IMG/VR virus record: IMGVR_UViG_2703718819_000016 | DNA length: 5,412 bases | Source of the DNA: a virus | Lineage: Duplodnaviria > Heunggongvirae > Uroviricota > Caudoviricetes | Strand: one strand, 5' to 3' | Part shown: piece by piece, positions 1 to 5,412 of the stretch | How positions within the stretch are numbered: position 1 is the first letter of the stretch | Layout: every line of letters starts with the position of its first letter | The notes under the pieces: model-generated | What the model was told of the DNA's origin: nothing | Seen by the model: the letters and a program-made list of their open reading frames with translations, nothing else | The model's database searches: none | Position numbers and translations under genes: made by a program

Positions 1-642
1 CGCTTCCACGGCGTTATTGATTACGCGCTTGCTGAAAGTGGCCCTGTGCTCTGAATAGATCGCCACCATTTCGCGGCTAAGTTCCATTGTGCTGACCGGA
101 CACCATACCCCGCCGCGCCATACGTGAACGATTTCACTTTCAGGATGTACGCAAACGCCATCAAAGCGATCGGCAAGCAGCTGCGCGCGCTCACTGTCCG
201 CCATCTGCGAAAGTTGCACCTTTTGCTTTACCGGAAGCTCAATGACCAGACCATCAGAAAGATTCTGGCGCTCACGGGCCAGATATTCGCGCCAGTTCTC
301 CACCTTCTGACCGTGCATACCATCAGGGTAAAAATTTGCATCCTGTACGCCTGCCGCCGCCAGCTTCTGGCCAATCGCCTTTATCATTACTGGCGCAAGA
401 TATCCGGCCCTGAATATGCGCACGGATTTTCTGCCTTCCGGCACAATTTGCAGCTTATCCAGTTCTGATAACTGCTGCTCCCCAAGCCACACAGGAGGCT
501 CATTATCTCCGGCCATACGCGCATCATGTTCCTGCCATTGTTTCGCGTGTGCCCAGGCATCACTACCCGCAAAAATAATGACTTCTGTTCCTTTGTGTTT
601 TATGCCGCGTGACTGCTGTTTTACGTTCGGTGCCAGTTTCAT
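1..642 (-). CDS. Putative replication protein (primase-like, in the position of P4 alpha); N-terminal 214 codons only, 3' end lies beyond the window start
   Basis: Minus-strand frame is open from ATG at 642-640 to position 1 with no stop (MKLAPNVKQQSRGIKHKGTEVIIFAGSDAWAHAKQW...). SD AGGGG lies 6 nt upstream inside the preceding gene, and the ATG overlaps that gene's TGA (ATGA). Absent from the ORF track because it has no stop in the window. The function is inferred from position at the end of the early operon, not from a recognised catalytic motif. Confidence 0.6.
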   Translation of the reverse strand, partial: MKLAPNVKQQSRGIKHKGTEVIIFAGSDAWAHAKQWQEHDARMAGDNEPPVWLGEQQLSELDKLQIVPEGRKSVRIFRAGYLAPVMIKAIGQKLAAAGVQDANFYPDGMHGQKVENWREYLARERQNLSDGLVIELPVKQKVQLSQMADSERAQLLADRFDGVCVHPESEIVHVWRGGVWCPVSTMELSREMVAIYSEHRATFSKRVINNAVEA

Positions 643-938
643 TTTTTACCCCTGAATCCGTTAATCATGGTTTTCAGCTTCTGGATGTTTGCCCGTGCCC
701 TGGCGTTGCTGGTGGGCACGTTATGCGGCGCGGTCTGTACCAGAGAAAAATCACGCCGGAACTGATAAACAGGCATCACGCAATCATATTCGTAACCTTC
801 ACGGCGGTAAGTTACGCACCGTCCCGCCACGCCCTTAATCATTACCGTGCCGCCGTACTGGTCGCGGTAAATATCACCGCGCGTAAATTTAGGGTGAGTG
901 TTGCCACTGGCAGTTAAGCCAGAATATTTAAGTTTCAT
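639..938 (-). CDS. Hypothetical small protein (99 aa), translationally coupled to the downstream replication gene
   Basis: ATG at 938-936 with GGAG upstream. Its last codons (AGG GGT AAA AAA TGA) supply the SD and overlap the start of the next gene. The overlapping frames are antisense. Confidence 0.6.
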   Translation of the reverse strand: MKLKYSGLTASGNTHPKFTRGDIYRDQYGGTVMIKGVAGRCVTYRREGYEYDCVMPVYQFRRDFSLVQTAPHNVPTSNARARANIQKLKTMINGFRGKK

Positions 939-943
939 TATTT

Positions 944-1177
944 TTATTCTCCGGTGTGGGGCGCTTTATACTGGTCGTGTAATGTCTCTATTTCCTGCAA
1001 CTCATTTATTACAGGCTCAAGAAGCGTTATTAATGCCGTGGCAATTCTTGATTTTTGTTTGTCGCGTTCATTGTCGCCAAGTGTTTCAAGCCATATGCGC
1101 AATATTTCCATCATATTTTCACTGTGAGAAAGTGCAAGAAATGCGCGGTCTATTGTTTCAAGATAAATATCACGCAT
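944..1177 (-). CDS. Hypothetical small protein (77 aa), predicted helical
   Basis: ATG at 1177-1175 preceded by GGGGA; it lies 1 nt after the upstream gene's TAA. The sequence is charged and helical-looking (MRDIYLETIDRAFLALSHSENMMEILRIWLETL...). Confidence 0.6.
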   Translation of the reverse strand: MRDIYLETIDRAFLALSHSENMMEILRIWLETLGDNERDKQKSRIATALITLLEPVINELQEIETLHDQYKAPHTGE

Positions 1178-1178
1178 A

Positions 1179-1400
1179 TTAATCCCCGTCCGTTGTTTTT
1201 CTTAAAACAGCTTCTGTCACGAAATCAGCATAGTTAGCGGCAATATCAAGAATATTTAGCCCTGTATCTCTGTGCTCATCAGTGCAAAGAAAGAAAAAAG
1301 CCACCCGCATAATTTCAGATATTGACGAAAGCGCATCAGCCGCATCATCAGGAACGCCGGAAAATTCTTGTTTCAGGGAATTAAAACGATCATCACGCAT
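1179..1400 (-). CDS. Hypothetical small protein (73 aa); start trimmed from track ORF 1179..1448 to the ATG at 1400-1398
   Basis: The ATG at 1400-1398 is preceded by a G8 tract that can act as SD, and it overlaps the upstream gene's stop (ATGCGTGA), the same geometry as the 2064-2071 junction. The product MRDDRFNSLKQEFSGVPDDAADALSSI... weakly resembles the upstream 73-aa protein. Confidence 0.5.
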   Translation of the reverse strand: MRDDRFNSLKQEFSGVPDDAADALSSISEIMRVAFFFLCTDEHRDTGLNILDIAANYADFVTEAVLRKTTDGD

Positions 1401-1614
1401 AACCCCCCCCATTTTCACAATCAGCAACAAGAATATTTTTAGCGTCATTCAGCGACCGCGTTGCGATGTATCGGATACATTCCAGGGCGAACTGTGTCCG
1501 GTCTTTCTGTTCTTCTCCCTGCGCAAGCTCTGCAGTGCATTCAATATCGATAAGCGCGTGCATCAGCGTAGTGAGCGCGGCGGCTGCTGCGTCCGGTGTG
1601 GTTTTATTGTGCAT
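1393..1614 (-). CDS. Hypothetical small protein (73 aa); start trimmed from track ORF 1393..1644 to the ATG at 1614-1612
   Basis: ATG at 1614-1612 has a strong SD (AGGGGGA, 6-nt spacing) embedded in the last codons of the upstream gene. The frame ends at TGA 1393-1395, just after the G8 tract. Confidence 0.55.
   Translation of the reverse strand: MHNKTTPDAAAAALTTLMHALIDIECTAELAQGEEQKDRTQFALECIRYIATRSLNDAKNILVADCENGGGYA
1403..1410 (-). repeat. Homopolymer tract: C8 on plus strand, G8 in the minus-strand mRNA, at the junction of two overlapping small genes
   Basis: Direct reading: aaCCCCCCCCatt at 1401-1413. Confidence 0.9.
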
Positions 1615-2071
1615 AGGTTTCCCCCTGACGAATACGGGCGACAAAAATCAGATGTGCGTGCGGCAGCTGCGCGCGTGCTTCGCGCTCAGTGGCAGCCGTG
1701 ACGGTGTAAATATCAATGCTGCTGTGGTGGCACTGCATAAAGCGCCAGACAAAGTAAGGGCGTGCGGATACGGCCATGTGAAAGGCTCCCAGATGAATTT
1801 TAAGGAGTCTCGCTACTACGCTGTCAAACATGGTGGCGAGACGTAACAGGGTTGACAGACTGGTCATCTGGAAACCAGCGAGCACAAAGGCTCCCCCGTT
1901 ACGCCCCGCCATAATGCGGGTATGGGTAGGTTTACGGACACAAAAAAACCGCTTATCGGATGTGGGCGGCTGTCCGCCAGATGTATTCAGGCTGTCAAAC
2001 CCGGTCGCCATGTGGGCGACGGGGGAAGCATACAGCCCCGTGATAATTTTTTGCAAGCGGTTTTTACGCAT
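1604..2071 (-). CDS. Two-part protein (155 aa): unique N-terminal ~100 aa fused in frame to a C-terminal ~55-aa domain paralogous to the 65-aa protein upstream (FVWRF...TEREAR...ARIRQG); possibly Ash-like plus Icd-like
   Basis: ATG at 2071-2069 with SD AGGGG; track ORF 1604..2113 trimmed to this start. The C-terminus PYFVWRFMQ...TVTAATEREARAQLP...LIFVARIRQG aligns with 2064..2261. An internal ATG (MAVSARPY) retains a GGGAGCC SD homologous to the RBS of 2064..2261. The family names are from memory and unverified. Confidence 0.6.
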   Translation of the reverse strand: MRKNRLQKIITGLYASPVAHMATGFDSLNTSGGQPPTSDKRFFCVRKPTHTRIMAGRNGGAFVLAGFQMTSLSTLLRLATMFDSVVARLLKIHLGAFHMAVSARPYFVWRFMQCHHSSIDIYTVTAATEREARAQLPHAHLIFVARIRQGETYAQ

Positions 2072-2261
2072 GATGTGACCCCTGGCGAATACGGGCGGCA
2101 AATACAGCAACACAACCGGACGGGCAACGGTTACGCGCTTCGCGTTCCGTCCAGGCGGTTACGTGGATGATTTGAGATTCTCCGGCACTCAGTGCCAGAA
2201 AACGCCACACAAAGGCCGTTTGTGTGTGTACAAGGTGTGGTATATGATTTACAGCAACCAT
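2064..2261 (-). CDS. Small protein (65 aa) with FVWRF...TEREAR...ARIRQG motifs; first gene of the leftward early operon; possibly Icd-like
   Basis: ATG at 2261-2259 with strong SD (AGGAG, 6-nt spacing). It is the paralogue of the C-terminus of 1604..2071 and its stop overlaps the next start (ATGCGTAA). The Icd-like call is from memory and needs a database check. Confidence 0.65.
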   Translation of the reverse strand: MVAVNHIPHLVHTQTAFVWRFLALSAGESQIIHVTAWTEREARNRCPSGCVAVFAARIRQGSHHA

Positions 2262-2330
2262 AACGGCTCCTAGTTTACGTTGTTGGTTAGAAGCCCCGTT
2301 ACTGCTCCTACAGTGCGGGGTTTCGTCGTT
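2217..2330. repeat. Copy 1 of a ~115-bp diverged direct repeat covering the leader, RBS and first ~15 codons of the leftward operon
   Basis: Shares cgtttgtgtgtgta (2217-2230), ccataa and ttggttagaagccc (2283-2296), followed by a GC hairpin, with 2963..3080 in the same order and orientation. Confidence 0.7.
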
Positions 2331-2350
2331 TCTACACCTTGCCTTAATAA

Positions 2351-2404
2351 GGTGTTGAACACCAATTTAAATCGAGGTGTTAAACACGTCAAGTGTTGAA
2401 CACT
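2351..2404. promoter_or_regulatory. Three palindromic operator-like sites (GGTGTTGAACACC 2351-2363, GGTGTTAAACAC 2376-2387, AGTGTTGAACACT 2392-2404) overlapping divergent promoters
   Basis: Three copies of the inverted repeat GTGTT-N-AACAC lie between the leftward operon (start 2261) and the rightward RHH gene (start 2454). Candidate leftward promoter: -35 TTGACG (2392-2387), 17-bp spacer, -10 TAAATT (2369-2364). Candidate rightward promoter: -35 TTGAAC (2396-2401), -10 CATACT (2419-2424). Confidence 0.6.
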
Positions 2405-2453
2405 TATTTTTTTTCCTGCATACTGCATTTGTTTTTTATGAGGGGTGCTCAAC

Positions 2454-2633
2454 ATGGCGACAAAAGCAGTAAACGCAAAATCACAAACAGTTGCGGCAAG
2501 GGTTCCACATGAAGTTATGAACAATGTTGAGGCGGTAAAAATGCCCGGCGAAAGTACAGGGCAGTTTGTTACAGCTGCATTAAAGCGGGAAGTTGAATAC
2601 CGCCAGCGCCGCAAGACCAAAGAATCAGAATAA
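2454..2633 (+). CDS. Arc/Mnt-type ribbon-helix-helix DNA-binding protein (59 aa), candidate repressor of the adjacent operator cluster
   Basis: ATG at 2454 with SD GAGGGG 8 nt upstream (the track's GTG at 2445 sits inside the SD). The RHH pattern is QTVAARVPHEVMNNVEAVKMPGESTGQFVTAALKREV (beta strand, helix, G-x-S turn, helix). It is divergent from the operator-containing promoter region. Confidence 0.6.
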   Translation: MATKAVNAKSQTVAARVPHEVMNNVEAVKMPGESTGQFVTAALKREVEYRQRRKTKESE

Positions 2634-2690
2634 TCACCATCAGCGCCGTGGTGTGAGGAACTCCGGCGCATTGCTTTACAGGGCAGTACC

Positions 2691-2918
2691 ATGACCAACA
2701 ACACACTATCACCAATACAAGACACGCAGACGCAAGATGATGAAATCATCCGGCAAAGGCAGTCAGAAGCCTGCGCCAGACTTGAGGAAGAACTAACCAG
2801 AACAAAAATACCACCACCAGCGCCGCGCTTAGTGCCACCAGAAAAATTTGCCCTTGAAGATTTTGTCGATAAATACCCACGGCGGCTTAAATCCGGCAAA
2901 AACCGACCGCCAGGATGA
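2691..2918 (+). CDS. Hypothetical protein (75 aa): acidic, helical N-terminal half and proline-rich C-terminal half
   Basis: ATG at 2691 with a weak SD (AGGG, 8 nt). It follows the RHH gene after a 57-bp gap containing a GC hairpin (2643-2669). No recognisable domain; it uses several rare codons (AGG, AGA, CTA, ATA). Confidence 0.35.
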   Translation: MTNNTLSPIQDTQTQDDEIIRQRQSEACARLEEELTRTKIPPPAPRLVPPEKFALEDFVDKYPRRLKSGKNRPPG

Positions 2919-2962
2919 GTGCACAAAACCGAACTCTGAAACGGATTATTCCGTTTCCGGGG

Positions 2963-3080
2963 CGTTTGTGTGTGTATAAAGAGTAAGCTATGCTCTTTTA
3001 TAGCCATAATCTTTACCTCAATTAATGGTTTGGTTAGAAGCCCGTTGGTGTTCATAGCGCCGGCGGGCTTTGCTTTTTGT
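2963..3080. repeat. Copy 2 of the ~115-bp diverged direct repeat; carries a relic start (ATG 3007-3005, MAIKEHSLLFIHTQT) homologous to the N-terminus of 2064..2261
   Basis: cgtttgtgtgtgta at 2963-2976 and ttggttagaagccc at 3030-3043. The minus-strand translation from 3007 gives MAIKEHSLLFIHTQT, against MVAVNHIPHLVHTQT for the intact gene; similarity is lost beyond ~2960. Confidence 0.65.
3038..3080 (+). terminator. Hairpin (stems 3038-3044 / 3064-3070) followed by a T-rich tract; possible intrinsic terminator for the upstream plus-strand genes
   Basis: aagcccg...cgggctt stem with a 19-nt loop, then tgctttttgt. The T-run is interrupted, so strength is uncertain. Confidence 0.4.
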
Positions 3081-3089
3081 GTTGATTGT

Positions 3090-3123
3090 ATGTAATGTGT
3101 CACCACACATAAATACATTACAT
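3090..3123. promoter_or_regulatory. 9-bp inverted repeat ATGTAATGT (3090-3098) / ACATTACAT (3115-3123) flanking TGTGTCACCACACA; candidate operator of the second RHH gene
   Basis: A perfect 9-bp inverted repeat with a 16-bp spacer lies immediately upstream of the SD and start of 3138..3317. Confidence 0.5.
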
Positions 3124-3137
3124 GAGGTGTAATTAAC

Positions 3138-3317
3138 GTGTCAACACACAAAAACGAAAGGCGTGGTAATCCTCCGTTCCAGTTCCGTTTAGATCCTGAC
3201 TTACGGGAAAAGATGGAAAAGGCACAACAACATGACGGCGATGATTCTCTTGCTGCCTGGATAAAGCGAATAATCCGCAAAGAATTACAGCAACGCGGCA
3301 TAGAACCCAAAGGGTAA
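3138..3317 (+). CDS. Arc/Mnt-type ribbon-helix-helix repressor-like protein (59 aa, GTG start)
   Basis: GTG at 3138 with SD GAGGTG 7 nt upstream. PPFQFRLDPDLREKMEKAQQHDGDDSLAAWIKRIIRKEL closely follows the Arc/Mnt pattern (P-x-F-x-F-R...L-R-E-K...G-x-S...I). The translation-initiation region is homologous to that of 2454..2633. Not in the ORF track, probably because it is below the length cut-off. Confidence 0.55.
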   Translation: MSTHKNERRGNPPFQFRLDPDLREKMEKAQQHDGDDSLAAWIKRIIRKELQQRGIEPKG

Positions 3318-3412
3318 TTACATTGCCCACCAGCCTGATAGCGGCTATCATTCCCGTGCTTATGTTTGGGATCACATACACATAAGGCGCAGCAGGTTAA
3401 TTGTTCACAAGG

Positions 3413-3440
3413 GCGTTCCGGCAACGGGGCGCTTTTTGTT
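3413..3440 (+). terminator. Intrinsic terminator-like hairpin (gcgttccg-gcaa-cggggcgc) followed by TTTTTGTT
   Basis: 8-bp stem with two G-T wobble pairs and a 4-nt loop, then a T-run. It lies ~95 bp downstream of the 3138..3317 stop and between the convergent genes 3138..3317 and alpA. Confidence 0.5.
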
Positions 3441-3467
3441 ATGTTCATCGTGTTATGCCTCACACCA

Positions 3468-3674
3468 TTACGCAGCCGTTCCGCGTGCTTCCTGCTCACG
3501 TTCTTTCATCCATGCGATTACGTCTTCCTCATACCATCCGCGACGGCGTAAACCAACGCGAAAACCCTGCGGAAATTCTCCGGCGTTGATCATGCTTTGA
3601 AGCGTGCTGTCTGCCTTGATGTGGATAAGTTTTTTTACTTCCTGGCGAAAGATGACTTTTTTGATTGCTTCCAT
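3468..3674 (-). CDS. alpA: AlpA-family phage regulatory protein (helix-turn-helix; excision and transcription regulator)
   Basis: 68 aa, IFRQEVKKLIHIKADSTLQSMINAGEFPQGFRVGLRRRGWYEEDVIAWMKERE, matches the AlpA/Vis family pattern (E-V...S-x-x-T-I-x-x-x-I-x-x-G-x-F-P...W-x-x-x-E-V-x-x-W). ATG at 3674-3672 with SD AAGGT. Typical position downstream of a P4-type integrase. Confidence 0.85.
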   Translation of the reverse strand: MEAIKKVIFRQEVKKLIHIKADSTLQSMINAGEFPQGFRVGLRRRGWYEEDVIAWMKEREQEARGTAA

Positions 3675-3691
3675 CGTGATTTACCTTGTGA

Positions 3692-3780
3692 ATCCGGTGT
3701 ATTCCGGTGACAAATACGGTAAATCATCGGATACGGGTAAAAACAGTTCCCACCGTTTTTAAACTGTTAGAACCGTTTTT
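3692..3780. promoter_or_regulatory. Cluster of tandem direct repeats upstream of alpA: (A/T)TCCGGTG x2 (3692-3709), ATACGG(G)TAAA x2 (3714-3743), AAC(A/T)GTT-N3-ACCGTTTTT x2 (3742-3780)
   Basis: Three pairs of direct repeats with ~10- or ~20-bp periodicity, read directly in the alpA 5' region; candidate protein-binding sites. Confidence 0.5.
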
Positions 3781-3807
3781 TATGTTGGTGATTTGAAAGG
3801 GATTTAT

Positions 3808-3830
3808 AAAAAAAGCGGCATTTCTGCCGC
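3808..3830 (-). terminator. Strong rho-independent terminator (minus-strand RNA: GCGGCA-GAAA-UGCCGC followed by U7)
   Basis: Perfect 6-bp GC stem with a GAAA tetraloop and a 7-U run on the minus strand, 12 nt downstream of the 3842 stop. Only 3 T follow on the plus strand. Confidence 0.85.
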
Positions 3831-3841
3831 TTTGAGGATTG

Positions 3842-4093
3842 TTACCGCCATTTTTTTGGCCTGCCTCCGGTCTTCATGGTTGCCGGACGAACTACCCTGT
3901 CGATACTTTCAGCCATATTCCTGGATGCCCCACGGGATACCAGGAAATCTACTACCTGTTTTTTTGATGGGGCCGTCGTTCTGTCCTCCGGATCGTAGGT
4001 TGACCAAAATTCATGCTGAACCATCAGGGCCAGTTGCAGCCCGTCGCAATTGCATCTGAAATTTTTTTGCATCTTAACGGTTTCATGTTTCAC
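3842..4093 (-). CDS. Hypothetical small protein (83 aa from GTG 4093, or 76 aa from ATG 4072); basic C-terminus with an AT-hook-like GGRPKK
   Basis: Minus-strand ORF between the integrase stop and the terminator at 3808-3830. Protein-like composition (…KKQVVDFLVSRGASRNMAESIDRVVRPATMKTGGRPKKWR). Weak SD at either start. Preferred over the overlapping plus-strand ORF 3793..4059, which is Pro/Cys-rich and has no terminator. Confidence 0.45.
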   Translation of the reverse strand: MKHETVKMQKNFRCNCDGLQLALMVQHEFWSTYDPEDRTTAPSKKQVVDFLVSRGASRNMAESIDRVVRPATMKTGGRPKKWR

Positions 4094-4170
4094 GGCCTTG
4101 TCGTTAAATTTGATGCAATTATACGACGGTTTTACATGGTTTTCGTAGTTTTTACTGGTTTTCTGTACAG

Positions 4171-5412
4171 CTAAACGGCTCGGATACCCCTTTTACCACT
4201 GGCGAGGGTTACGCCCGTCGCCGCAGCCTCGACAAATTCGCCCCACCAGCGCATAAGCACCACGCGTTTTTCTATGTAGTTGCTCCGGTTGTATGCCCGT
4301 CTCACTTCGTTAGTGTCGACGTGGGCAAGTGCGGCCTCGATTACGTCCGGCTCGAATCCTTCCTCGTTCGCTGCTGTACTGAATATGGCGCGTAATCCAT
4401 GAGACACCAGCACGCCAGCGAACCCCATGCGTCGTAATGCTGCGTTTGCTGTCTGGCTGTTCATTGGCTGCCGTGGGTCTTTCAGACTCGGGAAAACATA
4501 ATCGCGGTGGTGGCTGATTGGTTTCATGGCCTCCAGCACCGCCATAGCCTGACCGGAAAGTGGGATAACGTGATCCCTGCGCATCTTCATGCGTCCGGCG
4601 GGTATCGTCCAGCGTTGCGCGTCCAGGTCGATTTCATCCCACCGCGTTGATGACGCTTCGGCGGGACGGGTTACGGTCAGTAACTGCCATTCAATCAGTA
4701 ATCTGGTCTGCCGTTCTGTTGCCGATACTGATAAAGCCTGCATAAGCTCCGGCAACTGTTCGGGGCGGATTGTTGGCATATGTTTTTTTACAGGGGAGGG
4801 GAACGCCTTACGCACATTCATAGCCGGATTGGCATCAATCAGCCCACTGTTGGCGGCGTAATCCATTACCTCATTAACGCGCTGTAAAACCCGTTTGAGT
4901 GTTTCCAGGTTGCCGCGCTCCTTGATGGGGGTAAGCACCTCAACGAACCTGCGAGCGGTCAGGGTGTCTATTGGGGTGTTGCCGATGAACGGGAATACAT
5001 ATTTATCCAGCGATCGCCAGATGTCTTTAATCGTGTTGGGGGCCAGATTCTGGCTGATTTTCACCTGGTACCATGCCGCCGCCACATTTTCGAACGTGTT
5101 CCCTTGTCTTCGGGCCTCTGCCTCTCGTTTTTTCTTCTCATGGCCCTGCGGGTCAGTTCCGGCACTGATTAACGCTCTGTACTCGCTACGGCGTTTTCTG
5201 GCATCAGCCAGGGAAACATCATCAAGCGATCCAAAACTCAGCAATATTCTTTTTTTGTCCGATGGCCGGTAGTAGGAAAATCGCCAGAGTTTTGATCCGG
5301 ACGGTTTGACCAGGAGAAAAAGCCCTCCGCCGTCCTGTAGGGTGTATTCCTTTTCCGCTGGTCTGGCTGCTTTGATCTGCACCGTGGTTAATGGGGGTGT
5401 TTTTCTCGCCAT
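4171..5412 (-). CDS. int: P4-type tyrosine integrase (site-specific recombinase, IntA-like), full length 413 aa
   Basis: The N-terminus MARKTPPLT...GSKLWRFSYYRP matches the P4/CP4-57 IntA arm-binding region. The C-terminus has catalytic-domain hallmarks (…LLTVTRPAEA…RDHVIPLS…HGLR…VRRAYNRSNY). The start ATG is at 5412-5410, the window edge. Confidence 0.95.
   Translation of the reverse strand: MARKTPPLTTVQIKAARPAEKEYTLQDGGGLFLLVKPSGSKLWRFSYYRPSDKKRILLSFGSLDDVSLADARKRRSEYRALISAGTDPQGHEKKKREAEARRQGNTFENVAAAWYQVKISQNLAPNTIKDIWRSLDKYVFPFIGNTPIDTLTARRFVEVLTPIKERGNLETLKRVLQRVNEVMDYAANSGLIDANPAMNVRKAFPSPVKKHMPTIRPEQLPELMQALSVSATERQTRLLIEWQLLTVTRPAEASSTRWDEIDLDAQRWTIPAGRMKMRRDHVIPLSGQAMAVLEAMKPISHHRDYVFPSLKDPRQPMNSQTANAALRRMGFAGVLVSHGLRAIFSTAANEEGFEPDVIEAALAHVDTNEVRRAYNRSNYIEKRVVLMRWWGEFVEAAATGVTLASGKRGIRAV

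What the first reader, a model, noticed from the sequence alone, without database searches (positions are those of the whole stretch)
1393..1412. G8/C8 homopolymer at a gene junction: expanded SD, slippage-prone switch, or sequencing error
In the mRNA the tract reads AAT GGG GGG GGT TAT GCG TGA. With 8 G the upstream 73-aa protein terminates and the next gene starts at the overlapping ATG. With 7 or 10 G the two frames fuse into a single ~143-aa protein (…VADCENGG-VMRDDRFNSL…). Tracts of this length are prone to slipped-strand mispairing and are also a classic homopolymer sequencing-error site, so the two-gene versus one-gene state is uncertain and could vary.
Basis: partly seen in the sequence, partly recalled or inferred. 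Interest (0 to 1): 0.5.

Follow-up and report, generated by a model that had tools for sequence, protein, structure and literature searches.

The report
Length-variable poly-G tract joining two genes
The run of eight G's is real and sits where two small genes of an E. coli phage-satellite island overlap; its length differs from strain to strain (5 to 13 G), so the two genes are separate in some strains and fused in others, probably with little harm because the second gene keeps its own start signal.

Summary
C8 lies at + strand 1403-1410, which is G8 in the minus-strand mRNA. Gene A (1393-1614, 73 aa) stops at TGA 1395-1393. Gene B (1179-1400, 73 aa) starts at ATG 1400-1398.

The tract length is truly polymorphic. 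In 143 homologous loci from two independent collections I found G7 33, G8 61, G9 30, G10 5, G11 2 and 12 interrupted tracts. Exact-protein look-ups in two fixed amino-acid backgrounds found every length from 5 to 12. DNA checks confirmed pure G5, G12 and G13 runs.

Tract length carries almost no phylogenetic signal, while other homopolymers in the same loci are stable. Sequencing error therefore does not explain the variation.

Distant relatives without the tract have separate A and B genes with a canonical GGAGG at the same spot. The tract gives the strongest predicted anti-Shine-Dalgarno pairing in the window, and that pairing does not change for seven or more G's.

My best reading is a slippage-prone, expanded Shine-Dalgarno/Gly-linker tract whose frame changes are tolerated. 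A regulatory "switch" role is unproven.

The parts
1403..1410 (-). Poly-G tract (G8 in mRNA sense, C8 on the + strand). It encodes the Gly-Gly-Gly at the C-terminus of gene A and lies 2 nt upstream of the gene B ATG.
   Evidence: homologous position in 143 loci
1393..1400 (-). ATGCGTGA start/stop overlap: gene B ATG at 1400-1398, gene A TGA at 1395-1393.
   Evidence: the same 8-nt overlap is annotated in RefSeq relatives and in a tract-less relative as ATGCATAA
1393..1614 (-). Gene A, 73 aa, predicted helical hairpin, function unknown. Matches phrog_5146 and the N-terminal half of phrog_2512.
   Evidence: dN/dS 0.24-0.37; the exact protein is in 7 contigs
1179..1400 (-). Gene B, 73 aa, helical, function unknown. 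Matches phrog_24341 and the C-terminal half of phrog_2512.
   Evidence: dN/dS 0.23-0.31; distant homologues start at the same Met
944..1177 (-). Gene C, 77 aa, next small gene of the operon (phrog_2196).
639..938 (-). DUF4222 protein gene, 99 aa.
   Evidence: PF13973, 82 bits
1..642 (-). N-terminal part of the primase / replication gene, cut by the window end.
   Evidence: phrog_864 DNA primase; relatives are annotated as DNA primase family protein or RepA helicase
1604..1777 (-). Icd-like gene immediately upstream of gene A, overlapping it by 11 nt.
   Evidence: NF033153, 55 bits
1829..1916 (-). C4 antisense RNA.
   Evidence: RF01695, 72.6 bits against a gathering score of 45
1984..2033 (-). 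a1/b1 target sites of C4 RNA.
   Evidence: RF03163, 46.8 bits against 46.7
2064..2261 (-). Second Icd-like gene, first in transcription order.
   Evidence: NF033153, 64.8 bits
3468..3674 (-). AlpA-like helix-turn-helix regulator gene.
   Evidence: PF05930, 17.8 bits, below the 21-bit cut-off; positional homologues carry PF05930
4171..5412 (-). Tyrosine integrase gene.
   Evidence: PF00589, PF22022, PF13356

Best explanation
The G8 run is a genuine, conserved but length-unstable homopolymer. It lies at the translationally coupled junction of two small genes, A and B, in the early operon of an E. coli PICI/P4-like phage satellite. That operon runs C4 RNA, icd-like, A, B, C, DUF4222, primase. The tract does two jobs: it encodes the Gly-Gly(-Gly) tail of A, and it is the Shine-Dalgarno element of B. 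Replication slippage changes its length, and 5 to 13 G are seen in nature. This cycles the locus through three states. In the first (n = 7, 10, 13) A and B are fused into a protein of about 145 aa, two helical modules joined by a Gly linker. In the second (n = 5, 8, 11; this window) the genes are split with the ATGCGTGA overlap. In the third (n = 6, 9, 12) they are split with a 28-nt overlap and A gains an extra LCVMIVLIP tail. Gene B keeps its own ATG, and predicted SD pairing does not depend on length for n >= 7. Both modules can therefore be made in every state and ribosome cover of the operon is never interrupted, so the frame changes are tolerated and all three states coexist in the population. 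Shown here: the polymorphism, its speed relative to point substitutions, the split arrangement in tract-less relatives, the predicted SD strength, and purifying selection on A and B. Inferred: that slippage is the cause, that B is translated in all states, and that the states are functionally near-equivalent.
For: 1. Length polymorphism. In 90 IMG/VR loci I found G7 23, G8 34, G9 18, G10 4, G11 2 and 9 interrupted tracts. In 53 metagenome loci I found G7 10, G8 27, G9 12, G10 1 and 3 interrupted. 2. Fixed amino-acid backgrounds show a unimodal spread. The MCNKTT allele gives n=5 11 contigs, 6: 5, 7: 258, 8: >=1000, 9: >=1000, 10: 152, 11: 47, 12: 8. The O157-type allele gives 5: 24, 6: 70, 7: >=1000, 8: 912, 9: 140, 10: 41, 11: 19, 12: 4. 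DNA checks confirm pure G5, G12 and G13 runs. 3. The tract changes fast. Six of 10 groups with identical 460-nt flanks hold more than one length. Pairs with identical flanks differ in length in 41% of cases. There are 34 parsimony changes on 88 tips, against 41.5 for shuffled tips and a mean of 3.3 per ordinary site. 4. Sequencing error is not the cause. Other homopolymers in the same loci vary in 3 of 161 cases, against 47 of 83 for the tract. A G6 run at an alternative junction upstream of the same B gene is G6 in 13 of 14 loci. Nine O157-lineage complete genomes from different laboratories all encode the same fused protein, although they were picked by equal score. 5. The split layout is ancestral and the tract sits at the SD position. 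Relatives at 55% identity or less are mostly separate A-only (72-76 aa) and B-only (75-77 aa) proteins, with B starting at the same Met. Locus L094 has ...CAGGAGGTGGGGCATGCATAA at the equivalent junction. Locus L101 has CAGGGGGGTAAACATGCGTGA upstream of B. 6. SD strength. The predicted anti-SD duplex is -11.1 kcal/mol, the strongest of the nine gene starts scored in the window. Random 20-mers average -2.7, and 2.2% reach -9 or lower. The value is constant for G7 to G13. 7. Both genes are under purifying selection: dN/dS is 0.24-0.37 for A and 0.23-0.31 for B. 8. The AF2 model of the fused form shows two helical units joined at the NGGVM linker, but at low confidence (pLDDT 57.8).
Against: No expression data exist, so equal function of the three states is an inference. 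All 12 interrupted, stabilised alleles are in split frames and none is fused. The chance of that is about 0.02 if the alleles were independent, which hints that the fused state may be mildly disfavoured or that the states are not equivalent. The tract stays a pure G run in 131 of 143 loci even though dS among haplotypes is 0.2-0.7. It lies in a DNA block of about 60 nt that is unusually conserved even at synonymous sites. This could mean selection for the run itself, which would favour a contingency function, rather than mere tolerance. The pattern used to collect loci required conserved flanks, which biases the sample. The sequencing platforms of the assemblies are unknown to me.
Confidence: 0.7

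Rival explanations
1. Adaptive contingency locus. The poly-G tract is maintained by selection as a stochastic switch. Tethered A-B, free A plus B, and tail-extended A have different activities, for example in helper-phage sensing, replication control or interference. A satellite population would thereby hedge its bets.
For: The tract persists as a pure run in 131 of 143 loci across haplotypes with dS of 0.2-0.7. It lies in an unusually conserved DNA block. All three frames occur at substantial frequency: 38, 71 and 34 loci. Other variable poly-G runs occur in related islands, inside gene C alleles and upstream of another ATG. Rare GGG codons are used where GGT or GGC would avoid instability.
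Against: Gene B has its own ATG and a length-independent SD, so nothing is turned off. The length distributions are smooth and unimodal, with no frame-specific excess or deficit, as expected from neutral slippage around an equilibrium length. The functions of A and B are unknown. Ordinary slippage rates at G8-9 may be enough to explain the saturation.
Confidence: 0.15
2. Programmed recoding. A ribosomal +1 frameshift (on G8) or -1 frameshift (on G9), or RNA-polymerase slippage on the G run, makes a fixed ratio of A and A-B fusion from one genotype.
For: Homopolymers can be slippery, and the fusion product is a plausible protein that is directly encoded by other alleles.
Against: The relation between the two frames is not conserved: all three frames are common. 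There is no stimulatory structure: the 141-nt fold has z = 0.01. Genome-wide data for E. coli found all transcriptional insertions within homopolymeric runs in A/T runs, and the authors concluded that G and C runs are not prone to slippage (PMC5574713). Tract-less relatives have simple separate genes.
Confidence: 0.04
3. Sequencing or assembly artefact. The true tract in this window is G7 or G9-10 and was miscalled.
For: Homopolymers of 8 or more bases are error-prone on some platforms, and the platform for this window is unknown.
Against: G8 is the modal allele in two independent collections. The window's exact 73-aa gene A product occurs in 7 contigs, including a 5.6-Mb chromosome. The identical G8-type protein of another allele carries the UniProt identifier A0A0H2V8R5_ECOL6. 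From my own knowledge, that mnemonic denotes strain CFT073, which was Sanger-sequenced. Control homopolymers are stable in the same assemblies.
Confidence: 0.03

Closest known systems
Simple-sequence contingency loci: phase variation by slipped-strand mispairing at poly-G/C tracts, as in Campylobacter, Neisseria, Haemophilus, Helicobacter and Bordetella (for example PMC1891110, PMC5084427)
   Same: A G/C homopolymer of 7-13 nt lies inside coding sequence. Its length differs among near-identical strains, follows a unimodal distribution and shifts the reading frame.
   Different: The host is E. coli, on a phage satellite. No frame switches a product off, because the downstream module has its own start codon and the tract is its SD. 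The outcome is gene fusion or fission, not ON/OFF. Within-culture switching and a phenotype have not been shown.
Translationally coupled overlapping genes (ATGnnTGA type) with the SD inside the upstream ORF, including icd-ant coupling in the P1 immI operon under C4 RNA control (from my own knowledge of the P1 literature)
   Same: There is an 8-nt stop/start overlap and a strong SD within the last codons of the upstream gene. The pair lies in an operon headed by C4 RNA and an icd-like gene. The same architecture with a canonical GGAGG is seen in a tract-less relative.
   Different: Here the SD has become a pure G run long enough to be mutationally unstable. The partners are unrelated to ant.
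EcCICFT073-type phage-inducible chromosomal islands (PMC6092414)
   Same: The int, alpA, small ORFs and primase layout matches. A G8-type gene A product is listed under the UniProt identifier A0A0H2V8R5_ECOL6. Positional homologues carry Phage_AlpA, DUF4222 and D5_N/DUF5906 primase domains.
   Different: Only 5.4 kb of the island is in the window. Helper dependence, att sites and the packaging module cannot be assessed. The paper does not describe these two ORFs or the tract in the passages I read.
Programmed frameshift sites that yield fused products (dnaX, lambda G/GT, IS element orfAB)
   Same: Two overlapping ORFs could be joined by a one-base shift at a homopolymer.
   Different: The frame relation is not fixed, there is no stimulatory structure, and the run is G rather than A/T. 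The fusion is achieved at the DNA level in different strains.

Membership tests
SSM contingency locus (phase-variable homopolymer) | Uninterrupted mononucleotide run of at least about 7 nt within or next to an ORF | tested here: met
   G8 at 1403-1410 (-) inside gene A and 2 nt upstream of the gene B ATG
SSM contingency locus (phase-variable homopolymer) | Tract length differs among otherwise near-identical strains | tested here: met
   Lengths 5-12 occur in two fixed protein backgrounds. Six of 10 identical-flank groups are polymorphic. Parsimony changes are near saturation.
SSM contingency locus (phase-variable homopolymer) | A length change switches a gene product on or off, or changes its amount | tested here: inconclusive
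   ORF structure changes between fused, split and split with a tail. However, B keeps its own ATG, and predicted SD strength is constant for n >= 7. Protein levels are not testable here.
SSM contingency locus (phase-variable homopolymer) | Reversible high-frequency switching within a clonal population, with a selectable phenotype | not testable with these tools
   This needs read-level data, fluctuation assays and phenotype tests.
Translationally coupled overlapping gene pair | The stop codon of the upstream gene overlaps or abuts the start codon of the downstream gene | tested here: met
   ATGCGTGA at 1393-1400. The same overlap is annotated in L001 and L002, and ATGCATAA is present in L094.
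Translationally coupled overlapping gene pair | Shine-Dalgarno element within about 5-13 nt upstream of the downstream start, inside the upstream ORF | tested here: met
   The anti-SD duplex is -11.1 kcal/mol, the strongest of nine gene starts scored in the window. Random 20-mers average -2.7. GGAGG and G6 occupy the equivalent place in relatives.
Translationally coupled overlapping gene pair | Downstream translation depends on upstream translation | not testable with these tools
   This requires reporter fusions with upstream stop mutants.
Programmed ribosomal frameshift site | Conserved slippery sequence with a fixed frame relation between the two ORFs | tested here: not met
   All three frame relations are common: 38, 71 and 34 of 143 loci.
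Programmed ribosomal frameshift site | Downstream stimulatory RNA structure or upstream SD-like stimulator at a defined spacing | tested here: not met
   The 141-nt fold has z = 0.01 and 98 of 200 shuffles fold as well.
Transcriptional slippage site | Long A or T run on which RNA polymerase reiterates | tested here: not met
   The run is G/C. PMC5574713 reports that all transcriptional insertions within homopolymeric runs in E. coli were in A/T runs.
PICI (EcCICFT073 type) | An int gene at one end, an alpA regulator, then an operon ending in pri-rep, with no phage lysis or structural genes in between | tested here: inconclusive
   The integrase is met. AlpA scores 17.8 bits, below the 21-bit cut-off, but positional homologues carry PF05930. 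The primase N-terminus is found by PHROG. The window ends inside the primase gene.
PICI (EcCICFT073 type) | Helper-phage-dependent induction and packaging, with specific att sites | not testable with these tools
   These are experimental properties. The relative L001 sits next to tRNA-Pro.
P1-type c4/icd immunity module | C4 antisense RNA, its a1/b1 target sites and an icd-like ORF in one transcription unit | tested here: met
   RF01695 scores 72.6 bits against 45, and RF03163 scores 46.8 against 46.7. NF033153 scores 55 and 65 bits against 25.

The most novel reading that the evidence does not exclude
The poly-G tract is a selected contingency element of E. coli phage satellites. By slipping among three frames it converts two small proteins into a tethered fusion or a tail-extended form with different activities towards the helper phage or the island's own replication. 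This would give the satellite population heritable but reversible heterogeneity. It would be a rare mononucleotide phase-variation system in E. coli, and one that acts by gene fusion and fission rather than ON/OFF.
Probability: 0.12. Interest if true: 0.7.

Novelty: new member of a known kind. Interest (0 to 1): 0.4.

Why it matters
Mononucleotide contingency tracts are regarded as typical of Campylobacter, Neisseria, Haemophilus and Helicobacter. In coding DNA generally they are avoided by selection (PMC1378130). This is a clear, population-wide example of an unstable poly-G run in E. coli, carried on a widespread family of phage satellites. The tract is embedded so that frameshifts rearrange two genes rather than destroy them.

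There is a practical consequence. Genome annotation of this locus is inconsistent: two hypothetical proteins, one fused protein, or a 'frameshifted' pseudogene. Tract length should not be read as a sequencing error or as gene decay.

There is also a biological consequence. The locus is a natural test bed for how translational coupling and SD placement buffer frameshift mutations. If the states differ in function, it would be a new layer of heterogeneity in satellite-helper conflicts.

Tried and rejected
- Pfam, NCBIfam, PADLOC and PDB sequence searches for A, B and the fused form found nothing.
- tblastn of the fused protein against 50,697 phage records found no match, so this is not a P4 gene.
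- BLASTP of A against B found no similarity, so there is no evidence of an internal duplication.
- The AlphaFold2 model of the fused protein had pLDDT 57.8. That is too low for a meaningful fold search, so I ran none.
- The genome-contig scan, with one genome per species, returned a single locus, Shigella flexneri with G8. The family as searched is essentially confined to E. coli and Shigella.
- A frameshift-stimulating RNA structure was rejected (z = 0.01).
- Transcriptional slippage was rejected on published E. coli data.
- The nine O157-lineage complete genomes all have G7. I do not count this as evidence of stability, because those hits were chosen from rows with identical alignment scores, which forces equal tract length.
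- Two literature searches found no description of this tract.

Full report
**Observation**

The + strand has C8 at 1403-1410. The genes in this part of the window are on the minus strand, where the mRNA reads ...GAT TGT GAA AAT GGG GGG GGT TAT GCG TGA.

- Gene A (1393-1614, from its ATG) encodes 73 aa ending ENGGGYA*.
- Gene B (1179-1400) encodes 73 aa beginning MRDDRFNSL.
- B's ATG (1400-1398) and A's TGA (1395-1393) form an ATGCGTGA overlap.

One G8 run in 5.4 kb is not significant by itself: 0.17 are expected, and 24 of 200 shuffles contain at least one. Its recurrence at the same position in homologues is what makes it a real feature.

**Context**

The window is the left part of an E. coli phage satellite of the PICI/P4-like kind.

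| Feature | Coordinates (strand) | Evidence |
|---|---|---|
| Integrase | 4171-5412 (-) | |
| AlpA-like HTH | 3468-3674 (-) |, sub-threshold; PF05930 in positional homologues, |
| Icd-like genes | 2064-2261 and 1604-1777 (-) | |
| C4 antisense RNA | 1829-1916 (-) | |
| a1/b1 targets of C4 | 1984-2033 (-) | |
| Genes A, B, C | 1393-1614, 1179-1400, 944-1177 (-) | |
| DUF4222 gene | 639-938 (-) | |
| Primase N-terminus | 1-642 (-) | |

RefSeq relatives have the same order next to tRNA-Pro. A G8-type gene A product of a sister allele is listed under the UniProt identifier A0A0H2V8R5_ECOL6. From my own knowledge, that mnemonic is strain CFT073, the host of the prototype island EcCICFT073 (PMC6092414).

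**The fused form exists**

The profile phrog_2512 has 154 positions. Gene A matches positions 1-76 and gene B matches 78-146. A search with the hypothetical G7 fusion returned more than 100 E. coli protein clusters of 144, 145, 150-155 and 217-221 aa that cover the whole query. Their junctions read CENGGVMRDD or CENGGGVMRDD, and some are seen on hundreds of contigs. RefSeq annotates the locus in three ways:

- two hypothetical proteins;
- one fused hypothetical protein, WP_000551675.1 in O157;
- a 'frameshifted' pseudogene.

**How variable is the tract?**

A pattern anchored on the conserved flanks retrieved 90 IMG/VR loci and 53 metagenome loci.

| Tract | IMG/VR (90) | Metagenome (53) | Total (143) |
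|---|---|---|---|
| G7 | 23 | 10 | 33 |
| G8 | 34 | 27 | 61 |
| G9 | 18 | 12 | 30 |
| G10 | 4 | 1 | 5 |
| G11 | 2 | 0 | 2 |
| Interrupted | 9 | 3 | 12 |

The interrupted forms are GGGGGTGG, GGGGTGGG, GGGGTTGG, GGGGGGGGTGG, GGGGAGGGGGGG and GGGGGGGGGGAG. By frame, 38 loci are fused, 71 are split with the 8-nt overlap and 34 are split with the 28-nt overlap.

Exact-sequence look-ups held the rest of the protein constant and varied only the tract. Every length from 5 to 12 was found in two backgrounds.

| n | MCNKTT allele (contigs) | O157-type allele (contigs) |
|---|---|---|
| 5 | 11 | 24 |
| 6 | 5 | 70 |
| 7 | 258 | >=1000 |
| 8 | >=1000 | 912 |
| 9 | >=1000 | 140 |
| 10 | 152 | 41 |
| 11 | 47 | 19 |
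| 12 | 8 | 4 |

The DNA of the extreme forms is a pure run: G5 in four samples, G12 in four assemblies and G13 in one. A further route to fusion is deletion of one T, giving GGGGGGGG-T-ATG in P0086.

**Rate and the error question**

- Of 10 groups of loci with identical 230+230-nt flanks, 6 contain more than one tract length.
- Pairs with identical flanks differ in tract length in 41% of cases, and pairs with 1-2 flank differences in 88%. That is at or above the roughly 70% seen among unrelated pairs.
- On a neighbour-joining tree of 88 loci the tract needs 34 changes. Shuffled tips need 41.5 on average (minimum 34), and an ordinary site needs 3.3.
- Other homopolymers of the window (A/T runs of 6-8, G/C runs of 5) vary in 3 of 161 comparable cases in the same loci. 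The tract differs from its modal length in 47 of 83.
- In a sample anchored on gene B, a different upstream partner gene joins B through TCATTCAGGGGGGTAAAC|ATG. That G6 run is G6 in 13 of 14 loci.
- The window's exact gene A protein occurs in 7 contigs, including a 5.6-Mb chromosome.

These results are not what consensus sequencing error would produce. They fit the known steep rise of slippage with run length. I could not inspect reads or sequencing platforms.

**What the tract is for**

Relatives at 55% identity or less are mostly separate proteins. A-only proteins are 72-76 aa and end at the equivalent position. B-only proteins are 75-77 aa and start at the same Met. Fused distant forms such as P0160 carry the same ENGGGVMRDD junction.

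In the tract-less relative L094, gene A ends ...CAG GAG GTG GGG CAT GCA TAA. The next gene starts at the embedded ATG, so a canonical GGAGG sits where the window has G8, with the same 8-nt overlap.

The predicted pairing with the 16S 3' end is -11.1 kcal/mol for gene B. That is the strongest of the nine gene starts scored in the window. Random 20-mers average -2.7, and 2.2% reach -9 or lower. The value is flat from G7 to G13, falls to -9.1 at G5 and to -5.4 at G4.

The split layout with an internal SD is therefore ancestral. The tract is an expanded SD that also encodes the Gly tail or linker. Both genes are under purifying selection: dN/dS is 0.24-0.37 for A and 0.23-0.31 for B. The low-confidence AF2 model of the fusion shows two helical units joined at NGGVM.

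**Mechanism proposed**

DNA slippage moves the locus among three frames. In each frame the A module is translated, B can start at its own ATG behind an SD of unchanged strength, and no long untranslated gap opens in an operon that is probably controlled by C4-mediated translational repression and polarity. That last point comes from my own knowledge of P1 immI, not from a test here.

The smooth unimodal length distributions, with no frame-specific dips, fit near-neutral drift around 8 G.

Three observations point the other way. All 12 interrupted alleles are in split frames. The run remains pure despite dS of 0.2-0.7 among haplotypes. It lies in a DNA block, from about -20 to +40, that is conserved even at synonymous sites. 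These leave room for selection on the run or on the state.

**Rivals**

- Programmed ribosomal frameshifting is not supported, because the frame relation varies and there is no stimulatory structure (z = 0.01).
- Transcriptional slippage is not supported. In E. coli, all transcriptional insertions within homopolymeric runs were found in A/T runs (PMC5574713).
- Error in this particular window is unlikely, for the reasons given above.

**Verdict**

The feature is a slippage-prone poly-G tract that doubles as SD and Gly linker at a coupled gene junction of an E. coli phage satellite. It is a new example of a known kind of element. It is unusual for E. coli, and unusual in producing gene fusion and fission rather than ON/OFF. 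The functions of A and B, and any phenotypic effect of the three states, remain unknown.

Noticed in passing
window 1604-2261 (-): There is a P1-type immunity module. It comprises C4 antisense RNA (1829-1916), its a1/b1 target sites (1984-2033) and two Icd-like genes (2064-2261 and 1604-1777). The mechanical 169-aa ORF at 1604-2113 is therefore largely RNA-coding, not protein-coding.
   Followed up: partly
window 1942-2020 (-): A sub-threshold Rfam match to isrK Hfq-binding RNA (35.2 bits against a gathering score of 50) overlaps the a1/b1 region.
   Followed up: no
window 2945-3090 (-) compared with 2200-2345 (-): A paralogous copy of the leader of the first icd-like gene is present. It has the hairpin, GGGCTTCTAACC, the RBS, the ATG and the first codons ending ...ACACACACAAACG. 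It looks like a truncated third icd-like module. Between the copies lie + strand small ORFs (2445-2633, 2691-2918, 3138-3317) with no family match. Relatives annotate a YlcI/YnfO family protein in this position.
   Followed up: partly
window 3741-3780: A tandem 20-nt direct repeat (AAACAGTTCCCACCGTTTTT / AAACTGTTAGAACCGTTTTT, 80% identity) lies just upstream of the alpA-like gene. It may be a regulator binding site.
   Followed up: no
window 1410-1412 (-): In the G8 allele, the AT of the AAT codon plus the first G of the run form an ATG in gene B's frame. This would give a 77-aa MGGVMRDD... form. It has no SD (+0.4 kcal/mol), so it is probably not used, although some gene callers pick it.
   Followed up: partly
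L029 7371-7402, L032 6208-6238, L044 6189-6220, L056 6243-6274: A second length-variable poly-G run (G5 to G9) lies inside a gene C allele of related islands: ...CATGCCGAAC(A)G(n)ATTTATTTTCTGC.
   Followed up: partly
L010 8894-8925 and L032 1651-1680: Another run, G10 in one locus and G8 in the other, lies immediately upstream of an ATG (ACG(n)ATATGCC) elsewhere in related islands.
   Followed up: no
window about 1360-1430 (tract -20 to +40): The roughly 60 nt around the junction are the most conserved DNA of the A-B region across 71 haplotypes, including synonymous sites. This extends beyond the bases required by my search pattern. The cause is not resolved: an RBS or coupling constraint, a recombination joint between mosaic modules, or something else.
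   Followed up: partly
P0051, P0090 (217-221 aa proteins); no window coordinates: In some E. coli islands a further upstream gene of about 73 aa is fused in frame to A-B (...NAEGY-MCNKTT...), giving triple fusions. The junction was not examined.
   Followed up: no
L100 1221-1678; L099 1091-1555; L001 4030-4465: RefSeq/PGAP annotation of this locus is inconsistent: a 'frameshifted' pseudogene, a single 154-aa hypothetical protein, or two 73-aa hypothetical proteins. Which one appears depends only on tract length.
   Followed up: yes
L093 3001-3432 (Shigella flexneri SFBU1023): The Shigella copy has G8 and also carries an extra frameshift inside gene B, so that copy of B is probably decaying.
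   Followed up: no

What the first reader, a model, noticed from the sequence alone, without database searches (positions are those of the whole stretch)
1604..2261. Tandem paralogues of a small TEREAR-motif protein, one fused in frame to a ~100-aa N-terminal extension
The 65-aa protein (…FVWRFLALSAGESQIIHVTAWTEREARNRCP…VFAARIRQG) and the C-terminus of the 155-aa protein (…YFVWRFMQCHHSSIDIYTVTAATEREARAQLP…IFVARIRQG) are clear paralogues. The internal ATG at MAVSARPY in the longer gene still carries a GGGAGCC SD homologous to the RBS of the short gene. This implies either a gene fusion or two isoforms (155 aa and ~57 aa) from one reading frame. From memory these resemble the 'host cell division inhibitor Icd-like' and 'Ash-family' proteins of P4-like islands, whose functions are unknown; candidates for helper-phage or host manipulation.
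Basis: partly seen in the sequence, partly recalled or inferred. Interest (0 to 1): 0.6.

Follow-up and report, generated by a model that had tools for sequence, protein, structure and literature searches.

The report
Antisense-RNA immunity switch inside Icd gene
The two small paralogous proteins are real relatives of phage P1's cell-division inhibitor Icd, but the "100-aa extension" of the longer one is a known phage immunity cassette (a C4 antisense RNA, its promoter and its target sites) lying inside an open reading frame, as in the eta/kil genes of satellite phage P4.

Summary
The 65-aa protein (2064-2261, -) and the C-terminus of the 155-aa ORF (1604-2071, -) are paralogues: 49% identity, E=2e-11, and both match NCBIfam NF033153 "Icd-like". 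The internal ATG (1777) has a GGGAG Shine-Dalgarno sequence.

The extension is not a protein domain. It holds, in order:
- a promoter collinear with P1's P51b;
- the a1/b1 target hairpins (Rfam c4-a1b1);
- a U-run;
- a C4 antisense RNA gene (1829-1916, 72.6 bits against a threshold of 45);
- the a2/b2 targets, with b2 covering the SD of the internal start.

Among relatives, the C4 loop and its targets covary perfectly, with seven b alleles and two a alleles. Outside those sites the extension shows no third-codon-position excess. AlphaFold gives it no confident fold (pLDDT <50).

The frame is nevertheless kept open. This is so in 19 of 20 unique relatives and in at least 120 protein clusters. 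Indels are compensated, and no variable-site stop triplet is in frame. The ORF's ATG overlaps the stop of icd#1.

This matches P4, where Kil (65 aa, Icd-like) is the nested end of Eta, which contains the CI RNA. The "two isoforms" reading is therefore plausible but untested here. It is a new member of a known kind and of modest interest.

The parts
2064..2261 (-). icd#1: 65-aa Icd-like protein with its own SD (GGAG 2270-2267). No C4 target lies near its RBS.
   Evidence: ORF. NF033153 64.8 bits. Target motifs occur only at 1787-1796, 1977-1984, 1821-1828 and 1992-1999. Third-codon-position excess among relatives, pi .188/.161/.319.
1604..2071 (-). 155-aa eta-like ORF. Its ATG (2071-2069) overlaps the icd#1 stop (2066-2064). 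The first 98 codons overlie the RNA cassette and the last 57 are icd#2.
   Evidence: The frame is open in 19/20 unique relatives, and at least 120 90%-identity clusters are 152-155 aa long. Residues 1-104 have pLDDT <50.
1604..1777 (-). icd#2 (kil-like): 57-aa Icd-like protein from the internal ATG 1777-1775, SD GGGAG 1790-1786.
   Evidence: NF033153 55.1 bits at residues 9-51. 52% identity to P1 Icd, E=3e-13. pi by codon position .104/.114/.206. AF2 pLDDT 78 with a beta-beta-alpha-beta fold.
2027..2056 (-). Internal promoter-like site TTGCAA (2056-2051), 18-nt spacer, TATGCT (2032-2027), inside the 155-aa ORF. It is positionally equivalent to P1 P1c4/P51b and P4 PLE.
   Evidence: Read from the sequence. 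Collinear with the annotated P1 promoter in the alignment. Nearly invariant in relatives. With 8/12 consensus matches it falls below the scan threshold. Activity was not tested.
1984..2033 (-). c4-a1b1 element: hairpin 2020-2004 and hairpin 2003-1988 carrying a1 (TTTGACAG, 1999-1992) in its loop.
   Evidence: Rfam RF03163 46.8 bits, threshold 46.7. Fold.
1977..1983 (-). b1 site CATCTGG (upstream target of the C4 loop), overlapping the 5' arm of hairpin 1978-1965.
   Evidence: Complementary to the C4 loop. Covaries with it in 20/20 unique IMG/VR relatives. The b'-b1 duplex is -10.6 kcal/mol.
1942..2020 (-). isrK/seqA-like stretch ending in a U7 run (1948-1942); a terminator-like element.
   Evidence: Rfam isrK RF01394 35.2 bits, below its threshold of 50. 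Homologous elements in P4 and L001 pass the threshold at 60.8 and 61.8 bits. The U-run is conserved.
1829..1916 (-). C4-type antisense RNA gene; b' loop UUCCAGAUGA at 1873-1864, single-stranded a' CUGUCAA at 1858-1852.
   Evidence: Rfam RF01695 72.6 bits, threshold 45, E=2.7e-13. MFE fold reproduces the family structure at -47 kcal/mol. 97.5% of cells paired, 14/27 pairs with double-sided changes, 0/500 shuffles as good.
1821..1828 (-). a2 site TTTGACAG, directly 3' of C4.
   Evidence: Same position and sequence as the annotated P1 a2. a'-a2 alleles matched in 100/100 long-form homologues.
1787..1796 (-). b2 site UCAUCUGGGA, overlapping the SD of icd#2.
   Evidence: 12-bp duplex with the C4 loop, -18.3 kcal/mol, covering GGGAG. 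Seven alleles covary with the loop. Position equals P1 b2.
2352..2403 (-). Upstream promoter-like site TTGACG-17-TAAATT (2392-2364) flanked and overlapped by three GTGTT(G/A)AACAC repeats. It is the candidate regulated promoter for transcripts that carry icd#1 and the start of the 155-aa ORF.
   Evidence: Consensus matches only; function inferred.
1393..1614 (-). Next gene of the operon (73 aa, ATG 1614). It overlaps the icd#2 stop by 11 nt, and the operon continues to DUF4222 (639-938) and the primase (<642).
   Evidence: plus RefSeq annotation of relatives.

Best explanation
The region is the immunity switch of a P4-like/PICI-like satellite island. It has the P1 immI design (c4-icd) packaged in the P4 eta/kil nested-gene layout.

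Shown:
- Inside the 155-aa ORF lies a promoter collinear with P1's P51b. Downstream of it lie, in order, the a1/b1 target hairpins, a U-run, the ~88-nt C4 antisense RNA, then a2 and b2, with b2 covering the SD of the internal icd#2 start.
- The C4 loop (b') and single-stranded segment (a') are complementary to both target sets and covary with them.

Inferred by homology with P1 and P4:
- C4 is processed out of the leader and pairs with a2/b2. This blocks ribosome binding to icd#2. Through loss of coupled translation and transcriptional polarity it silences the downstream replication genes (primase). That is immunity.
- Transcripts from the upstream, probably repressor-controlled, promoter carry icd#1. 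Its stop overlaps the ATG of the 155-aa ORF, so ribosomes run on through the whole cassette. As shown for P4 Eta, translation through the cassette would prevent C4 action and termination and make these transcripts immunity-insensitive.
- The long product is a by-product: an unstructured leader on an Icd domain.
- The Icd-like domain of both paralogues (beta-beta-alpha-beta, about 45 aa) most likely binds FtsZ and blocks division, as shown for P1 Icd residues 12-51.
For: RNA elements: C4 72.6 bits; a1b1 46.8; C4 at a fixed 52 nt before icd#2 in all close relatives; structure covariation; folds and duplexes.

Target covariation: 20/20 unique sequences matched at a1/a'/a2 and b1/b'/b2; 7 b alleles and 2 a alleles, reassorting; a'-a2 matched in 100/100; at least 13 loop patches.

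Collinearity with annotated P1 immI: (73% nt identity).

P4 homology: CI inside Eta; Kil is the last 65 aa; the Eta ATG overlaps the stop of the alpA homologue; Kil matches NF033153 at 76 bits. The P4 mechanism is as summarised in PMC10111431.

Extension is not protein-like: pi .022/.045/.029 against .104/.114/.206 for icd#2; L009 group reads about 33 codons in another frame; pLDDT <50; no Pfam match.

Frame kept: 19/20; indels compensated in two different ways; 0 of 11 variable-site stop triplets in frame; at least 120 clusters of 152-155 aa; 27 of 150 50%-identity representatives have a C4-overlapping stretch in frame with Icd; same for the upstream cassette in 7 of 8 loci.

Icd function: PMC11897509.
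Against: No expression data exist for this element. Promoter activity, C4 processing, and translation of either isoform are all inferred.

In P1 the same frame carries two stops, so an open frame is not needed for a C4-icd switch to work.

One relative (L010) has the frame broken by a 1-nt deletion in the U-run.

The close relatives are only modestly diverged outside the a/b sites, so part of the frame conservation could be inheritance.

The database of predicted proteins is biased toward long ORFs.

The isrK-like terminator scores below the Rfam threshold, and its stem is weak.

FtsZ binding has been shown only for P1 Icd, which is 52% identical over 46 aa.
Confidence: 0.75

Rival explanations
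1. The long ORF is never translated. It is an accidental open frame over a constrained RNA cassette that gene callers (PGAP included) extend to the farthest ATG. The only real gene is the 57-aa icd#2, as in P1.
For: There is no codon-position signature in the extension, no confident fold and no Pfam match. P1 has in-frame stops in the homologous stretch and functions. L010 has a broken frame. Two of three frames are open over about 100 nt of this sequence anyway.
Against: Indels at b1 are always compensated, by two independent routes. None of 11 distinct stop triplets created in the variable sites is in frame (roughly p~0.01, and the events are not fully independent). The ATGnnTAA overlap with icd#1 is kept in all variants. 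The same in-frame layout recurs in 50%-identity representatives and in the upstream cassette. P4 Eta translation is reported experimentally (Forti 1999, via PMC10111431).
Confidence: 0.25
2. It is a true fusion protein: the N-terminal ~100 aa is a functional 'Ash'-type domain (Bro-network regulatory module) that modifies or targets the Icd domain.
For: Pfam defines a Phage_ASH family that matches P4 Eta 22-146 and the upstream cassette ORF of L001. 21 of 150 family representatives show Phage_ASH followed by Icd in one ORF. PMC10111431 treats Phage_ASH as a Bro-network domain.
Against: The window's extension does not match Phage_ASH. Four natural variants read about 33 codons in a different frame. 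Silent sites are as constrained as replacement sites. pLDDT is 24-34 across residues 1-100. The Phage_ASH match coincides with the seqA/isrK and CI/C4 RNA genes, so that family's conservation is explained by the RNA.
Confidence: 0.05
3. The upstream a1/b1-U-run element works as an IsrK-type small RNA. A short terminated transcript would act in trans to open the structure of the read-through mRNA and activate translation of the ORF over the C4-like region and of downstream genes, as in Salmonella Gifsy-1. It would not be only a target or decoy of C4.
For: Rfam isrK matches 1942-2020 (35.2 bits, E=5e-5), and homologous elements in P4 and L001 pass the threshold. In Gifsy-1, translation of orf45 over the STnc1160/C4-like region is required for the downstream gene, and its amino-acid sequence is not conserved (PMC4825925).
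Against: The match is below the gathering score. The terminator stem is weak in this allele. The cassette is much closer to P1 immI (73% nt identity), where a1/b1 are described as C4 target sites. a1/b1 are mismatched to C4 in about 16% of long-form homologues, which suggests a looser role.
Confidence: 0.2

Closest known systems
Phage P1 immI operon (P51b - a1 b1 - c4 - a2 b2 - icd - ant1/2)
   Same: The order and spacing of promoter, a1/b1 hairpins, U-run, C4 RNA and a2/b2 are collinear with P1, with b2 on the icd RBS. Nucleotide identity from the first hairpin to the icd ATG is 73%. The a site (TTGACAG) is identical. The Icd domain is 52% identical. The gene after icd overlaps its end (translational coupling).
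   Different: P1 has two in-frame stops between c4 and icd, so it has no long ORF. The window's b specificity differs (CATCTGG against GTTAGTG). The downstream cargo is small ORFs, DUF4222 and a primase rather than the antirepressor Ant. An extra Icd paralogue sits upstream and is coupled to the long ORF.
Satellite phage P4 immunity region (PLL/PLE, seqA - CI RNA - seqC, nested eta/kil; Forti et al. 1999)
   Same: An Icd-like 65-aa Kil forms the C-terminal end of a longer ORF (Eta, 199 aa) that contains the constitutive promoter, seqA and the CI RNA (Rfam C4). The Eta ATG overlaps the stop of the upstream gene. The operon continues to the primase. It is the same type of element: integrase, AlpA-like gene and primase.
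   Different: The upstream coupling partner is an Icd paralogue instead of the AlpA homologue Vis/ORF88. The RNA cassette sequence is P1-like (P4 CI scores 38.6 bits against 94.5 for P1 with the model built on the window type). The extension is not recognised by Pfam Phage_ASH. P4's Rho-dependent timm mechanism has not been demonstrated here.
Salmonella Gifsy-1 isrK-orf45-anrP locus (PMC4825925)
   Same: An IsrK/seqA-like element with a terminator is followed by a C4-like RNA region (STnc1160) overlapped by an ORF. That ORF's translation matters, but its amino-acid sequence is not conserved. It is coupled to the downstream gene.
   Different: There the ORF ends at the start of the next gene and is not fused to an Icd domain. 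The regulatory logic shown is activation by the short sRNA. The window's isrK match is sub-threshold.

Membership tests
Icd-like host cell division inhibitor (NCBIfam NF033153; P1 Icd, P4 Kil) | Match to the 48-position family profile above the curated cut-off (25 bits) | tested here: met
   icd#1 64.8 bits and the 155-aa ORF 51.4 bits. The 57-aa form scores 55.1 bits. P1 Icd 12-51 and P4 Kil 12-59 match the same profile.
Icd-like host cell division inhibitor (NCBIfam NF033153; P1 Icd, P4 Kil) | Small beta-beta-alpha-beta core corresponding to P1 Icd residues 12-51 | tested here: met
   AF2 model of the 57-aa form: E9-16, E21-28, H31-36, E44-50, pLDDT 78. PMC11897509 describes three strands and one small helix for Icd 12-51.
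Icd-like host cell division inhibitor (NCBIfam NF033153; P1 Icd, P4 Kil) | Binds FtsZ, blocks Z-ring formation, causes filamentation | not testable with these tools
   Shown only for P1 Icd (PMC11897509). Here it is inferred from 52% identity over the core.
C4 antisense RNA (Rfam RF01695; P1/P7 C4, P4 CI) | Covariance-model score above the gathering threshold (45 bits), full-length match | tested here: met
   72.6 bits, model positions 1-87/87, E=2.7e-13 at 1829-1916 (-).
C4 antisense RNA (Rfam RF01695; P1/P7 C4, P4 CI) | Structure supported by compensatory changes | tested here: met
   27 distinct sequences, 97.5% of cells paired, 14/27 pairs changed on both sides, 0/500 shuffles as good, slid controls 36-50% paired. 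Caveat: the alignment was fitted to the model.
C4 antisense RNA (Rfam RF01695; P1/P7 C4, P4 CI) | Two short segments (a', b') complementary to target pairs upstream (a1, b1) and downstream (a2, b2) in the same transcript, with b2 at the RBS of the next gene | tested here: met
   Coordinates, duplexes, three-way covariation across 20 unique relatives.
C4 antisense RNA (Rfam RF01695; P1/P7 C4, P4 CI) | Stable processed ~77-nt RNA that confers immunity in trans | not testable with these tools
   No expression data are available.
P4-type nested eta/kil genes | Short Icd/Kil-like gene is the in-frame 3' part of a longer ORF that contains the constitutive promoter and the immunity RNA | tested here: met
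   Window. P4.
P4-type nested eta/kil genes | Start of the long ORF translationally coupled to the upstream gene and reachable only from an upstream promoter | tested here: inconclusive
   The ATG/stop overlap ATGCGTAA is present and conserved, and the internal promoter lies downstream of that ATG. The upstream promoter is only a consensus match. Coupling was not tested.
P4-type nested eta/kil genes | Both products translated; translation of the long form prevents immunity-specific termination | not testable with these tools
   Only indirect evidence: frame maintenance.
Ash protein family (Pfam PF10554 Phage_ASH) | Match to the Pfam profile above the gathering score (26 bits) | tested here: not met
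   No Pfam match at E<=1 for the 155-aa ORF. The profile does match P4 Eta 22-146 (82.4 bits) and L001 ORF210 65-158 (43.3 bits), in both cases over the seqA/isrK plus CI/C4 genes.

The most novel reading that the evidence does not exclude
The reading frame across a structured antisense-RNA gene may be maintained purely for ribosome transit, not for the peptide. The same ~300 nt would then have to satisfy RNA folding, three-way base-pairing of hypervariable specificity sites and stop-codon avoidance all at once. On this reading, satellites diversify and stack such cassettes as a combinatorial immunity code: two a alleles and at least seven to thirteen b alleles, with some relatives carrying two different C4 cassettes in series, each embedded in an ORF ending in an Icd domain. 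The Pfam 'Ash protein family' would be the translation shadow of the seqA/CI RNA genes rather than a protein domain. The window's single-cassette, two-icd layout would be a deletion derivative of the two-cassette form.
Probability: 0.4. Interest if true: 0.5.

Novelty: new member of a known kind. Interest (0 to 1): 0.3.

Why it matters
It corrects the reading of a widely propagated annotation. RefSeq names the 155-aa ORF an "Icd-like protein", and related stretches "ash family protein", without showing the C4 RNA, its promoter or its targets.

It links three literatures that describe the same module: P1 immI, P4 immunity with eta/kil, and Salmonella IsrK.

The natural allele series gives a ready-made map of the specificity determinants. 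The C4 loop and the RBS-proximal target are always matched. The upstream target is sometimes swapped. This map could be used to predict cross-immunity among the P4-like/PICI satellites, whose sequences are found in about one in six complete E. coli genomes (895 of 5426).

The biology itself is known, so the value is annotation and comparative detail rather than a new mechanism.

Tried and rejected
- Pfam on both proteins gave nothing. PHROGs gave only families labelled "transcriptional repressor" or unknown. That label probably descends from the old P4 "cI gene product" annotation; this is my inference.
The single genome-contig scan returned only 4 distant loci without C4.
- The P4 Kil scan of viral contigs returned 80 nearly identical loci of little comparative use.
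- Two literature searches were wasted on unspecific terms. Forti et al. 1999 is not held, so the P4 mechanism is cited through PMC10111431.
- A Foldseek search of the Icd model against the PDB found no match at E<=0.001; the best was E=0.64.
- The idea that C4 also targets icd#1 was rejected, because there is no a or b motif near its RBS.
- I considered that C4 pairing to b1 flips an antiterminator (hairpin 1978-1965) into an intrinsic terminator before the U-run. The alternative stem is only 4-6 bp with a 13-nt loop, so I do not rely on it.
- Many long database proteins with a C-terminal Icd domain (for example P0001, P0002, P0009) are open antisense frames over the divergent small genes, not evidence for fusions.
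Full report
**1. Context**

The window is part of an integrative island. It carries an integrase (4171-5412, -), an AlpA-like HTH gene (3468-3674, -) and three small plus-strand genes (2445-3317). A minus-strand operon then runs from about 2390 down to a primase gene at the left edge. The AlpA-like and DUF4222 assignments come from Pfam.

RefSeq relatives sit next to tRNA-Pro/yejM in E. coli. They are annotated integrase / HTH regulator / Icd-like x2 / DUF4222 / DNA primase. This is the layout of P4-like or PICI-type satellites. PMC10111431 divides such elements into Integration, Bro, Replication and Late zones.

**2. The observation**

Both ORFs exist as described.
- BLASTP aligns the 65-aa protein with residues 107-154 of the 155-aa ORF: 49% identity, E=2e-11.
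- Both match NCBIfam NF033153 "host cell division inhibitor Icd-like" well above the cut-off.
- The internal ATG (1777-1775) is preceded by GGGAGCC, and the first gene's ATG (2261) by GGAGCC.
- The stop of the first gene overlaps the ATG of the long ORF (ATGCGTAA, 2071-2064).

**3. What the "extension" contains**

An Rfam scan finds three elements inside codons 1-98 of the long ORF, all on the same strand:
- a full-length C4 antisense RNA at 1829-1916 (72.6 bits, threshold 45);
- the c4-a1b1 target element at 1984-2033 (46.8 bits, threshold 46.7);
- a sub-threshold isrK-like match at 1942-2020, ending in a U7 run.

The stretch is collinear with the annotated immI region of phage P1, and 73% identical in nucleotides from the first hairpin to the icd ATG. 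The P1 order is promoter P51b, a1, b1, C4, a2, b2, icd.

I use the P1 names for the window's sites:

| Element | Window coordinates |
|---|---|
| -35 TTGCAA | 2056-2051 |
| -10 TATGCT | 2032-2027 |
| a1 TTTGACAG (in a hairpin loop) | 1999-1992 |
| b1 CATCTGG | 1983-1977 |
| C4 b' loop | 1873-1864 |
| C4 a' segment | 1858-1852 |
| a2 TTTGACAG | 1828-1821 |
| b2 UCAUCUGGGA | 1796-1787 |

b2 overlaps the SD GGGAG of the internal start.

C4 alone folds into the family structure (-47 kcal/mol). The b'-b2 duplex has 12 bp, -18.3 kcal/mol, and includes the SD.

**4. Comparative evidence that the RNA system is real**

*Placement and structure.* IMG/VR loci found with the 57-aa protein alone all carry C4 at a fixed 52 nt before the icd#2 start. 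Across 27 distinct C4 sequences, including P1, P4 and a second cassette type, 97.5% of base-pair cells are paired. Fourteen of 27 pairs change on both sides, and no shuffle does as well. The caveat is that this alignment was fitted to the model.

*Specificity sites.* In 20 unique close relatives the three b sites occur as seven alleles:
- CATCTGG
- AAATTGG
- CTACAG
- CTGTAG
- GCAAAG
- CTTTGG
- ACATAG

The three a sites occur as two alleles (TTGACAG, TTAGCAG). Every sequence is matched among upstream target, C4 and downstream target, and the a and b alleles reassort.

*Larger protein sample.* Among 100 long-form proteins from the protein database, read at the protein level:
- a' and a2 are matched in 100 of 100;
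- a1 is mismatched in 16;
- loop patches pair tightly with the RBS-proximal patch and more loosely with the upstream one;
- at least 13 loop patches exist.

The specificity unit is therefore C4 plus a2/b2.

**5. Is the extension a protein?**

*Evidence against a protein domain:*

| Region (27 unique sequences) | Nucleotide diversity (pi) at codon positions 1/2/3 |
|---|---|
| icd#2 | .104 / .114 / .206 |
| icd#1 | .188 / .161 / .319 |
| extension without the a/b sites | .022 / .045 / .029 |
| a/b sites (all positions pooled) | .26 |

- The extension has no third-position excess, and its silent sites are about sevenfold more constrained than those of icd#2.
- Four variants (L009, L013, L016, L034) read about 33 codons in a different frame because of a -1/+1 indel pair.
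- AlphaFold2 with 122 sequences gives pLDDT 24-34 for residues 1-100 and 80-85 for the Icd core.
- Pfam has no match.

*Evidence that the frame is nonetheless kept open:*
- 19 of 20 unique relatives keep the frame to the same ATG. The exception is a 1-nt deletion in the U-run.
- The -1 at b1 is compensated either 18 nt downstream (12 variants) or inside the C4 loop (4 variants).
- None of the 11 distinct stop triplets created in the variable sites is in frame.
- The ATGnnTAA overlap with icd#1 is retained.
- At least 120 clusters at 90% identity are 152-155 aa long, at 72-95% identity to the query.
- In a search of 1.84 billion representatives the family is small (232 hits). The domain is C-terminal in 134 of the top 150.
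- 21 of those 150 have a Phage_ASH stretch in frame and 6 more have the window-type extension in frame.
- Many other long forms are only antisense frames over the divergent genes.
- In relatives with a second, upstream cassette (isrK plus a divergent C4), that cassette also lies in a 185-466-aa ORF in frame with icd#1 in 7 of 8 loci.
- In P1 the frame has two stops.

**6. The P4 precedent**

In P4 the old "cI gene product" ORF contains the CI RNA (Rfam C4, 8420-8507). Its last 65 residues are Kil, which matches NF033153 at 76 bits. The whole frame is open from an ATG at 8767 that overlaps the stop of the alpA homologue.

PMC10111431, citing Forti et al. 1999, states the following:
- the constitutive promoter is internal to eta;
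- its transcript is terminated through the CI and seqA interactions and yields CI;
- Kil is a truncated Eta;
- full Eta is made only from an upstream late promoter and is coupled to the alpA homologue;
- Eta translation prevents termination.

Pfam Phage_ASH matches exactly the Eta stretch that overlies seqA and CI. The window's 155-aa ORF is the positional homologue of eta, with a P1-like RNA cassette and an Icd paralogue as the upstream coupling partner. A further parallel is Salmonella orf45: translation over a C4-like region is needed for the next gene, while its amino-acid sequence is not conserved (PMC4825925).

**7. Protein function**

P1 Icd inhibits growth, blocks the Z ring and binds FtsZ. 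Residues 12-51 suffice (PMC11897509). NF033153 covers exactly P1 residues 12-51 and residues 9-51 of icd#2. icd#2 is 52% identical to P1 Icd over that core. The 57-aa model is beta-beta-alpha-beta, in line with the paper's description. No solved structure resembles it. FtsZ inhibition is therefore the most likely activity of both paralogues, by inference.

**8. Mechanism proposed**

*Shown:* the anatomy, the complementarity and the covariation.

*Inferred from P1 and P4:*
- The internal promoter makes a leader from which C4 is processed.
- C4 pairs with a2/b2, occludes the icd#2 SD and, through coupling and polarity, keeps the replication genes off. The next gene overlaps the icd#2 stop by 11 nt.
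- Transcripts from the upstream promoter carry icd#1. That promoter is a consensus match at 2392-2364 among three GTGTT(G/A)AACAC repeats.
- Ribosomes terminating at 2064 restart at 2071 and translate through the cassette, overriding immunity.

The window has one RNA cassette and two icd genes. Relatives such as L001 and L027 have the layout icd 5' fragment - seqA/C4up - icd#1 - a1b1/C4 - icd#2. The window's icd#1 equals the 5' fragment joined to the 3' part of their icd#1 at ...LALSAGE|SQIIHV... This is consistent with deletion, or the reverse insertion, by recombination between the repeated icd 5' segments.

**9. Verdict**

The finding is real and was correctly recognised as Icd-like. The extension, however, is a known antisense-RNA immunity cassette inside an eta/kil-type nested ORF.

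This is a new member of a known kind. It has some new comparative detail: the allele series, the compensated frame and the Icd paralogue as coupling partner. Parts of it occur in 895 of 5426 complete E. coli genomes, and the full arrangement in 68. Interest is modest.

Noticed in passing
window 2352-2403: Three operator-like repeats, GTGTTGAACAC (2352, 2393) and GTGTTAAACAC (about 2377), flank and overlap the predicted promoter TTGACG-17-TAAATT (2392-2364, -). They lie between the minus-strand operon and the divergent small gene at 2445-2633. This looks like a repressor-controlled divergent promoter region.
   Followed up: partly
window 2960-3075 (-) and 2283-2296 / 3030-3043: There is a second copy of the icd#1 leader (hairpin plus CTTCTAACCAA, with an exact 14-nt repeat TTGGTTAGAAGCCC). 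It is followed by a truncated icd-like 5' fragment (MAIKEHSLLFIHTQT...). The same hairpin reads as a terminator for the plus-strand gene 2691-2918 (3037-3071). It is probably a recombination scar of module exchange.
   Followed up: partly
window 2270-3499 (-): A 409-aa open frame runs antisense to the three plus-strand genes. In other genomes the equivalent frame continues into an Icd-like domain and is called as a 250-370-aa protein (P0001, P0002, P0009, with no Pfam domain). These long 'Icd-like' proteins look like spurious gene calls.
   Followed up: partly
L001 3557-3970 (and L009, L017, L022, L025, L027, L034, L036 at about 1883-1972): Many relatives carry a second, divergent C4 RNA plus a threshold-passing isrK element upstream of icd#1. 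RefSeq annotates that stretch as an 'ash family protein' pseudogene. Pfam Phage_ASH matches coincide with the seqA/isrK and C4/CI RNA genes, in P4 Eta as well, so the Ash family may largely reflect RNA conservation.
   Followed up: partly
Protein database, long-form homologues (P0151-P0270): C4 a' and the downstream a2 are matched in 100 of 100 proteins, but the upstream a1 is mismatched in 16. b1 is likewise looser than b2. This suggests crossovers between the upstream target and C4, and a less strict role for a1/b1.
   Followed up: partly
window 639-1644 (-): The operon downstream of icd#2 is a chain of small ORFs with overlapping or abutting stop and start codons (ATG 1614 against stop 1606-1604, and so on down to DUF4222 at 639-938 and the primase start near 642). 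None of the three small proteins has a Pfam match. A G8 run (1403-1410) lies in the 3' end of the 73-aa gene.
   Followed up: no
PHROGs phrog_1743 and phrog_6196: Icd-like proteins fall in PHROG families labelled 'transcriptional repressor'. This probably descends from the pre-1995 annotation of the P4 ORF as the 'cI gene product', before the immunity factor was shown to be an RNA.
   Followed up: no

What the first reader, a model, noticed from the sequence alone, without database searches (positions are those of the whole stretch)
2217..3317. Duplicated, diverged immunity modules: two Arc/Mnt-like RHH genes, each with its own operators and a copy of the operon leader
The sequence shows two units with the same architecture: leader repeat, inverted-repeat operators, then a rightward RHH gene. 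Unit 1 is repeat 2217-2330, the GTGTTnAACAC operators and the gene at 2454..2633. Unit 2 is repeat 2963-3080, the ATGTAATGT/ACATTACAT operator and the gene at 3138..3317. The two RHH genes share homologous initiation regions (atgaggggtgctcaacATG vs atgaggtgtaattaacGTG) but have different operator sequences and DNA-contacting strands. This resembles the paired Arc/Mnt repressors of phage P22 immI, here placed in a P4-family satellite-like element. It would give two regulatory specificities at one switch, or record a module swap between elements with different immunity.
Basis: partly seen in the sequence, partly recalled or inferred. Interest (0 to 1): 0.7.

Follow-up and report, generated by a model that had tools for sequence, protein, structure and literature searches.

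The report
Stacked repressor cassettes in a phage satellite
This stretch of an E. coli phage-satellite island holds two stacked copies of a small, so far undescribed control cassette (a tiny DNA-binding repressor with its own binding sites, plus a probable antisense RNA), which may be the missing repressor of this class of satellites.

Summary
The ~120-nt repeat (2212-2335, 2957-3084), the three GTGTTNAACAC palindromes and both 59-aa genes are real. Both proteins are predicted ribbon-helix-helix (RHH) folds. The two RHH genes are not detectably homologous, and each type occurs alone at this position in related islands. The pair therefore looks like cassette stacking by recombination, not duplication and divergence in place. 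One cassette is usual (75 of 80 loci), two uncommon, three rare. Across eight YlcI-type specificity classes the RHH beta-strand residues co-vary with the operator core. The operators bracket a conserved leftward promoter (TTGACG-17-TAAATT) that faces the icd/C4-RNA/primase operon. The "leader copy" does cover the ribosome site and first 15 codons of the icd-type gene. However, it folds only as rightward RNA: two covarying hairpins and a U-tract, so probably a cis-antisense small RNA or terminator absent from Rfam. The strand opposite the cassettes is a stop-free frame from alpA to icd, like P4 eta. The element is a Gram-negative PICI, and the cassette is present in the model islands EcCICFT073 and EcCIEDL933. 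No binding or expression was tested.

The parts
2212..2335 (+). Repeat copy 1. On the minus strand it holds the SD, the ATG (2261) and the first 15 codons (..LVHTQT) of the icd-like gene. On the plus strand it is a candidate ~80-nt antisense RNA: -10-like TATGAT 2243-2248, hairpin 1 ~2256-2288, invariant box TGGTTAGA, and terminator-like hairpin 2290-2324 with a U-rich tail.
   Evidence: nhmmer; CM R1 72.9 bits at 2250-2334; plus-strand fold -30.6 kcal/mol, z -3.8, against minus-strand -22.4, z -1.6; covariation
2352..2403 (.). Unit 1 operators O1 2352-2362, O2 2377-2387 and O3 2393-2403 (GTGTTNAACAC)
   Evidence: 3 matches against 0.2 expected; the core co-varies with the RHH beta-strand across 8 types
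2364..2392 (-). Leftward promoter P_L1: -35 TTGACG (2392-2387), 17-nt spacer holding O2, -10 TAAATT (2369-2364). O1 lies at about +1. It faces the icd/C4/primase operon.
   Evidence: promoter scan, 9/12; -35 TTGACG and -10 position conserved in the five sequence-distinct non-type-1 representatives tabulated, four with TTGACG (KSKKLEA, KSQSVTA) and none in type B (KSQMTTV); GTCAA is visible in most other YlcI-type intergenic regions
2396..2424 (+). Inferred rightward promoter P_R1: -35 TTGAAC (inside O3), 17 nt, -10 CATACT 2419-2424
   Evidence: read from the sequence, 8/12, below the scan threshold; -10 (C/T)ATA(C/T)T sits at a fixed -35/-36 from the ATG in all types tabulated
2454..2633 (+). 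RHH gene 1, YlcI/YnfO family, 59 aa
2637..2690 (+). Conserved spacer with hairpin GCGCCG(2643-2648)...CGGCGC(2663-2668), found after every RHH gene of both types
   Evidence: alignment with L005, L002 and L003; L004 sequence
2691..2918 (+). Partner ORF (75 aa) of unit 1. It shares the MTN.. start and the F-A-L-E-x-F motif with partners in other units.
   Evidence: 17 homologue clusters, all E. coli and all 'hypothetical'; other partners match phrog_21027, unknown function
2957..3084 (+). Repeat copy 2. On the minus strand it is a truncated icd-type start (ATG 3026, MAIKEHSLLFIHTQT, then no Icd domain). On the plus strand it is the same RNA element, with a strong intrinsic terminator at 3037-3071 and tail GCTTTTTGTG.
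   Evidence: nhmmer; CM 70.2 bits; terminator scan; plus-strand fold -32.1 kcal/mol, z -5.0, against minus-strand -16.7, z -0.7
3090..3123 (.). Unit 2 operator: outer inverted repeat ATGTAATGT / ACATTACAT and inner repeat ATGTGT-4-ACACAT
   Evidence: conserved with RHH2-type genes in L002, L004, L001 and L073, and partly in Mannheimia L085
3138..3317 (+). RHH gene 2 (GTG start, 59 aa), Arc-like type. Its spacer and partner ORF are deleted in this window.
   Evidence: phrog_228 Arc-like repressor 3.3e-6; Foldseek top hits are NikR, Arc, MazE9 and NikA, with TM ~0.6 but E>1; 112 homologue clusters across Enterobacterales and Pasteurellaceae; deletion seen against L004 and L002
3409..3436 (+). 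Terminator-like hairpin ending the RHH2 transcript
2270..3499 (-). Stop-free 'eta-like' frame (409 codons) antisense to both cassettes. It has a SD and ATG at 3448, just after the alpA stop, and ends at a TAG inside the SD of the icd-like gene.
   Evidence: 398 of 402 codons open, 0 of 3000 null simulations reach this; the same feature is seen in 30 sequence clusters of related loci
2064..2261 (-). icd-like gene 1, the first gene of the leftward operon
   Evidence: NCBIfam NF033153 64.8 bits
1829..2033 (-). C4 antisense RNA (1829-1916) and its a1b1 target (1984-2033), followed by icd-like gene 2 (1604-1777)
   Evidence: Rfam RF01695 72.6 bits, RF03163 46.8 bits; NF033153 55.1 bits
3468..3674 (-). 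AlpA/Vis-like HTH regulator, upstream of the eta-like frame
   Evidence: phrog_66 and phrog_2790, 'excisionase and transcriptional regulator'; Pfam Phage_AlpA 17.8 bits, below cut-off

Best explanation
The region holds two stacked copies of a conserved regulatory cassette of Gram-negative PICI-type satellites.

Each cassette has four parts:
(a) An ~85-nt element that overlaps the ribosome-binding site and first codons of the leftward icd/ash (P4 kil/eta-like) gene. It is structured only as rightward RNA. It is probably a cis-antisense small RNA that ends at its own intrinsic terminator, which in arrays also terminates the neighbouring cassette's transcript.
(b) A back-to-back promoter region carrying cassette-specific inverted repeats.
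(c) A 59-aa RHH protein that reads those repeats with its beta-ribbon.
(d) A conserved spacer and a small partner ORF of unknown role. Both are lost from unit 2 in this window.

The RHH most likely represses its own promoter and also the leftward promoter that feeds the icd / C4-RNA / primase operon. That would make it a protein repressor of the satellite's early replication operon, acting on top of the C4 RNA immunity.

Late transcription coming from alpA crosses the cassettes on the other strand in a stop-free frame. By analogy with P4 eta, this frame is translated so that the transcript escapes termination.

With two cassettes there are two differently repressed leftward promoters in series. 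Loss of either repressor could then fire the operon. The stack arose by recombination in the shared framework sequences, not by duplication and divergence of one gene.

Shown here: the anatomy, its conservation, the operator/protein co-variation, the RNA covariation and strand bias, and the open frame. Inferred: DNA binding, repression, expression of the RNA, translation of the frame, and the OR-gate logic.
For: Cassette anatomy and generality:
- All 80 IMG/VR loci with a YlcI-type gene carry the element ~120-240 nt upstream.
- The element, the RHH and a divergent leftward gene are also found in loci not used to build the covariance model: Mannheimia L085 (36.9 bits, next to a Phage_ASH gene), a Yersinia P2-like prophage L086 (62 bits), EcCIEDL933 (63 bits) and EcCICFT073 (79 bits).

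Operator recognition:
- Eight YlcI-type beta-strand variants pair one-to-one with eight GTGT-NNN-CAC cores.
- Proteins only 59-70% identical but with the same strand (KSQT[VIL]AARVPH) keep GTGTTGAACAC.

Promoters:
- TTGACG-17-TAAATT on the minus strand, with O2 in the spacer and O1 at about +1.
- The positions are conserved while operator cores change.

RHH fold.

RNA element:
- 94.7% of cells pair, 10 of 16 pairs have compensatory changes, and 0 of 500 shuffles reach the score.
- There are 48 G.U cells on the plus strand against 5 that would be G.U on the minus strand.
- The plus strand folds 8-15 kcal/mol better than the minus strand.
- The anti-SD sequence lies in the loop of hairpin 1.
- A -10-like TAnnnT hexamer sits at a fixed -42..-45 in all 17 diverse representatives.

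Open frame:
- p < 3e-4 in the window.
- ORFs tile 91-100% of the leader-to-alpA interval in 30 clusters.
- P4 precedent, as summarised in PMC10111431: eta is coupled to the alpA homologue, contains the internal promoter, and its translation prevents termination.

Stacking:
- One copy in 75 of 80 loci and two in 5 of 80.
- Three units in L004.
- 34 of 5426 E. coli genomes carry the window's pair, and about 1300 carry unit 1 alone.
Against: - No binding, transcript or reporter data exist.
- Neither protein reaches a curated RHH or Arc Pfam threshold.
- Unit 2 has no promoter on either strand that reaches the scan threshold, and it lacks its partner ORF, so it may be partly disabled.
- The internal type-B unit of L004 lacks the TTGACG -35. 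Not every stacked unit therefore need drive leftward transcription.
- The -10 of the proposed small RNA lies in sequence that also codes on the other strand.
- The RNA structure was predicted on the plus strand, which biases the strand comparison somewhat.
- Published work on EcCICFT073 found AlpA to be an activator and reported no repressor.
Confidence: 0.6

Rival explanations
1. One RHH module was duplicated in place and diverged, giving an Arc/Mnt-like pair that acts together at a single immunity switch, as in P22 immI.
For: The two genes have the same length (59 aa) and the same architecture, with similar RBS context (14/19, read from the sequence) and shared framework sequences. There are weak links of RHH2 to the YlcI/YnfO-DUF3950 group: NF041551 E 0.0027, and 8 of 38 relatives hit DUF3950, best 3.3e-4.
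Against: There is no detectable homology between the two proteins. Each type occurs alone at the same position in other islands. Arrays combine different left-hand types with RHH2, which indicates cassette exchange. No ant-type gene lies under their control in the window. Each unit has its own complete promoter and operator set rather than one shared switch.
Confidence: 0.12
2. Unit 2 is a decaying recombination scar. The truncated icd start and the loss of the partner ORF suggest it has no present function, and only unit 1 regulates the operon.
For: Copy 2 keeps only 15 codons of an icd-type gene (sequence). The spacer and partner ORF of unit 2 are deleted compared with L004 and L002. No promoter in 3080-3137 reaches the scan threshold.
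Against: The RHH2 ORF is intact and 92-98% identical to homologues elsewhere. Its inverted repeats are intact. The RNA element of copy 2 scores as well as copy 1 (70.2 against 72.9 bits) and has the better terminator. The same pair is kept in 34 complete E. coli genomes. RHH2 is the alpA-proximal unit in 7 of 8 multi-unit loci. The ATG of copy 2 opens a frame that stays open to the SD of the icd gene.
Confidence: 0.18
3. The RHH and its partner ORF form an addiction (toxin-antitoxin-like) or accessory module. It would be unrelated to control of the satellite's own operon, and its operators would serve autoregulation only.
Against: The partner is 57-75 aa, has no toxin-family match and is dispensable, being deleted in unit 2. 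Two of the three operators bracket the leftward promoter rather than the RHH's own promoter. The cassette always sits divergent from an icd/ash-type gene, including in Pasteurellaceae.
Confidence: 0.06
4. The long minus-strand ORF is the only real gene here, as PGAP annotates it in EDL933, and the small plus-strand ORFs are artefacts of its antisense strand.
For: The frame is open far beyond chance. It is annotated as a 247-aa hypothetical protein in EDL933, where the plus-strand ORFs are not annotated.
Against: The RHH families are conserved as proteins across many genera and in other genomic contexts. They have a curated NCBIfam model and RHH-like predicted folds, and they co-vary with nearby DNA repeats. 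The 409-aa product has no family match.
Confidence: 0.03

Closest known systems
Phage P22 immI region (Mnt and Arc RHH repressors, antisense sar RNA, antirepressor ant)
   Same: Small RHH repressors bind inverted repeats over back-to-back promoters. A small antisense RNA covers the ribosome site of the regulated gene, and it lies in a secondary immunity region. This comparison rests on my knowledge of P22. The RHH fold is supported.
   Different: The proteins are not members of Pfam Arc (best 0.14 for a relative; nothing for the window proteins). No ant gene lies under their control in the window. The cassettes are stacked in series with separate promoters rather than facing each other at one switch. 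The antisense RNA is predicted only.
P4 left-operon control (PLE inside eta, Kil as truncated Eta, CI RNA/seqA, late PLL read-through coupled to the alpA homologue Vis)
   Same: An alpA-type gene is followed by a long translated frame that contains an internal leftward promoter and ends at an icd/kil-type gene. A C4/CI-class immunity RNA lies downstream.
   Different: As summarised in PMC10111431, the P4 internal promoter is constitutive and no protein repressor is described. Here the internal promoter is bracketed by RHH operators, and the RHH gene is encoded antisense inside the frame. In the window the frame stops 9 nt before the icd ATG rather than being fused in frame.
P1/P7 immI (c4 antisense RNA - icd - ant)
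   Same: A C4 RNA (72.6 bits), its a1b1 target (46.8 bits) and two Icd-like genes lie directly downstream of the cassettes.
   Different: These parts lie outside the finding's coordinates. No RHH cassettes are known in P1 immI (from my knowledge, not tested).
YlcI/YnfO family (NCBIfam NF041551; Pfam DUF3950), small prophage proteins of unknown function
   Same: Protein 1 is a clear member, at 59.7 bits against a cut-off of 30.
   Different: No function is recorded for the family in the sources searched. This work assigns it an RHH fold, cognate operators and a genomic role. Protein 2 is below threshold (17.7 bits).
Stl/Rpr master repressors of Gram-positive PICIs (SaPIs)
   Same: The repressor gene is divergent from the replication operon of a satellite. 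This is the role proposed here (PMC6092414).
   Different: The fold is different and the protein far smaller. Nothing shows that a helper-phage protein relieves it. In Gram-negative PICIs, AlpA activation is the only established control.

Membership tests
Ribbon-helix-helix (MetJ/Arc) superfamily | N-terminal beta-strand followed by two helices (beta-alpha-alpha) | tested here: inconclusive
   AF2 monomer models (pLDDT 79-80) give an N-terminal extended or short-helix segment plus two helices: 20-33 and 38-52 for RHH2, 19-28 and 35-58 for the YlcI type. The intersubunit ribbon cannot form in a monomer model.
Ribbon-helix-helix (MetJ/Arc) superfamily | Structural similarity to solved RHH proteins | tested here: met
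Ribbon-helix-helix (MetJ/Arc) superfamily | Significant match to a curated RHH sequence model (Pfam Arc, RHH_1 and others) | tested here: not met
   No Pfam family at E <= 1 other than noise. Across the alignments there are only scattered sub-threshold hits to CB_ParB_C, PSK_trans_fac, HicB and RHH_7. PDB profile searches are empty.
Ribbon-helix-helix (MetJ/Arc) superfamily | G-x-S/T/N turn between the helices, and sequence-specific binding of the ribbon to repeated operator half-sites | tested here: inconclusive
   The turns PGEST and DGDDS are invariant in the alignments. Beta-strand residues co-vary with operator cores in 8 classes. Binding itself cannot be tested with these tools.
YlcI/YnfO family (NCBIfam NF041551) | Score above the curated cut-off (30 bits) | tested here: met
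   Protein 2454..2633 scores 59.7 bits. Protein 3138..3317 scores 17.7 bits, which does not meet the cut-off.
P22 Arc / Mnt | Membership of Pfam Arc (PF03869) or detectable homology to Arc or Mnt | tested here: not met
   No hit for either window protein. phrog_228 'Arc-like repressor' at 3.3e-6 for RHH2 is a remote-homology cluster label, not Arc itself.
P22 immI architecture | The two repressors act on facing promoters that control an antirepressor gene | tested here: not met
   Both RHH genes point the same way, each with its own promoter region. The regulated leftward genes are icd-like, C4 and primase, and no ant gene is in the window.
C4/CI-type antisense-RNA immunity (P1, P7, P4) | C4-class RNA with upstream target elements, next to an icd/kil-type gene | tested here: met
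   RF01695 72.6 bits (gathering score 45) and RF03163 46.8 bits (gathering score 46.7). Icd-like NF033153 scores 64.8 and 55.1 bits. These lie at 1604-2261, beside rather than inside the finding.
Gram-negative PICI (EcCICFT073 type) | int, alpA, replication module (primase, SSB), PerC and late genes in one orientation, at a fixed chromosomal site | tested here: met
   The window holds int, an alpA-like gene, DUF4222 and a primase start, all on the minus strand. Relatives add SSB, PerC and terminase, and sit next to tRNA-Pro or roxA. EcCICFT073 itself has the same order and the same cassette. Helper-dependent induction was not tested.
P4 eta/kil arrangement | A long translated frame that starts at the alpA homologue, spans the internal promoter and ends as the kil/icd-type product | tested here: inconclusive
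   The stop-free frame is significant and conserved, and a SD and ATG lie 20 nt after the alpA stop (sequence). In many single-unit relatives the frame is fused to the icd-like gene. In the window it stops 9 nt before the icd ATG. Translation was not tested.

The most novel reading that the evidence does not exclude
The cassette is the long-sought repressor switch of Gram-negative PICIs. It would combine an RHH repressor, a partner protein and a new cis-antisense small RNA, and it has been overlooked because it is encoded antisense inside a long, translated read-through frame. Stacks of cassettes with different specificities would make the replication operon answer to any one of several signals or helper phages, as an OR gate.
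Probability: 0.25. Interest if true: 0.8.

Novelty: new variant of a known kind. Interest (0 to 1): 0.62.

Why it matters
[quoted passage not shown] The cassette described here is a concrete candidate. It sits exactly where a repressor would be expected. It carries type-specific operators over the promoter that faces the replication operon. It is also present in both laboratory model islands: annotated only as "YlcI/YnfO family protein" in EcCICFT073, and not annotated at all in EcCIEDL933.

The analysis also gives the uncharacterised YlcI/YnfO family a predicted fold and DNA targets, and it predicts a new structured RNA that is absent from Rfam. The opposite strand appears to be kept free of stop codons, which extends the P4 eta principle to PICIs. 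The eight-class table of operators and beta-strands is a ready-made set of natural specificity variants for RHH recognition studies. All of this can be tested with standard genetics in existing strains.

Tried and rejected
- Pfam scans of both RHH proteins, the partner ORF and the 409-aa antisense product gave nothing at or near threshold.
- PDB sequence-profile searches gave only noise.
- BLASTP and hhalign between the two RHH families showed no significant relation.
- An Rfam scan at E <= 1 matched nothing over either repeat copy.
- The Forti et al. 1999 P4 eta/kil paper could not be read, as PMC94026 is not held. I relied on its summary in PMC10111431.
- A first literature search for P4 kil/eta returned only irrelevant papers.
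- A text search for the conserved box sequence found no relevant paper.
- Esr41, an O157 island small RNA, was considered as a possible identity of the predicted RNA and rejected. It lies on SpLE1.
- A toxin-antitoxin reading and a reading in which only the antisense ORF is real were considered and given low weight (see rivals).
- My automatic -10 search sometimes picked the CATAAT that overlaps the start codon instead of the -43 hexamer. The position of the proposed RNA's promoter is therefore not settled.
- The regular expression used caught only some cassette types, so the promoter table is incomplete.
Full report
**Context.** The window is part of an integrase island of the Gram-negative PICI type. 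On the minus strand it carries:
- an integrase (4171-5412);
- an 83-aa ORF;
- an AlpA/Vis-like regulator (3468-3674);
- an Icd-like gene (2064-2261);
- a C4-class antisense RNA with its a1b1 target (1829-2033);
- a second Icd-like gene, small ORFs, DUF4222 and the start of a primase.

Parts of it match 1675 of 5426 complete E. coli genomes. Relatives continue with SSB, PerC and late genes, and sit next to tRNA-Pro or roxA. The model island EcCICFT073 has the same order. The three plus-strand ORFs of the finding are the only genes pointing the other way.

**The observation.**
- The repeat is real but diverged. Its local alignment scores 38, against 18.5 +/- 2.3 for shuffles, with a maximum of 32 in 500. 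A profile places the copies at 2212-2335 and 2957-3084.
- Three GTGTTNAACAC palindromes are found where 0.2 are expected.
- The ATGTAATGT/ACATTACAT pair is present. It would not be significant alone. It is credible because it is conserved with this RHH type in other loci.
- Both ORFs have many homologues: 61 and 112 clusters across Enterobacterales, and for the second also Pasteurellaceae.

**The proteins.**
- Protein 1 (2454..2633) is a YlcI/YnfO family member, at 59.7 bits against a cut-off of 30.
- Protein 2 (3138..3317) has only weak labels: phrog_228 "Arc-like repressor" at 3.3e-6 and YlcI_YnfO_N at 0.0027.
- No Pfam RHH or Arc model is reached.
- AlphaFold models (pLDDT about 80) show an N-terminal segment and two helices.
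- The Foldseek list for protein 2 starts with NikR and Arc.
- Both alignments keep the G-x-S turn typical of the fold.

I accept the RHH fold as likely for both proteins. The two families are not detectably related to each other. A distant link through the YlcI/YnfO-DUF3950 group is possible.

**One unit or two.**
- In 80 IMG/VR loci found with the YlcI-type protein, every locus has the repeat element 120-240 nt upstream of the gene.
- 75 of these loci have one copy and five have two.
- In E. coli, 34 genomes hold the window's pair and about 1300 hold unit 1 alone.
- The second type stands alone, directly divergent from an ash/icd operon, in L002.
- L004 has three units with a period of about 745 bp and three different specificities.
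- In seven of eight multi-unit loci the Arc-like type is the unit nearest alpA, while the other unit varies.

This is cassette stacking and exchange at shared framework sequences, not divergence of a local duplicate. The left breakpoint of copy 2 lies inside an icd-type gene, just after the codons for HTQT. In the window, unit 2 has also lost the conserved spacer and partner ORF that follow every other RHH gene.

**The operators are read by the RHH.** Eight YlcI-type beta-strand variants go with eight operator cores:

| Beta-strand | Operator core |
|---|---|
| KSQT[VIL]AARVPH | GTGTTGAACAC |
| KSKKLEARVPH | GTGTCAGCCAC |
| KSQSVTARIAH | GTGTAAGACAC |
| KSKRFDVRVPH | GTGTCGGACAC |
| KSKRIDARVPL | GTGTCGGACAC / GTGTGGGACAC |
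| KSKKIDVRVPH | GTGTCAGACAC |
| KSQALKARVPH | GTGTGGCCCAC |
| KSQMTTVRIPH | GTGTATTTCAC |

Proteins only 59-70% identical overall, but with the same strand, keep the same core.

The sites have a fixed layout. A leftward promoter, TTGACG-17-TAAATT (2392..2364), has one site in its spacer and one at about +1. Its -35 and the rightward -10 keep their positions while the cores change. The third site overlaps the inferred -35 of the RHH's own promoter. This is the layout of a repressor that controls both its own gene and the divergent icd/C4/primase operon. Binding itself is inferred.

**The "leader copy".** On the minus strand the repeat holds the SD, the ATG and 15 codons of the icd/ash gene. Its conserved structure, however, is on the plus strand.
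- In 39 diverse copies, 94.7% of cells pair and 10 of 16 pairs show compensatory changes. No shuffle out of 500 reaches the score.
- There are 48 G.U cells on the plus strand, against 5 that would be G.U on the minus strand.
- As RNA the plus strand folds at -30.6 and -32.1 kcal/mol (z -3.8 and -5.0). The minus strand folds at -22.4 and -16.7 kcal/mol (z -1.6 and -0.7).
- The fold has two hairpins. The first has the anti-SD sequence in its loop, and its outer stem is made by the invariant TGGT box. The second is GC-rich and followed by a U-tract. The scan tool calls copy 2 a terminator.
- A -10-like TAnnnT hexamer lies at a fixed distance upstream in all 17 diverse representatives.
- A covariance model built from these copies finds the element in loci outside the training set: Mannheimia, a Yersinia P2-like prophage, EcCIEDL933 and EcCICFT073. 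In each it lies beside an RHH gene.
- Rfam has no match there.

I read this as a probable cis-antisense small RNA against the translation start of the icd/ash gene. In arrays it also terminates the neighbouring cassette's transcript. Expression is untested.

**The opposite strand.**
- The minus strand is stop-free for 398 of the 402 codons between the icd ATG and the alpA stop. None of 3000 simulations that keep the plus-strand proteins and the dinucleotide content of the spacers reaches this.
- In 30 sequence clusters of related loci, long minus-strand ORFs tile 91-100% of that interval.
- A SD and ATG follow the alpA stop by 20 nt, and the frame ends in the SD of the icd gene (read from the sequence).
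- This matches what is reported for P4. There, eta is coupled to the alpA homologue, contains the internal promoter, ends as Kil, and must be translated for the late transcript to escape termination (PMC10111431).
- The product has no family match. I think the act of translation matters, not the protein.

**How it most likely works.** In the quiescent island, each RHH holds down its own promoter and the leftward promoter of its cassette. The antisense RNA and the downstream C4 RNA add post-transcriptional blocks on the icd-type genes. On induction, AlpA-dependent transcription enters from the right and is translated through the cassettes. It also runs antisense to the RHH messages. With two cassettes, two differently controlled leftward promoters lie in series. 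The ATG of copy 2 opens a frame that reaches the icd SD, so transcripts from the distal promoter could also be translated through. Whether unit 2 is fully active is uncertain. It lacks a partner ORF and a clear promoter.

**Comparison with known systems.** The system works like P22 immI (RHH repressors plus an antisense RNA) combined with P4 and P1 immunity (C4/CI RNA, eta/kil). It is not a member of the Arc/Mnt family. Fillol-Salom et al. state that a global repressor in Gram-negative PICIs is unclear (PMC6092414). No paper found here describes this cassette. EcCICFT073 carries it, annotated only as a family name. In EcCIEDL933 the RHH and partner are unannotated, and the antisense ORF is annotated instead.

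**Verdict.** The finding is a new variant of a known kind of regulator, with a testable link to an open question. Interest 0.62.

Noticed in passing
window 1829-2033 (minus strand): A full C4 antisense RNA (Rfam 72.6 bits) with its a1b1 target element (46.8 bits) and a sub-threshold isrK match. It lies between two paralogous Icd-like genes (2064-2261 and 1604-1777, which share the repeat CCCCTG.CGAATACGGGCG.CAAA).
   Followed up: partly
window 2270-3499 (minus strand): A 409-codon stop-free frame antisense to three genes and four spacers. All three plus-strand genes are in the same phase, so third codon positions coincide on the two strands.
   Followed up: yes
window 3317-3345, compared with L004 5842-6110: The conserved spacer and the partner ORF that normally follow the RHH gene are deleted in unit 2. 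The RHH2 stop is joined to the last ~25 nt of the partner ORF (TTGCCCACCAGCCTGATAGCGG).
   Followed up: partly
L088 (E. coli O157:H7 EDL933, NZ_CP008957) 3534-4102: The model island EcCIEDL933 holds the RNA element (63 bits), an unannotated 63-aa Arc-like RHH ORF (3680-3871) and a partner ORF (3914-4102). RefSeq annotates only the antisense 247-aa ORF (3571-4314) as a hypothetical protein.
   Followed up: partly
L004 (NZ_CM168048) 4000-6110: A three-unit tandem array with a period of about 745 bp and three different operator and RHH specificities. The middle unit lacks the TTGACG -35 of the leftward promoter.
   Followed up: partly
window 3741-3780: A tandem 20-nt direct repeat, AAACAGTTCCCACCGTTTTT / AAACTGTTAGAACCGTTTTT, lies just upstream of the alpA-like gene. 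It could be a binding site for whatever activates alpA.
   Followed up: no
L086/L087 (Yersinia enterocolitica) 4860-5800: The same RNA element and an RHH2-type gene occur inside a P2-like prophage, next to a RelB/YafQ toxin-antitoxin pair and tail-fibre genes. The module is therefore not confined to PICIs.
   Followed up: no
window 590-615 and 3288-3313: A 26-nt inverted repeat, 85% complementary, joins the start of the primase gene and the 3' end of the RHH2 gene, 2.7 kb apart. It is probably chance.
   Followed up: no
related loci, e.g. L052 against L071, upstream of the element: The nucleotide block CCAAACTCGCCC on the minus strand is conserved but read in different frames in different islands. 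This points to conservation at the DNA or RNA level rather than the protein level in the first codons of the icd/ash gene.
   Followed up: no

Follow-up and report, generated by a model that had tools for sequence, protein, structure and literature searches.

The immI region of phage P22 combines two ribbon-helix-helix (RHH) repressors, Mnt and Arc, with the divergent promoters P_ant and P_mnt and with the sar antisense RNA. In the OR region of phage lambda, which serves CI and Cro, three operators lie between P_RM and P_R, and on plasmid pSM19035 the RHH repressor omega needs contiguous 7-bp heptads as its site. Among satellite islands, the Gram-positive SaPI/PICI elements carry an integrase and a repressor gene, stl (rpr), that faces the replication operon across divergent promoters; for Gram-negative PICIs a global repressor has not been identified and its existence has been left open (PMC6092414). 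In P4 the early leftward promoter, P_LE, is described as constitutive, immunity being exerted by the CI RNA, and the eta frame is reported to be translationally coupled to the alpA homologue, its translation preventing the termination of late transcripts (PMC10111431).

Here we analyse the control region of a P4-related island. By the window we mean the whole stretch of DNA, 5,412 nucleotides long, in which that region lies. On comparative evidence we argue that three short boxes in it are probably operators of YlcI, a small protein encoded beside them, which would repress a leftward promoter and at the same time regulate its own gene. Our literature searches found no functional study of YlcI, YnfO or DUF3950, and nothing relevant on an RHH repressor in P4 or PICI elements.

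Results

The island and its relatives

In E. coli, the window finds its matches in integrative islands related to P4. One of them, L001, lies in strain S19-651 and adjoins tRNA-Pro. The first part of its gene order comprises an integrase, a small ORF, an AlpA-like gene, two small plus-strand genes and a gene of the YlcI/YnfO family; the divergent part holds an ash pseudogene, Icd-like genes, DUF4222, a primase, SSB and PerC. Of 5426 complete E. coli genomes, 1676 contain a match to the 429 bases that surround the boxes, and in 592 of these the match covers at least 80% of the query. The features discussed in the following sections are collected in Table 1.

Table 1. Features of the window, in order of position (position 1 is the first nucleotide of the window).
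Feature	Position	Strand	Details
C4 / P4 CI-type antisense immunity RNA	1829-1916	minus	RF01695, 72.6 bits (gathering score 45)
c4-a1b1 / isrK-like target and terminator element, seqA analogue	1942/1984-2033	minus	RF03163
P4 P_LE-like promoter	2027-2056	minus	TTGCAA (2056-2051), 18 nt, TATGCT (2032-2027)
First leftward gene, Icd-like, 65 aa	2064-2261	minus	NF033153, 64.8 bits
Conserved two-hairpin RNA motif with U-rich tail, ~80 nt	2253-2334	plus	Candidate cis-antisense RNA
Long eta-like reading frame, 409 codons	2270-3499	minus	Antisense through RHH2, orf75, ylcI and the boxes
Box 1 (O1)	2351-2363, centre 2357		GGTGTTGAACACC; perfect palindrome
Predicted leftward promoter	2364-2392	minus	-35 TTGACG (2392-2387), 17-nt spacer, -10 TAAATT (2369-2364); sigma-70-like, consensus scan
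Box 2 (O2)	2376-2388, centre 2382		GGTGTTAAACACG
Box 3 (O3)	2392-2404, centre 2398		AGTGTTGAACACT
Predicted ylcI promoter	2396-2424	plus	-35 TTGAAC (2396-2401), 17 nt, -10 CATACT (2419-2424); read from sequence
ylcI-like gene, 59 aa, YlcI/YnfO family	2454-2633	plus	Proposed box-reading repressor
Second copy of the RNA motif, upstream of RHH2	2999-3081	plus	Model R1, 61.4 bits, E = 7.7e-12; outside the training set
Second small RHH gene (RHH2), Arc-like	3138-3317	plus	PHROG 228 Arc-like repressor, E = 3.4e-6; NF041551, E = 0.0029
alpA/vis-like gene	3468-3674	minus	Phage_AlpA (Pfam), E = 0.003, below cutoff; PHROG 66/2790, excisionase and transcriptional regulator

Three boxes within predicted divergent promoters

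The initial annotation had described three near-perfect palindromes between a leftward operon and a rightward RHH gene, with promoter elements of both directions overlapping different subsets of them. All three palindromes are present, and they do lie between the first leftward gene and ylcI, in an interval that also holds a plus-strand RNA motif. Their GTGTT-N-AACAC cores occupy 2352-2362, 2377-2387 and 2393-2403, and the box centres are 25 and 16 bp apart. When both strands of the 5412 bases were searched for the core GTGTTNAACAC with no more than one mismatch, exactly three sites were found, all of them boxes, against 0.20 expected; three matches were reached in none of 200 shuffles. A search with two mismatches adds one weak site at 2445-2455, overlapping the ylcI start codon; L003, the closest relative, does not share this site, which is probably a chance match.

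The overlap with promoter elements was borne out in both directions for the predicted promoters, by a consensus scan and by an alignment of 18 loci. The scan yields one leftward promoter that overlaps the boxes, with a start expected near 2357; the predicted rightward ylcI promoter scores below the scan threshold, and its -10 is conserved as TATACT in the 18 aligned loci, which include all classes described below. In the same alignment the TCAA of the leftward -35 (as read on the opposite strand) is invariant while the adjoining boxes vary. Box 1 comes immediately after the leftward -10 and extends over the predicted start, box 2 stands in the spacer and abuts or overlaps the -35, and box 3 abuts the other side of that -35 and contains the predicted rightward -35, TTGAAC. 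The spacer and the start site of a promoter are classic positions of repression sites, and the presence of boxes at both places therefore points to repression of the leftward promoter, together with negative autoregulation of ylcI.

YlcI, a predicted ribbon-helix-helix protein

YlcI belongs to the NCBIfam family NF041551, which it matches over residues 9-50 with 59.6 bits (cutoff 30); RefSeq names the E. coli homologue 'YlcI/YnfO family protein', and the sequence also matches PHROG 949, a PHROG of no known function. The structural model of YlcI is a ribbon-helix-helix, with the strand-helix-helix fold of about 45 residues, and its best structural matches are mostly RHH antitoxins. For none of 31 YlcI members did Pfam return a family above cutoff, PSK_trans_fac and CB_ParB_C giving weak matches only, and the sequence found no match among the solved structures of the PDB. 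A tblastn search of 50,697 phage genomes likewise returned no homologue, and on that result we discarded the possibility that a close homologue of YlcI is encoded by a helper phage.

Downstream of ylcI the window encodes orf75, which matches no family in Pfam, NCBIfam or PHROG, and the second small RHH gene, RHH2; the other small ORFs of the window are likewise without a Pfam family. A search for a conserved partner gene in 32 loci found orf75 and RHH2 downstream of ylcI in L001 only. A type II toxin-antitoxin module with an RHH antitoxin was accordingly rejected, as the downstream genes are not conserved.

Boxes and YlcI vary together

A scan of one genome per species gave 31 loci, spread over Pectobacterium, Edwardsiella, Kosakonia, Yokenella, Serratia, Xenorhabdus, Proteus and Klebsiella among others, of which 26 were usable for the box search. 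About three boxes, at the same positions, are found in the 25 related Enterobacterales loci. In 22 of the 26 loci, a de novo search for the commonest 9-mer upstream of ylcI finds three copies of it, at about -101, -76 and -31 (or -61). Counted from the ylcI ATG, the equivalent of box 1 stands at about -101 in these 22 loci, and that of box 2 at about -76 in the relatives, where it is always followed by (G/T/C)TCAA. The third box differs in its place. At -61 it is found only in the QT[VLI]AA class, formed by the window, L003 and L004, with a degenerate copy in L002; in the other classes it follows the ylcI -10, in most of them directly, at about -31, and in most relatives it lies on the +1 of the ylcI promoter. 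This -31 box has decayed in the window and in L003. The spacing of sites in the relatives is 22-25 and 45 bp. In 15 related loci, with 6-17 kb examined, boxes are absent outside the ylcI intergenic region.

The outer bases of the boxes, (G)TG...CA(C), are constant and the central ~5 bp vary between loci. All copies of one locus change together, and they track residues 11-15 of YlcI. About nine specificity classes can be distinguished, in which the box centre co-varies with two residues, 12 and 14, on the strand that is predicted to read the DNA: QT[VLI]AA goes with TTGAA, [KR]KLEA with TCAGC, QSLKS with TGG[CT]C, QKLQA and QKIQA with GGA[CT]TCC, KRFDV with TCGGA and QKMSA with GGCACCC, and there are two more classes beyond these six pairings. 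In most classes the boxes are asymmetric and directly oriented, all pointing one way.

Across 300 locus pairs, residues 12 and 14 are identical in 97% of the pairs that share a box core and in 2% of those with different cores. Pairs in which box and flank part company follow the same rule. All eight pairs whose left flanks are at least 90% identical but whose cores differ also differ at residues 12 and 14; a further 37 pairs have the same core despite left flanks less than 70% identical, and among those pairs listed the two residues always agree, except in one pairing that involves a degenerate box (L011). Neighbouring sequences are inherited together, so part of the association between box and protein is linkage, a concern that the recombinant pairs lessen without removing; linkage alone does not seem to account for the covariation.

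The comparison of the window with L001 of E. coli gives the sharpest view of this exchange. The two are about 100% identical at 2198-2297 and 95-100% identical at 2607-2766, and their RHH2 and AlpA proteins are 100% and 96% identical. Between these near-identical flanks, at 2298-2606, identity is only 45-80% and the class is different, residues 11-15 of YlcI reading QTVAA in the window and KKLEA in L001; this segment holds the boxes, both promoters and residues 1-50 of YlcI. The exchanged unit is therefore the boxes plus the predicted DNA-reading part of YlcI, and in this it resembles the immunity regions of temperate phages. RHH2, identical in L001 although the boxes differ, does not set box specificity, and these comparisons brought to light no second protein that co-varies with the boxes.

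Elements of P4-type RNA immunity in the same operon

Downstream of the first leftward gene, the same operon carries a C4 RNA and, upstream of it, the c4-a1b1 / isrK-like target with a predicted P_LE-like promoter, all on the minus strand. The C4 match is well above its gathering score (Table 1). The RF03163 match is marginal (46.8 bits against a gathering score of 46.7), and the isrK model gives 35.2 bits, below its gathering score. The P_LE-like promoter, which falls below the scan threshold, was identified by comparison with P4, where P_LE reads TTGCCT, 18 nt, TATAGT upstream of an isrK match that starts at 8692; its expected start, near 2020, is the first position of the isrK/seqA-like match. 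Phage P4 itself gives 74.9 bits for the CI RNA with the C4 model and 60.8 bits for seqA with the isrK model. A second Icd-like domain lies downstream of the C4 RNA of the window, also on the minus strand. Since C4 RNA, target and P_LE-like promoter are all there, the elements of canonical P4-type RNA immunity have been kept, and any protein layer would be additional to them. The idea that this island has protein-based immunity in contrast to the RNA-based immunity of canonical P4 thus did not hold.

The presence of a second promoter also bears on what the boxes could control. The box-controlled leftward promoter lies ~330 nt upstream of the P_LE-like promoter, and repression at the boxes alone may for that reason not silence the replication operon. 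The predicted leftward promoter overlapped by the boxes is thus not simply the promoter of the replication operon.

Relatives show that the two systems are separable. At the gathering threshold, a C4 RNA is found within 3 kb in none of 20 related ylcI loci, and we rejected it as a universal companion of ylcI; L001, for its part, carries two C4-icd cassettes. The first leftward gene of the window is a chimera relative to L001, which has an extra C4-icd cassette of ~480 bp.

A plus-strand RNA motif and a long antisense frame

The stretch from box 1 to the start codon of the first leftward gene contains a conserved motif of two hairpins on the plus strand, with a candidate promoter of its own (-35 TTGTGT at 2220-2225, -10 TATGAT at 2243-2248). 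In hairpin 1 the anti-start codon is in the stem and the anti-Shine-Dalgarno sequence in the loop; hairpin 2 is GC-rich and terminator-like, and is followed by the U-rich tail. The two plus-strand hairpins are found in all 25 loci, where they are 5-23 kcal/mol more stable than the minus-strand folds. Pairing is kept in 95.1% of cells, against 36-42% with slid partners (22 sequences), and 17 of the 25 pairs of the motif show compensatory changes. As many as 76 G-U cells fit the plus strand only and would be A-C mismatches on the other; on this ground and on stability in the 25 loci we rejected an earlier reading in which the hairpin at 2290-2325 belonged to the 5'-UTR of the leftward mRNA. A -10-like TAnnnT at a fitting distance is invariant in 22 of 22 aligned loci. 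The covariance model of the motif, R1, matches every ylcI locus and finds no motif in P4; Rfam has no family for it. A second copy in the window lies upstream of RHH2. We regard the motif as a candidate cis-antisense RNA of ~80 nt that would block translation of the first leftward gene at its ribosome-binding site and start codon.

On the opposite strand, a long reading frame runs leftward through RHH2, orf75, ylcI and the boxes. It begins inside the 3' end of the alpA/vis-like gene, which lies upstream and overlaps its start, and its stop codon, TAG, falls within the Shine-Dalgarno region that precedes the first leftward gene, 9 nt short of the ATG at 2261. In 23 loci the same antisense frame relative to ylcI is open for 90-414 codons, and in 12 of 22 it adjoins the first leftward gene without a gap and in the same frame. 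The eta frame of P4 (8168-8812) also has its start inside vis, and P_LE, seqA, CI and the kil/Icd domain all fall within it. Our hypothesis is that the long frame is an analogue of eta, kept open so that late transcripts could cross the ylcI module.

Discussion

The RHH model of YlcI, the overlap of the boxes with promoter elements, the covariation over about nine classes and the joint exchange of boxes and protein all speak for the proposal, made in the initial annotation, that the boxes are operators of the adjacent small protein. That YlcI binds them we consider probable; that the outcome of binding is repression we hold with somewhat less confidence. In the mechanism that we envisage, dimers of YlcI would probably contact each box, 11-13 bp long, at its centre, where the N-terminal beta-ribbon would enter the major groove, with the variable residues 12 and 14 reading the variable central ~5 bp and with the invariant S10, R16 and N-terminal arm reading the invariant outer TG...CA. 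It counts against this proposal that a single RHH dimer usually reads 5-8 bp, so that the box is longer than expected. Bound to boxes 1 and 2, YlcI would shut off the leftward Icd-like gene and read-through into the C4-icd-primase operon. With box 3 on the ylcI -35, or on the +1 in most relatives, it should also limit its own synthesis. Boxes and protein together would make up a module of specificity that can be exchanged much as an immunity region can.

In a quiescent island, YlcI would occupy boxes 1-3 and so keep the leftward promoter silent and hold down its own synthesis. The antisense RNA would block the translation of leftward messages that escape, and the C4/CI RNA would terminate transcripts from the P_LE-like promoter downstream. 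Induction might proceed by transcription from the alpA region leftward through ylcI, translated as the eta-like frame, and on into the replication genes; our confidence in this route is low.

Four other explanations of the boxes were weighed. YlcI might use them only to regulate its own gene, as antitoxins do, the leftward operon being governed by the antisense RNA and the C4/CI RNA. The largely antitoxin-like structural matches of YlcI, the C4 RNA and the separate P_LE-like promoter (2056-2027) downstream are all compatible with such an arrangement. The position of the boxes is harder to reconcile with it, as in every class two of the three lie in the core of the leftward promoter and one on the ylcI promoter; nor is ylcI followed by a conserved partner gene, orf75 and RHH2 standing downstream of it only in L001 among the 32 loci. 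Most ylcI loci, moreover, have no C4 RNA within 3 kb, so that early leftward transcription probably starts there mainly at the box-controlled promoter. We consider autoregulation alone an unlikely account of the locus.

Binding of YlcI to the boxes is something we infer, and another factor could in principle read them, be it a host or helper-phage protein, AlpA, RHH2 or the Icd-like protein, with YlcI merely linked. The PHROG families that match the Icd-like protein are in fact labelled 'transcriptional repressor', a label that presumably derives from an old protein annotation of P4 cI; the P4 cI region behind it encodes the CI RNA. The three boxes of each locus change in concert between classes, and the reader must therefore be specific to the element. 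RHH2 (100%) and AlpA (96%) are nearly the same in the window and L001 despite different boxes, and Icd-like proteins that are about 90% identical, those of L008 and L023, accompany different boxes. A reader other than YlcI is thus, in our judgement, quite improbable.

An origin of replication was a further candidate, with the boxes as iterons read by the island primase/helicase in the way of the 8-bp type I repeats of P4 ori/crr. The box contains GTTGAACACC, which is loosely like what we take to be the P4 type I repeat, TGTTCACC, and the P4 annotation has short repeats bound by the alpha protein near the equivalent region. The boxes, however, number only three, occur nowhere else in the loci examined and keep fixed positions relative to the -35 and -10 hexamers; they co-vary with YlcI, in a module bounded by 2298 and 2606 that is well separated from the primase gene. 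On position and on covariation with YlcI this reading was rejected, and we give it very little chance of being right. A functionless cluster of chance palindromes, for which only the general frequency of short palindromes could be cited, is refuted by the shuffles and by the recurrence of the three-box layout in 22 of 26 loci of many genera.

With YlcI as the probable reader of the boxes, what would be new here is the role of an RHH family, so far uncharacterised, as a repressor that is modular, carries a specificity code and adds to the RNA immunity of E. coli satellite islands that are very common. If YlcI is indeed a promoter-level repressor with swappable specificity, NF041551 / PHROG 949 gains a function and a simple recognition code, two residues against five base pairs, comes within view. 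Such islands would then have three stacked layers of control, a protein repressor, a cis-antisense RNA and the C4/CI RNA, which would bear on what keeps satellites silent and lets them shut out related ones, and on the way in which helper phages rouse them. The YlcI family is thus a candidate repressor of these islands, acting on top of the RNA immunity known from P4 and not in its place.

A more far-reaching possibility, which we put forward tentatively and as one joint reading, is that RHH proteins of the YlcI type are the missing master repressors of Gram-negative PICI and P4-like satellites. At least nine classes of interchangeable protein-plus-box modules would then define satellite immunity groups, and the switch would be flipped by late transcription from upstream, activated by the helper, because the eta-like frame, with its translational coupling to alpA, encloses ylcI and its operators in antisense orientation. 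Such transcription would pass through ylcI, silence it by interference and cross the repressed promoter into the replication genes.

Among described systems, P22 immI appears to be the closest functional analogue. In both, a small RHH gene diverges from the operon to be controlled and operators (here predicted ones) overlap a core promoter; the candidate antisense RNA at 2253-2334 would, like that of P22, cover the translation start of the first gene of this operon. The differences are several. We found no sequence relationship of YlcI to Arc or Mnt; three separate boxes of 11-13 bp take the place of the one operator of 17-21 bp in P22; and the controlled operon comprises Icd-like genes, the C4 RNA and the primase instead of ant, in a satellite island and not a phage.

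By descent, the closest relative is the left-operon control region of P4, which is without the ylcI module. The window shares with it the C4/CI RNA and isrK/a1b1 target, the P_LE-like promoter, Icd/kil-like genes, alpA/vis and a long frame with its start in alpA. The interval from vis to P_LE in P4 measures about 60 bp and contains neither a gene nor boxes. Relative to that arrangement the window has about 1.1 kb inserted, made up of three plus-strand genes and a putatively repressible promoter that lie antisense to the eta-like frame. The Stl repressor of the Gram-positive islands offers a parallel of another kind, since YlcI is its positional analogue, with no homology evident.

The likeness to lambda OR seen at the outset is best taken as a loose analogy. 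Three sites do lie between divergent promoters, and each predicted promoter overlaps a different subset of them. Unlike the lambda case, the candidate regulator is an RHH and not an HTH protein, the boxes of most classes are asymmetric and directly oriented, and box 3 in most relatives sits at the +1 of ylcI, 45 bp from box 2. A second, antagonistic regulator in the manner of Cro was not found: in the family search the first leftward gene proved to be Icd-like and not a DNA-binding regulator. Nor does the spacing of sites, 25 and 16 bp in the window and 22-25 and 45 bp in relatives, suggest pairwise cooperativity of the lambda type. The layout departs as well from that of the plasmid RHH repressors omega (pSM19035) and CopG (pMV158), as the boxes here are 11-13 bp long and separated by 3-34 bp.

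A conserved RNA motif opposite the leftward mRNA

A two-hairpin RNA motif is present in every ylcI locus (for example, at 2799-2880 in the related locus L014). Its structure is well preserved, with 95% of cells paired and compensatory changes in 17 pairs, and 76 G-U cells are compatible with the plus strand only. The loop forms an anti-Shine-Dalgarno sequence and the stem an anti-start codon; because these features combine with a position on the strand opposite the leftward mRNA, we regard the first copy in the window as a candidate cis-antisense RNA of ~80 nt. The motif has no counterpart in Rfam and was not found in P4. The Rfam int-alpA RNA motif (RF02996) scores above its gathering threshold in four related loci, ~2.9 kb to the right of ylcI, and has no match in the window at E <= 1.

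Features of the window and of related ylcI loci
Feature	Location	Strand	Remarks
Two-hairpin RNA motif	2253-2334	+	U-rich tail; antisense to leftward mRNA; conserved
Second motif copy	2999-3081	+	in window
RHH2, second small RHH gene	3138-3317	+	PHROG 228, Arc-like; weak NF041551 match
409-codon frame	2270-3499	-	antisense to RHH2, orf75, ylcI and operators
Equivalent long frame	L001 (E. coli S19-651 island) 8421-9635	-
Promoter-like TTGCAA-18-TATGCT	2027-2056	-	directly past stop codon of first Icd-like gene
RF02996 matches	L002 5853-5921; L006 5893-5961; L007 5966-6038; L018 5519-5587	-	related loci

An apparent second RHH module

The region upstream of RHH2 (3082-3137) directly follows that gene's own copy of the RNA motif and contains an inverted repeat, ATGTAATGT...ACATTACAT at 3090-3123, flanking TGTGTCACCACACA. 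A vestigial Icd-like start in leftward orientation, MAIKEHSLLFIHTQT (ATG at 3008), faces RHH2. RHH2 and its upstream region appear to be a paralogue of the ylcI module in compacted form. At ylcI itself, a box-like sequence, GGTGCTCAACATG (2444-2456), overlies the start codon with two mismatches in its core; it is not conserved in the closest relative, L003, and is probably a chance occurrence.

P4-like organization of the leftward operon

The predicted start of the promoter-like element coincides with the first base of an isrK/seqA-like match, and the element mirrors P_LE of P4 (TTGCCT-18-TATAGT), scoring below the threshold of our promoter scan. The S19-651 island carries two tandem C4-icd cassettes (L001 7603-8266; C4 at 8081-8168 and 7603-7690); in the window there is one, and the Icd-like ORF at 2261-2064 (compared region, 2175-2188) is a chimera. 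The difference is consistent with a ~480-bp deletion or duplication between cassette repeats.

The long minus-strand frame opens within the 3′-terminal part of alpA, and its stop lies 9 nt ahead of the next ATG. An equivalent relative frame occurs in L002-L029; in 23 loci it stays open over 90-414 codons, and in 12 of 22 loci the long frame is joined, in phase, to the Icd-like gene. It resembles P4 eta, translation of which stops termination, and looks like an analogue of that feature; the sequence it encodes, rich in Cys and Ser, appears non-functional. The plus-strand start codons of ylcI, orf75 and RHH2 (2454, 2691 and 3138) share one phase (coordinate mod 3 = 0), which may be tied to the openness of the overlapping minus-strand frame.

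Follow-up and report, generated by a model that had tools for sequence, protein, structure and literature searches.

A truncated Icd-like gene start between stacked repressor cassettes of a phage satellite lies in a stop-free antisense frame and may be retained as a translation start

A truncated copy of the beginning of an Icd/Kil-like gene, made up of a leader, a ribosome-binding site and the first 15 codons (118 bases, minus strand, 3080-2963), lies between two repressor cassettes in the 5,412-nucleotide stretch of phage satellite DNA analysed here (the window). This relic sits at a recombination seam and is part of a long minus-strand frame that runs free of stop codons, antisense through three genes. 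We lean towards the reading that the relic is kept at the seam, within this stop-free frame, as a translation start for a putative promoter upstream of it (PB), so that transcription across the cassettes would be escorted by ribosomes. The relic itself represents a new form of known satellite mosaicism, and the stop-free antisense frame is the more interesting of the two features.

The window comes from Escherichia or one of its close relatives and represents the early region of a PICI-type phage satellite. Gram-negative PICIs carry int, alpA and pri/rep in one orientation, measure about 10-17 kb and depend on a helper phage for packaging; the int-alpA-pri/rep order is reported for this group of elements by Fillol-Salom et al. 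2018. The window holds an integrase gene, an AlpA-like gene, a DUF4222 gene and the first part of a replication gene, and the late region falls outside it. Overall the window contains int, an AlpA-like gene, repressor cassettes, Icd/Kil-like genes, a C4 immunity RNA and replication genes, located as follows.

4171-5412, minus strand: tyrosine integrase, annotated in relatives
3842-4093, minus strand: 83-aa ORF
3468-3674, minus strand: AlpA-like gene (PHROG E=1e-7; Pfam E=0.003, below cut-off)
3138-3317, plus strand: cassette-B repressor gene, Arc-like ribbon-helix-helix (RHH), 59 aa, GTG start (PHROG 228 Arc-like repressor, E=3e-6; weak YlcI_YnfO_N match)
2691-2918, plus strand: ORF75, second gene of cassette A, a hypothetical protein in the annotation of relatives
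2454-2633, plus strand: cassette-A repressor gene, YlcI/YnfO family RHH, 59 aa (NF041551, E=2e-16)
2064-2261, minus strand: Icd65, intact Icd/Kil-like gene of 65 aa, first of the minus-strand operon (NF033153, E=5e-18)
1984-2033, minus strand: c4-a1b1 target (Rfam)
1829-1916, minus strand: C4 antisense RNA (Rfam)
1604-1777, minus strand: Icd57, second Icd-like gene, 57 aa (NF033153 match)
639-938, minus strand: DUF4222 gene
1-642, minus strand: replication gene, start only (RepA helicase or primase in relatives)

Several further small ORFs also lie on the minus strand. The gene order (int, AlpA-like, YlcI/YnfO, Icd-like genes, DUF4222 and then a RepA-helicase or primase gene) is like that of Gram-negative PICIs, and AlpA, Icd and YlcI/YnfO are listed in such elements (PMC13612085). 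Each cassette is composed of a plus-strand terminator hairpin, an operator with promoters and a small RHH repressor gene, sometimes with a second small gene. The three small plus-strand genes that sit between alpA and icd (YlcI/YnfO RHH, ORF75 and Arc-like RHH) are real genes, as seen from family matches and good Shine-Dalgarno sequences; ORF75 itself matched no family in Pfam, NCBIfam or PHROGs. Matching annotation is carried by related islands. The unbroken window was absent from the complete E. coli genomes searched, in which mosaic relatives cover 75-89% of it, and we found no description of stacked repressor cassettes with a relic between them in the literature retrieved on Gram-negative PICIs.

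The elements of the relic, of its junction and of the corresponding region upstream of Icd65 (copy A; the relic region is copy B) are these.

3030-3043: TTGGTTAGAAGCCC, the core of which, TTGGTTAGA, is common to nearly all leader alleles (51 distinct units)
3016-3019, minus strand: Shine-Dalgarno GAGG, 8 nt before the relic ATG, by reading of the sequence; identical in intact type-II alleles
2963-3007, minus strand: relic, first 15 codons of an Icd/Kil-like gene, MAIKEHSLLFIHTQT, with its ATG at 3007-3005
2963-2976: CGTTTGTGTGTGTA, a (TG)5 tract, the last segment in common with intact genes
2919-2962: junction filler of 44 nt between the ORF75 stop and the TG tract, with the inverted repeat GAAACGGA/TCCGTTTC at 2938-2957
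2283-2336, plus strand: leader motif and plus-strand terminator hairpin of copy A

Two exact 14-mers occur in both copies, TTGGTTAGAAGCCC at 2283-2296 and 3030-3043 and CGTTTGTGTGTGTA at 2217-2230 and 2963-2976, and the two are collinear with an offset of 1 nt. Local alignment of copy B (3095-2919) with copy A (2345-2064) gave a score of 38, compared with 16.9 +/- 2.3 for shuffled sequences, and none of 2000 shuffles reached 38. The alignment ends 2-3 bases past the TG tract, and the similarity of copy B to copy A beyond the tract is not significant (p = 0.057). In intact genes the (TG)5 tract is the 5' arm of a hairpin, CACACAAAC-N4-TTTGTGTG (2226-2206 in copy A). When the relic was compared with the intact gene of E. 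coli PKF4 (L007, MAVKQHTPRLAHTQTAFVWRF...), the leader was identical at 68 of 70 positions and the coding part at 34 of 44 (both p < 0.0004), whereas the 31 relic coding bases that precede the TG tract show no significant similarity to the resident Icd65 (p = 0.35). At the protein level the relic matches Icd65 at 6 of 15 residues and the PKF4 allele at 8 of 15. The dissimilarity of those 31 bases to Icd65 is the one point that might favour a chance resemblance to an icd start; given the two collinear 14-mers, the shuffling result and the near-identity of the leader to that of an intact allele, we discarded chance as a practically negligible explanation. The initial annotation, made from the sequence without database searches, had read 3007-2963 of the minus strand as homologous to the start of the 65-aa protein, preceded by a homologous leader, with the similarity lost at the TG tract; these three statements agree with our results, and the 15-residue match it relied on has support at the nucleotide level. 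It had drawn the relic as 2919-3080, of which 2963-3080 is indeed the copy and 2919-2962 is the separate filler.

After HTQT the frame of the relic reads PRKRNNPFQ..., which is unrelated to Icd. The Icd-like domain (NF033153, 48 positions, residues 17-60 of Icd65) is absent from the relic, which keeps codons 1-15, and the 392-aa frame containing the relic has no NF033153 match. The relic is a fragment of an Icd-like gene and not a member of the family. An Rfam scan of the whole window at E <= 1 returned nothing in the relic, the leader or 2919-3140, its sole matches being at 1829-2033; the relic and leader were considered as a C4 antisense RNA, a c4-a1b1 target or isrK (RF01695, RF03163, RF01394) and rejected in all three cases, with no covariance-model match.

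The cassette-B operator and Arc-like gene (3330-3081) are identical at 232 of 237 positions to a Shigella flexneri island (L010), in which they stand directly upstream of an intact Icd65. Because the coding bases of the relic are significantly like those of the PKF4 allele and not like those of the resident Icd65, the relic derives from another (type II) allele that arrived with cassette B, and not from the resident first gene. Single-cassette relatives (L001 from O157:H7, L004 and L006-L008) exist alongside islands that have two cassettes with the relic between them (the window, L002, L005 and L009) and one that has three cassettes and two relic copies (L003). Examples of strains with a stacked island are E. 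coli P15-385 (NZ_CP075627) and UC4315, the latter with three cassettes. An origin by recombination joining two cassettes is well supported by these alignments. At the junction, the ORF75 stop is followed by the 44-nt filler, the TG tract and then the relic. In single-cassette islands ORF75 ends ...CCGCCTGGCTGAtagccttgtccacc, and its stop is where the sequence departs from that of the window; the ORF75 end of stacked islands is ...CCGCCAGGATGAgtgcacaaaacc..., and the 44 nt and the TG tract come next. The same junction was found in 111 of 5,426 complete E. coli genomes, in one case twice within one island, and the relic itself is present at >=95% identity in about 110 genomes. In all 111 genomes the filler runs into the TG tract, and no other genomic source of the filler was found among the 5,426. 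This constant linkage of filler and relic shows the junction to be a single old event that has since spread and been reshuffled. A reading of the filler as a diverged icd continuation with a swapped hairpin (GCGTTTTCTGGCACT vs CGGTTTTGTGCACT) was also tried and rejected (p = 0.057, with the best local alignment elsewhere).

To the right of the junction the hairpin, operator and repressor vary among copies, and to the left there are two diverged ORF75 alleles. Across 13 distinct contexts positions 2937-3036 are nonetheless about 100% identical, compared with 80-89% for ORF75 and 43-84% for the hairpin, operator and repressor region (about 80% for the hairpin, 43-65% for operator and repressor). 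No other stretch of the region is as conserved as this 100-nt core, which surpasses the adjacent coding gene, and intact genes vary freely across the codons that the relic keeps invariant. Every relic copy keeps GAGG, the 8-nt spacing and the ATG. The relic is not decaying. In lambdoid phages and satellites, short conserved linkers flank exchangeable cassettes at mosaic boundaries, and the invariant stretch of about 100 nt between interchangeable operator/repressor cassettes and diverged ORF75 alleles resembles them. Unlike those linkers, however, the one found here is a truncated gene start with a Shine-Dalgarno sequence, an ATG, an open frame and an adjoining terminator.

In light of these comparisons the core of the initial annotation, a truncated gene start with its leader, stands. 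Its recombination junction is a real seam, located by alignment with single-cassette relatives at the ORF75 stop, and intact arrangements do occur in related elements (leader and gene in L007, operator and repressor before an intact gene in L010). The junction is also found outside the window, however, and three further elements of that account had to be given up: the operon's own first gene as the source, the hairpin as a leader structure of the minus-strand mRNA (see below) and the picture of stranded debris, with the decay that this implies.

The relic lies within the following frame.

2270-3448, minus strand: relay frame, stop-free, from ATG 3448 to TAG 2272-2270, 392 codons, no protein family match

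The open stretch as such extends from 3505 to 2273 and begins inside alpA. The ATG at 3448 lies 19 nt past the alpA stop and has a GAGG (3461-3458) 9 nt upstream. From there the relay frame crosses, in antisense orientation, the three plus-strand genes, the two operator regions, the two leaders and the relic, whose ATG at 3007 is in the relay frame with 245 codons left to the TAG. This TAG lies 8 nt before the ATG of Icd65 (2261), in another frame, and overlaps its AGGAG Shine-Dalgarno sequence. Out of the 402 codons between alpA and icd, 398 form the stop-free run, whereas 2000 dinucleotide shuffles averaged 101.5 with a maximum <= 238. In the ten annotated loci one minus-strand frame has 0-6 stops, compared with 3-49 in the other five frames, and long stop-free chains were present in nearly all of 83 further loci; a scan with the Icd alignment gave 3 loci in genome contigs and 80 in IMG/VR. 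The equivalent frame is stop-free in almost every relative examined, and the relic ATG lies in it in every locus. When antisense stops were counted over 19 distinct plus-strand proteins (1,313 codons), none was found in the relay phase, compared with 80 and 49 in the other two phases; control genes of the window have 1-6% stops in the same phase. All the plus-strand genes are in the single phase in which the wobble positions of both strands coincide. In L002 the upstream frame stops beside the Shine-Dalgarno sequence of the relic and the next open frame starts at the relic. In L001 and L004-L008 the long frame is fused in frame with the Icd gene, whereas in the window it is not fused to Icd65. 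A further ORF, 2113-1604, overlaps Icd65 and spans the a1b1 and C4 elements; its 3' end is Icd57.

The stop-free frame suggests that antisense transcription across 2454-2918, proposed in the initial annotation in case the relic promoter is still active, would be a selected feature and not an accident. The product of the frame belongs to no family in Pfam, NCBIfam or PHROGs and is rich in Cys, Ser and Arg, with a nonsense-like composition. As the plus-strand genes are real and the minus-strand product is familyless and nonsense-like, selection appears to favour openness, meaning translation itself, and not a protein. A rut-like (C-rich, G-poor) composition of the antisense RNA is weak, the sole 78-nt window with C/G >= 2 being at 2600-2523.

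Around the relic and upstream of Icd65 we located the following signals.

3117-3144, minus strand: PB, putative promoter read by eye, TTGACA (3144-3139), 16 nt, TGTAAT (3122-3117)
3090-3123: perfect inverted repeat ATGTAATGT-N16-ACATTACAT, candidate operator over the PB -10
3037-3081, plus strand: intrinsic terminator, a 16-pair stem with G-U pairs (3037-3071) and then GCTTTTTGTG, 119 nt past the ORF75 stop
2364-2392, minus strand: PA, promoter-like site TTGACG-17-TAAATT among three AGGTGTTGAACAC repeats, called by promoter scan

The leader hairpin folds with -26.3 kcal/mol on the plus strand and -12.9 kcal/mol on the minus strand, and the plus-strand excess, 6.2 kcal/mol on average, is seen in 35 of 38 alleles. 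In a consensus fold of 19 alleles there are 13 pairs, 3 of them with compensatory double changes, and many are of the G-U kind, for which the icd strand would have C-A mismatches. The fold (z = -3.9) is followed by a T run and was called as a terminator by the scan, so that the G+C-rich stem-loop and T run typical of a Rho-independent terminator are found on the plus strand. From the asymmetry of stability, the G-U pairs, the compensatory changes and the T run we conclude that the hairpin is a plus-strand terminator; from its place 119 nt past the stop codon of ORF75, it would keep the YlcI-ORF75 transcript out of cassette B.

Upstream of the relic, the minus strand plausibly carries a promoter. 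The PB position reads TTGACA-16-TATAAT in L002 and L003, and in the window the PB -35 shares bases with the GTG start codon of the Arc-like gene. The promoter scan, which requires an A at position 2 of the -10, did not call PB. The inverted repeat ATGTAATGT-N16-ACATTACAT is likely to be the operator for the Arc-like protein.

The arrangement can be compared with the immunity region of phage P4. There, a 199-codon ORF (8767-8168) has an ATGA overlap with the stop of ORF88 (vis, the alpA homologue), spans isrK-like (seqA) and C4 (CI RNA) matches and has as its 3' part the 65-aa Kil, which matches NF033153 (E=1.6e-21) and is thereby of the same family as Icd65 and Icd57. A tblastn search with Icd65 against phage genomes gave vB_KppS-Ant as its sole match, and not P4; BLASTP and hhalign comparisons with P4 Eta/Kil were weak, and the relationship was settled by the family HMM. 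Outside the Kil domain, the comparisons showed no direct sequence similarity to Eta. The account of P4 in PMC10111431, which summarises Forti et al. 1999 (J Bacteriol 181:5225) on these points, states that eta contains a constitutive promoter and that Kil is a truncated Eta. According to the same account, full-length Eta is translated solely from an upstream late promoter and is coupled to the alpA homologue, and its translation prevents termination (PMC10111431).

By analogy, we regard the window ORF 2113-1604 as the direct counterpart of P4 eta/kil and the cassette-crossing frame as an extended upstream tier of the same design. As in P4, a long ORF starts beside the stop of an alpA homologue (19 nt away in the window, overlapping in P4) and has a 65-aa Icd/Kil-family protein at its end; for an internal promoter like that of P4, the window offers the candidates PA, called by scan, and PB, read by eye. 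In both elements such an ORF encloses a C4-type RNA together with its target (1604-2113 in the window, 8168-8767 in P4), and, like kil within eta, a short gene forms the in-frame 3' part of the long one in L001, in L004-L008 and in the window ORF 1604-2113 (Icd57). In contrast to P4, the relay frame of the window ends at the TAG in the Icd65 Shine-Dalgarno sequence without nesting Icd65 in frame, long frames here run antisense through one to five complete repressor-cassette genes and measure 300-600 codons instead of 199, and Icd65 adds a further Icd-like tier upstream of the eta/kil homologue. Anti-termination by translation is a feature of P4 that we assume here by analogy.

In the immI operon of P1 and P7 (c4, icd, ant), a block of icd translation is reported to lead to polar termination (Biere, Citron and Schuster 1992; Riedel et al. 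1993). The window would resemble immI in having an Icd-family first gene whose translation gates downstream transcription, and it carries a C4 RNA with a1b1 targets; unlike in immI, the relic and leader match neither the C4 nor the a1b1 model, and the relic belongs to a separate protein-repressor tier.

The relay frame probably lets ribosomes escort transcription through the cassettes. Transcripts starting at the alpA promoter or at PB would be followed by ribosomes on this frame, and their translation would guard 0.7-1.2 kb of otherwise untranslated antisense RNA from premature (Rho-type) termination. The relic would supply the first Shine-Dalgarno sequence and ATG after PB, as the kil start does after P4 PLE, and the TAG in the Icd65 Shine-Dalgarno sequence would pass the ribosomes to Icd65 by termination-reinitiation. 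PB would then act as a second repressor-controlled promoter of the icd/replication operon, at a distance of 740 nt of antisense sequence. The hairpin of the relic would serve the other strand by stopping the YlcI-ORF75 transcript, and read-through on the minus strand would also work against expression of the repressor of cassette A. A broader proposal, which we hold to be less likely than not, is that satellites of this family keep relay frames of 300-600 codons open antisense to complete, functional repressor genes. The product would be irrelevant, the sole purpose of the frame being to have translation accompany read-through from alpA or distal promoters into the icd/replication operon, and stacked cassettes would each bring a truncated icd start that re-primes translation.

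Several observations speak against ribosome-escorted transcription. The -10 of PB, TGTAAT, is without the usual A at position 2. Once both cassettes were open, the frame could be continuous over the junction by accident with a chance of 1 in 3, and the invariance of the relic may reflect recent spread and use as a recombination linker. The frame of the window is not fused to Icd65, unlike those of single-cassette relatives and P4 eta/kil, the rut-like composition of the antisense RNA is weak, and selection on translation itself, as the nonsense-like product would require, would be unusual.

The relic could instead be a scar, the debris of an illegitimate recombination that stacked two cassettes, with no present function; its invariance would come from horizontal spread in recent times and recurrent homologous exchange through the linker, and the continuity of its frame would be inherited in part and accidental in part, with a chance of one in three. 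That one identical junction is found in all copies implies a single origin and fits this explanation, as do flanks that differ by cassette replacement and not by point divergence, the loss of the Icd domain (NF033153 starts at Icd65 residue 17) and the lack of any Rfam family in the relic. Against it count a core more conserved than the adjacent coding gene in 13 contexts, diverged ORF75 alleles included, the maintenance of the Shine-Dalgarno sequence, the ATG and 245 open codons in every copy, and the case of L002, where the relic start coincides exactly with the change from one open frame to the next. We consider a functionless scar unlikely, if still a serious contender. A smaller share of belief, enough to call the idea improbable, goes to a cis-antisense small RNA gene, which is compatible with the other readings; its plus-strand product, some 85 nt long, would be complementary to the Shine-Dalgarno sequence and ATG and end at the terminator, in the manner of P22 sar or IS10 RNA-OUT. 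A complete RNA gene would explain why the copy extends exactly from the TG tract to the hairpin, and the terminator is conserved even in single-cassette islands that have no other plus-strand element upstream; yet it can also be seen as an insulator carried by every mobile cassette. A weak plus-strand promoter can be read within codons 5-15, TTGTGT (in the TG tract)-17-TATGCT (TATGAT in copy A), and the spacing TTGTGT-17-TATGMT is constant in all alleles, but the -35 matches at 3 of 6 positions and the promoter scan found no plus-strand site there. The predicted RNAs fold as a stem-loop exposing the anti-Shine-Dalgarno sequence, plus the terminator, with z = -3.7 to -5.5; against this, the region has no Rfam match, and synonymous-site invariance of CAC ACA CAA is equally well explained by the mRNA hairpin CACACAAAC/TTTGTGTG. 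Nothing specific on antisense RNA at Icd-like genes was found in the literature.

That the relay frame 2270-3448 is an ordinary protein-coding gene, with the relic as an internal part, is very hard to credit. The frame is stop-free in relatives, and PGAP calls parts of it a hypothetical protein (L009, 2353-3093) or an Icd-like pseudogene (L001, 3339-3932). The family search and the composition of the product argue against such a gene, however, and its sequence changes wholesale at every cassette swap and crosses promoters, operators and a terminator hairpin; moreover, it is the plus-strand genes that have family support and good Shine-Dalgarno sequences.

As nothing more than a scar, the relic would cleanly mark the stacking and exchange of satellite cassettes, which is useful for annotation though ordinary. 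The absence of stops from 1,313 antisense codons in many cassette types implies selection on translation, and ribosome-escorted transcription would extend the P4 eta/kil principle to the antisense overlap of whole genes. It would explain the odd "Icd-like pseudogene" and hypothetical protein calls made by annotation pipelines, the one phase common to all the small plus-strand genes and the way in which PICI-type satellites could combine several repressor-controlled inputs. The broader proposal of re-primed relay frames, if true, would give the replication operon two or three switches that can be induced independently and so open it to a wider range of helper signals. Ribosome-escorted transcription would bear on Rho-dependent polarity and on the evolution of helper range. 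With regard to the repressors themselves, nothing specific on the function of YlcI/YnfO was found in the literature; the GTGTTGAACAC repeats are a candidate target of the YlcI protein.

On the minus strand, a single frame runs from alpA to icd without a stop codon (window 2270-3505), and the same is found in the related loci L001-L092, where an open frame of 240 to 607 codons occurs in nearly every island. Real genes lie antisense to this frame on the plus strand, and all of these are in phase with it such that the wobble positions coincide; in this phase, antisense stops were found at 0 of 1,313 codons. Pieces of the frame have been called as genes by the RefSeq pipeline: in the O157:H7 locus L001, positions 3339-3932 are given as an "Icd-like protein" pseudogene, and in the two-cassette island L009, positions 2353-3093 are given as a 246-aa hypothetical protein whose start lies within the hairpin loop (MNTNGLLTKPLIEV...). 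Both calls are probably spurious, a by-product of the frame being open.

Sequence features of the window:
1604-2113, minus strand: 169-codon ORF spanning the c4-a1b1/isrK-like target (1942-2033) and the C4 RNA (1829-1916)
2206-2226, tail to 2196, minus strand: terminator-like hairpin CACACAAAC-GGCC-TTTGTGTG followed by GCGTTTTCTG, within codons 12-22 of Icd65
2350-2403: three direct repeats AGGTGTTGAACAC, overlapping a promoter-like TTGACG-17-TAAATT (minus strand)
within 2975-3015: relic inverted repeat TATAAAGAG...CTCTTTTATA
within 2975-3015: relic inverted repeat TAAAGAGTA/TAATCTTTA, on both sides of the ATG
3409-3436, plus strand: terminator-like hairpin and T run, after cassette B and just before the alpA 3' end

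The direct counterpart in the window of the nested eta and kil genes of phage P4 is the 169-codon ORF, whose 3' end is the 57-aa Icd-like protein. The stop-free stretch that holds this ORF reaches to 2158 and overlaps Icd65, the intact 65-aa Icd-like gene, at that gene's 3' end. Across more than 40 alleles, synonymous sites of Icd65 are almost invariant in the codons CAC ACA CAA and TTT GTG TGG, and its internal hairpin may act as a translation-sensitive attenuator. Only the 5' arm of such a hairpin is retained in the relic, the truncated icd-like gene start. The relic differs from intact alleles at 2975-3015 mainly by changes that generate its inverted repeats, which are absent from the intact genes.

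Each of the AGGTGTTGAACAC repeats contains an internal palindrome, GTGTT-N-AACAC, and they are the likely operators for the YlcI-type repressor of cassette A. In E. coli UC4315 (L003, 3247-5113), one island carries a stack of three repressor cassettes and the same relic junction occurs twice, with relic ATGs at 3800 and 4541. Comparison of window 3318-3345 with L002 4243-4510 indicates that the second gene of cassette B was lost or never there, because the Arc-like gene runs straight into the conserved segment attgcccaccagcctgatagcggc, whereas an extra 67-aa gene (MTNKESTNTPSQ...) occupies this position in L002, L003, L005 and L009. Further on, the non-coding plus-strand segment gatagcggctatcat.cccgtgcttatgtttgggatca.atacacataaggcgcagc (window 3350-3395, L001 3725-3795) is strongly conserved across islands with different cassettes; its minus-frame translation is CALCV(C/Y)DPKHKHG(N/D)DSRYQAGGQC. 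The hairpin at 3409-3436 also falls within the minus-strand open frame.

Elsewhere in the window, eight consecutive C (G8 on the coding strand) at 1403-1410 lie 2 nt upstream of an ATG at 1400, and may form a tract prone to slippage or serve as an unusual ribosome-binding site.
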